Assembly (NCBI GenBank): GCA_046538485.1
Contig: JBKHIT010000007.1
Coordinates: forward strand, 1-64,000
Direction of reading: 5' to 3'
DNA from: Candidatus Brocadiia bacterium
GTDB lineage: Bacteria; Planctomycetota; Brocadiia; SM23-32
Length of the DNA stretch: 64,000 bases
Every line of letters starts with the position of its first letter. Position 1 is the stretch's first letter. The position numbers and the translations under genes were made by a program. This document shows positions 1 to 64,000 of the stretch, piece after piece. Under the pieces are notes generated by a model. It saw nothing but the letters and a program-made list of their open reading frames with translations, ran no database searches and had not been told where the DNA came from.

Positions 1-395
1 TAAAAAGAACCGTGTACCGTAGAACAAAGTGTCAACTTAAAGCTAGGACTTGACAGTCGGACGCGGCCCGACGGGCCGATTGAGAGAGTAGCCCCGAGAT
101 GTTGGAGTTTTCATTTATCGTCCTCAGCCGCCCCTTCGGGACGGGTATTTGTTGGTGACCTGCCATCCCCCGACTCCCGCTGGTCGCCGGGGGCTACGCA
201 CTCAGAAGCCCCTTTCAGGGGCTATTTCTCTCGGGCCGGATGACTTTCGCGGGCAATTTAGCGCTCCGAAGGAGTGCTTGAGAGCATAGCCCCGTGCGAA
301 GGCGGCGAGAGCCGCCGGAGTTCGGGGTTTTTGGTGTGAACAAATAAAACGCGGCCCGACGGGGCGCTTGAGCATGAACTTAGAGAAAGGATCAG

Positions 396-839
396 ATGAG
401 TCATACGAAGCTTATTTATCATTGCACATTCAGTACGAAGGGCCGGGTAGCATCTCTCTATGATGATATGCGATCGCGTCTCCATTCCTATATGGCGGGA
501 ATCATAAATAATGATTTCGGAATAGCTCGGGAGGTGAACGGGATTGATGATCACGTTCATATTTTGTGCGACATCAGGCCCGCCCACGCTATCTCGGATG
601 TGATGTCGAAGCTCAAGTCGCAGTCATCAGGATGGATGCATGAGGAGTTTCCGAATCTGAGTGATGTATGCTGGCAGGAGGGATATTCGGCGTTTTCCGT
701 GAGCAGATCCGTGGTGCCGAAGGTAAAGGAATACATTGAGAATCAGGAGAAGCATCATAAAGGGATGTCCTTCGTGGATGAGTTGCGGAAGTTGCTTGAC
801 AGGCACGATATCGAATATGATCCAGAATATTTGGTATGA
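396..839 (+). CDS. tnpA: HUH/Y1 tyrosine transposase, IS200/IS605 TnpA / REP-associated (RAYT) family
   Basis: 147 aa; YHCTFSTK, HUH motif DHVHIL, KLKSQSSGW, WQEGYSAFSVS, catalytic Y in EYIENQ; RBS gaaagga. Confidence 0.92.
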   Translation: MSHTKLIYHCTFSTKGRVASLYDDMRSRLHSYMAGIINNDFGIAREVNGIDDHVHILCDIRPAHAISDVMSKLKSQSSGWMHEEFPNLSDVCWQEGYSAFSVSRSVVPKVKEYIENQEKHHKGMSFVDELRKLLDRHDIEYDPEYLV

Positions 840-1740
840 ACGGTCGGTTTGGGTTCTCTCAGCCGCCCCGTCGGGGCGGGGACTTATTGGCGACTTGCTA
901 CCCCCGACTCCCGTTGGTCGCCGGGGGCTACGCACTCACACGCCCCTTTCAGGGGCTATTAACGGCGCGAAGTAGGGCTTTGTTGAGGTTGCCCCCAGCC
1001 CGAAGGAACGGTGTGAGGGCGACTTACGGCGATCCGTCGAATCGTTTTCCCTCCGGCCCGAAGGGCCCATTGAGAGAATAGCCCCGTGCGGAGGCGGCGA
1101 AAGCCGCCGGAGTTCGGGGTTCATGGTGGCGCGAAAAACGCGTCCCGACGGGGCGCTTGAGAGGGAACCGTGGATCGAATCACCAATTTAGATTTCCCCG
1201 GCCTCAGCCGCCCCGTCGGGGCGGGGACTTATTGGCGACTTGCCATCCCCCGGCTCCCGCTGGTCGCCGGGGGCTACGCACTCAGTGCCCCCTGCGGGGG
1301 CTTTTACCTCCGAGTGGCGAGTTTCTATGAGGGTTGATAAGCACTCCAGAGGAGTGCCTGAGAGAGTAGCCCCGTGCGTAGGCGGCGAGAGCCGCCGGAG
1401 TTCGGGGGTTTTGGTGTGAACGAAAAAAACGCGTCCCGAAGGGGCGCCTGAGTGAAAACTGGCACCATAAATGGTAGTTTGATGTTCCCCGTGCTCAACC
1501 GCCCCGTCGGGGCGGGGATGTGCTGGCAACGTACTAATCCCCCGACTCCCGTTGGTCGCCGGGGGCTATGCTCTCAGGTGCCCCTTTCAGTGGCTGTTCA
1601 ACGCTTCGAGGGAGCGGACAGTTTCCGCGCGCTCACCCGCGGCGGGATCACCCGATCACCCGGGGCGATACTCTGAGTGCCCCCTTCGGGGCCGAGCGTC
1701 CAGAAAACTTCGACAGTACAAACACGAAGGAGCAAAACAG

Positions 1741-2184
1741 ATGAGTCATACGAAGCTTATTTATCACTGCACATTCAGCACGGAAGGGCGGGTGGCGGCT
1801 CTCTATGATGATATGCGCCCGAGACTTCATTCCTATATCGCAGGTATGATCAACAACGATTTTGGTATAGCGCGTGAGGTGAACGGAATCGATGATCATG
1901 TGCATATTCTGTGCGACATCAGGCCTAATCATTCTGTATCGGATGTGATGTCGAAGCTCAAATCGCAGTCATCAGGATGGATACATCAGGAGTTTGCAAA
2001 TCTGAGCGATGTTTTTTGGCAGGAGGGGTATTCAGCCTTTTCTGTCAGTAAGTCTGTTGCTCCGAAGGTCAAGGAATATATCCAGCGTCAGGAAGAGCAT
2101 CATCGAAGGAGGTCTTTTGTTGATGAGTTGCGGGTGTTGCTGGAAAAACACGACATAGAATATGATCCAGAATATTTGGTGTGA
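1741..2184 (+). CDS. tnpA: Second HUH/Y1 tyrosine transposase (RAYT-like), paralog of 396-839
   Basis: ATG at 1741 after RBS aaggag (ORF track start 1552 runs into repeats); 147 aa, 23 substitutions vs copy 1 by manual alignment; HUH and catalytic Tyr intact. Confidence 0.92.
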   Translation: MSHTKLIYHCTFSTEGRVAALYDDMRPRLHSYIAGMINNDFGIAREVNGIDDHVHILCDIRPNHSVSDVMSKLKSQSSGWIHQEFANLSDVFWQEGYSAFSVSKSVAPKVKEYIQRQEEHHRRRSFVDELRVLLEKHDIEYDPEYLV

Positions 2185-2778
2185 CGGTTCGTTTCGTCCA
2201 GGGGCTCGTTTGCGCTCCGACGGAGCGTCTCAGAGTGTAGCCCCGTGCGGAGGCGGCGTCAGCCGCCGAAGTTCGGGGATCAAAGGAGCGAACAAAAAAG
2301 GTGCGTCCCGAAGGGGCGCTTGAGAGGGAACCGGCGCATCAAACCATCACTGTAGGCTCCCTGAGCTGAACCGCCCCGTCGGGGCGGGGATTTGGGTGCG
2401 ATCTGCCAACCCCCGACTCCCGTTGGTCGCCGGGGGCTATGCTCTCAGGTGCCCCTTTCAGGGGCTGGTTGACGCTCCGACGGAGCGTCTCAGAGTGTAG
2501 GCCCGTGCGCAGGCGGCGACAGCCGCCGAAGTTCGGGTCGAGGATGTGGAAAAACTGAATGCGTCCCGAAGGGGCGCTTGAGAGAATCTCGTAGAGCAAA
2601 TGATATTTTTGCGTTTTCCGCACTCAGCCGGCCCGGTGCGGGCCGTAGCAGTGCGCGTCTATCGGCTCAGGGGTTGTGGCAGGGCTCCTGGAGTTGTCCA
2701 ATTCCTGAGTTTTTCTTACAATGTTTTACCCCCAATATAGAAATGCATGGGCGATTTTGTTTTCAAGGAGAATACCTG

Positions 2779-3759
2779 GTGAGCCAGCAAAAGACTGCAT
2801 TGGTGACGGGTGCCGGTGGCTTTATCGGCAGCCATCTTGTGAACTATCTGGCTGACAAAGGATACCGGGTTTGCGGAGTGGATACCAAAAAGTCGGAGTT
2901 CATGGAAGTGAATGCCGACGAGTTTCTGCTCCGGGATCTTCGGGAATGGGACGATTGTCTTGAGGTGTCCCGAAATGTCGACGAAGTCTATACGCTGGCG
3001 GCTAATATGGGTGGGATCGGTTTTATTGAAAGTGTCCATGCACCCATCCTGCATGACAATGTTCTTATTAACACGCACATGATCGAGGCCGCTCGGCGTA
3101 ACGGTGTTGAAACGTATTTCTATGCGTCATCGGCCTGCGTTTACCCAACATTCATGCAGGAGGACTCAGATGTCCCCGGCCTGAAAGAAGATGATGCATA
3201 CCCGGCTGATCCCGATAACGAGTACGGATGGGAAAAACTTTTCACCGAACGAGTCTGTCTTTCCTATGCTCGCGACTACGGAATGACGACGCGGATTGCT
3301 CGGTTTCATAACATCTACGGCCCACAGGGGACCTGGCGAGGGGGAAGAGAAAAGGCTCCGGCGGCCCTGTGCCGTAAAGTCGCTGAAACTCCGACCGGAG
3401 GCGAAATAGAAATCTGGGGGGATGGCGAACAAACCCGCTCTTTCTGCTATATCGACGATTGTCTCAAGGGTATCTACCGGCTGATGCATTCCGATTGCGC
3501 AGAGCCACTGAATATCGGGTCGGATGAACTGATCAAGATCAACGATCTGGTGGATCTCATCGCAGATATAGCGGGCAAGAGACTGGAAAAGAAACATTTG
3601 CTCGATAAGCCGCAGGGGGTCAGGGGCCGCAATTCAAACAATGATAAGATTAAAGAAGTTCTTGATTGGGCACCGTCCACATCACTGCGAGAGGGGTTTG
3701 AGAAGACCTACAGGTGGATTGAGAAGGAAGTGAAAAGAACCAGAGGTGAGGACGATTGA
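2779..3759 (+). CDS. NAD-dependent epimerase, GDP-mannose 3,5-epimerase-like
   Basis: GTG after aaggag; TGAGGFIG, ASSACVYP, YGWEK, RFHNIYGP, GREKAPAALCRK. Confidence 0.9.
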   Translation: MSQQKTALVTGAGGFIGSHLVNYLADKGYRVCGVDTKKSEFMEVNADEFLLRDLREWDDCLEVSRNVDEVYTLAANMGGIGFIESVHAPILHDNVLINTHMIEAARRNGVETYFYASSACVYPTFMQEDSDVPGLKEDDAYPADPDNEYGWEKLFTERVCLSYARDYGMTTRIARFHNIYGPQGTWRGGREKAPAALCRKVAETPTGGEIEIWGDGEQTRSFCYIDDCLKGIYRLMHSDCAEPLNIGSDELIKINDLVDLIADIAGKRLEKKHLLDKPQGVRGRNSNNDKIKEVLDWAPSTSLREGFEKTYRWIEKEVKRTRGEDD

Positions 3760-4017
3760 AGAAGGGCAAAATCGCTTGGAAGTAAATGGCATTGAAGGAC
3801 GAGACACGATGAGCGAAGAAGAACGTTGCATTTGTGACATGGGGAATTAAAGCAGAAGGCAAGCGGGAGATCTACCCAGGGCAGGGGACAAAGAACGGCG
3901 ATGGCAGAGGAAGAAAAACGAGGGACAGAACAAGAGCCATTCTGATTAAAGGGGCGACATCCTCTTTGGGCTACCACCAGCTTGACTTTTCTTGCACAGA
4001 AAGTTTACCATTCGTAA

Positions 4018-4290
4018 CTAGTGGTCCGTTCCATTTGATTTTGGTGGTTCAGAGCAATTCTGCCGGGTCAGTTCGAGGCGCGGCGCCAAAGGTGACCCGG
4101 ACGGGTCCCTGCGAAGCCGCAACGAAGAAATGACCCGGCAGAATTGCTCCCTACGGGCCGGACGGCGGCGGCCCATCTGCGGCGTTGCAGTTCGGCGTGG
4201 ACCCACTTGGGTCGAACTTCTCACTGCACCTTGCATCTGAACCACCGACGACCGGCTGAACCCACAAAATCAAATGGAACGGACCACTAG
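4018..4290. mobile_element. MITE-like non-autonomous element
   Basis: 35-bp terminal inverted repeats (4018-4052 / 4256-4290, first 26 bp perfect) with CTAG at both ends; internal 19-bp inverted repeat 4052-4070 / 4131-4149; no transposase. Confidence 0.8.
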
Positions 4291-4317
4291 ATATTTTATC
4301 CGGGGTAAATACAGGGA

Positions 4318-5733
4318 GTGATGAAGAGAGCTCTACACTCAGCAAAAACTGCCAACGCTTTTGCCGATTTGTTTTCGCTTGTCATCGCGTGGGTCGCTGG
4401 ATATGGGGTACGCTTTCACGCTACCAAACTGCTGGCGGGAAGCTGGGAGGGATTCAGCTTGTTCCGCTTTTGCAAGCATATGAAACTGTTACCCATCGTC
4501 CTTATTGTCTACATGGTGGCCTACGGACTGTGTGGTCTGTACCGTTGGAACCGCACGACGCTGTCGATCATGAGGTTCATACGGCTGCTGGAAGCTTCCT
4601 GTGTCGCCTGGCTCGCCATGGTTGCAGCTCTCTATTATTATAGCCGCTATACTTTCAGTCGCGGTATGTTGCTAGCTTTTCTGGTGATCTGCCCTTTTAC
4701 CGTCTTTTTGAGCCGGGAATTGGTCGACTATCTGCTAAAGAGTATCTATCAAAAAGATAAATGGATCAGAAAAATCGCCATACTCGGCACTGGCCGTCTC
4801 GCACGGCGTATACTGAATACAGTCCAGCAGGAAATATCCTCTCCCTGTAAAGTCGAATATCTTCTCACTCTCGATCCAGAAGAATTGTCCGAAACACTCC
4901 TCGGGAAACCCATAAAAGGGTGGGTAGGGGATGTGGAAAAGTGCCTGGAAGAGAACTCCGTGGACGTAGTGCTCGTAGCATTGTCCGCCGAAAATATGCA
5001 AAGGCTCGGAGAATTCCTGAACGAACTCGGGAAACTGCCAGTCCAGGTGGGATTTGTGCCCGATGTCAGCGGAATCTTGACCGTGGACCTGGAGGTAATA
5101 GAGCTCGATTCTCTGCCCATTATCCAGATTTATGGGCGGCCAGTCACGGGACTCAGCGCTTTTGTGAAAAGAAGCCTGGATTTGGTTGGAGCCACCTCTA
5201 TGCTACTCGTTATGGGGTTCCCGATGGTGCTGGTTGCGCTAATCATTAAGTTAACCAGCAAGGGGCCAATTATTTACCGGCAGAAACGCATGGGACTGGG
5301 AGGTGACGTTTTTAAAATGCACAAATTCCGTACAATGCACCCGGACGTCGAAGCCGACTCGGGACCTATCTTCGCCAGCGAGAAAGATGCCCGTCGAACG
5401 CGTTTCGGTTCTTTTTTGCGTCGATTCAGCATCGATGAGCTTCCCCAGTTGTTCAACGTCATCAAAGGGGACATGAGCCTCGTGGGGCCACGACCCGAAA
5501 GACCGCACTTTGTGCGGCGCTTCTCCCGCGCTCTTCCCAGCTACATGCTGCGGCACAAAGTAAAAGCCGGGATTACAGGTTGGGCGCAGATTCACGGTCT
5601 CCGTGGAAAGACCTCAATCCAGAAACGGCTCGAATACGATTTGCACTATATTAATCACTGGTCTTTTACTCTGGATTTTCTCATCCTGCTGGTGACGCCC
5701 CTCGCCGTTTTATTCCACAAACATGCCTACTGA
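4318..5733 (+). CDS. Undecaprenyl-phosphate glucose phosphotransferase (WcaJ-like priming glycosyltransferase)
   Basis: N-terminal TM helices; KRSLD, KFRTM, SIDELPQLFNVIKGDMSLVGPRPE, GITGWAQ, DLHYI. Confidence 0.92.
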   Translation: MMKRALHSAKTANAFADLFSLVIAWVAGYGVRFHATKLLAGSWEGFSLFRFCKHMKLLPIVLIVYMVAYGLCGLYRWNRTTLSIMRFIRLLEASCVAWLAMVAALYYYSRYTFSRGMLLAFLVICPFTVFLSRELVDYLLKSIYQKDKWIRKIAILGTGRLARRILNTVQQEISSPCKVEYLLTLDPEELSETLLGKPIKGWVGDVEKCLEENSVDVVLVALSAENMQRLGEFLNELGKLPVQVGFVPDVSGILTVDLEVIELDSLPIIQIYGRPVTGLSAFVKRSLDLVGATSMLLVMGFPMVLVALIIKLTSKGPIIYRQKRMGLGGDVFKMHKFRTMHPDVEADSGPIFASEKDARRTRFGSFLRRFSIDELPQLFNVIKGDMSLVGPRPERPHFVRRFSRALPSYMLRHKVKAGITGWAQIHGLRGKTSIQKRLEYDLHYINHWSFTLDFLILLVTPLAVLFHKHAY

Positions 5734-5763
5734 TCTCCGGGACCGGAAGGTTTCGCTGTTTGG

Positions 5764-7383
5764 CTATCTTTTGTTTTCTTGCTCTTTTTCAGGACTGCCA
5801 TTTTGCGCAATGACTCTTAGCAACTGCACCTGTTGCGTGCCCCCGACATCGATTGGCTCAAGCGTGAGTCCACTTTCCGCCGATAGTTTTTTAAGAGCCG
5901 CTGTGCTTTCGGGCTTGGTCTGGTCTTTTATGAGGAAATCAACTCCCTGCAACCACCCGGCGATCTTTTCTTCTGTCCAGCCACGGGTATTGTGGTTTAG
6001 ATGTTCGGTTCTTTGGCGCGTAAAATAGTGTGTGGGGGCGGATTCGTAAGCGCCTACAACAGTTTTCCCGCGATGTCCGTTTTGCCGCAGCCAGGCGAAG
6101 ACGGGCTTGTAGCTTGCCAGTTTCCCGCGTTCTATTTCCGAATAGAACTTGCCCCGTTCTTCCAGTATCACGTCCCCGACACGAACCAGATTTGACAGAA
6201 GCACGAGACCAACGCAGATATACCCCAGTCTTTTCACACGTTTTGCTGTCCAAAAATCCCATTTCCTCTGCAGCCATCTGCCAATCGCGGGTAGCCCCAG
6301 AGCCAGCCAGTAAAACATCACCGGGGTTGCAGGCAAAAGGTATCGCCGATTGAGCTTCCAGCGACCTGCAATTATGACCCCGCAGAGTATCAGGGCGAAA
6401 AAACTGAGTTGCCGTTCCCCTCGTTTCAAGGATCGGATTAAGCCCACGAGCATAACGATCGCCAGAATGATTCCAACGATTGTCCCCAATTCAGTTCCCA
6501 TCAAAGTGTCAGACAGACCCGCAAAATGCGCCGGGAGTTTCGCGAAAAAAGTTTTGATGAACCAGCCGAGCGGGTTCTGAGCAAATTTCCCGCGAAAATA
6601 GTGCTTCCCCGCGCCACTTTGGCTCACTAAAGAGTGGGTCCAGAGCGAATACAATTTGAGCGAAATCCCGGGAAGAATCCATAGAATTGCTGTTTGCCCC
6701 GCGCGCTTTTTCCATTTCTTAAGCGCTTCCCGTCGTAACCAGAGTCCGGCAGTCAGTGCTACGAGCAAAAAAGGACCAACAGGCTTTATGCTCATGGCAG
6801 CGATGATCATAACTGTGGCTCCAACACATGCCGCCCACGATTTCCAGCCTTCCCGGCGCAACATGAAAAGCCCCAGCAGCAACGTCGCAAGACTAAAAAA
6901 AGTGAAAGGGACGTCGCTCATGATATGAATCGAATAATAATAAAGTGTGCGCGAAAAACAGAAAAACAAAAACGCGATTGCGAAGACGGTGGGTGGAGCA
7001 TTGAGTTCCCTCAGAATCAGATAGAATAAACCTATGCAGCCCAAACCGAAAATCGTTATAAGGATGTTGTAAGCCGAAAAACTGTCAGAGAGTTGATCGG
7101 GTACACCAAAGATATGACCTGTTCCAGCCAAAAAAACCGGAAGTCCCGGAGTATATTTGGTATGTGGCTCGTAATTGAAAGCATAGCTTTGATCTTCTAC
7201 CACTGACCGGGCTAATCCCATATAGACGGCGCTGTCCCGTTGAAACCGCCATTTGTCGTTCACACCAAATGCATACAGAATTGTTACACCCAGTGCAATA
7301 AGCAGAAGTCTTTTTCGACTTGCAATGAAATGGAGGCCGTCTATGGCCTCTTGTGTTGTATGTTCAGTTTCAGGTGCGGACAT
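5764..7383 (-). CDS. Multi-TM GT-C fold glycosyltransferase (ArnT/PMT-like)
   Basis: DSAVYMGLARS after first TM, YTPGLP, IMSDVPF, RYLLP; many hydrophobic segments. Confidence 0.7.
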   Translation of the reverse strand: MSAPETEHTTQEAIDGLHFIASRKRLLLIALGVTILYAFGVNDKWRFQRDSAVYMGLARSVVEDQSYAFNYEPHTKYTPGLPVFLAGTGHIFGVPDQLSDSFSAYNILITIFGLGCIGLFYLILRELNAPPTVFAIAFLFFCFSRTLYYYSIHIMSDVPFTFFSLATLLLGLFMLRREGWKSWAACVGATVMIIAAMSIKPVGPFLLVALTAGLWLRREALKKWKKRAGQTAILWILPGISLKLYSLWTHSLVSQSGAGKHYFRGKFAQNPLGWFIKTFFAKLPAHFAGLSDTLMGTELGTIVGIILAIVMLVGLIRSLKRGERQLSFFALILCGVIIAGRWKLNRRYLLPATPVMFYWLALGLPAIGRWLQRKWDFWTAKRVKRLGYICVGLVLLSNLVRVGDVILEERGKFYSEIERGKLASYKPVFAWLRQNGHRGKTVVGAYESAPTHYFTRQRTEHLNHNTRGWTEEKIAGWLQGVDFLIKDQTKPESTAALKKLSAESGLTLEPIDVGGTQQVQLLRVIAQNGSPEKEQENKR

Positions 7384-7696
7384 TATTCGCGAGAATTACC
7401 CCAAACTTAGTTGTCGTAACCAGTACATATTCTCCAAATTTTTGGGGCCAAAACAAGAAACACGTGATATGAAGAATTTGCGCTGCAGGTCTTTTGAAGC
7501 TTTGGCGAAGAGCAATTTGCAAAAGACCATCCTCGGTTCCCGAACACGGCCCAACGTAGATTCGTCAATGTATTATAGTAACAGTGGAACAAACGATACA
7601 AATTGATTCGATATCCAGCCGGGTTTATACTTACTTTACAATTGTTGAGTCTGTGGCGTTTCAAGCAGCGGGGGGCCAGTTTCAAAAAGGAATTCC

Positions 7697-8923
7697 ATGA
7701 AAAAATTTACCTGTTTGTTGGCTCTCTTGATTATTGGTGGCGAGGGTTTGCTGTTTGGCGGCACTGCTGCCGACGAAAAAATTACCATGGCTTTTGAGTC
7801 AAATCCCCTGGAAGCGGGGTGGATCGGCGTTCGTAAACATTACCGACCGTTCGATGGTGAAGTGGTCCAGGATTTACAGAACCACAAAAATCACTTCCTT
7901 GCAATAAGGCGGGGTAGTTTGGAAAGTCCTGTATTGCGCTGTGCCGAAGGGCAAATCTACAAACTGACCTGCCGAACGCAAACCCGAAATCCGGGATTCT
8001 GGCGGGTTTTTTTCTATAAAAAAACTGGCGAGGAAATACAGGCAGATAATTACTCTCGCTTATACGCTCATAAAAAACAATGGCAGAAACAAACGTTCTT
8101 TTTCGAGGGACGACACGCCGCAGATTTCATGAAACTGGGGTTCGATAAACTGGGAGGACGCCAGCTGAACCTGGACGATATCGTTCTGCGGCCGGCCACA
8201 AATGCGGAAGCGCTCAAATGGATGGACAGTTTGAGCGCGGGGTTACCACCTGTTCAGTATGAGCCCTCGCCCGACCGCTGGAAGTATTTGGGCCACACAG
8301 TCCGTAAACTCGTTGGCCACCAGAAAATGCGAATTGTGATACTCGGTGATAGCATCGCCAATGACACAGCAAATTCACTTTTTCACCTTGAAGTTGAGCG
8401 TCTTTACCCCGGTTGCGATATTACTTTGGTTCGATCAGTACGCAGTGGAACGGGCTGCCGGTATTATCGACGCAATAATCACGTAGAAGAATATGTTCTG
8501 CGATACCGACCAGATCTACTTATGATTGCCGGTATAAGCAACGGCAATGATCCCCGAGCTGTGCGGGATGTGATACGGAAGACGCGCAAGCAACAGACGC
8601 CCGACATCCTGGTGTTGAGTGGCGCGGTGACACCTTTCGCACCGCGGGAGTACTATGAAAACGGGGAGCGAATTTTCATAAGCGCGAAAGAAAGAAAACG
8701 TCAGAACGAAAAGTTTCGCGAAGAACTGAGAGAAATGTGCGCGAAGGAGAAGGTAGCGTTTCTGGACATGAGGGCGATTTGGGAGGATTATCTCGCTTCG
8801 AGTCCGAAACCGCGTGGGTGGTACCAACGTGACCCGGTACACAGCAACTCGCGCGGCAAACGCGTGCTGGGGGAAATTCTTGTCAGATATTTCAGTAATG
8901 CCGAATTACCTCAAGCGCCTTGA
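7697..8923 (+). CDS. Secreted SGNH/GDSL hydrolase with N-terminal carbohydrate-binding-like domain
   Basis: Signal peptide; ILGDSI block I, DPVH (DxxH) block V. Confidence 0.75.
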   Translation: MKKFTCLLALLIIGGEGLLFGGTAADEKITMAFESNPLEAGWIGVRKHYRPFDGEVVQDLQNHKNHFLAIRRGSLESPVLRCAEGQIYKLTCRTQTRNPGFWRVFFYKKTGEEIQADNYSRLYAHKKQWQKQTFFFEGRHAADFMKLGFDKLGGRQLNLDDIVLRPATNAEALKWMDSLSAGLPPVQYEPSPDRWKYLGHTVRKLVGHQKMRIVILGDSIANDTANSLFHLEVERLYPGCDITLVRSVRSGTGCRYYRRNNHVEEYVLRYRPDLLMIAGISNGNDPRAVRDVIRKTRKQQTPDILVLSGAVTPFAPREYYENGERIFISAKERKRQNEKFREELREMCAKEKVAFLDMRAIWEDYLASSPKPRGWYQRDPVHSNSRGKRVLGEILVRYFSNAELPQAP

Positions 8924-9000
8924 TGACGGTTGCCTGTCCATTGAAATATGCGGGATAGCTGGCAGCCAATTGGTGATAACGCCTGCTCATTCAGGCAGAA

Positions 9001-12000
9001 TCACTCTGCTTTTTCGGCATCGCGATCGGCAGAGGGTTCCGCGGCTTCAGGGCTTGCGAATTCCCACAGGCCATCCTTTTGGGCAAATGTTACTTCAAAA
9101 TCCATGCCCGGGTAGATAAGGATTTCATTCTCCTTGCAGTCCCACTGGGGGACAGGTGGCTTTTCGTTTTGACCAAGAGGCAGCAAAACTGTTATCAGAG
9201 GCAGAGTTTCCGATGCGCGATAGGTTCCGGACACTGTTTGCCACGCGGCCCCTTCAGTTTTTGCAAGATTGGCCCATACCCAGGAATTATTGAAACTGCG
9301 CGGACGAATAGAAAGCCGTGTGCTGGGTCCGAAACAGTGGAGCAAAACTTTTCCGTTCTTGCCACTTATTAATGCGCTCCGCCTATCCTTTTTGAGTTCG
9401 GTCTCCCGACCGCACTGGAAATGCGTTGTGATCTCACCTGGTTTCCCTTCGGCAGCCAGTATGTCGTCCAGCACAATGACCGCATCATTCTCGTGCATAA
9501 CGATTGTTCGTCTCACACGTTGCGCTGCTTTAGCATAGGCTTTGGTAGAATCAACCGTCATCTGCTGCCAGGGACCTTTGGCGGAAGCGTTAACGATTTT
9601 TGAACCCCGCGCTTTTGGCCCCTTACCGTCTACCAGAGGCAAAGTATGATCAGTGGGGCGCGGGTGATAATAACCGGGGTCGATGAGATATGGTTCGCCA
9701 CGTGCTTGAAGGACAAAGCTGCCTGAATCGCGTTGTTTGTGATGTGTTAGAATCCCTTCGCTGCCTTTTATGCCAACAACGAGGCCGGGCATGAAAGACG
9801 TGTCGGAACGCATAACTCCCCAATGCATGTTTTTCAGATACGCAATTTTGGGCACACCGGGAAAAGTCTCCGGCGACGCTGTGCGGTTTCTCCAGAGAAA
9901 CGCATACGGTAGAAAGGTGCTTCGTACGTTTACCGAAGGCCCACCCGAGGCCATATAATCGGCCAACCATAGCATCAGTGGCTGATTGTAACGGCTTCCA
10001 AGATCAGCACATATCGCCATTCCCGTTAACCAGGGCTGGCTGGCGTTGAACGCAAACATTTTTTTGTGACCGCCAATCTGCGTCTTCACGAAATTGATAT
10101 TTTTACGAAGGTGCGGATGGTCGAGCAGTCCGCGGGCATTTCCCGTAACGTTTTTGAGGGCATGAGCGAGAATAAGATGGAAGGTGCCGCCGTAATCCCA
10201 GTACAGGCTCCCTTCCACGCATCCCCCATCCTGGGAGAAACAGTTTTCGATGTAGAATTTGTCAAGTTCCGCCGCTTTGTTCACGGCCTTTTCGGCCTCA
10301 CGAGTGCTATATATCAGGGCAAGCCCTGCCAGCATACCACCACAGTTATTGACAGCAACGGTGTTGCTGACATTGTACGTCCCGCCAAGCAACCAGCTAT
10401 TTGCTCGAGCCATTCGCAAATAGCCCTCAAGCATACGATCAAGATAGTCGATACACATAGCGCGTTGCTCGGGGGAAAGTTGGCGGAACAGGATGTCGTA
10501 AGCAGTGGCGATTGCGACTGTGCCGGCAAAACCAAAATCCTCGTACTCTGTTGACAACCAGCCCTGCTGCAACCACTCAAGCAAGCTTTCCTCGTATTTT
10601 TCCTCCTCAGCCAGCAGATAAGCCCACGAAAGGATGCTAATCGGACCGGTCGCGGGGCCTCCCTTTTCTTCAGGATGTTTTCGGCATATATCGTCTGCGG
10701 TCTTGAGGATTATCGACCGATACTTTTTGAACATCGGGGCGCGGAATTTTTCGCGCAGCCCGGCCAGATCCTTTTTCTGAAAGAAAATATAAGGATGAGG
10801 CGCGTAGCCGAACAGAAGACGCCCCTCAAATTCTTTGTCCCCCGTCTTCGCACGGACAGGACATCGTCCTTTTTGCCCTGGTGGGACGGTTACACGTGCG
10901 TGCAGGGGATCGATGATTTTCACGTTTTCAGCCGGAACGCTCCCGGTCTTTCCTCGCCCGAACAAAAAAGATGTATTCTCCTCAAATCCTGCTCCGATCA
11001 TTGTTACGACGCTGCCGCCTTTTGGAATAGCTTCACGCGGGCGCACCTCTTCGAGCAATCGCCCATATGGGACACCATCTTCTAAATTGCCGCTCAATCC
11101 GTTGGGGTTAATTATCCAGAGAGCATGACGCTGTTTGAGAGGAAGCTCAGGAAGTCGGGCCAGGAGTTTTAGAGAGGACACCGTTTTTACATCCTGCGCA
11201 GGTTTCCCCCCGATTTCGACGCGGCAACCCTCGTGGAAATTTTGTCCGGAGATAGTAACTTTTGCCCCACCGGACAGAACGGGCCTTTCGGATGAGATAT
11301 TGCCCGGGACAGGCGGGGGCGCTACGCTCAGTGAGCGTCCCTGGATATTGTTAACTCTTCCCTCCATGACAAAAGAAGAATAGCTCAGATGATCGGATGT
11401 AACAGGCATTCTTTTAATGCAGACGTAGCGTAGAGGGATAGCGGCGATTTCTTCCGGCATCCGCCAACTGCCCGTCCAGTACGGGCCCCCGCGATCTCCG
11501 GGCAAGCCGTGATGTGTAATAGTGAATTTAAGGTGGTTTTTTTTACTGCGGCCTATTTTCAGCGTGAGGCGGGTATTTTCCAGATGTGACATTGGCCAGC
11601 TGACACTTGAAATTTTCCCCTTCCGCCGTTCGATGAGATTAGAGAGTATCGTATCGCCAATCCTGGAATATTCTTTGGAACCTTTTTCCCCGGGGAAATT
11701 GTAAAACCCTCCCTGCCGCACAGCGGCAGCCGGTCCTTCCATATGCACGCCAAAACTGATGGCGATATCTTTTCTTTTCATTTTTCCTGGCGGAGCCGAC
11801 GAAAGAGCAACGGCAACTCCAGGGTAAAATCCCTCTTGTTTCTGCCCCTGTTTCAATTCTACATCGAACGAAAATTCAAAAGCTTCTGTCCCAATCTCCC
11901 ATTCGGCGTAGGCATACTCGCGGTTGCGGACGTACCTGGGTATGGCTGCTGAGCGGAAATAAAACCCCGGTTTTTCATCGCGTTTATGCCAGCGCAGACC

Positions 12001-12174
12001 GGGAGAATCGGGGCTGGATTTCACATCCCAACGGGGTTCAGGCTTGCCAGCGAAACGCTCGACAAAAATCCTGTCATCTTGTGCTTCAATAGCGTTTGGG
12101 ATAACGTAAAGGAAAACGATCACGATCAATAAAATGGTATTAGATAGCGAAGTTTCATTCCGGTCGCAAATCAT
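9001..12174 (-). CDS. Heparinase II/III-like polysaccharide lyase with IPT/TIG domains
   Basis: Two IPT-like repeats (GGAKVTISGQNF, GGSVVTMIGAGF); EGSLYWDYG; HKQRDSGSF..DPGYY..HTLPLVDG. Confidence 0.75.
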   Translation of the reverse strand: MICDRNETSLSNTILLIVIVFLYVIPNAIEAQDDRIFVERFAGKPEPRWDVKSSPDSPGLRWHKRDEKPGFYFRSAAIPRYVRNREYAYAEWEIGTEAFEFSFDVELKQGQKQEGFYPGVAVALSSAPPGKMKRKDIAISFGVHMEGPAAAVRQGGFYNFPGEKGSKEYSRIGDTILSNLIERRKGKISSVSWPMSHLENTRLTLKIGRSKKNHLKFTITHHGLPGDRGGPYWTGSWRMPEEIAAIPLRYVCIKRMPVTSDHLSYSSFVMEGRVNNIQGRSLSVAPPPVPGNISSERPVLSGGAKVTISGQNFHEGCRVEIGGKPAQDVKTVSSLKLLARLPELPLKQRHALWIINPNGLSGNLEDGVPYGRLLEEVRPREAIPKGGSVVTMIGAGFEENTSFLFGRGKTGSVPAENVKIIDPLHARVTVPPGQKGRCPVRAKTGDKEFEGRLLFGYAPHPYIFFQKKDLAGLREKFRAPMFKKYRSIILKTADDICRKHPEEKGGPATGPISILSWAYLLAEEEKYEESLLEWLQQGWLSTEYEDFGFAGTVAIATAYDILFRQLSPEQRAMCIDYLDRMLEGYLRMARANSWLLGGTYNVSNTVAVNNCGGMLAGLALIYSTREAEKAVNKAAELDKFYIENCFSQDGGCVEGSLYWDYGGTFHLILAHALKNVTGNARGLLDHPHLRKNINFVKTQIGGHKKMFAFNASQPWLTGMAICADLGSRYNQPLMLWLADYMASGGPSVNVRSTFLPYAFLWRNRTASPETFPGVPKIAYLKNMHWGVMRSDTSFMPGLVVGIKGSEGILTHHKQRDSGSFVLQARGEPYLIDPGYYHPRPTDHTLPLVDGKGPKARGSKIVNASAKGPWQQMTVDSTKAYAKAAQRVRRTIVMHENDAVIVLDDILAAEGKPGEITTHFQCGRETELKKDRRSALISGKNGKVLLHCFGPSTRLSIRPRSFNNSWVWANLAKTEGAAWQTVSGTYRASETLPLITVLLPLGQNEKPPVPQWDCKENEILIYPGMDFEVTFAQKDGLWEFASPEAAEPSADRDAEKAE

Positions 12175-12355
12175 TACTGGTCTCCAGCCTGATTACGGTA
12201 CACGGGTCCAGTCTCAACGTGATTACCTATCTTTATAGTACTTTGGGCGTTGCACATCAAGCGTCATGGAATCCTTATGCACACCGACGACCACAAGCGG
12301 TGAACGTGTATTCTGCAGTGCGGCTTGGATTTATTGCTGAAAAAACAAACTCGCC

Positions 12356-12385
12356 TTGACCATTCAGTCCTGCGGATTTTAGAAT
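12356..12385 (+). promoter_or_regulatory. Putative sigma-70 promoter
   Basis: TTGACC-N18-TAGAAT upstream of 12528. Confidence 0.45.
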
Positions 12386-12527
12386 AGATGTTGTTTTCTG
12401 ACAGCAATTTTTCTCCGCGGGACAAGAAATTTTGCGGGGATGGACAAGTTTTTCATGTCTTCCTCAGAATCCTGGCGATTTGATGATACGTTCAAAATCT
12501 GACAGGGCTTTAGAAAGAGTTAACACC

Positions 12528-14360
12528 ATGCGAAATACTATTTCAGCCGCTATTGTCCTGAGTGTGGTTGTTGCGCTCTTTCCGGCCTGTCGGAGCGCAG
12601 AAGTTCCTGAAGGCACTGTCACGGTGACTGTAAGAAAGAAGATGGCTGCCCCGGACTGGGCTCTCAAGGAACGTCGGCTGATGGAATTGCACGAGGAATT
12701 GGCGCGGTTGTTTGAAAAAGCCTACGTGATGCCGGACGGTCACGTTAGAGTCCCGATGGAACATGGGGGCGGAACGATTGCCCCGGATGACGTGCTGGAG
12801 ACGCTTTACAAACTTCCGATGCACTATGCGCTGGGGGCGGGGGATGATACATGGCGCGTTTTCTGGAAAACCTGGAAAGGAACCGTCGAACAGGGGACCG
12901 AGCAGGGCCTGTATGTCAATGAAATGCCGAAATTCCTGGACTGGCATCACAACGGGGAGAATTTTGAGGGCTTCTGGCTCGGGGCTCTCTGTGCGCCCAA
13001 TGATGAAGAATACCGGCGAATGGCCCTGAAATACGCCTCCCTTTACGACGGGTCCGACCGGCCCCACCAGAATTACGATGCCGAGAAGAAAATGATTCCC
13101 TCGATGTTGCATGGCGGGGCCGGGCCGCAGTTGAACCCTACCGTCGCTGACTGGATTGAAGGAGATATAACGGAGAGCGCCCGCAAGTTCTGGAGCCACT
13201 GGCTGGACTGCGACCACGATGGGCCCGTGAATTTGGTGACCACCAATTTCGGTACGGTGGCTTTCATGCTGACAGGGGAGGAGCACTGGCGCAAACGGAC
13301 GATGGGGTATGTCGACGCCTGGCGCGAACGCGCCCGCCAGAACAACGGGATCATCCCCTCAATCGTCAATCGTGACGGGGAAGTGCCAGAGGAATGGTGG
13401 GGAGGCGTGCTCGGCTGGGATTTCAAACAATTTGGCGGTCTCTTCCAGGTTTCCAGTGGGCCACGTGCGGCCTGGGGGAATGCGGCGCTGCTGAGCGGCG
13501 ATACATCTTATTATGACGTCACTCGCACGCTTTCCGATACACTCTGGGAAAATCGTTACCGGCTGAAGAAAAATATCGGTTGGGGAAGGGAAAAAGGTGA
13601 GTGGGATGTTCCTCGATACTACAACGGGGAAAAAGGATGGTACAATGGCCTGCGACGTGCGGCGGGAGTTTACACGAGCATTCTGGCCAACATGTGGTTT
13701 GTGACGATGAAAGAGGAAGACCTGAAGCGTGTCCTTGAGCGAGACGATCTGAAAGGGGCTGCCGGGCACGCGACATGGCAGGAAGGAGGGTACGAACCGG
13801 AATGGGTCAAGTATCTGATCGGGAAGAACCCCGATTGGCCGACAAAATCTCTCGACCGGATTATCAGGCGCACTGAGGGTAATGTGCAGAAGTTGAAGAC
13901 CCTCGCTGAGAAGAAACCGGACGAGAGGAAACAACGCGGCTGGCCGCGCCCATGGGGTTGGGTCGGGCCGATGGTCAATCTGATGACCGGCGGACCGGTG
14001 CCTCTGTGGCACGGGCAGCTCCACATGGCGCGGTTTCGCTATTTCGATCCAGAGCGCAAACGGCCTGGCATCTCAGAGGATTGCGCCGCACTGGTTGAAA
14101 AACTCGAGGACAAAATCGCCACGGTTGTTCTGGTTAATCTCAGTGAGGATGAGACCCATACGGTGCTTGTGCAGACGGGAGCTTACGGCGAACACCAATG
14201 CATATGGGTGCAGCCGGAAGGCTGCAAAAAAGTTGAGGTAGACGGAACCGTCTTCGCTGTGAAGCTGGCCCCGGGAGCCGGTCAGCGTCTGGTGGTCAAG
14301 GCGGAACGTTTTGCCAACACGCCCACTCTGGGTTTGCCCTGGGATAAGCGAATTCGTTGA
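12528..14360 (+). CDS. Secreted conserved hypothetical protein (possible alpha/alpha-barrel glycan enzyme)
   Basis: Long ORF, signal peptide from ATG 12528; Trp-rich; motifs PDDVLE, DWHHNGE, RFRYFDPERKRPG. Confidence 0.7.
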   Translation: MRNTISAAIVLSVVVALFPACRSAEVPEGTVTVTVRKKMAAPDWALKERRLMELHEELARLFEKAYVMPDGHVRVPMEHGGGTIAPDDVLETLYKLPMHYALGAGDDTWRVFWKTWKGTVEQGTEQGLYVNEMPKFLDWHHNGENFEGFWLGALCAPNDEEYRRMALKYASLYDGSDRPHQNYDAEKKMIPSMLHGGAGPQLNPTVADWIEGDITESARKFWSHWLDCDHDGPVNLVTTNFGTVAFMLTGEEHWRKRTMGYVDAWRERARQNNGIIPSIVNRDGEVPEEWWGGVLGWDFKQFGGLFQVSSGPRAAWGNAALLSGDTSYYDVTRTLSDTLWENRYRLKKNIGWGREKGEWDVPRYYNGEKGWYNGLRRAAGVYTSILANMWFVTMKEEDLKRVLERDDLKGAAGHATWQEGGYEPEWVKYLIGKNPDWPTKSLDRIIRRTEGNVQKLKTLAEKKPDERKQRGWPRPWGWVGPMVNLMTGGPVPLWHGQLHMARFRYFDPERKRPGISEDCAALVEKLEDKIATVVLVNLSEDETHTVLVQTGAYGEHQCIWVQPEGCKKVEVDGTVFAVKLAPGAGQRLVVKAERFANTPTLGLPWDKRIR

Positions 14361-14524
14361 TCGGGCTGCAGGCAGACCTCATGTTCGGCCTGTTGCCGAT
14401 CCGGCCCCTTTTTTGTTCGGAATAAACGCGTTTCAGATAAGGCGTTTCTGCCAAAATAGCATACGTCTCTGAACCTTCGTTCAGCCCAGAGGTTGGTATG
14501 GAAACCAAGGGGAGGCAAATAAGA

Positions 14525-14601
14525 TGGTGAGGGCGGTGGGGATCGAACCCACGACCTACGGATTAAAAGTCCGTTGCTCTGCCTAACTGAGCTACACCCT
14601 C
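14525..14601 (-). tRNA. tRNA-Lys (anticodon UUU)
   Basis: Reverse complement folds as a cloverleaf: GAGGGTG acceptor, acgga-CTTTTAA-tccgt anticodon arm, GTTCGATCC T-loop, encoded CCA. Confidence 0.97.
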
Positions 14602-14730
14602 TTTAAAAAAGCACTATAAGCGAAAGGGCTTAAATCTGCAAGTTTCGAAAGTTGGAGCGAGTCGCTAATCTCAGCTCTGAGTCCCTAATTTGCCCTTTCG
14701 TGGTGTACTTATTCCCAGGAAAAAGGCGGC

Positions 14731-14759
14731 TTGACGTGTATGAAGTGGGCAGGTACAAT
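14731..14759 (+). promoter_or_regulatory. Sigma-70 promoter
   Basis: TTGACG-N17-TACAAT. Confidence 0.6.
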
Positions 14760-14961
14760 CGTACTGGTGCGAGATACGCAAAACTGAGGTATCTTTTACG
14801 TTTCCTCCCCACCTGCAATTGAGGTGCATAATTCGAGATTCCCTGATGTTTGCCATTTGATGCCGTTTACAAGCGCAGCTATTCAGTTTCGTATTCGTGC
14901 CGTTGCGAGTCGGCCACCAACCCTGTCCGGGAAATCACACTCGTGGAAAGGTGAGACCTAA

Positions 14962-17154
14962 ATGCACGTAATATGCGACTGCGCATCAACTCTTGGGAGC
15001 CGATTCAATTTAATTTTTGACCCCCACGATTCTTGTCTTTACCACAACGCATATGGTGATTTTCACGAACAACCCTTTGCGCTCACGGCGGGTTTGAGGC
15101 TCGAAAATGGGCGTTTGGTATCTCTTCCTTTTGCGACACGGCCAGAAATTTTTCCCTATGTGGAGCAGAGCAGCGGACTGACGACGATTGAGTACAGGGG
15201 GGTTTTGCCGGAACGTCGGGTGGAGGTGACCATGAAAATTCGTGCTCCATTTTACCCCCACAATGCGAAACTTTCCACGGCACCGGTCTACTATGTTGAT
15301 CTTACAGTTTCGAGACTCGATGGCTGGCGGTGGACGGATGAAGTGGATGTGGTGGACTCGGGGGAACTCCTGCTTCGCCTTCACGCGGACGATGTTGAGT
15401 TTGAGCAGCTGGAAAATGGTTTTGCCTACTCGTTTGATTCCACAAGTGAGCTGCGGGAAGGACCGGAGGGAGAACAAGAAATCACGAGCACGAAAACTTG
15501 TCCAGTTCGATGTTCTGTTCGGGCTACGGGGGAGATCAACTGTGGAGAGGCAGAAATTTCCATACCATTTGATCTGAGCGAAGATGAACAACAGACGCTC
15601 AGCCTCATTTGGAGCAGCTGGAGCGATAAAGCTGTGCTGGAAACGAATGAAGAGGCCACGGAGTTCAAATACAAAGAATTCTTTGCCTCCGAAAACAAGC
15701 TGCTTGAATGGGCCGAGGCTAAACGCGGAGAAGTTGAGGAGCAGTGCGATTTTCTTGAAGGGCTTTTCAGTGATTGGTCTTTAGGTTCAACAACGACTCA
15801 ATTTACTGCTCTTGCCTTGCATTCTTTTCTTGCCAATAGCTGGTGGACGACGCGGCAAAAAGGGGCGGATTGGTTCAGCGTTTGGGAGGGTTCTTGTTAT
15901 TTTCACTCCACCATCGACGTTGAATATAACGATGGACTGATTTACTTTGCACTCTGGCCTGAATTGCTGGACATGCTCTTGAGCCAATGGGCACAATTCG
16001 AGGTGGAAGCCGACGAGCACTACAATTCGGCAAAGAATGGTTCATTTCTCTGCCACGACATGGGGGCAAATCATGTGGTCGGGCGGCAGATTTACCCGCA
16101 CTACATGGAAATCGAGGAAAATGCGAATTATCTGCTCTTAATGGCAGCGCGATGCTTTTTCACCGGGGATCTCAAACTTGCCCAAAAACACTTGGATCTC
16201 TGTCGCCGGCTTGCTGATTTCATAGTTCAGTGTGATACCGATGGGAATGGATTTCCAGACCAGGGCACGGCAAACACCATCGATGATGCCAGCCCGGCTC
16301 TCCAATACGGCAAAGAACAAACTTATCTTGCTGTAAAATCTAGCGCGGCTTTGTGGGCCTGGGGCGAAGTGGAAGATCTGCTCGTCGGTGAAAAGAAGTC
16401 AAAAGCTGAACGATGGAAGGCTTTTGCATCAAAAGCCGTCAAAAGTCTCAACGAAAAAGCATGGGTCAAAGATCACTATGCTGTTACTTTGACCCGAACC
16501 ACTGAAGGGCTTGTTGATCCGTGGACTGGAACACCGCTGCCGGACGGCGAGCTTGAGGGCTGGGATGATTTTTCCATTTATACGGCGAGCGGATTGCTCT
16601 ATTTGTATCTGGCCAATATCAAAATGCCGCGCTGGAATGAAGCCCGGTTCGCACGCGATATCGAGAACGCCGAACGAGCGACTCGCCAGCGGTACGGCTC
16701 CTCACACACGGCTTCCGGAGACCGTACTGTATGGTTTTCGCAGAATCTATGGCGCGACTACGTGGCCGCTTATCTTGGTATCGATATGCTTCAAAACATT
16801 GAATCGTACTGGGATTATCAAGTGCTGACCGGTGATAACCAGGCCTCGTCTTTGTATTACGATACGACGCCGGAAAACAATCTGAATTTTTATCCCCGGG
16901 GAGCCACTGTGCTGGGTGCTCCCATGAGTGCGGCGGGAATGCGGCTTAACCGGATAGAAGGAGAGCTGCATCTATGTCCCGTGCGGAAGACACTCAGAGT
17001 GCCTTTACTCCCGCTCGTCGACTGGCGCGAGATGCGGGCACCCTGGTTGGTTGTGCGAAGCCGCCAAGGCGTGACCGTGGCGCAAATTACCGAAGAGGAT
17101 CTTCTGGGCAATCTTACAGTGCATCTGACAGGTGCAGAGATGGAATCGGCATGA
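14962..17154 (+). CDS. DUF4965/GtaA-like six-hairpin glycosidase-fold protein
   Basis: STIDVEY, HDMG, MEIEENANYL, NTIDD, QTYLAVK resemble the DUF4965 (glutaminase A-like) family. Confidence 0.6.
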   Translation: MHVICDCASTLGSRFNLIFDPHDSCLYHNAYGDFHEQPFALTAGLRLENGRLVSLPFATRPEIFPYVEQSSGLTTIEYRGVLPERRVEVTMKIRAPFYPHNAKLSTAPVYYVDLTVSRLDGWRWTDEVDVVDSGELLLRLHADDVEFEQLENGFAYSFDSTSELREGPEGEQEITSTKTCPVRCSVRATGEINCGEAEISIPFDLSEDEQQTLSLIWSSWSDKAVLETNEEATEFKYKEFFASENKLLEWAEAKRGEVEEQCDFLEGLFSDWSLGSTTTQFTALALHSFLANSWWTTRQKGADWFSVWEGSCYFHSTIDVEYNDGLIYFALWPELLDMLLSQWAQFEVEADEHYNSAKNGSFLCHDMGANHVVGRQIYPHYMEIEENANYLLLMAARCFFTGDLKLAQKHLDLCRRLADFIVQCDTDGNGFPDQGTANTIDDASPALQYGKEQTYLAVKSSAALWAWGEVEDLLVGEKKSKAERWKAFASKAVKSLNEKAWVKDHYAVTLTRTTEGLVDPWTGTPLPDGELEGWDDFSIYTASGLLYLYLANIKMPRWNEARFARDIENAERATRQRYGSSHTASGDRTVWFSQNLWRDYVAAYLGIDMLQNIESYWDYQVLTGDNQASSLYYDTTPENNLNFYPRGATVLGAPMSAAGMRLNRIEGELHLCPVRKTLRVPLLPLVDWREMRAPWLVVRSRQGVTVAQITEEDLLGNLTVHLTGAEMESA

Positions 17155-17200
17155 CGAAACGTCAAAAACCTGGGGAAAGGAAAAAAAGTCTCTGTTGATA

Positions 17201-18469
17201 TTACGGCAGCTGCTGGCGGAAGATGTGGGCAAATACTCTGGCATCGGCCACCATGTTGGATATGCGGCAGTTTTCATTGACCTGATGGGCAAAGCCCTCG
17301 CTGGTCGACCAAACCACCACAGGATAGCCAGCCTGCCGGAAGAACGCAGCCACTGTGCTGCCCCCAATCCCGGTTAGTTTTCCTTCAACTTGCCGTGTTT
17401 CTCTCAATGCTTTTTGGAGCATTCGCACGATGGGGGCGTCTTGGCGGGTCGGTTCCGGGGCGTCCAACCGGTTTTCGATCTGCAGGTTAGTTTTTGTGCC
17501 AATTCCCGAATCGATACGTTCCATTTCTCCGCGAATAACACCGAGAATCTCATCGAGATCGTAATCCGGGAGAACGCGACAGTCAAAACTTATTTTCTCC
17601 TCGCCCGGGATTGTGTTGATGTTGGGTACGTTCGGTCCGTGACGTGTTGGCTCAAAGGTGGAATAGGGCGGCGAGAAGAGTTCGTCTTTTTTGTCGAACT
17701 GTTTGTGCAGTTCCTCGTCCAGTGCACATGCGAGCTGCGCACCCGCCCGAAAAGCGTTGTGCGCCAACTGAGGCATAGAGCCGTGAGCCTGCTTCCCTTC
17801 GATATGGAATGTAAGCCAGAGGACCGATTTCTCGGCGATTTCGATTATCGAACCGTCCTCGTTGCCGGCGTCGGGCACCATGATAAGATCGTCGGGGGAG
17901 AAGAGATCCGCATGGTTTGCCAGCAGGTGCTGGAGCCCGTATTCGCTACCGGTTTCTTCGCCGGAGACAAACAGGAGGGCGACCTCGTGGTGCGGCATGA
18001 TGTCGTGTTCGAGCAGAGCTTGCGCTGCGAAAACGCCGGCGACAAGGGCCTGCTGGTTGTCTTCCACGCCGCGTCCGTAGATACGGTCATCGTCCCGGCG
18101 GACCCGGTAGGGGTCAGAGTCCCAACCTTTCCAGTCATCATCTTCGGTCCGTTCGCCCGGCGGCACGACATCGAGATGGGTCATGACCCAGATGCGCGGT
18201 TCGGATTGTTTGCCGGGGATTCGCACGACGAAATTAGGGCGGGAATTTCGGGGGACACGCTCGTCGGGCGTGTCGTAGTGCTCCGGTTCGGGGAACCCGA
18301 AATCGGCGAGATACTGTTTGAGTGATTCGGCTTTTTCCCATTCCCCGGTTCCGTCGGATTCCGGGTTAAGGGCCGGAATTGCCGTCAGACGGGATTGAAG
18401 TTCGACCATCTCTTCGGCGTGTTTCTCAAGCCAGTCGGCAATGGTGTCACCGGTCATCGTCACCTCCAC
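17201..18469 (-). CDS. M20 family metallohydrolase (DapE/ArgE-like)
   Basis: HLDVVP, GRGVEDN, GEETGS, AHGSMP, AHQVNE. Confidence 0.9.
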   Translation of the reverse strand: MEVTMTGDTIADWLEKHAEEMVELQSRLTAIPALNPESDGTGEWEKAESLKQYLADFGFPEPEHYDTPDERVPRNSRPNFVVRIPGKQSEPRIWVMTHLDVVPPGERTEDDDWKGWDSDPYRVRRDDDRIYGRGVEDNQQALVAGVFAAQALLEHDIMPHHEVALLFVSGEETGSEYGLQHLLANHADLFSPDDLIMVPDAGNEDGSIIEIAEKSVLWLTFHIEGKQAHGSMPQLAHNAFRAGAQLACALDEELHKQFDKKDELFSPPYSTFEPTRHGPNVPNINTIPGEEKISFDCRVLPDYDLDEILGVIRGEMERIDSGIGTKTNLQIENRLDAPEPTRQDAPIVRMLQKALRETRQVEGKLTGIGGSTVAAFFRQAGYPVVVWSTSEGFAHQVNENCRISNMVADARVFAHIFRQQLP

Positions 18470-18520
18470 ATTTGATCGAGTTACCAGGGGGAAGAGTGAT
18501 CATAACGGGAGGAGGACAAT

Positions 18521-18555
18521 AAAAAAAGAGCGGCCGCCGGAAGCGGCCGCTCTTT
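18521..18555 (-). terminator. Rho-independent terminator
   Basis: aaagagcggccgc/gcggccgctcttt stem followed by U7 on the minus strand, just after the 18576 gene. Confidence 0.8.
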
Positions 18556-18575
18556 CGCTGTTTTATTTGTCAGAA

Positions 18576-19142
18576 TTACAATCCCAAATCGCAGTCCTCA
18601 GTCGCGTCACCGCCATCATCCGTGTAGATATTGGGATCGTCGCACGATTCATGCGGATTCGAAACGTCATCCTCCCCGTTCTTTTCGTTAAACCTGACAT
18701 GAGTATCATAGAACAAAATTACGGAGCCTTTTCGATGGTTTGAAGTGCTGACATCGGCCAGGATGGCGCGTGTTGATTTGCTGTCTCCAGGAACCTCCGT
18801 ATCCTGCAAATAACCCGCATTTGTGACGCCTGTGCTTGGGTCAAAACCAAGCGAATCGACTGTGGGGTCGCCCGGACAGGAGAAGGTTTCCTGTGCGTCG
18901 ATGTACTCCCCTTCGTAGAGTGCATACAGGCAAAGGTTGGAATCGGATGCCTGAGGCATTTTCTGATTATTGTTATTGGCGTACATTTTGTAACCGTACC
19001 CCAGATTCTTGGTGTTATTGATACACGCAGTTTGCTGAGCCTGCCGACGCGCTTCTGCGAGTGCGGGCATAAGCATAGCGGCGAGAATGGCGATAATAGC
19101 GATCACAACCAGAAGTTCGATGAGTGTGAACCCTTTTTTCAT
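18576..19142 (-). CDS. Prepilin-type N-terminal cleavage/methylation protein (DUF1559-like)
   Basis: [28 protein letters not shown]-terminal [11 protein letters not shown]. Confidence 0.9.
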
Positions 19143-19192
19143 GGCCTAGTGCTCTCCTTAAGGCATATTAAAACCCCCGTCCATTGAAATAT

Positions 19193-19222
19193 ATGGTACT
19201 GGAGGTTCCCCTTGAGTGTCAA
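19193..19222 (-). promoter_or_regulatory. Putative sigma-70 promoter of prepilin gene
   Basis: TTGACA-N18-TACCAT on minus strand. Confidence 0.45.
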
Positions 19223-19385
19223 GAGCAAAGTTTATGAGGAATTTACGCTGCCGTTCGTTTCACGGTTTATGGCCGGGGATTTGCTTTAAAGTGCCACCGA
19301 TTCCTTTCCCCGGAACCTGGGACGCAAATCTGGGAAGGCGCGACGTGAAACCGACGGATCCAGAAGGCTTACGGCTTTCCGGAAA

Positions 19386-20180
19386 TTAAGAAGCGAGAGT
19401 GATATTCCCCACGACGAAGCCCGGCCGCATTCGTTCGACAACTATTTCCCCCGGTAGCCAGGCAACCACCGCGCCGTCCCGGTCTATAATGCCGCTGTTG
19501 CCGGGCCACCAGACGGTTTTTGAGGACCCGACAGGGTTGCTTATGATGTAAGCGCAGTCAAGCTGGCGGGCCCTTTTCTGTGCCGTTTGTATGCTCGCGT
19601 ACATCTTCGCATGTTCGTCCCTCAATTTATCCGGATCGGGTTCGCTATCTTCGTGAATCCACCAGTCATAACCGGCTGATGGGTGACAAACCAGATCGGG
19701 CGAAAGTTTTTCAACGCGCTGCCAGAGATGAGGTTGACTGGAATCAGCGCAGATCATGAGGCACAGGGTGAGCCCGTTTATCTCGATCAGATGGCGATTA
19801 TCGTCCCCGCGCCAGTCCTCCCCATCGGGCGCGCAGCCTTTACGCTGGAAAGAGAGGGAGCCATCAGTGAGCGTGACGAGCTGGTTTATCCAGTAATGAT
19901 CATCTTTGTGCTCGACAATTCCCGCACTGATGGCAATATTGTATTGACCGGAGGCGTCCCGAAGTGTATCGATGGCCGGGTGATCGAGAGATATTGCCGT
20001 GGGCCGCAGATCCTGTTCGGCTTTATCGTGGCCGGTGATTATCATTTCCGGGAAAAGGATGAAATCAGCTCCCAGGTCGGAAGCCTGAGCGCCGAGTGTG
20101 GCGGCGATAACGGCGTTTTTTTGTGGTTGGCCTTTTACTGGAGCAAATTGTCCTGCAGCGACTGTGAATTGTTGGGGCAT
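19386..20180 (-). CDS. Carbon-nitrogen hydrolase (nitrilase superfamily)
   Basis: E-K-C triad: LFPEM, QRKG, MICAD; ATG 20180 after aaggaa. Confidence 0.85.
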   Translation of the reverse strand: MPQQFTVAAGQFAPVKGQPQKNAVIAATLGAQASDLGADFILFPEMIITGHDKAEQDLRPTAISLDHPAIDTLRDASGQYNIAISAGIVEHKDDHYWINQLVTLTDGSLSFQRKGCAPDGEDWRGDDNRHLIEINGLTLCLMICADSSQPHLWQRVEKLSPDLVCHPSAGYDWWIHEDSEPDPDKLRDEHAKMYASIQTAQKRARQLDCAYIISNPVGSSKTVWWPGNSGIIDRDGAVVAWLPGEIVVERMRPGFVVGNITLAS

Positions 20181-20342
20181 CGCAGGTTCCTTATGGAGGC
20201 ATTTGTGTATGCGTTCTCCGGTCAAAAGTTTAACGGTATATACGGATTGATAGAAAGAGTCAAAAGAACATTCGCTCATTATTGTTTTGTTTGTTAAGAT
20301 AATTTGCACAGAGGCGGTGGAATTCTGAAGAAAGTCAGAACC

Positions 20343-21368
20343 ATGATAGCGGCACGAATTAGCGATAAAGAGACGATTGAACTGGTTGAATTGGACATTC
20401 CTTCCCCCGGGGATGGTGAAGTACTTGTGCGGGTGCTTAAGTGCGGTATCTGCGGCAGCGATTTACACACCTGGCATGGGAAATGGAACAATCCTCGTCC
20501 GGGCCATGAATTTTGTGGGATTGTGGAAGAATGTGGCGACAAGGTGGAAAGCCTGAAGCCGGGCGACCGTGTTACGGCTGAATGTTTCGGACATTGTGGG
20601 GCTTGTAAGTGGTGTCGACAAGGAGATTATAATCTTTGCGAAAATAAAGTTGACGTCTTCCGGCCTGCAGGGGCTTTCGCAGAGAAAATCGTGCATCGTG
20701 CGGAAAGTGTATTTAAAGTCCCCGACTCCTTGACCGTCGCGCAGGCCGTCCTGGTGGAACCGCTGGCGGTCTCCTTCCGTGCGGTAAGCCGGGAAAGAGA
20801 AATAGAGGAGGCCAATATTGTTGTTATTGGGGGAGGGACTATCGGTCTTCTTTGTGCAGCGGTGGCACGGGCACATGGGGCGAGAAGGGTTTTTTCGATC
20901 GCTAAATACGATCATCAGGCGGAAATGGCTGACCGGATGGGCGCTACTGACGTTCTCCGTTTGGGCAAGGATGATCCCAGACAAAGAATAGAGGAGATAA
21001 CAGAAGGGCGGGGAGCCGACCTCGTTGTGGATGCTGTGGCGGCCGGAACGAGTTTTACGACTGCTCTTTCAATTGCGCGGAAGCGGGGCAAGGTTGTCGT
21101 CGTTGGGGGAGCAACCCGACCGCTTTTGAGCGGAATCGGCCCTCTTATCTGGGGAGAGTTAATGGTAACCGGATCGAGCTGTTACGCAACGACAGAGGGG
21201 CGTCGCGATTTTGAATGGGCTCTGGAGCTTACTGAAAATAAGGAGGTCTGCTCGGAGCCGATAATAACCCATATATTTTCTCTGGATGAGATTTCAGAAG
21301 CCTTTCAGACTGCGGACGACAAGGAAACAGGGGCCATCAAGGTTGTCGTGGATATTTCCGACCGGTAA
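20343..21368 (+). CDS. Zn-dependent alcohol/sugar dehydrogenase (MDR)
   Basis: CGICGSD, GHE, CGACKWC..C, GGGTIG. Confidence 0.92.
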   Translation: MIAARISDKETIELVELDIPSPGDGEVLVRVLKCGICGSDLHTWHGKWNNPRPGHEFCGIVEECGDKVESLKPGDRVTAECFGHCGACKWCRQGDYNLCENKVDVFRPAGAFAEKIVHRAESVFKVPDSLTVAQAVLVEPLAVSFRAVSREREIEEANIVVIGGGTIGLLCAAVARAHGARRVFSIAKYDHQAEMADRMGATDVLRLGKDDPRQRIEEITEGRGADLVVDAVAAGTSFTTALSIARKRGKVVVVGGATRPLLSGIGPLIWGELMVTGSSCYATTEGRRDFEWALELTENKEVCSEPIITHIFSLDEISEAFQTADDKETGAIKVVVDISDR

Positions 21369-21449
21369 TGCGATATGGGGGCAGAAATTTCTTTCTGAGA
21401 TATAATCTGGCTCTGTAGTATTCCGAGTACAAAAGGAGAAACCGATTCG

Positions 21450-22556
21450 ATGAACCAGCGCGAGTTATTTCAAGCGACCTGTGCTCACGTCCCTCATGAC
21501 GATTTTTTGTTTTACATGAATTTTACACCGGACTTGAAACGTCGAGTTTGCGAGGCCCATTGTTTGGATGAAGATGCCAATCTGTGCGAGGTATTCGGGA
21601 TGTACAATCCTGTTGGCCTGCAGTTACAGCCTCCCGAGGGACAGGAAGCCTCCGATTTTTCCGTATATTATGAGGATTATGACCGGCCGGAGGGGTCGTA
21701 TATTAATTATCTCGGAGTGTTGAATATCCCCGCCAATTTTTATCACTTTACGGGTTATGTCAGCCCCTTGAGAAATGCCCAAAGATTCGAGGATATTGAA
21801 TCGTTTCCGTATCCGGACCTGAGCGAGCATACGGAAGAGCATATGGCGGAGCAGGTTCAAACGGCGCATGAGGAGCGGCGTCCGGCAATTTGCTGGGTGG
21901 GACATATTTACGAGAATGCCTGGCAAATCCGCGGTTATCAGCAGTTTCTGGAAGATATGATGGACCGTCCCGAGTGGTGCGAGTACATTCTTGACAGATT
22001 GATGGAACGAAACAAGATCAAGGCCTGCGCGGCGGCGAGGGCCGGGGCAGATATGTTGCGAACGGGAGATGATGTGGCAAATCAGGAGACGATGATGTTT
22101 TCTCCCGATCAGTGGCGACGTTTTTTGAAGGTTCGGTGGGCGGAGATCTATGAAGCGGCCCGGAGCATAAAACCGGACATTGAGATCTGGTATCACAGCG
22201 ATGGCAACCTGGAGGCCGTTATCCCCGAATTGGTAGAGATTGGGGTGACGATTCTCAACCCCGTTCAGCCGGAATGCATGGATCCAAAAGATATAAAGGC
22301 CAGGTGGGGAGACAAGCTCGTTCTGGACGGCACAATCGGGACACAATCGACAATGCCATGGGGTTCGCCTGAGGAGGTGAGGTCGGTGATTCGACAGCGC
22401 AAAAAGGATATCGGTTATGATGGAGGTTTGATATTGTCGCCGACCCATGTCCTTGAACCAGAGGTGCCGTTGGAAAACATTCGAGCATTTATTGATGAAG
22501 CCGGCGGGATTTTGCCGCCTCTGGCGGGGGGTGAGCGGAGAAGTGGACATTCGTAA
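21450..22556 (+). CDS. Uroporphyrinogen decarboxylase-like family protein
   Basis: GDDVA, YHSDG, NPVQPE, GTIGTQ, GGLILSPTH. Confidence 0.85.
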   Translation: MNQRELFQATCAHVPHDDFLFYMNFTPDLKRRVCEAHCLDEDANLCEVFGMYNPVGLQLQPPEGQEASDFSVYYEDYDRPEGSYINYLGVLNIPANFYHFTGYVSPLRNAQRFEDIESFPYPDLSEHTEEHMAEQVQTAHEERRPAICWVGHIYENAWQIRGYQQFLEDMMDRPEWCEYILDRLMERNKIKACAAARAGADMLRTGDDVANQETMMFSPDQWRRFLKVRWAEIYEAARSIKPDIEIWYHSDGNLEAVIPELVEIGVTILNPVQPECMDPKDIKARWGDKLVLDGTIGTQSTMPWGSPEEVRSVIRQRKKDIGYDGGLILSPTHVLEPEVPLENIRAFIDEAGGILPPLAGGERRSGHS

Positions 22557-22644
22557 ACTTCATTTCGCCATCGGTCACGAAAACTGCCTGTCTGCTTTTG
22601 GAATTGAGACTGATCTTTTGGAAAGAGGTTGGGCAAACCCGAGC

Positions 22645-24138
22645 TTAAGCGCATTCAGCATCGGCCAGTCCGAGTTCTTTCGCGACTTCACGAACAAGTT
22701 TTTTGAATTGTTGGCCTCGTTCGGCGAAGTTCTCGAACATGTCGAAACTGGCGCATGCAGGAGAGAAGAGAACAGTCGAGCCGGGCATAGAGAGCCGGAA
22801 GGCAGCTTCGATCGATTCTTTGAGGGAACTGGTTTCCTCGATAAGCGGGCTGTGTCCCATATGAAGGGCCGCTTCACGCGTCAACTGGGCGATTTGAGGG
22901 CCTGTTTCACCTAAAGTTACGAGAACTTCTACTCGACGCGCGATGGCTTCTGCGAGAGGTTCGATGTCGAGGTTTTTATTATAGCCGCCTGCAATAAGCG
23001 TGATAGGGCGTTCGAAGGTTTCGATTGCACCGACTGTGGATTGGGGAATAGTGGCATCACTGTCGTTGTAGAATGTAATCCCATCGAAGATCTCGCACTG
23101 CTCCAATCGATGTTCCAGAGTGTTGAACTGGGAAAGAGCGGTGCGGATAGTGGAAACCGAACAACCGAGCCAGATAGCCGCGCCGGTTGCGGCCATTGCG
23201 TTGGCTATGTTATGGTTTCCGGGCACGCTGATCTGGTCCGTCGTGCAAATCACCTGGCGTTCGGAGTCTTTTTTCCAGAGGAGTCGGTTGCTGTGGATGC
23301 TTACTCCCTCAATGGGGTTTGTATTGGAGCCGTCCGGGGCAAAAAACATGATTTTACCCGGTAGATCTTCATCGGCCCACTGGAGGAGAGTGGGGTCGCA
23401 ATGGTTGAGAAAAGCGGCATCATGGGGTGATTGATGGGTCAGGATGTGTTTTTTTGCGTTAGCGTAGGCTTCGAATGAATGGTATCTGTCGAGGTGATTT
23501 GGCGTGAGGTTGGTGATAATCCCCAGACGGGGGGACCAATCCATATGGCCCGCATCCTCGACCTGGACGCTTGAGAGTTCGAGCACCACAAAATGATCGG
23601 ATTTTATTTGTTCGAGTTCCGGGAGCAACGAGATTCCCATATTTCCACCGAGATGGACAGGATAGGCGCTTTCTTTGAGCATTTTGGCCAGCATGGCAGT
23701 GGTGGTGGATTTGCCGACTGATCCGGTGACCGCTGTTATGGGAGCCGGGCAAGCGGCGAGGAATATGTTCATCGGAGTTGTCATCGGGACTCCGGCGTCG
23801 TGGCATTGCCTTAGGAGTTTGCTTCTCCGAGGGACGGCCGGATTCACGACGATCAGATCAGATGTGAGAAGATCTTCAATGTCGTGTCTTCCCAGCACCA
23901 AACGCAGGTCAAAATCCTCGAGTCTTTCCAATGCGGGAGAGAGTTGGTTTGCGTTTTTTTGATCGGTGACGGTAATCGATGCGCCCCGTTCTGCGAAAAA
24001 TCTGACGGCTCCTTCCCCCCCGCCAAAGAGCCCGAGGCCGATGACGGTGACGATTTTGCCGGAGACATTGCTGACTATCCGGTTGAGCTTTTGTTTTGAG
24101 CAGAAGAGGGGGAAGGGGGTGCTGACAGGGTGAGTCAT
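22645..24138 (-). CDS. murD: UDP-N-acetylmuramoyl-L-alanine--D-glutamate ligase
   Basis: VTGSVGKSTT, GGNMG, LELSS, PNHLDRY, EHRLE, SPACASFDMF. Confidence 0.9.
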   Translation of the reverse strand: MTHPVSTPFPLFCSKQKLNRIVSNVSGKIVTVIGLGLFGGGEGAVRFFAERGASITVTDQKNANQLSPALERLEDFDLRLVLGRHDIEDLLTSDLIVVNPAVPRRSKLLRQCHDAGVPMTTPMNIFLAACPAPITAVTGSVGKSTTTAMLAKMLKESAYPVHLGGNMGISLLPELEQIKSDHFVVLELSSVQVEDAGHMDWSPRLGIITNLTPNHLDRYHSFEAYANAKKHILTHQSPHDAAFLNHCDPTLLQWADEDLPGKIMFFAPDGSNTNPIEGVSIHSNRLLWKKDSERQVICTTDQISVPGNHNIANAMAATGAAIWLGCSVSTIRTALSQFNTLEHRLEQCEIFDGITFYNDSDATIPQSTVGAIETFERPITLIAGGYNKNLDIEPLAEAIARRVEVLVTLGETGPQIAQLTREAALHMGHSPLIEETSSLKESIEAAFRLSMPGSTVLFSPACASFDMFENFAERGQQFKKLVREVAKELGLADAECA

Positions 24139-24848
24139 TCGGATTGACCTTCCTTCTTGGATTTTTCCTCAGTCGGTTCCAGCGGTTCTCCCTCGTGAGC
24201 TTTCCCGATGAAGGAGGCGAGATAGCGGGCAGTTTCGAGAAAGGTTTGCTTCATTACGAAATGGTCGTTAAGGGTTTTGGGATTGGGGCCGAGGGGGGTA
24301 TTCCCGAGGTGGCGCCGCCGGTCCAGGAATTCCATAATTACTTGTCCGGTGTGGATATCGTATATGCGACCTTCGATTTGCATATCGGTAGCGCCCGAGG
24401 ACTGCAGGAAGAAAAAGAAGAAACTGAACCACCGTGCGGTCCCGGAACCCATTTTGAAGCGGGTTATCATAGCTTCCATGCGGAGGGTGGGCGAGGGAAA
24501 CTCCGCGTTTGAGTTGAGACTGAGCTCATCGAAAGTTTCCATGCGGTTAAGTTCGTGGGCAAAATAGGTTCGGAACAACGTTGTGTACCGGTTTGCCTTT
24601 TGGGGATTTTTAACCGATGTCTCTCCCACGGCGACATTTCCAATAATGAAGTTGTCGTACTGGGTGATCTGACGATCCGGGGAGAGATACACCAGAGACA
24701 GGCGTGGATCGTAACGATCGGTCATCCTATCGTAGCGGTCGAGATACTCATAGGTTCGAACCGGTTTGGGATAGGAGCAACCAGCCCATCCGAAGGCAGA
24801 GACTGCCAGCAGGAGCAAGAGTAGCTTTTTGCAAGAACCATCCCGCAT
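24135..24848 (-). CDS. Lipoprotein (DUF4410/DUF3313-like)
   Basis: Lipobox WAGC; ITRFKMGSGTARW; ATGA overlap with murD. Confidence 0.6.
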   Translation of the reverse strand: MRDGSCKKLLLLLLAVSAFGWAGCSYPKPVRTYEYLDRYDRMTDRYDPRLSLVYLSPDRQITQYDNFIIGNVAVGETSVKNPQKANRYTTLFRTYFAHELNRMETFDELSLNSNAEFPSPTLRMEAMITRFKMGSGTARWFSFFFFFLQSSGATDMQIEGRIYDIHTGQVIMEFLDRRRHLGNTPLGPNPKTLNDHFVMKQTFLETARYLASFIGKAHEGEPLEPTEEKSKKEGQSE

Positions 24849-24892
24849 TGTTTTACCCCGCTTCTAAAGCCGTGTGTGGCTTTTATCCGTTT

Positions 24893-25753
24893 TTAGCGAA
24901 TATCCATCTCGCGTGACGCCAGCTGTGCATCGGGGCGGATGAGGATTTCCGCGCGGCGATTGGCTTTACGGCCATCCGTCGTATCGTTTGTGGCGACCGG
25001 TTGCGTATCGGCCATGCCGACGGCTCGCAGTTTGCTGGAGTCAAAGTTTTCTTTTTCGATGAGATGGTGGACCACTGCAAGAGCACGGTAGCAGGACAGC
25101 TCCCAGTTGGAAGACCAATCAGAATGCCGGATCGGAACGTTGTCGGTGTGACCCCGAACCTCGATCTGAGCGTCAGGATATTGTCGCCGAACGCTGCGCG
25201 CCGCTTTTGAGAGAACTTTGCCTCCTTCGCTGGTGAGAGAAGCTTTGCCGCTCTGGAACAGCACGTCGGAGAGAATCGTAACTTTCAGCGTTTCGTCGTC
25301 CTGTTTTGTGACGGTTACGTTTCCTTTTCCGGAAGACATTTCGGCTCGTAGCTGGTGAAGTTCTTTTCGGGCTTTATCATGAGCTTCCAACAGGGCCTGT
25401 CGCTGTGCTTCGCGCTCTTTAAGCGTTTGGCGAAGTTCAGCATTTGTGGTTTCTTTGGACTGCAGTTCTTCTTCAATGGTCTCGAGTTCTTCCGGCTCAT
25501 CCGGATAATAAGACTCAGCCACAAGGGCGCCGGTGGCGCCACCTACCCCGAGACCAATCAATCCGCCGGGGAGTCCGCCCAGAGAACAAGAGTGTCCGGC
25601 AACGGCACCGATCATTCCGCCGCTGAGTCCACCAACGGTCGTTCCTTTCTTCACATTTGTGCTTTTTTGAACACTGCTGTTGACCGAGCCACACCCTGCG
25701 GTTGAGAGCAGGACTACGACAACGATTACTGCCAAAGCTTTCACCCGTTTCAT
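24893..25753 (-). CDS. OmpA/MotB-family peptidoglycan-binding lipoprotein with glycine zipper and coiled coil
   Basis: Lipobox TAGC; VLFQSG, GHTDNVP, SNWELS, NRRAEI. Confidence 0.85.
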   Translation of the reverse strand: MKRVKALAVIVVVVLLSTAGCGSVNSSVQKSTNVKKGTTVGGLSGGMIGAVAGHSCSLGGLPGGLIGLGVGGATGALVAESYYPDEPEELETIEEELQSKETTNAELRQTLKEREAQRQALLEAHDKARKELHQLRAEMSSGKGNVTVTKQDDETLKVTILSDVLFQSGKASLTSEGGKVLSKAARSVRRQYPDAQIEVRGHTDNVPIRHSDWSSNWELSCYRALAVVHHLIEKENFDSSKLRAVGMADTQPVATNDTTDGRKANRRAEILIRPDAQLASREMDIR

Positions 25754-26165
25754 AGAACCATCTCCTGAAAAGGATTGAGGTAATTGAATTAACTTACTTT
25801 TACATTTCCAAAACTACGCAACCGGGCAGGGGAGTTTCAAGAAAGCTTTGACTGGTTTTACGGAGTGGGACCGGGGGGACGCCCGATTTTGGTGGGGGAA
25901 ATTTATAACTACCGCCAGTGGCTTTTATAAGAGGTGTTTGGAAAACATGTTACGATGTTTAAGGAGTTCAAGTGCAGATCTGTTGGGAGAGGGAGAAGGG
26001 ATCTGTCGAAGAAGTAGAATGGATCATTACCAGAATTCGGCGAAGAGAAAATTACTAGCCGTTTTTGCACAAACGCGGGGAGAGCGAGTTTCAGCGGGGG
26101 AATATTACTTGGGGAGAGCAGCAAAGCCGGGGTTTTTGGCACACCAAACTGGCAGGGTGTGAGGG

Positions 26166-27161
26166 TCAGAAATTTCCAAGTGAGTTCATGACGTTAACGG
26201 CCGCCGGCCCGAGAATGACGACAAAAATAGCAGGAAAAATGAAAAATACCAGCGGGAACAGGAGCTGCACCGTCGTTTTGGCGGCTCGTTCTTCGGCTTC
26301 CTGCCGACGTTTCTCCCGGAGGGAGTCAGCGTGAATTCGCAGGGAGTGCGCCAGGTTCGTGCCGAATTTCTGGGCCTGGATAATGCGTGCCGTCAGGGCT
26401 TTAACTTCATCCACGCCCGTCCGGAGTCCGAGGTTCCGCAAACAATCCTCTCTCGGTTTCCCGGCCGAAATCTCGAGGTTTAGAAGGGCAAGTTCTTCAC
26501 TGAGATCGGGGGCGCTTTCTCGCACTTCTCTACCGACTCTCACGAGAGCGGCATCGATGGCGAGACCGGATTCAATACAAACCACCAGAAGGTCGAGAGC
26601 ATTAGGGAGCGTGAGGCGGATGTTTTCTTGCCTTTGTTTCACCTTTCGTCCCAACCAGAAGTTTGGCAGGATAAGGCCAAGTAAAAGGCCGACGGGGCAA
26701 AACTTGATCAGGCTGGGTGTAATTTCACCCAGAGGTTGGCCGGCCTGACTGGCGCGGAACAGGAAGAAACCGGCGAAAGCGAGGGGCAGGGCGACTGCCA
26801 TAGCCACTTTAGCGCCGAGGAACATCTCGGCTGCTCCTTTGCGTCGGATGCCGGCATGAACAAGCCTCTCAACGAGTTTCGTTTGTGCGCCGCCTGTGAC
26901 CGCTGCGACTCTTGAAAGAGGTTTGAGGACTTTTTCGGCCATTACCTTCTGGAGCGTTTTTTCCTTTTTCTTGCTCAGTGCAACTTCACCGACAGAATCC
27001 CCATGCTGGGACCGGTATCGACCTAATCGGTCCGAGGAATCGTCTTTTTTGCCCGTCAGAATTGCCACGACGACGAAAATTCCGACGACGAGGACAAAGA
27101 TGCCCCCGAGAATCAGAACCTGGTTGCTTATGGCAAAGACAATAGAAGACATGTTTTTCAC
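26166..27161 (-). CDS. tadC: Tad/Flp inner-membrane protein TadC
   Basis: LPNALDLLVVCIESG, QAQKFGT, AEERAAK..LLFPL. Confidence 0.9.
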   Translation of the reverse strand: MKNMSSIVFAISNQVLILGGIFVLVVGIFVVVAILTGKKDDSSDRLGRYRSQHGDSVGEVALSKKKEKTLQKVMAEKVLKPLSRVAAVTGGAQTKLVERLVHAGIRRKGAAEMFLGAKVAMAVALPLAFAGFFLFRASQAGQPLGEITPSLIKFCPVGLLLGLILPNFWLGRKVKQRQENIRLTLPNALDLLVVCIESGLAIDAALVRVGREVRESAPDLSEELALLNLEISAGKPREDCLRNLGLRTGVDEVKALTARIIQAQKFGTNLAHSLRIHADSLREKRRQEAEERAAKTTVQLLFPLVFFIFPAIFVVILGPAAVNVMNSLGNF

Positions 27162-28183
27162 ACCTTAATATCGACGATTTTTCGGATCATGATGAAACCA
27201 ATCACCTGGAAAACGAAACCAATTAGCATCAACCAGTTGCCTGTTGTGGTCTTGATGAGCTGCCCCATGTATTCAGGATTACACAGATAGAGAACGCCAC
27301 CGAGGGCAATGGGCAATCCGCCGACGATCCATCCACTCATCCGTCCCTGGGCGGTCAGGGTTCTGACCTGGCGGAGAATGCGGAATCGCTCGCGTATAGT
27401 GTTTTGGAGGCCGTCGAGCACTTCGGAAAGGTTACCACCGGTTTCTTTTTGTATCATCAATGCAGTGCAAAAAACCTGCACATCTTCAGTGTTGAGCCTT
27501 TTTCGGAGGTGCTCGAGCACCTTCCCCTGTTCTTCACCGAAGGTCAATTCATCAGCCATTATACTGAATTCATCCGCAACAGGATCTGGCATTTCGTCGG
27601 CGACATTTTGAATGGCAGCGTTAAGTGATTGACCACTTTTTACACAGCTGCTGAGCAGATCGAGAGCATCGGGGAATTGTGCTCCGAATTTTTTGATCCT
27701 GTTTTTGACAGTGAAGTGGACGTAGAGATATGGAGCTGCGGCGAGGATTAAGAATGCGGGTGGTGTGTACAGCAAAGAGAATGATCCCTGCCAGATAATG
27801 GTGATAATCGCTCCGAAAAGTCCGGCCCCAATACATATAGCCCCGAATTGGGCAACACTTATGGGCATATCCGCTTGCCGGAGTTGTGCATTTAGCAACT
27901 CTGCCCACTCCTGGCCGCCAATTTTATTCTGAAGCGCAGGTATGTTGCTGAAAGCCTTTTGCTTGACGAGTTTCCGTTTCTCTTCTTTTTTTTGCTGCTT
28001 TTCTTTTTCTCTTTCCGCAAGGTTATCGCCGAGGTTATATTCTTCGACCTGGCGGACTCCCTGAAGCCTTTCGCGGATACGGTCTGTTGAAGCTCCTTTG
28101 TTGCCCACCAGCAACCAGACACTGAGCCCGGCGAAAATAACAGATAGGAATATAAGACCGAGTATAATGATTTGGAGTGTCAT
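27158..28183 (-). CDS. tadB: Tad/Flp inner-membrane protein TadB
   Basis: QFPDALDL, IQKETGGNLSEVL, IRERF, TAQGRMSG. Confidence 0.9.
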   Translation of the reverse strand: MTLQIIILGLIFLSVIFAGLSVWLLVGNKGASTDRIRERLQGVRQVEEYNLGDNLAEREKEKQQKKEEKRKLVKQKAFSNIPALQNKIGGQEWAELLNAQLRQADMPISVAQFGAICIGAGLFGAIITIIWQGSFSLLYTPPAFLILAAAPYLYVHFTVKNRIKKFGAQFPDALDLLSSCVKSGQSLNAAIQNVADEMPDPVADEFSIMADELTFGEEQGKVLEHLRKRLNTEDVQVFCTALMIQKETGGNLSEVLDGLQNTIRERFRILRQVRTLTAQGRMSGWIVGGLPIALGGVLYLCNPEYMGQLIKTTTGNWLMLIGFVFQVIGFIMIRKIVDIKV

Positions 28184-28216
28184 TTGTTGGTTTTCCTGAG
28201 GCGAATGGAATATGGA

Positions 28217-31099
28217 TCATTCACGCGAAAAAAGGTCCAGCGGTAAGTTGACACCAGAAGATTTCAATTTTTGCAGGAATCGAGGTTGAACCCCGGTTGC
28301 GACAAACTCTCCGAGCACTTTACCGTTCTCACCAATGCCCTCTCTATCAAAGAGGAATATATCTTGCATGGTGACCTGATCGCCTTCCATCCCGAGCACT
28401 TCGGATATACATGTCTGTTTTCTTGTCCCATCGGAGAATCGGTTACCCTGCACGATCAAGTCAATGGCGCTGGCGATTTGTTTACGCATTGCTTTCTGAG
28501 GGAGGTCAAGCCCGCCCATTGCAACAAGGTTTTCCAGTCGGCTGATCGCGTCACGTGGGGTATTTGCGTGGATAGTTGACATGGAACCTTCGTGGCCGGT
28601 GTTCATGGCCTGTAACATATCCAGAGCTTCTTCTCCACGCACCTCACCCAGGATGATACGGTCCGCGCGCATACGCAAAGCGTTCCGGAGCAGGTCATAA
28701 GGGGTGATTTCACCTTTTCCTTCGATGTTGGGTGGTCGTGTCTCGAGACGAACGACATGAGGTTTCTGCAGCTGCAATTCGGCACTATCCTCAATTGTAA
28801 CGATTCTCTCGTGTTGAGGAATAAATCCACTGAGAATGTTGAGCAGGGTTGTTTTACCGGCACCGGTTCCACCGCTGATAAGTATATTCAAGCCCGCACT
28901 AACGCATGCTTCCAGCAGGGTTGCCATTTCTCGGCTCATGGAATTGAACTTATCAACCAGGTCGGAGACGCTCAGAGCGTCCGTTTTAAACTTACGGATA
29001 GAGACCGAGGGATAGTCAATAGCCAGCGGCGGGATAATGACGTTGACACGGGAGCCGTCCGGCAATCGCGCATCGCACATGGGGCTTCCTTCATCGACAT
29101 GACGGCCGACCGTGGTGACGATTCTGTCGATTACGTGCATAACATGTTCGTTATCGTTGAATTCGACGTCGGTAAGATGAAGTTTTCCGCTTACTTCGAC
29201 GTAAGTCTGTTTTGCTCCGTTAACCAGTATATCGCTGACTTCGGGGTCTTCCAGCAGGGGTTCAAGGGGGCCGAAGCCCATCATTTCATCGGTAATATCT
29301 TTGAGCAGCTGCTGGCGTTCGTTGCGATTGAGGTTTAGAGCTGTTTCTTTCAGGAGTTTTTTCGCTGCGGAAGAGATATGAGATTCCATCCGATCTTCTT
29401 CCAACTCGGTGAGGGCTGTGGGGTCCATTTCGTCATAGAGTCTTTGTTGAAGGTCGTTTTTAACCTCATTATAGCGCTCAGCTTTCATTGCGACCGACCT
29501 GCGGTCGATATGATAAGTGACGGGGTTCTTCTGTTTTTCGTCTCCTTCCAGACTTGAGCGGGCCTTTGCCAGCATATCTGGTTTATGTTCCGCTGTTTCT
29601 TCGGACAGGAAAATAGCTCCGGGCACTTCAATTCCCGAGGCTTTAAGTCGCATTTGGAAACGGGGCTGAACACCGGTGGAGATGTGCCGCCCCTGGACTT
29701 TGTTATTTTCCGTGAGGCCTTCTTTCTTGTAGTTAAAAATATCTTGCATCGTAACGGTATCGCCTTCCAGGCCGAGCACTTCGGAAAAGGCGGTAAGTTT
29801 CCGGCTACCGTCGGCCATGCGGTCAATCTGGATCACAATATCGATAGCGCTGGCGATTTGCTTCCGCATGGCTTTTTGTGGCAGTTCCACGCCTCCCATA
29901 GAGATCATCGTTTCAATTCTGCTCAGGGCATCGCGCGGAGTATTAGCGTGGATCGTACACATAGAACCTTCGTGGCCGGTATTCATGGCCTGCAGCATGT
30001 CGAGAGCTTCAGCGCCACGGACCTCACCAAGAATGATACGTTCGGGTCGCATACGGAGGGCATTCTTAACCAGATCGTACGGCCCAACCTCACCTTCACC
30101 CTCAATATTTGGGGGCCGTGTTTCGAGACGCACGACGTGGGGTTGCTGTAGCTGCAGCTCGGCACTATCTTCAATGGTAACAATTCGTTCGTCCGGGGGA
30201 ATGAAACTACTCATAATATTCAGGAGCGTCGTTTTCCCGGCGCCACCACCACCGCTGATCAGACAATTCATTCTTGCTTTAACAACGGCTTCGAGGACAA
30301 GAGCTATTTCATCGGTCAGGGTTTGGAAGTCGTTGACAAGTTCTTTGACCCCGAGCACGTCTGTGCGGAATTTGCGGATTGACATCGAGGGGTAATCGAT
30401 AGCCAATGGGGGTATAATCGCGTTTACACGTGAGCCGTCCGGCATGCGTGCATCGCACATCGGGCTTCCTTCATCGATACGGCGGTTAACCTCCCGCACA
30501 ATTCGATCCATGACTTGCATTAAATGATCGTCATTACGGAACCGCGCATCGGTCAGTTCCAATAGCCCCCCACGCTCGACATAAATTACTTTAGCTCCAT
30601 TGACCAGGATATCGCTGACGCTCGGGTCTTCCAACAGTGGTTCAAGTGGACCGTAGCCGAGCATATCATCCACGATATCTTTGACGAATTGCTCGCGTTC
30701 TCGGCGATTTAAGCTGATATCTTCTTCCTGCAGTAAAGAATCAGCCTGTTTGCGCACCTGGCCTTCTACTTGTTTTCTTGGAAGTTCCCCCAGAGCGCTC
30801 GGATCAAGAATCTCATAGAGATTATCCATTATTCGTTTCTGGAGATCGTCGCATTCTTCCCGGGGCAGAGAAATCGGTTCGCGATCGACGTAGTAGGTCG
30901 GATCGGGGAGCGGAATGTCACGCGGACCGAAATGCACTTCCCGCTGTTGGGGTTCTTTTCGCCGCGCCTTTTTTTTGGTCTTTGTTTTAGTTTTGCGCAG
31001 TCCCTGGAGATCTTCCTGTTCTTCTTCTTCTTCGACCTCCTGTTCTTCATCCTGCGTTTTTGCCCGGAGTTCTGCAATTCGATCTTTTAAGCTTGACAT
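28217..31099 (-). CDS. cpaF: CpaF/TadA pilus assembly ATPase with two tandem ATPase domains
   Basis: [10 protein letters not shown], DARx[35 protein letters not shown] each occur twice in one 960-aa ORF. Confidence 0.92.
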
Positions 31100-31169
31100 C
31101 CTTGTTCCACCACCTTTTTGATAAATTCGACTTTTAGCTCCTCACTACATTTATTATACAACATTTTCG

Positions 31170-32345
31170 TCAGCGTCCGAAGAGGCTGAAGCGTTTTTTT
31201 CGTTTTTGTTTCATCTCTACGCCGGCCATTTCGTGCGCAAGAGCGACAAGCCCGAGTGTTGCTTCGCTTTTTTCGTCGACTTCGCGGAAACTACGGCCGG
31301 AGTTAACAGCGGCAATTGCGAGCGGCGAGTCATAAGGTAGCACCCAATAAAGGGGCAGCTGAAGATGTTCGGAAATTTCCTGAAGGGAAATCTCATCGCT
31401 GTCGTAGTATCGATTAATAATAAGTTTCAGCTGGGATGGTTTGTAATCCAGCTCCGTCAGAGTATCTATGGCCTGTTTGGTGTTATGGATCGAAGGGAGC
31501 ATCATATCACACAGCAAGAACACCTGATCCGCCGCATCCAGTCCGGCCACAGTTATCGCGTTAAGCTTATGGGGTAAGTCGAGAAGCACATGTTCATAAA
31601 GATCGTCACAGATCTGCAGAACCCCCATCAGACTGGCTGGGTCCACCTCTTCCATATCATCGACTTCCAGGGGACAGGGCAAAACATCCAGACCGCTCTG
31701 GTGTCGGCTCATGTAGTTTTCCATAAGGGCGGGGTCCATCCGGTCGATGTCCACGCAGGCGTCAGCTACTGAATGAGAAAACTCGCGGATATCAAGCATA
31801 AGGGCGACATTTCCGAACTGTGTGTTAAGATCCAGGAGGCAGGCGGGGCGTTCGGCCGTCGATATCTCGGCGATTACGACACCGAGATTGGAGGCTATCG
31901 TTGTGTTCCCAGTACCCCCCGTGGCGCTGTAGATGGCCGTGGTCTGCCCTCTGGTGCGGTCAACGATTCCTTTTTTGCGGTAGAGACGGTCGAGAGCGTC
32001 AGCGAGTTCTTTGCTGTCGATAGGGAACTCAAGGAATTCGTCGCAGCCTGCGCGCATACAGGCCACCAGAAGCTCCTGAGAAGGTTGCTGACTGACCACG
32101 ACAATGCCAGGGTCGAGTTCGTCCATCGATTCTATCGATGTAATTGTTCGCAGGGTAGGGTCGCCCGGTGCGTCGACACCCACAACGACTATTGCAGCCT
32201 CTTCTTCTTTGACCCGTTCGGTAGCGCGGCGTAGATCCGTGACGGGCAGCAGGCTCAGTTCGGGGTCCTGTTCCTTGAATGCATCAATAATATTTTCGCA
32301 GTGTTGTTCATTTGGATGGCAGACGCATATACGGATGTTCGGCAT
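31170..32345 (-). CDS. cpaE: CpaE/TadZ (receiver-like plus MinD/ParA-like domain)
   Basis: ACMRAGCDEFL, ATGGTGNTTIASNL, LDLNTQFG; position in tad cluster. Confidence 0.85.
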   Translation of the reverse strand: MPNIRICVCHPNEQHCENIIDAFKEQDPELSLLPVTDLRRATERVKEEEAAIVVVGVDAPGDPTLRTITSIESMDELDPGIVVVSQQPSQELLVACMRAGCDEFLEFPIDSKELADALDRLYRKKGIVDRTRGQTTAIYSATGGTGNTTIASNLGVVIAEISTAERPACLLDLNTQFGNVALMLDIREFSHSVADACVDIDRMDPALMENYMSRHQSGLDVLPCPLEVDDMEEVDPASLMGVLQICDDLYEHVLLDLPHKLNAITVAGLDAADQVFLLCDMMLPSIHNTKQAIDTLTELDYKPSQLKLIINRYYDSDEISLQEISEHLQLPLYWVLPYDSPLAIAAVNSGRSFREVDEKSEATLGLVALAHEMAGVEMKQKRKKRFSLFGR

Positions 32346-32363
32346 AGAGTCTCCTCCGCTTGG

Positions 32364-34622
32364 CTATTTTCTTAGCCAGCCTTTTTTCTTCAACTCTTCT
32401 TCTGCTTCTTCCACGACTGGATGTTCGGGGTATTTGTCTTTCATTTTTTTATAATATTCCAACGCTTTTTCTTTGTTATTATCGTCGATGTAGTAGTTCA
32501 GACGCATCTTCGGGTTTTTGAGCCACTGTTCGATGCTTGTAATTTCATGCCTGGCGTTGGCTTTTTGAACTTCTGGCGCCATTAAACCGGCACTTGGTTT
32601 GTAGCCACTATATTCCTCAGTGAGTTTTTCGAGCAGTTTCTCCACGCCTTTAACGTCCCCTTTGTTGAGAGCCTTTTCGATATCTTCAGCCAGTTCCTTA
32701 TAGGCTTTTTCTCTTTTATGCTGTTCAATTTGTTTCTTTGCTTTTTCGGCCAACGAGTTGCTTTCTTTCAGGAGATCTTTCTGTTCGGGGAACTGCTTTT
32801 TAAGCTCCTCATGAAGCTGGATTACTCGTGAGTTATTGCCGGCGTCAAAGGCTTTTTGCATTTCGGATAGTTTGTGTCTGGCGATTTTCTGTTTACACTC
32901 TGCAGCGCTTCTTTTTGCGTCTTTGGCAATTTTAGGCGCGTATTGCTTGTACTGTTCACTGACCTTTTTGAAGGTTCGCAGAGCCATTTGGAGAGCCCCG
33001 TCTTCCTGCATTTCCTTCGCATCGGCCAGCATTTCTTGCGCTTCTTGTTTTTTCAGTTTCTTCTTTGATCGAACGGCGTACGCTTCCGTGCCTGAATTCC
33101 AGATCATTATGTTACCGTCGTCCCCTCCTGTCGCAACGTAAGCCCCGTCTGCAGAGAATGCGGCACATGTAAGGGCTTTTTTGTGGGCCTGGAGGGTAAA
33201 AATGGCGCGCGCCTGCGGCACCAGCCATATTTTTGCCGTTTTATCGGTGCTGGCAGTGAGGACTCTGGCGCCTGTTGGGGCGAAGGCGACCGCGCTGATT
33301 GCGCCTTCATGTCCGCCAAGTTTAACGGCACTGGTTGCTTCTGCAATATTCCATATCTTGGCGACTTTGTCGGCGCTCCCTGTCAACAGACGTTTGCCTT
33401 CGGGAGAATATGCGGCGGAGAGCACAGGTCCCAAATGCCCCCTCAGAGTCTTGATCTCTGTGCCGCTCTGAGTATCCCAGACTTTGACGGTTTTGTCTTC
33501 ACTCGTTGTGCAGATTTGATCGCCGTCGGGCGAGAAACACACACATTTGACCGCCGCCGAGTGTCCTTTCAGCACTCGGGTTTGTTCTCCAGTTTGACTA
33601 TCCCAGATCCGAGCCGTGTTATCGGCACTACCGGTCACTACTTTTGCTTCGGTCGGAGAGAATGCTACCGAGTAAATGGCGCCTTCGTGCCCGCTACATG
33701 TAACTTGTTTTGCCCATCCCCAGAGTTTCACAGTTTTATCTGTACTTCCGGTCGCGACACGCATGCCGTCCGGTGAAAAAGCAACCGTGGTAACGGCTCC
33801 GCCATGCCCCGAGAGAACGTAAAGGAGTTCACCTGTGTGTGGATCGCGAGCTCTTGCATTTCCGTCGCAATTGCCGATCAAAAGTTGTGAACCGTTCGGC
33901 GCGAAAGCGAGAGCTGTGATAGCTCTTTTTTCCGGCGAGTGGAACGTGCGCAACGGCACTTCTATACGCTCGAGAACTTGCTTCTCTGCCAGAGGGCGAA
34001 CTGACAACTTCCCAGAATTTTTGGCCTGCATAACTTTTTCCTGCAGGCCGACAGGGAAACGGAGATAAAGGCGGTGTTTATATTCTTTACCTCCATCATC
34101 CGTGAGTGCGGCAGGTGGTTTCCCTACGGAGAGGACCCGAACATTTTTGAGCAACGGTTCCCGGTCCCACCCCGACTGTATTTTTGCAATGTCCACGCGG
34201 TCACCGGCTTTAATCCCCTGGATTTCCTGGGGGCCAAAATCGAAATGTTCCACGATCACGCCCGGAGGAAGGATATCTTCTTTGTGGACGAGCGCTGCCT
34301 CGAAAATCGGTTGCCCCGCGTGCATTGACTCTCGCACAAAATGCCCTTTATCTTTGATCGGATCCGCCGAACTGATCGACTTCTTGGGGACGAATTTTTT
34401 GGGCCAATCTTTAAATCGTGCGTTGGCGTTTTTGCGATCTTCCTCGTGAAGCACAAGTTTCTCGCCGTAGCCGATATCTTTTGTGGCGACAAGAACTTTC
34501 TTCGTTACGATGGTCGGTTTTTCGACGGGTTCTTCGCTCAACAAAAACTTCTTGGCAAGCAAAACAGCACCAACCGCGCAGACCAGACCGGCTACAAGGT
34601 AAATCACAGCCCTTCTGTCCAT
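32364..34622 (-). CDS. cpaB: CpaB/RcpC (SAF domain) fused to 7 WD40 repeats and a helical C-terminus
   Basis: N-terminal TM, VLVATKDI, DWP, IKAGDRVDI, LLKNVRVLSV; seven GH..AFSP..WD-type repeats at ~33095-33930. Confidence 0.8.
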   Translation of the reverse strand: MDRRAVIYLVAGLVCAVGAVLLAKKFLLSEEPVEKPTIVTKKVLVATKDIGYGEKLVLHEEDRKNANARFKDWPKKFVPKKSISSADPIKDKGHFVRESMHAGQPIFEAALVHKEDILPPGVIVEHFDFGPQEIQGIKAGDRVDIAKIQSGWDREPLLKNVRVLSVGKPPAALTDDGGKEYKHRLYLRFPVGLQEKVMQAKNSGKLSVRPLAEKQVLERIEVPLRTFHSPEKRAITALAFAPNGSQLLIGNCDGNARARDPHTGELLYVLSGHGGAVTTVAFSPDGMRVATGSTDKTVKLWGWAKQVTCSGHEGAIYSVAFSPTEAKVVTGSADNTARIWDSQTGEQTRVLKGHSAAVKCVCFSPDGDQICTTSEDKTVKVWDTQSGTEIKTLRGHLGPVLSAAYSPEGKRLLTGSADKVAKIWNIAEATSAVKLGGHEGAISAVAFAPTGARVLTASTDKTAKIWLVPQARAIFTLQAHKKALTCAAFSADGAYVATGGDDGNIMIWNSGTEAYAVRSKKKLKKQEAQEMLADAKEMQEDGALQMALRTFKKVSEQYKQYAPKIAKDAKRSAAECKQKIARHKLSEMQKAFDAGNNSRVIQLHEELKKQFPEQKDLLKESNSLAEKAKKQIEQHKREKAYKELAEDIEKALNKGDVKGVEKLLEKLTEEYSGYKPSAGLMAPEVQKANARHEITSIEQWLKNPKMRLNYYIDDNNKEKALEYYKKMKDKYPEHPVVEEAEEELKKKGWLRK

Positions 34623-34746
34623 GAGTCAAATCCCTCTTGTCAAAGTTGCAAACGAATTACCTGAAAACAAAATCCTAACCTTGACCCGGGATAGTGGCGT
34701 TTGAACGCCTTGCCGGATACGTTGAATAAGCACGCTGGACAGTTTA

Positions 34747-35205
34747 TCACTCATGCCGGAAAACGCAAGTCGAGTGGAGATTCAGCGTGCCACTTACGCC
34801 AGGTATGAGAGTCCCGGTTACCACTTCAAAATTGTGTTCAACTCTTACATAAATCCGATCTCCTTGCTGGGCATCGCTAAGCCCGCCGGCGCGCGCATTC
34901 CCGCCCGGAACGGTTTCTCCGGGGGGGTAGACGTGTACGACAACATTGCAAGTGTCGGTATCAATACCGGCCGCGTTTAAAAAATCGTTGACCGCAGCAT
35001 CGACTTCGCTTTCTGTGCTGTTCGGCATGGAACCCACCCGAGCCCCTTCCCGAGCCGCATTTGTCAAAAGATGTATTCGGAAATAGACGATCCCAAGTTC
35101 TATTCCACCAAACAGCAGAAGCATAAAGATCGGCAAAACCAGTGCGAATTCAACAACAGCTTGGCCTTGTCGTTTCGATCGCTTTACTGTTCCACAGCTT
35201 TTCAT
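34747..35205 (-). CDS. tadE: TadE/TadG-like pseudopilin
   Basis: GQAVVEFALVLP, NAAREGARVG; ATG 35205 after gaggtgg. Confidence 0.88.
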   Translation of the reverse strand: MKSCGTVKRSKRQGQAVVEFALVLPIFMLLLFGGIELGIVYFRIHLLTNAAREGARVGSMPNSTESEVDAAVNDFLNAAGIDTDTCNVVVHVYPPGETVPGGNARAGGLSDAQQGDRIYVRVEHNFEVVTGTLIPGVSGTLNLHSTCVFRHE

Positions 35206-35589
35206 ACCCCACCTCTTTTCTCTTGCCTTGAAGGATAAGATGCCTCGATGCAGCCCTTTCTTACCTTTGAACTCAAAAGCGCTTCCACATAAGAGACATC
35301 CTCCAAAACACCAGGTCATCTAATCTATCGCAAGTCCTTATTCTAATATATTTAGAACCATCAGAATAAAATGTTATTCCTTATGGTCTTGCATATCCAT
35401 GCACACTCTTTCCAAAATCCACTTGTAATATATCCCACGAACGGAGGTACTGCAACTGTTTTTTGGCATAATTGAAGTTCAAAATCAATGAAATCTTGAC
35501 ACCAACGGCACGGTTGCCCGGCATTATGCACTCTGCTAAAGTGAAGAAGTCAGGAAAAACTATTTCTGCCCATTTGAGGAATTGACCCT

Positions 35590-36381
35590 ATGCACGAAGC
35601 CGATACGGTTAAATTTCTCGGCACAGCCGGAGCCCGTTTTGTAATGGCGAAACAAATTCGCTATTCAGCAGGAACGTTTCTCAGGCTCAGAGATACGTCA
35701 ATTATGCTCGACCCAGGTCCCGGCACGCTGACTCGATGCGCAAAAGCGAAGCCAAAAGTCGACCCTGAGAGTCTGGATGCGATTATTGTTACCCACGCCC
35801 ATATCGATCATTCGAACGATTTGAATGTGCTTATCGATGCCATGACCCGGGGCGGATGGCAGAAACGGGGAACGGTTTTTGCACCACAGGAGTGTTTGAA
35901 AGGCTCGGAACGCGTGCTGCTGAATTATCTCCGCGATTTTCCAAATAAGATAGTTTCTCTGGAACCAGAGACCGATTATGAAGTGGGCGATGTCCAATTT
36001 TCGACTTCCGTTCGACACCATCATTCCGTGGACACTTACGGAATAAAATTTCACAGGCAGGCTGGAGCACTCTCTTTTCTTGTTGATACTCAGTACTTCG
36101 ATGGATTGGCAGAGGCCTATGAAGGAGCTGATATCCTTATCCTCAATGTTGTGCGGCGGGTGCCCCATTCAAGTGGCAATGTCTTGCATTTGACTCTTGA
36201 ACAGGCAGAAAAGGTCATAGAGCACGTCCGGCCTCGGAAAGCAATTCTAACTCATTTTGGGATGACGATGGTGAAAGCAAAGCCCTGGGAGCTGGCCGAT
36301 GAAATGGCCCAGAAAACGGGGATTGAGGTGAAAGCTGCCAGCGATGGTATGATGATGGAATTGGACGAAGAGCAAGATTGA
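35590..36381 (+). CDS. MBL-fold metallo-hydrolase
   Basis: FLGTAG, LDPGPG, THAHIDH, LTHFG. Confidence 0.88.
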   Translation: MHEADTVKFLGTAGARFVMAKQIRYSAGTFLRLRDTSIMLDPGPGTLTRCAKAKPKVDPESLDAIIVTHAHIDHSNDLNVLIDAMTRGGWQKRGTVFAPQECLKGSERVLLNYLRDFPNKIVSLEPETDYEVGDVQFSTSVRHHHSVDTYGIKFHRQAGALSFLVDTQYFDGLAEAYEGADILILNVVRRVPHSSGNVLHLTLEQAEKVIEHVRPRKAILTHFGMTMVKAKPWELADEMAQKTGIEVKAASDGMMMELDEEQD

Positions 36382-36562
36382 GTGTGATAAGAAGGAGGTT
36401 AAAGTTCTTAACGACTTCGCCTACGACGGTTTTCTCAGCGGAGAATGGATCAACTGGGAACCCTACGAACAATACCTCCCACGTGAGATCGAGACTCTGA
36501 GAAAGTACGAAGCTGAAATCGTTTGAAAGGGGCCGCCCCGGGTTTCAGCTACCGGAGGAGAC

Positions 36563-37339
36563 ATGCGACGAATTGCAGTAAAACTCGAATACGACGGGAC
36601 GAATTTTTGCGGTTGGCAACTCCAGGCGGATGTTCGAACAGTGCAGGGAGTGCTTGAAGAGGCAGCACGTAACGCCACAGGTATTGAAGAACGGGTTTTA
36701 GTTGAGGGCGCTGGCCGAACAGACGCGGGAGTCCACGCGGCCGGGCAGGTCGCTCACTTCGATACTGAGAGTGATCTGGACACAGCAGTGATGGGACGAG
36801 CCCTAGATAATTGGTTGCCCCGCGATGTCGGTGTCTTAGCTTGCGCGCAGACTGACAAATCGTTTCACGCCCGCTTTTCCGCTTCCGGCAAACATTATTG
36901 TTACCGGATCATCCGGTCTCAACGGACACGACCACTCTGGGAACGGTATTACCTTCGGGTATGGGAAAAACTCAAAGTAGAGCCGATGCGCGAATGCGCG
37001 GGATACGTTGTCGGAACACACGACTTCGCCAGTTTCACAAGCGCCGGGTCGGAAGTGGAAAACACGGTTCGAACGATGCACAGTTGTAAATGGCAGAAGG
37101 ATGGAGAGAATCTGCTGTTCGACATTATAGGGGAGGGATTTACCTACAATATGGTTCGTGCATTGGTGGGAACAATGCTGGAAGTGGGGCGCGAAAAATG
37201 GACATTCGAAGAATTCAAGGAAGTCCTTGAAGCGGGGGACCGCCGACAGGCTGGCCCCACAGCTCCCTCAAACGGTCTAATTTTGAGAGAAGTTCTCTAT
37301 CCGGAAGATGTGGAACCGTTTACGGAGCACCCGAGCTGA
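36563..37339 (+). CDS. truA: tRNA pseudouridine(38-40) synthase
   Basis: YDGTNFCGWQ, GRTDAGVHA, FHARFSA, YNMVR. Confidence 0.96.
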   Translation: MRRIAVKLEYDGTNFCGWQLQADVRTVQGVLEEAARNATGIEERVLVEGAGRTDAGVHAAGQVAHFDTESDLDTAVMGRALDNWLPRDVGVLACAQTDKSFHARFSASGKHYCYRIIRSQRTRPLWERYYLRVWEKLKVEPMRECAGYVVGTHDFASFTSAGSEVENTVRTMHSCKWQKDGENLLFDIIGEGFTYNMVRALVGTMLEVGREKWTFEEFKEVLEAGDRRQAGPTAPSNGLILREVLYPEDVEPFTEHPS

Positions 37340-37857
37340 GCAGCGATGTGTTGACTGAGTTCTCTGGCCTCTTTGTAATTTTCAATTTGAAAGAGGGGAA
37401 GCTGTTCATCGGTAGTTTTCAAAGTAACGACAGGGAAACTATCCAGCTTGTTTTCCCGTCCCGAGGCATGGAACTGTACTTTCACCGTTACCAGTTCGTC
37501 CTTTGTCCATTGGCGCGTTCGGATAGGGATTCTCAGCAGCTTTTCCACGGAGATCACGCGGTTCCTGTCGAAATCGAGCTGCGTTTCGGAATCGTACGTG
37601 TAGAGCACAAATCCTGCGAGAAGCAGGCCGAACGAGGGAAATGTAATGAAAGTGATGAATGCGGGCAGGGTCTTAGGGCTGACGTCCGCGGTGACGGAGA
37701 CGATTACACCGGCACCGGCGACGATTGCGATAAGCAGGGCAACGGGGCGAGAAAAACTTGAGCGGCACTCCAGACGGTCCCGTTCCAGCGAAATCAGGTT
37801 ATGATGCACCAAGCGCATTTCTTGGCCCTTATTTGACCCAAAAAGTGTATCATACAT
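37297..37857 (-). CDS. Hypothetical two-TM membrane protein
   Basis: 186-aa ORF with two hydrophobic helices; converges on and overlaps truA by 43 bp. Confidence 0.55.
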   Translation of the reverse strand: MYDTLFGSNKGQEMRLVHHNLISLERDRLECRSSFSRPVALLIAIVAGAGVIVSVTADVSPKTLPAFITFITFPSFGLLLAGFVLYTYDSETQLDFDRNRVISVEKLLRIPIRTRQWTKDELVTVKVQFHASGRENKLDSFPVVTLKTTDEQLPLFQIENYKEARELSQHIAAQLGCSVNGSTSSG

Positions 37858-37985
37858 CAGCCTGTCCTGTATGCCAACTTAGCCGGTCAACTTATTCTCT
37901 ATGATTGAAACCTGGGCCGGGTTTAACTACACTGAAAAATGCTTGCAAGCTGTTATTCGAAGGTGGATTCATTCCGGAGAGTGCG

Positions 37986-38492
37986 ATGGATTTTTTCGAG
38001 ACGGTGAAGGCGAGGGCAAGCGTGCGCTCCTTCGAACCCTGCAATATTTCGGAGGAGGAACTTCTGCAGATCGTCGATGCTGGCCGCCGCGCCCCTTCTG
38101 GTTATAATCGCCAGCCATGTGAATATGTCCTGATTCAGGACGAAAATACTCTGGACAAATTGGATAAAATCCAGGGGTGCCTGGCGGAAGCGTCGGCGGC
38201 TATCGCCGTTGTGGTGGACGAGTCGGCGACCAAGTTCTGGAAAGAAGATGCGTCTGCAGCGATTGAAAATATGCTTCTTGCCGCTGTGTCTATTGGTTAT
38301 TGTTCTTTGTGGATTGAAGGTTATGTGCTGAGGCATGAAGAGTTTGGGAAAAGTGTTCTTGGTGTGCCAGAAGATCGTCGATTACTGGCGATTTTGCCGA
38401 TTGGAAAACCGGCCGGGCAACCTCAACAGGCGGAGAAAAAGGGTCTTGATGATATACTGTACAGAGAAAGATACGGAGTGTCGCCGGAATAA
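37986..38492 (+). CDS. Nitroreductase family protein
   Basis: RASVRSF, APSGYNRQP, DASAAIENMLLAA. Confidence 0.9.
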   Translation: MDFFETVKARASVRSFEPCNISEEELLQIVDAGRRAPSGYNRQPCEYVLIQDENTLDKLDKIQGCLAEASAAIAVVVDESATKFWKEDASAAIENMLLAAVSIGYCSLWIEGYVLRHEEFGKSVLGVPEDRRLLAILPIGKPAGQPQQAEKKGLDDILYRERYGVSPE

Positions 38493-38508
38493 TTGTCAAG
38501 GAGCTGAC

Positions 38509-39483
38509 TTGGATTTGGACGGACGAGGACTGGTTTCTTGCAGTTTCCGTAGTTTGCGAATTCTTTTTTCGCTTGTGGTTCTGGCACTGTCTGTTTTTGG
38601 GATGGCAGGTTGCGAAAAAGAGACAGATAAGGAGAAAAAAAGCGCGCAGGAAAAAGTAATATTTTGGAAGGGTAAATACGATGATATCGTGCAGAAGAAT
38701 GAGAAGGCCTACGACGATATAAAAAACTTGAAGACTCAAAATGCTGAGTTGAAAGAACGCGTTGACGCGTTGGAAGAGAAGGTTCAGGAGCAGGCAGGGG
38801 CGGCTGAGATAAGGGAAGAGTTGAAAGCAACGAAGGAAAAAATTGGCGACAAAGACGAGCAAATAGAGCAGCTTCAGGATAAAGTGCTGGAGTTGCAGAA
38901 AGATCTTAAAGAGATGGAAGCGGAAGAAGCCGGATCGGCGAGCGCTGAGGCGCTGAAAAACCTTGAAACAAAAACTGCTGCCACAAGGAAAGATCTCGCG
39001 AAGGTAGGTGAGAAGCTCTTCAGGGAAGAGCGCAATGCAGAGGCGCGATCGGTTCTGGAATCTGCCGTCGCGCTCGGGTTGGAAGATCCGGAATCGCTTT
39101 TCCAGCTCGGCTATGTTTCTGCGGAAGAAGGAGAATACGAAGCGGCAGCGAGATGGTACATGAAAAGCGCTGCAAAGGCCAGAGAGAAGCCGGAAGAGTT
39201 TGCTGAATTGTTGCCGAAAGTGACGAATAATTGCGGCGTCGTTTTGGCGAAAAGCGGGAAGGTAGAAGAAGCGTTGAAATGGTACAAACGTTCCGTTGAT
39301 TACAATGATAAATATGCGCCCGTCTGTTTCAATTTGGCCAGATCCTATCAGGAACATCTGGACGAACCGCGGAAGGCGATCGAGTTTTATCGGCGGCATA
39401 TAGCTCTCAGGGGTCGCCAGAGCATAGCTGCGGAAGAGGCCATCGCAAAGTTACAGAAGAGTCTTGAATCGGAAGGAAATTAA
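38509..39483 (+). CDS. Lipoprotein with coiled coil and TPR repeats
   Basis: TTG after aaggag; lipobox MAGC; TPR-like LFQLGY, NNCGVVL, FNLARSY. Confidence 0.75.
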   Translation: MDLDGRGLVSCSFRSLRILFSLVVLALSVFGMAGCEKETDKEKKSAQEKVIFWKGKYDDIVQKNEKAYDDIKNLKTQNAELKERVDALEEKVQEQAGAAEIREELKATKEKIGDKDEQIEQLQDKVLELQKDLKEMEAEEAGSASAEALKNLETKTAATRKDLAKVGEKLFREERNAEARSVLESAVALGLEDPESLFQLGYVSAEEGEYEAAARWYMKSAAKAREKPEEFAELLPKVTNNCGVVLAKSGKVEEALKWYKRSVDYNDKYAPVCFNLARSYQEHLDEPRKAIEFYRRHIALRGRQSIAAEEAIAKLQKSLESEGN

Positions 39484-39519
39484 TCGGGCAAGCAAAACTC
39501 GGACTCTTTACTCGGGGTG

Positions 39520-40371
39520 TTACCCCAGGATCTTGGCGAACCAATGAGCGGTATGAGTGAGGGCTTCTTTTTTCCAGGGCAGCGAGTAGAAATTGTGATT
39601 GGATCTTTTCACAACATGGAACTCGGCCGCCGGTTTTTTGTCGGCCAGGAATTCACCGAATAATTTACGTGCGTCTTTTGCCTCGGGGTCTGCCCCCCCG
39701 AAAAGAAACAACAAGTTCCCGGGGTAATTTGCCAGGGCTTCAACGATTTTTTCCTCTTGCTGAAATTCCTGAGGATTCCGCTCATGTTGGTCACTGTCTT
39801 TGCGGTAATGCCCGAAAAGAACGTCGAAAATCATGCCGAAATTAATTCGGCCTTTGACGAGTTTCGTCCACGTTTCTCGTCGCAATGCTTTCTTGATGTA
39901 GGTTTTTAAGAAGTGTCCCGTGCGTTTCACATCCTGGCGACGTTGTCTCTGGATTTGGAACGGGTATGTTGACCAGCAGGCCACGGCGGAAATCCGCCCG
40001 TCCATTGAGGCCGCGCTGAGGGCAACGTTACCGCCGGAACACATTCCCAGGAGGGCAATGGGGAGGGAAGCGTCAAATGTGTTCTGCAGGTAGTCGATGG
40101 CGGCAGTGGTATCCTTGAGCATTCGGTCGACATCCGTCTGAAATGGATCCCCTTCGCTTTCCCCTCGGCCGCTGAAATCAAAACGTAAAGTGGCCATCCC
40201 GCGGAGGTTGAGGTTGCGAGCCGTCTCAACAAGTATACGATGGGGACCCATCCGGCAGCCACTCCAGCCATGAAGCAACACGACTCCGCCCACCGGGTCG
40301 GTATCCGGCAGTCCCAGGATGCCATAAAGTCGTTCGGAACAGCTTATAAAATTCGCGGGTTTTTCGGGCAT
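39520..40371 (-). CDS. Alpha/beta hydrolase
   Basis: LLHGWSG, RFDFSGRGESEG, nucleophile elbow GMCSG, NHNF. Confidence 0.85.
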   Translation of the reverse strand: MPEKPANFISCSERLYGILGLPDTDPVGGVVLLHGWSGCRMGPHRILVETARNLNLRGMATLRFDFSGRGESEGDPFQTDVDRMLKDTTAAIDYLQNTFDASLPIALLGMCSGGNVALSAASMDGRISAVACWSTYPFQIQRQRRQDVKRTGHFLKTYIKKALRRETWTKLVKGRINFGMIFDVLFGHYRKDSDQHERNPQEFQQEEKIVEALANYPGNLLFLFGGADPEAKDARKLFGEFLADKKPAAEFHVVKRSNHNFYSLPWKKEALTHTAHWFAKILG

Positions 40372-40474
40372 GGGTTCCAAGAATCCGATTCCAGAGCGGT
40401 TTCCCCGAAGAGGGTGTGTTGCCCGGAGAAACGGAAAGTCGATTTCTATAGCCTGCAACTATTCAGGCTAACTT

Positions 40475-40545
40475 GTCATTGCGAGGCGGTATCGCCGCCG
40501 CGGCAATCTCGCTGTTGGGCCAAAAGAAAGACGGGATTGTCCGCC
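40475..40545. repeat. GTCATTGCGAG..GCAATC..GATTG palindromic repeat (partial)
   Basis: Shares gccgccgcggcaatct and gattg motifs with 46969-47039; gtcattgcgag is the reverse complement of ctcgcaatgac at 52321. Confidence 0.6.
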
Positions 40546-40624
40546 GGAGGTCGAATGAACTTCGCCCTTCTTGAGGTGAGCTTGCAGTGAGCTATCAAGC
40601 GCGGTCCCCCGGTCAGGGGGGCGT

Positions 40625-41488
40625 TCAGGCGCCGAGCAGTTGCGCGACTTTTCTGAAGAATCTCGATACCTTGCCCGCCGATCCGGAAAACATTTTATCG
40701 GGAGACTTCAATTGATCTTTGGGTTCAACATGTTCGCGAACCGTCTGGAATTCTCCGGCATCGAACCAGAGCCCGTGGCATTCTGGACACATTTCGACCT
40801 TGACTTTTGTGCCAGGATAATTGAACGAGGCCATTTGTTCGCGGCAATGGGGACATTCTCTATCGGAAAGCGTAGCATTTGCTGGGATGTCAGGGGGGCC
40901 CTCTTTCATGTACAGAACCTGTTCCAGTTCGCCTCCGTCGAACCAGATTCCCCGGCAGTTCTGACATTGGTCAAGAATAACCCCGCTGTAGTCGAGAGGT
41001 ACCTCTTCAAGAGCGGCTTTCTCACATCTGGGACATGGCATAGTGACGGTTTCGACATCGACCAGCATCTGACGCATTATTTGGGTTGTGGATTCTTCTT
41101 TCCCCTCCAGGACCGCCAATTCCTTCTCCGTGAGTGAATGGTGCCATTCGCGAATTTGCTCAAATTCGCCACGGTCCAGCCATACGCCTCCGCAATCTTC
41201 ACATGCATCGACAGTAACGTCCGTAGGGGGGTAGACAAAGGTAAAAAGTCTCCCACCGCAACGCGGGCAGGCCAGGTCTGTTTCCTCTCTCTCAGGAGGG
41301 ACACCCCGGTGCCCCGCGTTTGTGCGTAATATCTCTTGTAACTCGCCGTTATCGAACCAGAGCCCTCGACATTCGGGGCATCTGTCGATAACAAGGTCGC
41401 TCCGCGGGAAGGTCAGTTCCTCCATATCCACATCATTGCATTTGGGACATGAGAGGTCGGTGGCATTTTTTTCAGCGGATTTTCTCAT
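40625..41488 (-). CDS. Protein of four zf-TFIIB-type zinc ribbons
   Basis: Four CPxC..(D/E)xCxxCxGxWxDxGE units; the ORF track's N-terminal extension overlaps the divergent gene, so ATG 41488 is preferred. Confidence 0.85.
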   Translation of the reverse strand: MRKSAEKNATDLSCPKCNDVDMEELTFPRSDLVIDRCPECRGLWFDNGELQEILRTNAGHRGVPPEREETDLACPRCGGRLFTFVYPPTDVTVDACEDCGGVWLDRGEFEQIREWHHSLTEKELAVLEGKEESTTQIMRQMLVDVETVTMPCPRCEKAALEEVPLDYSGVILDQCQNCRGIWFDGGELEQVLYMKEGPPDIPANATLSDRECPHCREQMASFNYPGTKVKVEMCPECHGLWFDAGEFQTVREHVEPKDQLKSPDKMFSGSAGKVSRFFRKVAQLLGA

Positions 41489-41800
41489 AATCGAAACAAG
41501 TTCGTGAAAACCAAAAAGTAATGACCTTTTCCGATACAGCCCATACACCAGTATCATAAAACGATCCCCGACAAGATTCAACAGGTTGAGCCCGGACCAG
41601 ACCTCCGATCCAATCCAGCCACCCGGCGCAGAACACCCGCTCCCCCAAACGAGGGTACATTTGACAAAGATCTTCCGGTATCCAGAATAGATATGAATGA
41701 GAACACCGATGAAAGTATTTGATCCAACGCGTTTTGTCAGGATACCGACGGCGTGGACCACCGCCTGCGGGTCAGTATCTCCGTTATAGAGAGGGCCGCC

Positions 41801-44800
41801 GTGAATCGTGTCGTCTGCAGTCTGATAATTGCTCTCGTCGGGTTGCTTTTGTCCGCCGTCTGCGGCACCGTGCAAGGGGCAGATACGCAGAAATCTTTGC
41901 CGCAACCGGCGGTAACAAAAGCGGAAATCGACTTCGACAATTGCATCAGCGCCGCCGGAAACCAGTTTGAGGAAACAGCCGATCCGAATGTTCTCGCGGG
42001 ATTGTTGGGACTGAAGGATCTGCCATCGAAAAAGGCTGGATGGTCTACGGGTCCGGTGCAACATCCCGTGCGACACTTCCGTGTTTGTTTCAAGAAGCCG
42101 GTCCAGATTGGCACGATTTCGAGTCATTTTGCGGGCGAAAACACCGGGCTGGCGAGGCTTAAAAACTCGTCCGAGTATCCTGGCCCTATCGGAGATGATA
42201 CGGCTTGGAAGGAGATTCCAGGACGGCATCTCCGTGTTCTCCGACCCGGGACCAAAGTCCGTGCGTTGCGTTTTACCGACAGGAATTTCGATGTGCCCTG
42301 GGCTCCGGACTGTGAGCCATCGCGCTTCGGGCGTGTCCTGCTCCTGAAAAGACGATATTACAACGCCCTTCGATTGGGACGGAGCAAGTGGACGCTTAAG
42401 GACGCGAAGGGCCGCTGGCTCGGCTTCTGGATTAGACCCCTTCCCGTGAGTGCTGTTTGTCTGCCGAAGGGCCTTCCGAAAGACTTACAGGTGGAAATTC
42501 TGGGAGCCGAGATCGATAGACATCCCGCCATTGCCTCTCCTGAGTCGTGGAAGCGTCTGCAGACGCGGAACCTCTATGGTTCAGTTCTGGTATTCGAAAA
42601 ACCGGTGAGCTGTCGCGCACTCCGTGTGACGTCTGCCCATTTTTCGCATCGACGTCACCGGCCGGCGATCTTGCCCCTTGTTGCTCTCGAGGCCGGGCAA
42701 AAAGCTCCCTCGTTGAGTCAAGAGGCTCCGTTTACCTTCAATTATGAAATGCCACTCGATGGTTTGATGGCGATTCGGATCGATGACGTGCACGGGAATC
42801 TTGTACGGCGACTCCTCGCCGAAGTCGAACGGCAAAAGGGCCCCGTTTTGGAGCCCTGGGATTTGAAAAACGCCAGTGGGAGATACGTCGAGCCGGGTCG
42901 ATATCGCTGGACAGGTGTAGCTTGCCCCCCTCTTAAATTGACCTATCTCAATACGGTCTATAACGCCGGGGAACCGCCCTGGCGAGCGCCGGTGAGGGGA
43001 GGGGGATGGTGGATGGCCGATCACAGCCCTCCGGTCGCAGTTTGCGCCGCCGGGGATGTGGTGTTTATGGGCGCTCTGGGATCGGAGTTCGGTGATTCCC
43101 TGATTGCGACCGACCTGGATGGCAACAAGATCTGGCGTGACGAACATCAGGGAGTCGAAAGGTTGGTCAGCGATGGGCGCTACGGTTACATCGTCAATAA
43201 TAATTATGTGATGAGAGTGGATCCCCGAAAGGGATTCGAACGGCGGAAAATCTACCGTTTCAAATACTCTGAAACCTTCCCAGGCCATCGAAAAGGTTAC
43301 TATCGGGCTTACAACAGCGGAGTGGCGGCGTATCCCGGGCTATTGTGCGTGGCCTACAACGCACCTCCACCGCCCTGGATTACCTCCGCATTCAGCCGGT
43401 CGGAAATCGACATTGCCGGGTGCTTCCCGCCGATTGTCGACGAGGAGGTGCACGATACGGAACTCACGCCGAAGCAGCGCGTTTATTCCGCTTTCCTCAC
43501 GATGCAGAGCTCCCAGCAGAGCTATTTCGGGGATGCCGTTCAGAAAGGACCGCTGGCTCACACACTCATCCTGAAACTAAAAAAAGAGGTGCCGATTGGA
43601 AGTGTGCTTCTGCCGGATGCGCGAATCCGCGTCCGCGCACTGAAACCGGGCAGAACGCTCCCGACGAAATTCAAGGCCACTCGTAAGAGCGACGACCTGC
43701 TGGGGGCCGGGAGCGAAGAGGATCCGGAGATAGCAGGGCTTGCGGAATTCGACTCGCGTTTCGAACGCGACCGCTGGGTTTTGTTCGACTCGCCCGGGAA
43801 AGATGGCCGCCCGATAGTCGCCGCACCGGAAAAGGGGTTGAGGACCGGCGCATTGGCTTTCACAGGCACCAATCTGAAAAGGATTGACTATGCTCTCGTG
43901 CTCAAACATCGTTTCCGGGACGCGACGCCCGAAGCTGAATTAGTGATGCTGGAAGGCAAGAGAAAGGACGGTTGCGGTTGGGTTACACAGCGCGGACCCC
44001 ACAACCCAATATCCCCCGGCAATCCAGCCATCGCGGGGTTTGTCTGGCCCGAACTGGTTCCGCTCCGCGGATTTGCTCTGCTGCGTCCGATGCTCTGGGC
44101 AAGCGTCGAGGTTGATGTCTGGGATGGGCCAACGGATGCTGAGATCACCAAAGAATCGTTCCGGACGGAGACGAACTGGCGCAAGGTGCGGTGCTACGAG
44201 AAGAGCGAAAACAGGATGAAGTTCGGCTGGCATACGAATGTCGTCATTAAGAAAGATTTCCGCCGGACGCTGGATATAAGGGCGGTGCGCGTACGGATCG
44301 TCGAACCTCCCCAGATGCCGGTGGCCCCGGATAGCCCGGTCTGCCACGGCGGATTTGAAGCGTTGGTAACGTTTCGCCACATTGGCAAAGACCCTGATCT
44401 GCCAGAAAGCCATCCGAAACGTATTACGGTTTTGAAGGAACCGGATGGAAAAAACAATGCGAAGCTTGTGGGGCACTTTAAACTCAGTACGCGGGCAATT
44501 GCTTTTGGGCCGGACGGAGAACTTTTTGCGGCGACAGATGCCGGAATTGAACGGGTGAAGAATACCGGCTCGGTAGAAGGGGTCACAAAACCCGGCACGT
44601 CTTTGGTCGTGTCAGCTGAAAAATGCGGTGATTTATGCGCTCTGGAAGCCGGCAGTGAAGGGTTGCTCTACGGGATTGATCGATCGCGGAAATATATCCG
44701 CGTTTTTGATCCCCATGGCGGAAGGTTGGTCAGAACAATCGGAACGCCGGGAGGGATGAAAGCCGGGCCCTATGAACCCACGCGATTTGTCAAACCGGTG

Positions 44801-46888
44801 GCACTGAGCATCGACCGAGATGGCAAACTCTGGGTGGTCGATCAAGCGTTTCAACCGAAACGTATAACACGTTGGTCGAAGACCGGCCAGCTTGAAAAAC
44901 AGTTCCTCGGCCCCACACATTACGGCGGGGGAGGTAAAATGGATACCCGCGACCCAACGGTGGTCAACCACCTTGGCATGAAGTTCCGTATCGACTACGA
45001 CGACAAAACCTGGCGGCTCGAGAGCATACTGCGTCGCTACGGGAGCAACACGTTTCTGCCGGACCGGGTCTTTTACCACAAGGGACACCGCTACCTCGTG
45101 GGCGATAGGCCCGTCGTGACACCGTTCGGGGACGATGGGCCTGTGACAGCTATCTGCCAGGAGGAGGATGGCCGCGCCGTGACGATTGTGGCAGCGGGGA
45201 TGCTCGCGGGCTGGAAAAAATTTGCCCGAAGCGAATGGATGCAGACCGAATACGCGGACCTGGATGCTTCGAAAACGGGTTTTATCTGGAGCGACTTCAA
45301 TCACGATAGCGAAGTGACCGAAAAGGAATTGCAACTTCTCAAGTACGGTCTTGTGGAAAAATCTCCCTACGTGGGCAGAGACCTTTCGCTGAACTATGCG
45401 GGCAAAAAACGTCGGCTTCGGTCCACCAGCATCCGGGAAGACGGGATTCCTGTCTACGATCTCGAACGCATCGTAAAGGTCGAACATTTGGACGCGGAAG
45501 TGATGGTGACACGGGATGGGGGTACGTTTGTGATGGGGAACAAGTTCCTTGCCGCGGACGGTAGGCTGCTGTGGCCGTACCGCGACAAATACCGCGGGGT
45601 GCAGGGCTCCAATAAAACGCCGTGGGGATTTTACTCCCGGCCGCCGGGCGTTCTGTCCGGATCGACCACGACCGTCGGGCATTTCAGCGTGGCCGGGGAG
45701 CATTTGTTCTGCGTCGGGGGGAATAATGGCGATTACTATGCGTTCACGCGCGATGGTCTGCTGGCAGCGACGATTGTCGGGGGACCGCGAGGATACGGGA
45801 AACGCTTTTTCACGATGCCCGAGGCCAACCCCGGTAGGACCGACCTGACAGGTCTGCGTAAAACGGTCGAAGATTTCCACGGGCACGTCGCGCGGGTGAA
45901 TGGCCAGGTTTACGCCATCGCCGGTAAAAATCACGTGACCGTCATGCGAGTGGATGGGTTGGAACGGATCCAGCGGTTGGGAGGGGAGCTGAAAGTGACC
46001 CGCGAAGATATCAAGAAGACAGAAACTTGGGCCGCGCGTCAGGCAGCGCTCCGCCAACAAACGCGCGAACCGAAAGTGACGGACGTCCCGTTCCTCCGCA
46101 AAAAACCCGACATCGATGGCGAACCTTACGTGGATTGGCCCGAAGGCGATTTGCTTGATATCCGCGTTAAAGAAAATGAGCGGGGGGATATTTTGGAGCT
46201 GTACCGTGCCCGGTTCGCTTTCGACCGTGATAACCTGTACGTGACGGCCCGGGGTTTGGATGATTCTCCGATGCGCAACGGCGCGGATGAGGTCGCCACT
46301 TTGTTCCAGCGCGGGGACGGACTCGACATACGGCTGGGTCTTGATCCGAATGCATCGCCGGATCGGCAGAAACCGGCGCCGGGTGATGTGCGCATCGTCA
46401 TTGCCAGTGTGAAGGGGAAACCCAGGGCCGTTCTCTATCGTTACAAGAAATTGGGAAGGAGCCTGGGCGGCAAACCCCGGACTTTTACCTCGCCCATGGG
46501 CAAAACCCACGTCGAAGAATTCGTCCAGCTGACAGAAGCCAGGGTGGCGATTGAAAGGAAGAAACGGGGCAAAAAACAATTCTGGCACCTCGAAGCCGCC
46601 ATCCCCTGGGCGTCGCTCGGATGGGACGGTCCGGAAGGCGATACCACAATTCGGGGCGATGTGGGTGTCCTGGTCTCCGACCAGAACGGCGTTCAGACGG
46701 TCACCCGGTATTACTGGTCGAACAAATCCCACGTGATAATGGGAGATCTGCGGGCCGAGGCGGCCATCCATCCCGCGCTCTGGGGAAAGTTACGTTTCCG
46801 CGTGCCGGATGCTTTTGAGGGAGCGCTCGATGAGGGCGGAGGGGATGAGGAGGATGGGATCGAGGGGATTGATGGAATGCTGCCGTAG
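41801..46888 (+). CDS. Giant secreted protein with FlgD-Ig-like, NHL/beta-propeller and C-terminal CBM9-like domains
   Basis: Signal peptide from GTG 41801; GNLVRRL..WDLKNASGRYVEPGRYRW; PVALSIDRDGKLWVVD; PDIDG..DW..LEAAIPW..GDVGV..WG. Confidence 0.7.
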   Translation: MNRVVCSLIIALVGLLLSAVCGTVQGADTQKSLPQPAVTKAEIDFDNCISAAGNQFEETADPNVLAGLLGLKDLPSKKAGWSTGPVQHPVRHFRVCFKKPVQIGTISSHFAGENTGLARLKNSSEYPGPIGDDTAWKEIPGRHLRVLRPGTKVRALRFTDRNFDVPWAPDCEPSRFGRVLLLKRRYYNALRLGRSKWTLKDAKGRWLGFWIRPLPVSAVCLPKGLPKDLQVEILGAEIDRHPAIASPESWKRLQTRNLYGSVLVFEKPVSCRALRVTSAHFSHRRHRPAILPLVALEAGQKAPSLSQEAPFTFNYEMPLDGLMAIRIDDVHGNLVRRLLAEVERQKGPVLEPWDLKNASGRYVEPGRYRWTGVACPPLKLTYLNTVYNAGEPPWRAPVRGGGWWMADHSPPVAVCAAGDVVFMGALGSEFGDSLIATDLDGNKIWRDEHQGVERLVSDGRYGYIVNNNYVMRVDPRKGFERRKIYRFKYSETFPGHRKGYYRAYNSGVAAYPGLLCVAYNAPPPPWITSAFSRSEIDIAGCFPPIVDEEVHDTELTPKQRVYSAFLTMQSSQQSYFGDAVQKGPLAHTLILKLKKEVPIGSVLLPDARIRVRALKPGRTLPTKFKATRKSDDLLGAGSEEDPEIAGLAEFDSRFERDRWVLFDSPGKDGRPIVAAPEKGLRTGALAFTGTNLKRIDYALVLKHRFRDATPEAELVMLEGKRKDGCGWVTQRGPHNPISPGNPAIAGFVWPELVPLRGFALLRPMLWASVEVDVWDGPTDAEITKESFRTETNWRKVRCYEKSENRMKFGWHTNVVIKKDFRRTLDIRAVRVRIVEPPQMPVAPDSPVCHGGFEALVTFRHIGKDPDLPESHPKRITVLKEPDGKNNAKLVGHFKLSTRAIAFGPDGELFAATDAGIERVKNTGSVEGVTKPGTSLVVSAEKCGDLCALEAGSEGLLYGIDRSRKYIRVFDPHGGRLVRTIGTPGGMKAGPYEPTRFVKPVALSIDRDGKLWVVDQAFQPKRITRWSKTGQLEKQFLGPTHYGGGGKMDTRDPTVVNHLGMKFRIDYDDKTWRLESILRRYGSNTFLPDRVFYHKGHRYLVGDRPVVTPFGDDGPVTAICQEEDGRAVTIVAAGMLAGWKKFARSEWMQTEYADLDASKTGFIWSDFNHDSEVTEKELQLLKYGLVEKSPYVGRDLSLNYAGKKRRLRSTSIREDGIPVYDLERIVKVEHLDAEVMVTRDGGTFVMGNKFLAADGRLLWPYRDKYRGVQGSNKTPWGFYSRPPGVLSGSTTTVGHFSVAGEHLFCVGGNNGDYYAFTRDGLLAATIVGGPRGYGKRFFTMPEANPGRTDLTGLRKTVEDFHGHVARVNGQVYAIAGKNHVTVMRVDGLERIQRLGGELKVTREDIKKTETWAARQAALRQQTREPKVTDVPFLRKKPDIDGEPYVDWPEGDLLDIRVKENERGDILELYRARFAFDRDNLYVTARGLDDSPMRNGADEVATLFQRGDGLDIRLGLDPNASPDRQKPAPGDVRIVIASVKGKPRAVLYRYKKLGRSLGGKPRTFTSPMGKTHVEEFVQLTEARVAIERKKRGKKQFWHLEAAIPWASLGWDGPEGDTTIRGDVGVLVSDQNGVQTVTRYYWSNKSHVIMGDLRAEAAIHPALWGKLRFRVPDAFEGALDEGGGDEEDGIEGIDGMLP

Positions 46889-46968
46889 AGATGTTTCGCA
46901 CAAGTAGATCACGTTTTCTAAGCGGCATATGGTCGTGGCTAATTTACCGTACGGCGAACGCCAAGAAG

Positions 46969-47039
46969 GCCGCCGCGGCAATCTGGGTTGAAAAAACGAC
47001 GAGATTGCTTCGCCCATCGTACGACGGACTTGCAATGAC
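46969..47039. repeat. Palindromic repeat, same family as 40475
   Basis: gccgcggcaatct..gagattgcttcg..ttgcaatgac. Confidence 0.6.
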
Positions 47040-47307
47040 TCATGAAGCGGTACTTCCGGGCTAAATACGTACATTCTGGCTGTCAGCGGTCTGGCTGGGA
47101 GGAGCGAAGTGTTCTTGTTGACGGGCCTTCCTCTCTTGCACTTCTGCAAGATTTGTCCGCCTCAAGTCCAGTTTCACCCGCCGCTGGCGGGCTCAGCGGA
47201 CCACTAGGCGCTCGGCGCCGATCGGAAACTGGCGACAACCTCAAGCAAACCCACAGTTATCAAACCAAGAAACGCCTGAAGCGCATATTCGTGACGTTAT
47301 TCGATGC

Positions 47308-47336
47308 TTGATTTTACAATTACTCCGGGCTATAAT
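47308..47336 (+). promoter_or_regulatory. Sigma-70 promoter
   Basis: TTGATT-N17-TATAAT upstream of prepilin gene. Confidence 0.6.
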
Positions 47337-47440
47337 ATCCAAAAATGATATTAAAAGGGTATCTTATGCCGTAAGAGAATATTAATTTTTGGGTCTCCCC
47401 ATCATGGTGTTACATCGGGGAAAACCGATGGGAGGAAAAA

Positions 47441-48325
47441 ATGCGCTGCATGGAACTGAGAATGTCGCCGCCAGGTGGTAAAAAAGGCTCAAGGCGGGGA
47501 TTTACGCTGATCGAGCTGCTGGTTGTGATTGCGATCATCGCGATTCTGGCGGCGATGCTCATGCCGGCGCTGGAATCGGCCCGCGATGCCGCACGCACGG
47601 CCGTATGCCTGGGGCACCTCTGCCAGTTCGGTACGGCGATTCAGGTTTATACGGTCGATAACGACGGCAAATATCCCCTCAGCGGCATCAAAGTAAACGG
47701 CTGGAACGCCTCCTGCGGTGGCAGCACGCCGAATTACAGCTGGGACGACATTATCACCCCCTACACGGGCCAGGAGTTGACCCGGGCCGAACTGGATGCG
47801 AACGGAATCTACAAGAAACATTCGCTCTTCAAGTGTCCGGCTAACCCTATTCCCGGGGACGAGCGCCGGCGTCGGGACTACAGTATCAATCCGAATGTTG
47901 CCGGAAGCCCCTATCTCGCTTCCTGCCCTGCCGGGCCGGGCGATGCTCCCGAGCCCCTGCGGGTTGCACAGATACCCGGGCCGAGTAATACGCTCTTGCT
48001 GTTTGATTATCCCAATAATACTCACAACGTCGGACGGGGGAGGGTCGAAGGCAGCGGCATCCGCAATCCCTGGAGCCAGATAGGCGGCCACGGCTGCCAT
48101 GGTTTCCCCGGCGGCAAGATATGGGATTATTACCACGGTACCGACTGGCCCACGCATGATAGGCCGCAGCTCGGGACCGGTTGTCACAGGGGGGATACCT
48201 ACTTCAATTATCTCTATTGTGACAGTCACGTCGAGACGCTTTTTGCGCTGGAGACGGACCGGCGCGATTTCTGGCAGTGTTTTGGGGACCCACTCCACGA
48301 CTGGTCGGTGGAGACGGGGGATTGA
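47441..48325 (+). CDS. Prepilin-type DUF1559-like protein
   Basis: [44 protein letters not shown]. Confidence 0.9.
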
Positions 48326-48397
48326 AGCCGGGATGTAAATGTGATCGAATGTTCCATGCACGGAATTGCCCCGCGCTTTCTGAAAGGATTCGAAAAC

Positions 48398-51300
48398 ATG
48401 TTTTCAGGTCGTTCTATAGCTTTTTCTTTGTTCTTTGTGCTGGTTCTGGTTTCGGTTTCTTCCCTGCTGGCCGACTCAGGGAGGGGGCGTCATAAGAAAA
48501 TCTACGCTGTCCCGACTCCCGGCACGGTGAAGATCGACGCCCGCCTGGACGACTGGGATTTCAGCGGTCATGTCAACTGCTACATCCGTTCCGAAACGCG
48601 GGAAGAGAAAAGCGCCGATTTCGCGGTGATGTATGACGACGAAGCGCTCTATCTCGGGGCCAGAGTTCTTGATCCTTCTCCGATGCTGAACCATCACAGC
48701 CCGGAGGCCGACGCGGATAAAGCCTGGATGGGGGACTGCTGCCAGTTCCGTCTCGTCACGGATCGCACGTTGCCTTTTCCGTTCCTGCGGGGAGCCCTGG
48801 GAAACGCCAATAAAGGGGCTGAAGAAGGACAGCCCCTTCATTTGATGTTGTGGTATTTCACCGACGAGAAAAAGCCGGCCCTTCAGGTCCACAAGAGTTT
48901 TGCCATGGAACCCGTGCGGAAGGAGTGGGCTCCCCACGGAGTCGTCCCGGCGACTCATTTTGACGCCGCGTACCGGAAACATCCGGAAGGGAAATCCTAT
49001 ACCTTCGAATATCGAATTCCCTGGTCCAGCCTCAACGCAAAGAAAAAGCATCCCGTCGCCGGCGACGTTGTCAACGCGACCGTCCAGTTTCTGTGGTCCG
49101 GGCCAAACGGACTCAGAGCAAAAGGGGGAGTGGTCTACGACGTCATGAGCCGGGGCGGATTCCCCTGGCAGACCTCCGGGGTCTGGGGCAAGATGGTGAT
49201 GAGGAGCGAAGGCAACGTTGATCGCAAATGGGTCGAACCGTTCGAACCGCCAAAGCCCCCGCGCCCGCTCGAATTTGAATACGACCTCCCCGAGGACGGC
49301 GTCGTTTCCGTCGCGCTTTACAAAGACAAGAAAATCGTGCGGCATATCGTCGCAGAGGGCAAGAGAAAAGCGGGTCACGTCGTGGAGAAGTGGAACGGTC
49401 GCGACCGACGCGGCGAACCTTTGCCCACGGGCACCTACCGCTGGAAAGGGCTCTACCACGATCCCATCACAACCCGTTACGTAATGTCGGTCGGGAATTC
49501 CGGCAATCCCCCGTACAAGACAGCGGACGGGACGGGCGGTTGGGGAGGCGATTACGGTCCGCCGTCCGCAGCCTGTGTTGCCGGTGACAGGATGATTCTG
49601 GGTTGGACCGCCCACGAAAACGGTTGGGGGATCATCGCCACCGATCTGGACGGAAACAAGATATGGGGAGCCAAACAGAAAAACGCCGCGTTCCTCGCCA
49701 CAGATGGCAACCGGTTTTTTGCCCCGGCCGAGCGTGGCGGCAAACGGATCAACGTCTACGCGGTTAAAAACGGTCAACCACTGGTCTACGGCAACGGTTT
49801 GCAGGGCCTGAAGCCCCCTGAAACGGAAAAGAAGGACGTCTCCACAAAGCCGACCGGCGTGGGGTATGCCCGGGGTAAGTTGTATGTCAGTTACCGCGAA
49901 CTCAACACCATCGGCGTATACGATGCGGACGAGGGAAATCTGGGGGCCACGTGGAACGTAAAGAGCCCGGGCCGCATTGCGGCTTCTGGTGAGGGCGGGA
50001 TCCTCGTTATCAGCGGGACAAGGCTCGTGCGGGTGAAAGATGGGAAGCCGGAGGATTTTGCGACCACGCATATCGATGAACCCGCCGGGGTGGCGATCGG
50101 CCCCAGGGGCAAAGTGTATGTGGCCAATCACGGCAAACTTCAGAGTGTAAGCGTATTTACGCCCGAAGGGAAATACCTCCGGAGCATCGGCAAGCGCGGG
50201 GGACGTCCTCTGGTCGGGCCCTGGGACAAAAAGGGGATGCGGCGTCCCGCCGGTATCGCGGTTGACGGCGAAGGGAAACTCTGGGTGCCGGAGGCCATCA
50301 ATTCTCCCAAACGTTTGAGTGTGTGGCACACTTCGAGCGGGAAATTACTGGAAGAATACTTTGGTGCATGTTCCTACTCGCCTTTCATGTGGATAGATCC
50401 CGCCAACCCGAGCGAAGCGTTTTTCGACAATACGATCTGGGATATCGATCTGGAGAAAGGCACCTGGTATCCGAAAAGCGTCTTTTATCGGCGCACCTCT
50501 CGCAACATGGTGCACAGCGGCAACGGGGGATTTCACAATCCGTTCCGGGTGTTCACGGCGGGGAACGGCCATCAATACGCGATTTCAAGCTGGCACGGGT
50601 TCGGTCCGGTTCTCTGGATACGGCGCGGCAACCGTTTTCGGCCGACATATTTCATGTTCAAGAACCATCCGAATCCGGTTTTGATACCGCGTCCGCCTTT
50701 CAAAATTATGAAGGATGAGGAGGAATACCCGCCGGGTCATTACTATTTCTGGGCCGATGAGAACAGAGATATGGTGGTTCAAAAGGCGGAGATCACTGAA
50801 ATCCCCGGTTCCTGGCGCAACCGACCTCCGTATTTCAACTGGATGGATAAAGGTTTGAACCTTTACGGCAACGGCGCCGTGTATCGGCCGGGGAGCATCG
50901 GCGAGGACGGAGTTCCCGTTTACGATTTTAAAAATCCGGAAAAACTTGACGTGGAGCACAGAAGCCGACATACCTGGGTTGATCCGGAAGGGAAACGTCT
51001 CTGGGGACTCGGAAGAGGCAGCCGCGAGCTGGGGCGGGCCATCAGTCAGTGGGATCTCGGGAGCGGCAAGATGGAATGGGCCTATCCGCATTTGAAGACC
51101 TGGCGCGCGGCGATTAACGAAGGGATTCCGGCGCCCGGCAAATTGATCGGGTCGACCTGCCCCCTCGGGACGGCCGGCGGGTACACCGGGGTCATAAGCT
51201 ATTTTGGCACGGCCAATCTCGTGCGAACAAAAGACGGTCTGTTCATGTCGCAGGTTTTTGAGCATGGGGCTCGTGGCGGATACGGTCCGAATGTTTTTTA

Positions 51301-52186
51301 CGTTGAATTCCTTGCCGGACAGCTCCTTCAACCCCGCGGTTCGGACCGCTACTATATTCTGGCCGGGGATCAGGACTGCCGGATCAATGAGGTGTTGGGG
51401 CTTGATACCGTGAAAGATCTGGGCGGGGGAAAATACGAATACACGAGTGAGAAGGCTGGTAAGGCCGCGAAGGCCTGGAAGGATTATGAGACGAAAATCG
51501 CCCGCGGCCAGCCGCTGGCCGTCGGGCGTGGCGGAGAGGACGGGCTTGGTTTCGCGACCAGCGTTGGCAAGACGTTGGACGAAAAACGTGGATTCAAAGT
51601 GCAGGTGACCTACGACCAGAAGAATTTGTACTTCCACTATGAGGTGAAAAGTCCGAGTCCGTTTGTGAATGGGACGGCCGACCCGAAGTATATTTTCAAA
51701 GGAGGGAATCTGCTGGACATTCAGATGGCCACCGATCCGGACGCGGATCCTGAGCGGGAAAAGGCTGCCCCCGGAGATATCCGGTTATTGATCGGGCGGC
51801 GGGACGGCAGAACGCGGGTTGTCATCTACCGTCCGAACGTGGCCGCTTTCAAAGGCGAGCCGATTCAGTTCAAATCCCCGGTTGACAGTGAGACGTTCGA
51901 TTCGATAAAGACCACGAATCGGGTCAGCCTCAAGAATTTCAGAAAGCGGAAAGGTGGATTTGAAGTTATTGCTGTAGTTCCCCGGCAAATGGTGGGGCTG
52001 GATAAACTCAGGCCGGGCACGACTCTCCGCATGGATGTCGGGTACATCTTCGGCAATGCCGGCGGTACGAACGCGAACCAGAGGGCGTACTGGCACAACA
52101 ATAGTTTCGAGGCGAATGTAGTGAACGATGTGCCCGATGAGAGCCGACTGGAACCGGATCAGTGGGGGGAAGTGCTGGTGGAGTGA
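48398..52186 (+). CDS. Large secreted protein with CBM9-like, FlgD-Ig-like and NHL domains (paralogous to 41801)
   Basis: KIDARLDDW..YTFEYRIPW; WNGRDRRGEPLPTGTYRW; PAGVAIGP, PAGIAVDGEG; C-terminal LDIQM..PGDIRLLI..YW..WG. Confidence 0.72.
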   Translation: MFSGRSIAFSLFFVLVLVSVSSLLADSGRGRHKKIYAVPTPGTVKIDARLDDWDFSGHVNCYIRSETREEKSADFAVMYDDEALYLGARVLDPSPMLNHHSPEADADKAWMGDCCQFRLVTDRTLPFPFLRGALGNANKGAEEGQPLHLMLWYFTDEKKPALQVHKSFAMEPVRKEWAPHGVVPATHFDAAYRKHPEGKSYTFEYRIPWSSLNAKKKHPVAGDVVNATVQFLWSGPNGLRAKGGVVYDVMSRGGFPWQTSGVWGKMVMRSEGNVDRKWVEPFEPPKPPRPLEFEYDLPEDGVVSVALYKDKKIVRHIVAEGKRKAGHVVEKWNGRDRRGEPLPTGTYRWKGLYHDPITTRYVMSVGNSGNPPYKTADGTGGWGGDYGPPSAACVAGDRMILGWTAHENGWGIIATDLDGNKIWGAKQKNAAFLATDGNRFFAPAERGGKRINVYAVKNGQPLVYGNGLQGLKPPETEKKDVSTKPTGVGYARGKLYVSYRELNTIGVYDADEGNLGATWNVKSPGRIAASGEGGILVISGTRLVRVKDGKPEDFATTHIDEPAGVAIGPRGKVYVANHGKLQSVSVFTPEGKYLRSIGKRGGRPLVGPWDKKGMRRPAGIAVDGEGKLWVPEAINSPKRLSVWHTSSGKLLEEYFGACSYSPFMWIDPANPSEAFFDNTIWDIDLEKGTWYPKSVFYRRTSRNMVHSGNGGFHNPFRVFTAGNGHQYAISSWHGFGPVLWIRRGNRFRPTYFMFKNHPNPVLIPRPPFKIMKDEEEYPPGHYYFWADENRDMVVQKAEITEIPGSWRNRPPYFNWMDKGLNLYGNGAVYRPGSIGEDGVPVYDFKNPEKLDVEHRSRHTWVDPEGKRLWGLGRGSRELGRAISQWDLGSGKMEWAYPHLKTWRAAINEGIPAPGKLIGSTCPLGTAGGYTGVISYFGTANLVRTKDGLFMSQVFEHGARGGYGPNVFYVEFLAGQLLQPRGSDRYYILAGDQDCRINEVLGLDTVKDLGGGKYEYTSEKAGKAAKAWKDYETKIARGQPLAVGRGGEDGLGFATSVGKTLDEKRGFKVQVTYDQKNLYFHYEVKSPSPFVNGTADPKYIFKGGNLLDIQMATDPDADPEREKAAPGDIRLLIGRRDGRTRVVIYRPNVAAFKGEPIQFKSPVDSETFDSIKTTNRVSLKNFRKRKGGFEVIAVVPRQMVGLDKLRPGTTLRMDVGYIFGNAGGTNANQRAYWHNNSFEANVVNDVPDESRLEPDQWGEVLVE

Positions 52187-52293
52187 GAGGACAGCCTGCC
52201 GTTGAAACGTTTAGGGCCGTCGCGGGGCGGGATCTGGGGCTGACGACATCGGCATAGTGTTCGAAACCCGGCTTGCGTCCAGGCCTTCCCGGA

Positions 52294-52331
52294 GGATTGC
52301 TTCGTTAATCTTGCGATGCACTCGCAATGAC
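52294..52331. repeat. Palindromic repeat half, same family as 40475/46969
   Basis: ggattgcttcg..ctcgcaatgac. Confidence 0.55.
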
Positions 52332-53134
52332 CTATGAAGAGGCATTTCTGGGCTGAATGGGCAGGGTGAACGCAGTGAACTCGGGGAAACTCTGAGCCCC
52401 GACGGGGCTTTTCATAAGAGCCCAGATCGTAGTGGTCTGACAGACTACGAAGGCCCGGGGATGTGATGTTGCCGGAAAGACGTGGGCTGAAGGTCCATCA
52501 TAAATCTGCCCCCAAAACACCGTATCGTGAGCGGACTGGACTTCAGAACCACTCCCGCGGGGCTGGAGTTCAGAACGCGGGCAGTTTCGTGCGAGTTGCC
52601 ATTTTCCAAATTCGTCCGCCTCAAGTCCCGCTTCCTCCGCCATGGCGCACTCAGCTGAACTCGAGTCTACACTCCACTGAGCAAGCTGGAGTTCAGAACG
52701 CAGTCCGGAAGCCTGCTGGTTTCGCGGCGACGGGCTGGCCCGGTGTTTGGTAAGCCCCGCAATTGGGGAGGCGAACGACAAACGGCAGGTCCGGCTCGGC
52801 GATCCAGACCTACAGCCCTCGGGCATTTTCGGTAACTCGCGACAGTTCTCAGCCTTTGAAGTCTTCCTGGAACATATTCCCGACCTCACGTATCCGCGAT
52901 GCCACGTACATGTAGGGCAACCGATTTCATTTTTCGAAGATGAAATCGGTAGAGCACGAGAGAGTGGAGAGTGGAGAGGAGATACAGAAGCTTCCGCAAA
53001 ACAAAATGCTCAATAAAGCGCTCTCTCCTGCGGACTCCTTTCACGTCCAGAGAATCGTCGAGGGCGCCTTGCCGTTTTGCGGAAAAACAGGGGCAATGAG
53101 CGGCAAACGGTACCGTATTTCTGCAGCTGACCCC

Positions 53135-54199
53135 TTAGATTTCGACGAGGTCGTATTCCCGGCTGCCAAGTCCGATTTCCTGTCCGTGGATTAGCTGGGC
53201 CTCATAGTGGCTATCCGGCCAGAGAGCGGCGATTGCATCTTTGCCGGCGGTTTCGTTAATCAGGTCGGTGGAGGCCTGATCGATGGCGACGGGGTCGCGG
53301 GAGACGACGATACCGATATCGTCGCAGATCGGGTCCATCTTTTTTCCGGCGCAATTGCAGTCGTCTGTGATATTCCAGAGGTAGGTGATGAAGGCGACGG
53401 AATCCATTTTGTCTTTGAGGATGCCGTAGGCGGATTCGGCCATTTTTTCGTTGAAGTTTTCCGGGCTTTCACTCCAGGAGAACGAAACGGCGTCGGTAGG
53501 GCAGACGGCGAGACATTCACCACAGCCGATGCATTTGTCGTAATCAATCTCGGCGGTTTCGTCGACTTCTATTGCGTCGGTGGGGCACCATTCGGCGCAG
53601 GTCCCACAACCGATACAGTCTTCAGTTATCTCTGGTTTGCCGGATTCGTGTTGACGCAGTTTACCGGCCCGGGATGCCAGTCCCATGGCCACGTTTTTGA
53701 TGGCGCCTCCGAAACCGGCCAGGTCATGTCCGGTTGCGTGGCTTATAACGAGGGTAGCAGGGATCAGCGGGAAATCACCCGCAACGGCGACGGAGTCGAA
53801 GTGTTTGAGCCCAACCTCGACTTCGTGGTGAAAGCTACCTTTCAGCCCATCGACGAATATAAGGGGGCAACCGGTGGTCTCGGGCGCGAAGCCATGATTC
53901 AAGGCGGTTTGGAAATGATCAACGGCATTAGCCCTTTGCCCACGGTAAAGTGCGGAGGTTTCGATGAAGAAGGGTTTGGCGCCCAGATCTTTAGCGGAGT
54001 TAATTATCGGCTGGATGTATTTCGGCGGGATATAGTATTCGTTGCCCATCTCGCCGAAATGAGTTTTGAGAGCGACGAGTTGACCTTCGGCGCACAGCGA
54101 ATTCATACCGGATTCTTCAAAAAGTTGCCGCGTTTTTTCACAGATGGAATCGTCATCTTCGTCGTTTCCGAAGCGTGCGATGTATACTTTGCTTTTCAT
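53135..54199 (-). CDS. DUF362 domain protein with 2x[4Fe-4S] ferredoxin
   Basis: KTHFGEMG, GGAIKNVAMG, CIGCGTC..CP, CIGCGEC..CP, DPVAID. Confidence 0.9.
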   Translation of the reverse strand: MKSKVYIARFGNDEDDDSICEKTRQLFEESGMNSLCAEGQLVALKTHFGEMGNEYYIPPKYIQPIINSAKDLGAKPFFIETSALYRGQRANAVDHFQTALNHGFAPETTGCPLIFVDGLKGSFHHEVEVGLKHFDSVAVAGDFPLIPATLVISHATGHDLAGFGGAIKNVAMGLASRAGKLRQHESGKPEITEDCIGCGTCAEWCPTDAIEVDETAEIDYDKCIGCGECLAVCPTDAVSFSWSESPENFNEKMAESAYGILKDKMDSVAFITYLWNITDDCNCAGKKMDPICDDIGIVVSRDPVAIDQASTDLINETAGKDAIAALWPDSHYEAQLIHGQEIGLGSREYDLVEI

Positions 54200-54345
54200 G
54201 TCATTCTCCGTGGCGCTTGTGCGAGTTGTGAGTAGATTTAGGTCAAATTCAGGTCAAAACTTGATTCGGGAGATAGCGGCCGGTTTGGCGCCGGGATGCT
54301 GCGAAGATGGTGCATGTACAGAACTTATTTACTGGGAGATTCCAG

Positions 54346-54732
54346 TTATCCGTCGGTTTGATCTTCAGTTTGGAGTGCATCGTCGACTGTCGGGAAGATA
54401 TCGATGAGTTTGTCCAGTTTAGTTAGTTCGAACAGGTCGGCGATCAGTGGCTGAGGATTAACGACTTTAACGTAGCCGTCTGTATCTTTGACGGTCCGAT
54501 AGACGCGCATTATTTGGCCCAGTGCCGAGGAGCCCATAAAACTTACATTGCTCAAATCGAAAATGACTTTGTTCTGATTGTTCTCAAAGATTTCGTCGAT
54601 TTTGCTACTGAGCGCGTCGGCGACGAGTTCATTCACGTGACCGGAGAGCTCGAAAACGAGGGTTTCTCCCTGTTTTTCGATGTAAATTTCAGAGGGTTCT
54701 TCATTTTCAAAGCGGGAGCGCATTGTTTTCAA
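54346..54732 (-). CDS. STAS anti-sigma-factor antagonist (RsbV/SpoIIAA-like)
   Basis: FDLSNVSFMGSSALG; TTGA overlap with upstream gene. Confidence 0.88.
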   Translation of the reverse strand: MKTMRSRFENEEPSEIYIEKQGETLVFELSGHVNELVADALSSKIDEIFENNQNKVIFDLSNVSFMGSSALGQIMRVYRTVKDTDGYVKVVNPQPLIADLFELTKLDKLIDIFPTVDDALQTEDQTDG

Positions 54733-56099
54733 GACCCCGAATTTTTAGAGTGCCAGGGAGCGTATTTTGTCATGGTAACTTTATTGCCTTTTTCATTGTA
54801 TTCGACCGAATCCATGTACGCTTTCATGAGAGCGACGCCCCGGCCGTAGACGGAGTCGAGTTGTTTACCGTCGATGGGGTCCGGGATACTTCCCGGATCG
54901 AACCCTTCGCCTTCGTCAGCAACCGAAATGATCGTTTTGTTTTCATCAAGGATGAAATTGGTGCGTACTTTTTTTGTGCTATCAAGTTTGTTCCCGTGTT
55001 TGATGGCATTGATGATAGCTTCTTCGAGGGCGAGCTTTACTGCGAAGAGGTATCTCTCGCCATAACCTTTAGCGGAGAGCGCGGGGAGTATGACATCTTC
55101 CACCCGACTTACTTCCGAAGGAATACTCGGAATAGTAATTTGTTTTTCTTTTGCGCGGCGGTTAAGCAACTGCAGGGCAAAAATCAAGACGTCATCTTGC
55201 GGTTCTTCTGAAATTTGCTCACATATGTTGCTGACGAGCTTTTGCACGGGGAAATCGGCGTTTTTTTCGAGGAGGTTTTGCAGTTTGTGAATCGCTTCTT
55301 CTCGTGCTCTGCTTTCGAACATATCCAGAGCACCATCCGTGTAGAAAAAAAGCTTGTCATTTTTTTTGAGCTGGATGTTTTTTTCTTCGTATTGTGGATC
55401 CTCGAACATTCCCACAAAAAGGCCTTCGCTATCAAGGGATTCTACGATTCCGTCGCGTATGAGATAGGGGGGACAATGAGAAGCATTGACGTATCTGAAG
55501 GTAAGCATCTCGGTATCGATGAGGCCAAGAAACGCCGTGAGATGGTGGCCGGCAAGGGTGGAGTCAAGGAGGGCTTTATTCCCCTTTTCCATGATGAGTT
55601 TGGGGCTTGACTCTGTGGTGGCGAACGTTCGGAAAGCCATTCGTGCTGTTGCCATAATGACGGCTGCGGGCAGCCCATGGCCGCTTACGTCTCCGATCAT
55701 AAGCCCCATCGTTGCGTCAGAAATCTGGATAACGTCATAGAAATCTCCCCCAACGCGTTCGCCGCTGCGGCATTCGGAAGCGAATTCGACACCTTCAAAA
55801 TCAGAAAGCCAGAGAGGTCGCATACTTTGCTGGAGTTTCCGGGCGACGGCATTATCCCGCTCCAAAATCATACTCTGACGTTCAAGTTGTTTGGTGAGAG
55901 ATTGCTCATCGTTTTCTTCGCCTTGCCCTTCGGCTTTTGAAGTGCGCAGTTTGAGCTGTTTCCGCAGGTGTTCGACTGTTCGGTGAGCGTCTTGCAGCTC
56001 TTCGTTTAGTTTGTGAACGCATTCTTGAAGAGCCCGGGCTTGAGCTGCCAGCATATCTTTCGACTGCTGGCCTTTGTCTGGGTTTTCAGGACTTGCCAT
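54729..56099 (-). CDS. Coiled coil + PP2C/SpoIIE phosphatase + RsbW-like anti-sigma kinase fusion
   Basis: VGGDFYD, GDVSGHG, YTDG, QDD; EAIINAIKHG, DEGEGFD, GRGV. Confidence 0.88.
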   Translation of the reverse strand: MASPENPDKGQQSKDMLAAQARALQECVHKLNEELQDAHRTVEHLRKQLKLRTSKAEGQGEENDEQSLTKQLERQSMILERDNAVARKLQQSMRPLWLSDFEGVEFASECRSGERVGGDFYDVIQISDATMGLMIGDVSGHGLPAAVIMATARMAFRTFATTESSPKLIMEKGNKALLDSTLAGHHLTAFLGLIDTEMLTFRYVNASHCPPYLIRDGIVESLDSEGLFVGMFEDPQYEEKNIQLKKNDKLFFYTDGALDMFESRAREEAIHKLQNLLEKNADFPVQKLVSNICEQISEEPQDDVLIFALQLLNRRAKEKQITIPSIPSEVSRVEDVILPALSAKGYGERYLFAVKLALEEAIINAIKHGNKLDSTKKVRTNFILDENKTIISVADEGEGFDPGSIPDPIDGKQLDSVYGRGVALMKAYMDSVEYNEKGNKVTMTKYAPWHSKNSGS

Positions 56100-56203
56100 G
56101 CGGAAAAGCGTCCTTTTAAGGAAATCTGTTTGTTTTCCGAGCACCTATAACAACGACTTTATCCATAGACGTGCGGGTCGACAAGAAATATGGTCTAAAT
56201 GCA

Positions 56204-56234
56204 AGAAGGGAGCCGCTGCTCGCGGCTCCCTTCT
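56204..56234 (-). terminator. Stem-loop, probable terminator
   Basis: Perfect 13-bp stem agaagggagccgc/gcggctcccttct downstream of the 56306 gene; weak U tract. Confidence 0.55.
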
Positions 56235-56305
56235 GGATCTGAATTACTTGCGTTTTCCGGCACAAAACCTGCCCGGTCGCTGCACCGGCGCTCCAATAGC
56301 AGGCC

Positions 56306-57604
56306 TTAGTCTTCGTTCTCTTCTTCCTCTTGAGCCTGATATTCATCACAGGAATTTTGATGTATATGGAGCCCACGAGCCGTGGGGAAGGTTCTGCCGC
56401 AAACGCACCTGAATTCTTCTTCTTCTTCTTCTTCCTCCTCCTCCTCCTCCTCTTCGACTTCAGTTTCCTCTTGTTCAGCTTCTTCTGCCCCTGCTGTTGC
56501 TTCAGGAGTTTCTTCTGTAAACTCTTCACCAACCTCAAACTCTTCTTCTTCGGGTTCTTCCTCGTAGACTTCATCGACATCGATTCGGTCTACATGTTTC
56601 CGGAGAAGGAAGCAGACTATGGTGCTCGAAGTGAAGAAGTAGGAAAAAGCATAGGCGGGCACCAGCCCGCGGACACCGAGCGCGATGATCTGAAGCAGCA
56701 TCGATGCCACTTTCATACCGGCACTGGTTCCTTCTGGTACTATGTTTTGGAAATCCAGAATTTCTCTGCCAACAAGACCAATGCTTATTGTTTGGCTCAT
56801 TATGTGAACGAAAAGTTCTGCCGCGAGAAACGCTACGAGAGTCGTGACCAGTCCGCCCACCAGGACGACGAAGTAGTACCCCACGAAACGGTTGAATCCC
56901 CAGAGCAGATAACTGTACGCGCTGCTCCAGCCTTCAAAGGCATCTTTACCGCCTATGCTAACAGCGGGAAACATAAGTCCAAATGTTGCGACGCCAAGAA
57001 CAATAATGAAGGTCAATATTAGGGTGGAAGGTAGCACGCCAAACGGCAGGAGAATTGCGAGGGCCCACGGGCCTACAAATGGTATAGAACCGATAAGCCC
57101 TGCGATCATGTTACAGAACGCGAAGATCATAATTCCGAACAAGGGGGTGACAGGGGCGAAATAATATGCCTTTCTTTTTGAGCGGATCATTTCCAGAGCA
57201 TCGTGGAGCGTGGGGATATCGTCGCGGGCATACTGGAGCGATGTCAGGCGTGTGATTGCCCCCCCGCAAACGGACCATACGCCCATCAAAAGCAGATAAA
57301 ACAAAAGGGAAAAAGCAAAATGCTGCCAACCTGCAGCGAAAGGGTTCAGCAGGGGCAAAACAGCCATAAGAACACTTTTGCTGTCGCCTTCCATGAATCG
57401 GAAAAGCATATTTTCAGGACCTCTGAAATTGCCCATTTGGGCCAACGCAGACGCGGGAGCTTTGCCAAAATGGACCATGGCAAATACGGCGATCAGTGCT
57501 ACAGTCGCAAGGGTCGCCACGAAGCCCAGCCACAATTTTTTCGCGTCAACGGCCAGCGAGTGCGCTGACAGCAAATCTCTCCAATCACCTTTACGCTCTC
57601 TCAT
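56306..57604 (-). CDS. Multi-TM membrane protein with poly-Glu tail and C-terminal C2HC zinc-finger-like motif
   Basis: Several TM helices; long E run; FRCVCGRTFPTARGLHIHQNSC. Confidence 0.75.
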   Translation of the reverse strand: MRERKGDWRDLLSAHSLAVDAKKLWLGFVATLATVALIAVFAMVHFGKAPASALAQMGNFRGPENMLFRFMEGDSKSVLMAVLPLLNPFAAGWQHFAFSLLFYLLLMGVWSVCGGAITRLTSLQYARDDIPTLHDALEMIRSKRKAYYFAPVTPLFGIMIFAFCNMIAGLIGSIPFVGPWALAILLPFGVLPSTLILTFIIVLGVATFGLMFPAVSIGGKDAFEGWSSAYSYLLWGFNRFVGYYFVVLVGGLVTTLVAFLAAELFVHIMSQTISIGLVGREILDFQNIVPEGTSAGMKVASMLLQIIALGVRGLVPAYAFSYFFTSSTIVCFLLRKHVDRIDVDEVYEEEPEEEEFEVGEEFTEETPEATAGAEEAEQEETEVEEEEEEEEEEEEEEFRCVCGRTFPTARGLHIHQNSCDEYQAQEEEENED

Positions 57605-57720
57605 TGTTTTGCTCCCTATCGGTGTAATTCTGCGTGCAGGGGACCATCATCAGTGTGGGGAGAAGGGTACACACACGATACATGGTTTGTCAACCGCAAA
57701 ATGATCCCCGTTATTCCTTT

Positions 57721-57936
57721 TTAACTTTCCGATTCCTCGGGCAAATCGCCGCGTTCGATGCGTTCGTTGACACATTCCTCAATACGATGTTCCTCTTCAA
57801 ACCACTTGTCCAAGTCCATAAGTTTACATCGTTTTCCGCAAAAAGGAAAGTAAGGATTCTCATCCAACCCTGTATAAGTTACTTTTTTCCCGCAGGTGGG
57901 ACACTTCACAACAGGCGAATTGTCCGATTCTGTCAT
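57721..57936 (-). CDS. yacG: DNA gyrase inhibitor YacG
   Basis: VKCPTCGK..PFCGKRCKLMDLDKW. Confidence 0.9.
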   Translation of the reverse strand: MTESDNSPVVKCPTCGKKVTYTGLDENPYFPFCGKRCKLMDLDKWFEEEHRIEECVNERIERGDLPEESES

Positions 57937-57980
57937 TTCTGGATGCTGTCCCGTGGGACTTATCGGTTTCAAGAAAAATG

Positions 57981-58610
57981 CTATTGCTCGTCCGGAGGTG
58001 CGACTGAGACTGCGACCTGGGCGGGTCTCAGCAATTCACCATCGAGCAGGAAACCTTTCTGGATTTCCTCAACAATCGTATTCGGTTCGACTTCGTTGGT
58101 CGGCTGCTGATAGACCGCTTCATGATAGCTCGGATCAAAAGGTTGTCCAATCACCTCCATCGGCTTTATGCCTAAATCTTCCAGAATATTGTAGAATTCA
58201 TTTTCCGTCATAGCAAGTCCTTCGCTAATGCTTTCCGCCCCTTCGGTTTCCCGGGCAACTTCTCGGGCGCGTACGAGGCTATCAATAAAGGGGACAACTT
58301 TCCGAGCCAGTTCACGCAGTGCGTCACGGCGTGCGGAGCGGCGGGTCTTTTTAATCCGTTCCTGTAGATTCATCTTGTCGGCTACCGCTCGCCTGAGCCG
58401 ATCAAGATATTCATCTCGTTCTTCAGCCAGAGTCTTGAGTTCTTCATATTCGGTAAATCGTATAGTGACGTTTTTATTTTGCGGCTCCTCATTATTCTCC
58501 TGGGATTCACCTGTTTCGGTTTCGGCAGAGTCTTGCGGAGTTGCTTCGGCTTTCTGTGAATCGATGTCCTCCGCTGAACCGCCTTTCTGGTTTTGTTTTT
58601 CGGTTGTCAT
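57981..58610 (-). CDS. grpE: Nucleotide exchange factor GrpE
   Basis: FDPSYHEAV, KGFLL, LRPAQVAV. Confidence 0.93.
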   Translation of the reverse strand: MTTEKQNQKGGSAEDIDSQKAEATPQDSAETETGESQENNEEPQNKNVTIRFTEYEELKTLAEERDEYLDRLRRAVADKMNLQERIKKTRRSARRDALRELARKVVPFIDSLVRAREVARETEGAESISEGLAMTENEFYNILEDLGIKPMEVIGQPFDPSYHEAVYQQPTNEVEPNTIVEEIQKGFLLDGELLRPAQVAVSVAPPDEQ

Positions 58611-58643
58611 TTTGTTTCCCTTTTGCCATTGCAGAGAGATAAT

Positions 58644-59798
58644 TTATTGCTGTTCTTCGTCTTTTTCACCATGGGATCGCTGGTACACGTACTCTTTTAT
58701 TTTTTGCAGAAATCCTTTTCGTTTTTCGGAAACGTGGCTTCCTTCGATTTCTGCGAGTTCTCGTAGGAGTTCTTCCTGGCGGTCGGTGAGTTTTTGGGGC
58801 ACTTCCACGCTGACATTTATAAGCAGGTCTCCCCGCGCTGAGTTTTGGGGGTAAGGTAGCCCGGCTTTCGATATCCGTAGAAGGTCGCCCCCCTGGGTAG
58901 AACGGGGGATTTCAATTTCGCGCATCTCTCCGCCCAAAATAGGCACCTGTGCTTTTCCTCCGAGAGCGGCCAGGGAGTAACTCACAGGCAGTTCGCAGAT
59001 CAAGTCAGCACCGCGTCGATTAAAGATGGAATGTTCGCGAACGGTTATGTCACAGAACAGGTCACCGCGTCCTCCGGGACCCGGTTCGCCTTCCCCGCGG
59101 ACCCTTATACGCGTGCCGGATTCTATTCCTGCGGGGACCGTTATTTCGACGTCACATTCTTTTTCAATCAAGCCTTCCCCGCCACATTTACTGCAGGGGT
59201 TTTTGCATATAGTTCCGCTTCCGTGACATTTGGGACATGTTGTTCGCATTGAAAAGAAGCCCTGGCGGTTCTCAACCTGTCCGTGACCGCGGCAATAGGA
59301 ACATGTCGTAGGCTCTGTTCCGGGGGTGCAGCCGTTGCCTTCACAGTGGTCACAGATTTCCCGACGACGCAGAGTGACTGTTTTGGTAACGCCTTCGCTC
59401 ACTTCTTCCAGGCTCATATTGAGGGCAACACGCAGGTTGCGTCCTCGTTTTTCCCGACGTTGTCCCCGCCGGCCTCCGCTGAAAAACTCATCGAACAGGC
59501 CGCTCCCCCCGAAAATGTCACTGAACGCGCTGAAAATATCGTCGAACGATCCAAAATCACGCCGCCCCGTATTGCGGAGACCTGCCTCGCCGTATTGATC
59601 GTAGAGACGCCGTTTTTGCTCATCGCCCAAAACTTCATAAGCTCGAGCCGCCTCTTTGAACTTTTCAGCTGCTTCAGGATCATCCGGATTGCGGTCAGGA
59701 TGGTATTCAAGAGCAAGTTTGCGATAGGCGCGCTTTATCTCCTTCTGGGAGGCTTTCCGCTTGACCCCGAGGATGTCATAATAGTCTTTTTCTGGCAT
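58644..59798 (-). CDS. dnaJ: Chaperone DnaJ
   Basis: [11 protein letters not shown], four CxxCxGxG repeats. Confidence 0.96.
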
Positions 59799-59847
59799 AT
59801 CGCACTTCGCCAATTGGAATCAGCTACGGCTATGTGTGCTTGTATGT

Positions 59848-59880
59848 CAAAGAGGGCTGCCATGAAGACAGCCCTCTTTG
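59848..59880 (-). terminator. Stem-loop between groEL and dnaJ
   Basis: 12-bp stem caaagagggctg/cagccctctttg. Confidence 0.55.
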
Positions 59881-59944
59881 TATTCAGTTATTCTTCAACC
59901 TGACAATCTCCCCATGCATATTGGATTGGGGGAATGCAGGACGA

Positions 59945-61561
59945 TCATTTCACGCTGCCTTCCACGTTTTGTTCCTCATCCTCGTCGACATCGGTCACCA
60001 TCGTTTCGGTGGTAAGCATGAGGCCGGCAACGCTTGCCGCGCTCTGAAGCGCAATTCTTACGACCTTTGTGGGGTCGATGATCCCGGCTTCGAACATATC
60101 GACGTATTCGCCGGTATTTGCATCGAAACCGGTTTTCTTGTCGCGGTTGAGTATTTCAGTGATCACAACGGCACCGTTATGTCCGGTATTTGCCGCGATC
60201 GTGGTGCTCGGGGCGTCGAGCGCTCGTGCGATGATGTCAGCGCCCATTTTTTCATCTCCCCGCTGGCGGTCACGGCGTTTCATCACGGCGTCTTTGCATC
60301 GTAGAAGGGCGCAACCTCCGCCCACAACGATGCCTTCTGCGGCGGCCGCTCGCGTTGCGTGAAGGGCGTCTTCTACCCGCGCCTTTTTCTCGTTCATCTC
60401 GGCTTCCGTCGCGGCACCGACGTTAACCACGGCCACTCCGCCACTGAGCCGGGCAAGACGTTCCTCGAGTTTTTCACGATCGTAGTCGCTTGTTGTTTCG
60501 TCGATCTGACGTCGGATCTGGTCGATCCGCGCCTTGACATCTTTTTTGTTCCCTGCGCCGCCTACAATCGTGGTGTCGTCCTGGTTGATGGTGATACGTT
60601 CGGCTTTGCCCAGATCATCGAGCTGGACCTTTTCAAGGTCGATACCTATATCCTCGCTGATGAAGCGTCCGCCGGTGAGGACCGCCAGGTCGCCGAGCAT
60701 GGCTTTTCTTCGATCGCCGAACCCCGGTGCTTTGACGGCGCAACACTGGATGGTTCCGCGGAGTTTATTCACGACGAGTGCGGCAAGAGCTTCACCTTCA
60801 ACGTCTTCGGCAATAATCAACAGCGGTTTTCCGGCGGTGGCAACGCTTTCAAGAATCGGTACCATGTCGGCGACGTTGCTGATTTTCTTTTCGTGTATGA
60901 GAATATAAGCCTCTTCAAGTTCGACTTCCATCTCCGCCGAATTGGTCACAAAGTACGGTGAGAGGTAACCTTTATCGAACTGCATTCCTTCAACGAAATC
61001 CAGTTCGGTCTGGGTCGATCGCCCTTCCTCGACTGTGATAACGCCATCTTTGCCGACTTTATCGACGGCATCGGCGAGCAGTTCTCCGATGGTCGGGTCG
61101 TTATTGGCACTGATGGTACCAACCTGGGCGATTTCTTCCTTGCTTTTGACCTGTTTACTTTGATCCTGTAGTTCTTTAACGACGGCGTCAGCAGCGTCGT
61201 CAATTCCTCGTTTCACGGCCATAGGATTTGCGCCGGCTGCGACTGCTTTCAATCCTTCACGGTAAATGAGTTCTGCCAGAACGGTTGCAGTAGTAGTTCC
61301 GTCTCCAGCCTCGTCGCTGGTGCGGGTCGCTACTTCGTTCACCATTTTGGCGCCCATGTTCTCGAATTTGCCTTCCAGCTCTATCTCTTTGGAGACGGTG
61401 ACACCGTCTTTGGTGACATTGGGGCTTCCGTAACTTTTCTGCAGGATGACGTTGCGGCCCGTTGGACCCATCGTAACTCGCACGGCATCGGCGAGTTTTT
61501 GGATCCCGTTTAGCATTTGTTTACGGGCATCGTCGCTGTAAATTAATTGTTTGGCCGCCAT
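59945..61561 (-). CDS. groEL: Chaperonin GroEL (acidic tail, no GGM repeats)
   Basis: [33 protein letters not shown]. Confidence 0.97.
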
Positions 61562-61620
61562 ATTCTTTTTTTACCTCCTGAAGGCGATAGGTATGATGTT
61601 GCCAAATTTTCTAAGGGAAT

Positions 61621-61929
61621 TTATTCTTCCAGGATAGCGAGCAAGTCTGTTTCGCTCATGATTTTGACGTCTTTCTCACCAACCTGTACATCGGTTCCGC
61701 TGAACTTTCCAAAGATCACGACATCTCCAACCGAAACGTTCAATCCGGCCCGTTCTCCGTCCTCGAGCAGTTGTCCCGGTCCGGCAGCGATAATCTTGCC
61801 CTTTTGCGATTTTTCCTTTGCCGAATCGGGAAGGAATATTCCTCCAGCTGTTTTGTCTTCGCTCTCAATCGGTTCCACAACCACTCGATCGTCCAGGGGC
61901 CTGATCTGAATGTCTTGCTTTTTAGCCAT
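61621..61929 (-). CDS. groES: Co-chaperonin GroES
   Basis: PLDDRVVV, TAGGIFLPD, AKEK. Confidence 0.97.
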   Translation of the reverse strand: MAKKQDIQIRPLDDRVVVEPIESEDKTAGGIFLPDSAKEKSQKGKIIAAGPGQLLEDGERAGLNVSVGDVVIFGKFSGTDVQVGEKDVKIMSETDLLAILEE

Positions 61930-61975
61930 TTGTTTTAAAGACCTCCGTCAGGAAATATTTTTTAAGATGATTTGG

Positions 61976-62000
61976 AGGGCCGGGCTTCGGCCCGGCCTTT
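61976..62000. other. GC-rich intercistronic hairpin
   Basis: ggccgggc-ttcg-gcccggcc between groEL and groES. Confidence 0.55.
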
Positions 62001-62019
62001 GGGTGATTTGGCATTACCT

Positions 62020-63744
62020 TTACATGCCGGGCATACCTCCGCCCATACCACCCATGCCACCCATACCGCCCATACCGCCCATGCCACCCATGCCGCCAGG
62101 AGCAGCTCCGCCCATGCCGGGAGCACCGCCTGGGCCGCCAGGACCGCCAGGCATCTCTTCTTCTTTTCCGGGCAATTCGGTGATAAGACATTCGGTAGTG
62201 AGCAAAACGCCGGCCACACTGACGGCGTTCTGAAGAGCGGAGCGGATGACTTTTGTCGCGTCAATTACTCCGGATTTTACAAGGTCGCAAAACTCCAGTT
62301 TTTGGGCATCAAAGCCAAAAGAATAATTGTCTTCTGAAAGGATTTTTTGGACGACGACCTCGCCTTCTTCTCCGGCGTTGCTGGCTATCGAGCTGGCCGG
62401 TGCGGCCAGAGCCTTCTTCAGAACTTCGATAGCGGCCGATTCTTCGCCGGGCAACTCAAGGTTTTCCAGGACAGAGGATGCTCTCAGTAGCGCAACACCA
62501 CCGCCGGGCAGGATGCCTTCTTCTGCTGCGGCCTGGGTAGCGTTAAGCGCATCTTCAACACGAGCTTTCTTTTCTTTCATCTCGGTTTCACTCACGGCGC
62601 CCACGTTAATCTGGGCGACTCCGCCTCCGAGTTTTGCCAATCTTTCCTCGAGTTTCTCGCAATCATAATCGCTTGTAGTTTGCTCGATTTCGCGTTCGAT
62701 CTGTGTGCAGCGGGCTTCAATTTCGGATTCCGAGCCAGCCCCACCGACAATAATGGTATCGTCGTCGGTAACGGTAACCTTTTCCGCCCGCCCGAGGTCG
62801 TTGATATCCACGTTTTCAATTTTAATCCCCAATGATTCAAAAATAGGACGAGCGCCCGTCAGGATGGCGATATCTTCCATTATCGACTTCCGGCGATCGC
62901 CATATCCCGGGGCTTTGACCGCACAGCAATCGACCACACCGCGCATTTTATTCACCACGAGAGTGGCGAGGGCTTCATCTTCAACGTCTTCACTGATGAT
63001 CAAAACGGGTTTGTCCTGTTGGCTGAGTCGTTCGAGGAATTCGACAAGCCCGGAAGCCGAGCTGAGTTTTTCCTCAAATACCAGCACCAGACAGTCTTCA
63101 AGGACGCATTCCATCCTGTCCTCGTCGGTTATGAACTGAGGTGAAAGGTAGCCCCTATTGAACTGCATACCTTCCACGACATCGACATAGCTGTCGAGGG
63201 CCCGTCCTTCTTCGACGGTTACGACCCCGGTTCGACCGACCTGGTCCATGGCATCGGCGATCATCTGACCAATTTCGGCGTTGTTATTGGCCGCGATACT
63301 GGCGATAGCCTGAATATCATCGCTGTCGCCGACCGGTTTGCTTTGTTGCTTGAGTTCTTCGACGACGGCGTCAGCCGCTTTCTGCAGGCCACGGCGCAAC
63401 GACATGGGGTCAATGCCGCTGACCACCCGTTTCATGCCTTCTGTGGCGATGGCTTCGGCGAGCACAGTTGCCGTTGTGGTGCCGTCTCCCGCATCATCGC
63501 CCGTCTTGGATGCTGCTTCTCGGGTGAGACGCGCTCCAAGATTCTCTTCTTTATCGGTCAATTCGATATCTTCCGCAACGGTAACCCCGTCTTTTGTGAC
63601 TTTCGGGCTTCCGTAACTCTTATCAAGCACGGCGGTACGGCCGCGCGGACCAAGCGTCGACTTCACGGCCCGGGCAAGTTTCTGGACTCCCTCCAGTATT
63701 TTCTCGCGGGCCTGCCGTTCATAAACTAGTTGCTTCGCTGGCAT
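62020..63744 (-). CDS. groEL: Chaperonin GroEL (long GGM tail)
   Basis: ATG 63744 after ggagga; [25 protein letters not shown]-terminal GGM repeats. Confidence 0.97.
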   Translation of the reverse strand: MPAKQLVYERQAREKILEGVQKLARAVKSTLGPRGRTAVLDKSYGSPKVTKDGVTVAEDIELTDKEENLGARLTREAASKTGDDAGDGTTTATVLAEAIATEGMKRVVSGIDPMSLRRGLQKAADAVVEELKQQSKPVGDSDDIQAIASIAANNNAEIGQMIADAMDQVGRTGVVTVEEGRALDSYVDVVEGMQFNRGYLSPQFITDEDRMECVLEDCLVLVFEEKLSSASGLVEFLERLSQQDKPVLIISEDVEDEALATLVVNKMRGVVDCCAVKAPGYGDRRKSIMEDIAILTGARPIFESLGIKIENVDINDLGRAEKVTVTDDDTIIVGGAGSESEIEARCTQIEREIEQTTSDYDCEKLEERLAKLGGGVAQINVGAVSETEMKEKKARVEDALNATQAAAEEGILPGGGVALLRASSVLENLELPGEESAAIEVLKKALAAPASSIASNAGEEGEVVVQKILSEDNYSFGFDAQKLEFCDLVKSGVIDATKVIRSALQNAVSVAGVLLTTECLITELPGKEEEMPGGPGGPGGAPGMGGAAPGGMGGMGGMGGMGGMGGMGGGMPGM

Positions 63745-63828
63745 CCTCGTAATCCTCCAAGATTTCAAGTGGATGCGAAAAGTTTTGAAAACACACTTAT
63801 TCCGCAACGCTGGAACCAAATTATAGGC

Positions 63829-63844
63829 GCAAACTCTGTGCCAA
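63829..63844 (-). promoter_or_regulatory. Sigma-54 (-24/-12) promoter
   Basis: TTGGCAC-AGAGT-TTGC on the minus strand, ~85 bp upstream of groEL. Confidence 0.7.
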
Positions 63845-64000
63845 TAAATTTAAATTCGGATCTCCTTCGGTGCCTGCGACTCCGAAACCCACCGATACCG
63901 TGACCTGGTTTTGCTGAAAGCATCTGAACATTGTCGTTTCCGCCCGTGTGCCCGGTTCCGGGACGCTGGAGCTACTGTCAATCCGACAGAACAAAGGCCT

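Follow-up and report, generated by a model that had tools for sequence, protein, structure and literature searches.

The window analysed here is the stretch from position 1 to 64,000 of contig JBKHIT010000007.1 of a Candidatus Brocadiia bacterium (GenBank assembly GCA_046538485.1), and the locus under consideration lies at its left end (61-2643; Table 1). Two genes coding for Y1/HUH nucleases, tnpA1 and tnpA2, are embedded in an ordered series of palindromic units, which runs B'-A-B-tnpA1-A-B-A-B-A-degenerate-tnpA2-B-A-B-A' and includes five full A and five full B units, just as a preliminary description of this DNA had laid out. The lack of tnpB reported there is likewise borne out from the array to the next gene, an interval with no tnpB-sized ORF, while the contig begins at base 1 and the left side lies out of view. 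Downstream of the array follow an epimerase gene and then a sugar transferase gene. A scan of the locus for promoters and terminators gave no excess over shuffles (2 vs 1.4 and 4 vs 3.1, respectively).

Table 1. Features of the twin-tnpA array. The strand given for a unit is the one on which the TAG foot lies 5' of the large stem, i.e. the predicted active strand.
Feature	Position	Strand	Remarks
B' truncated unit	61..97	+	small hairpin, TGAG, GTAG foot, first large-stem bases
A1 full three-hairpin unit	123..223	-	
B1 full three-hairpin unit	261..372	+	
tnpA1, 147 aa Y1/HUH nuclease, subclass 1.2 by sequence	396..839	+	DHVH, WQ, YIENQEKHH, C-terminal tail
A2 full unit	858..957	-	
B2 full unit	1054..1161	+	
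A3 full unit	1203..1302	-	
B3 full unit	1341..1450	+	
A4 full unit	1494..1595	-	one mismatch in a small hairpin
Degenerate module, A orientation	1632..1694	-	large stem decayed, no TAG foot; then intact small hairpin
tnpA2, 147 aa paralogue of tnpA1	1741..2184	+	84% aa, 81.5% nt identical; purifying selection
B4 full unit	2213..2324	+	
A5 full unit	2366..2466	-	
B5 full unit	2473..2582	+	
A' lone outer small hairpin	2623..2643	-	CTCA/TGAG motif; closes the array on the right

The full units are about 100-110 nt in size, and the composite three-hairpin geometry first described for them is present in all ten. When A and B are aligned in one direction they show the same succession of elements: CTCA, small hairpin, 20-30 nt, large stem, CTA, 4 nt, CTCA, small hairpin. 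Identity is 81-91% among the five A units, 76-87% among the five B units and 55-67% between A and reversed B, where shuffles have a mean of 50% and a maximum of 58%. The common motif order and the matches of the A model on B units indicate that A and B are two subtypes of one module; thus, their opposite orientation stands but their separation into two families does not. The two types of REP within a BIME, y and z, offer a parallel.

The probability that this arrangement is an assembly artefact or due to chance is negligible. The array does sit at the start of a contig in a fragmented genome, and among the listed contig pieces from sequencing runs none covers it whole; against this, the units and genes are all mutually diverged and the architecture is repeated in dozens of genomes. 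Contigs of one run (X1), which may be the source sample, reproduce most of 26-3600 without any difference, and a run from another study (X2) contains fragments of the two genes and of many units, each listed fragment showing 0-7 differences. Since the two tnpA genes differ at 18.5% of their bases and such pieces recur in X1 and X2, the array is neither collapsed nor doubled by assembly, which settles the reservation the preliminary description had made on this point. In X2 a B-type unit occupies the position of A2 at the tnpA1 stop codon, and a contig from a further run (X5) departs from the window sequence at the same point after tnpA1. These differences to the right of tnpA1 imply that the array varies between populations. 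An X5 joint between 1447 and 1741 (depth 2) was excluded from this comparison and may represent another paralogue.

Both proteins retain an intact HUH motif (H53-V-H55) and Y113. They had initially been taken for RAYT/TnpA-REP (class 2) enzymes, an assignment that we reject: profile and phylogenetic placement relates them to IS200 and sets them apart from both annotated groups. The NCBIfam IS200 model NF033573 scores 73 bits against a cut-off of 55, whereas the RAYT model reaches 24.7 bits with tnpA2 against a cut-off of 80 and has no match to tnpA1. The catalytic motif is of the type Y---Q--HH (YIENQEKHH and YIQRQEEHH in the twins) and not Y---NP. This form, together with DHVH, WQ, a C-terminal tail, about 148 residues, low copy number and low identity between copies, has been described for TnpA-Y1 subclass 1.2 (as DH[IV]H, WQ and Y---Q--HH; Quentin et al., 2018, PMC6006769). 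The twins have 147 residues, with the Pfam core stopping at 117 and two more helices modelled beyond it, and W93-Q94 is invariant among 44 homologues. The host genome (G000) has few and non-identical copies, namely three intact genes (84% and 62% identity) and a broken one. Going by these sequence features, the twin genes are IS200-related members of subclass 1.2. In a quick tree of 88 proteins, made without bootstrap and without a named subclass 1.2 reference sequence and with three broken, two short and five duplicate rows excluded, the twins fall in a group of 70 rows (SH-aLRT 86), from which the annotated IS200/IS605 TnpA (SH-aLRT 90) and RayT (89) stand separate. Within it, tnpA1 and tnpA2 are sisters (SH-aLRT 99) inside an eight-row clade of the host's family.

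The structure model of the enzyme (pLDDT 90.7) has its best Foldseek matches in the ISDra2 and IS608 transposases (E 1e-8), with the TnpA-REP structure 4ER8 weaker (E 4e-5). The homodimer model has a score of 0.82, where the best of three controls has 0.00 (98% contact agreement between runs, pLDDT at least 88), and its interface comprises the first strand, the last strand and the tail. Of 30 solved pairs, 20 attained the mark used for calling a dimer, as did 1 of 23 single chains; the score may echo memory of, or likeness to, the solved IS608 and ISDra2 dimers. On this modelling the enzyme is predicted to be dimeric. The TnpA-REP of E. coli is described as a monomer and the IS200/IS605 enzymes as obligate dimers (PMC3479197).

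The twins are 84.4% identical in amino acids and 81.5% in nucleotides, with dN 0.084, dS 1.055 and dN/dS 0.08. A dS of about 1 combined with the low dN indicates that the duplication is old and that both copies have been conserved. Of the 87 loci that gave a match (flanks mostly 1.5-2.5 kb), this is the only one seen to have two genes. A mobile IS200 in many identical copies, the outcome that would have spoken against the original interpretation, is not what the host genome contains: there are no near-identical gene copies in it. The view that this is no simple IS200 is thus upheld, with the divergence of the twins, the many dispersed units and the opposite strands of the flanking units pointing the same way.

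The A and B units also occur beyond the array. A genome-wide search with HMMs of A and B recovered 63 matches, and none in the reversed genome; 35 units lie outside the array at 24 other loci, 33 of them outside long ORFs and two inside. The host genome has three enzyme lineages, each adjoining its own unit family: the third gene (C7, 62% identity) sits among units of a distinct family D, and the broken fourth (C80) among those of family C. Families D and C have 79 and 99 copies at E<=0.01, weak matches among which may be cross-matches, and 43 and 80 at 30 bits or more. Eleven of the 24 A/B loci have a family-C unit no more than 1 kb away, where the null gives a mean of 2.3 and a maximum of 9 in 2000 draws, as is expected if units insert beside units. 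Neighbouring pairs of the same family are mostly inverted (17 with feet inward, nine with feet outward, two in tandem).

Comparable modules accompany related genes in other bacteria. Using a descriptor of stem, CT[A/G] and small hairpin, counted up to 450 nt from the gene, the module adjoins 44 of 67 genes of the subclass-1.2 clade versus one of 13 IS200/IS605 genes, related loci among these not being independent. Its density is 1.70 per kb near the gene, 0.084 per kb far from it and 0.021 per kb in shuffles. The orientation is outward-facing in 63 of 84 gene-side occurrences, and the units flanking a gene to its left and right are usually on opposite strands. These subclass-1.2-clade genes derive from Planctomycetota, Acidobacteriota, Lentisphaerota, Pseudomonadota, relatives of Cloacimonadota and metagenome contigs. 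The outer hairpin, which formed no part of the search, is present in 68 of 78 modules, in 59 at 21-26 nt (background 4%), and the large stems differ freely between families, with 29 different 5-bp cores. CT[A/G] had been a search criterion; when this filter is lifted it follows the stem in 46 of 121 candidates. The full module is absent at 23 of the 67 subclass-1.2 loci, several of which have the large stem alone or nothing, and Bacteroidota relatives have units of the large stem only with the same enzyme subclass.

Among 40 relatives, the enzyme gene is found in 13 (match at E<=1e-20), in differing gene neighbourhoods. Co-occurrence at the level of genomes is weak, with matches to the Rfam model considered below in nine of 13 relatives with the gene and ten of 27 without it (p 0.058). 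One 95% complete genome (G011) has 28 Rfam matches and no enzyme gene detected even with an alignment search. REPs are reported to persist also in E. coli strains that lost tnpA-REP (PMC3333891); given that they outlive their gene there, genomes without the gene weaken the pairing but do not refute it. In another genome (G003) the unit was detected beside the gene alone, indicating that spreading is not general.

Comparison of related loci, as initially proposed, was carried out in the genus of G045, where the gene occupies one locus in six of the seven genomes examined, while fixed intergenic sites either contain a doublet, lack it or have it replaced. The ends were compared at seven sites from six of 11 regions. 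At one clean site, filled in G116 and G122 and empty in G056, G078 and G115, they lie no more than about 2 nt from the large stem's outer base; at the remaining sites compared they are ragged or have been enlarged by tandem repeats of 7-9 nt. This family has large-stem-only units and an enzyme 40% identical, and thus serves as an analogy.

The module turns out to have a counterpart filed as an RNA. Acido-Lenti-1 (RF01687) consists of a large stem, CUA, a linker of about 9 nt and a small hairpin (Weinberg et al., 2010, PMC2864571), and a preprint of October 2026 still lists it as "of unknown function" (bioRxiv 10.64898/2026.10.21.760802). It corresponds to the 3' part of the module when the latter is read small hairpin, about 24 nt, large stem with TAG foot, small hairpin. 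Units beside subclass-1.2 genes at two other loci (L082 and L007) and one family-C unit of the host genome reach the Rfam gathering score (37 bits). Positions 1-4500 of the window had no match to the Rfam covariance model at E<=1; all ten full window units have the Acido-Lenti-1 geometry (stem, CUA, linker, small hairpin), and their inner loop is longer. Thus, of the repeat family that the locus was said to have as its own, the composite character is confirmed and the privacy is not: the module is Acido-Lenti-1 plus one extra hairpin and occurs in several phyla. It differs from the entry filed as RNA in its third hairpin about 24 nt upstream and in looking like DNA on the opposite strand. A literature search that covered subscription journals and supplements in part found no report of a transposase link of Acido-Lenti-1, nor of repeats for subclass 1.2.

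The strand is indicated by the loops of the small hairpins. Of 78 distinct loops, 57 are G-N-A or G-N-N-A on the nTAG strand, i.e. the strand opposite Rfam's, versus one on Rfam's strand, and such G..A loops are seen in 16 of 18 protein clusters. Those of 3-4 bases are closed by C:G in 45 cases, T:A in seven and G:C in none (n=52), and the stability of d(GNA) loops is reported to follow the same closing-pair order (PMC3201870). An exception is the outer hairpin of four of the five window A units, which has a GAC loop, not GNA. All ten full window units fold better as DNA on the nTAG strand, with folding z values for two of them of -2.6 and -3.1 on this strand vs -1.3 and -2.0 on the other. Mismatches in the large stems (three G-T vs five A-C) give no strand signal. 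The feet across the 18 clusters are GTAG (9), ATAG (9), TTAG (5), CTAG (5) and others (4), with GTAG or ATAG in the window units; the foot of REPs is GTAG, and that of a REPtron takes the form GT[AG]G. As far as sequence can tell, the loop chemistry points to single-stranded DNA on the strand opposite Rfam's. The recurrence of the enzyme-module pairing in many bacterial groups suggests that the Acido-Lenti-1 "small RNA" is in truth a mobile repeat of DNA that was assigned to the wrong strand.

If, on the contrary, the units were functional structured RNAs (small RNAs, mRNA stabilisers or terminators), with the enzyme a bystander or past vehicle, one could account for the homologous units at the Rfam gathering score, the location of nearly all units outside long ORFs (two of 35 inside) and the survival of repeats in genomes where no gene is detected; RNA-level roles also exist for REPs. 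However, a cUNCGg reading on Rfam's strand is possible for 20 of the 78 loops, compared with the 57 DNA caps (among them GTTA, GCTA and GTCA, which are not GNRA), units occur in both orientations at one locus, and they are closely linked to a gene for a single-stranded DNA nuclease. We consider an RNA function quite improbable, and the production of structured RNA is the least likely of the three roles (with repeat dissemination and local diversification) that had been offered for the array.

The E. coli REPtron presents a close precedent. It too has a single-locus HUH gene within alternating inverted repeats of two subtypes, intergenic dispersed repeats, a TAG-ending foot 5' of the hairpin and mosaic, polymorphic arrays (PMC3333891, PMC3479197, PMC8266576). 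Whereas the E. coli enzyme is a Y---NP monomer, the one described here has Y---Q and is a predicted dimer, and whereas E. coli REPs are 20-40 nt with one hairpin, these units are about 105 nt with three, the first base of the foot is free (GTAG, ATAG, TTAG, CTAG) and the feet of doublets often point inward. With the IS200/IS605 elements (IS608, ISDra2) the system shares the fold, the catalytic residues, the predicted dimer interface and the logic of hairpin plus guide, but it has no same-strand pair of ends, no tnpB, no identical copies and a gene under long-term purifying selection. It is thus neither a RAYT nor an IS and works like a REPtron; the REPtron-like working with its own composite repeat that had been surmised is supported by the position of the gene among inverted copies of its cognate repeat, further copies of which are scattered through intergenic DNA.

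Our preferred reading, to which we give a probability of roughly two in three in outline, is a REPtron-like system whose enzyme comes from a second branch, domesticated independently, and cuts and rejoins its repeats. In this scheme, subclass-1.2 TnpA would be a host-retained descendant of IS200/IS605 transposases and the units its non-autonomous single-stranded DNA substrates, enzyme and module forming a conserved pair in which each lineage has its own unit family, as seen above. The active form is very probably folded single-stranded DNA, i.e. small hairpin, linker, nTAG, large stem, about 24 nt and small hairpin, with the small-hairpin caps, C(GNA)G or C(GNNA)G, likely quick to fold in DNA. 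The dimer would hold two units and exchange strands between them, such that modules or A-B doublets are excised and re-inserted; a doublet would provide one active unit per strand, chains would lengthen, spacers would be replaced and landing beside existing units would be favoured. Strand exchange between units has been modelled for BIMEs (PMC3333891). The gene itself would seldom move, being cargo between units; a single ancient duplication inside its array probably gave rise to the twins, both of which purifying selection has kept.

How the DNA might be cut is a separate matter. For TnpA-REP, the AG of the foot is reported to select CT/CA cut sites (PMC8266576, PMC3479197), and in E. coli Q95 helps hold GTAG, with only A3-G4 pairing with the cut site (PMC3479197). 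By analogy with TnpA-REP and IS608, the enzyme might bind the large stem, the TAG foot guide it and Y113 nick a nearby CT/CA, but we regard this rule as doubtful: no covariation of guide and cut site emerged, and most of the compared sites have ragged ends. A role of CTCA as guide or cut site of the IS608 type was rejected, as the pairing rule failed across families.

PATEs, i.e. non-autonomous derivatives of IS200/IS605 elements, offer a model for a different history, in which a slow autonomous IS200-type element moves gene and flanking units together, the dispersed units are PATE-like dead derivatives and the twin reflects an old tandem insertion. The class 1 sequence and fold, the top structural matches, the predicted dimer and the patchy presence among relatives in varying neighbourhoods all agree with such an element, as does the first unit overlapping the gene's stop codon in several relatives. 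It nevertheless seems unlikely, as the nearest gene in the host genome beyond the twins is 62% identical and the next is broken, the twins are near saturation at silent sites, and the same locus is retained across the sister species of the G045 genus. Moreover, the flanking units usually lie on opposite strands, in contrast to the ends of IS200/IS605 elements, which act on a single strand (PMC3333891).

One might alternatively see the directly repeated small hairpins, and not the large stem, as the recombination sites of an ordered exchanger, with cuts like those at right ends just 3' of each and stem-plus-spacer modules and genes stacked like integron cassettes. Chains of hairpin-stem-hairpin-stem-hairpin with a common middle hairpin do occur in several families, within a family the two small hairpins are followed by similar 3' motifs, and one site in the host genome (G000:C87:12478), a flank with one hairpin, is the exact product of module loss between two CTCA motifs. 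But this is a single such product, which slippage at a short direct repeat also explains, the large-stem-only units of Bacteroidota go with the same enzyme subclass, and the IS608 rule failed as noted above; we hold this reading to be very unlikely. A broader form of it, a dimeric HUH cassette exchanger with an actively rewritten register, in which stem modules, spacers and the enzyme genes would be the cassettes and the paralogues divide the A and B units or heterodimerise, is likewise a long shot. If it were true, it would be a host-kept, sequence-reprogrammable system for cutting and joining single-stranded DNA, distinct from both IS200 and RAYT.

Should the preferred REPtron-like reading hold, an IS200-type transposase would have been domesticated a second time, independently, as an enzyme that maintains repeats, and this in a subclass published without repeats: its REP entry is "no" in Table 1 of Quentin et al. 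(PMC6006769), whose text describes it as generally without terminal structures. In contrast, the subclass is accompanied here by a conserved partner repeat of three hairpins, and two of its genes lie in one array. A term search of Table S1 of that paper found "1.2" as energy values only; similar GGTAG-CCC stems are listed there for a subclass 2.6 gene. The abundant orphan Acido-Lenti-1 would then be explained as a DNA element on the other strand and one hairpin longer. What this locus contributes are the twin genes under selection, the three enzyme-repeat pairs in a single genome, the evidence for strand and DNA, and the rearrangement between populations. The spread of REPs has been difficult to explain by an E. 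coli enzyme that is monomeric (PMC3479197). From a dimer acting on a defined substrate of three hairpins one would expect directly visible circles and strand-transfer products, which makes this question testable. The three enzyme-repeat pairs and the twin in one genome are also ready material for tests of cross-specificity. Between the twins, eight of the 23 amino acid differences fall within residues 104-124, around the catalytic helix.

Short tandem repeats and a single plasmid locus may bear on how the module (a large stem, CT[A/G] and a small hairpin, plus an outer small hairpin) moved and arose. Runs of 7-9-nt tandem repeats border the large stem, or the whole unit, on its outer side at L102, L095:17400-17700, L121 and L133, and likewise in the flanks on contigs C39, C71 and C84 of G000, the genome of the window; some of these abutting repeats resemble the first bases of the large stem. 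They are possibly the footprint of nick-primed slippage. Of the 13 subclass-1.1 loci, just one (1/13), on a Streptococcus salivarius plasmid (L094), has such a module: a single stem-CTG-hairpin copy lies downstream of its IS200-proper tnpA, which may hint that the module arose from an IS200 right end.

At the left edge of the array, window 1-55 is the terminal part of a different mobile or repeat element, distinct from the array. Fifty-four of these bases recur at the start of G000 contig C43; the sequence following them differs in sequencing runs X2 and X5, and in X2 the left end of the array is present without them. Within the array, the long A2-B2 spacer, between units right of tnpA1, holds an extra GC-rich hairpin-like piece similar to the start of B2 (repeat D9) and possibly a remnant of another unit. 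A separate MITE-like repeat occurs in at least 15 copies of 86-99% identity, one of which is directly adjoined by a truncated B unit (G000:C40:425).

Features in the window and further subclass-1.2 genes of G000
Feature	Position	Remarks
A2-B2 spacer	window 958-1053	
MITE-like repeat	window 4015-4293	~273 nt; terminal inverted repeats 34-38 nt
Third intact subclass-1.2 gene	G000:C7:319-756	own unit family D
Broken subclass-1.2 gene	G000:C80:19140-19490	has lost an internal part and shifted frame; adjoins family C units

Family C is the most numerous unit family of G000. Additional Y1 genes of other classes lie on contigs C99, C90, C109 and C77, two of them with Y---NP-type motifs. In the closest relatives, L038 (genome G003) and L037 (G021), the gene and units lie within an apparent restriction-modification region, and similar coding pieces, methylase-like by sequence, adjoin them in both.
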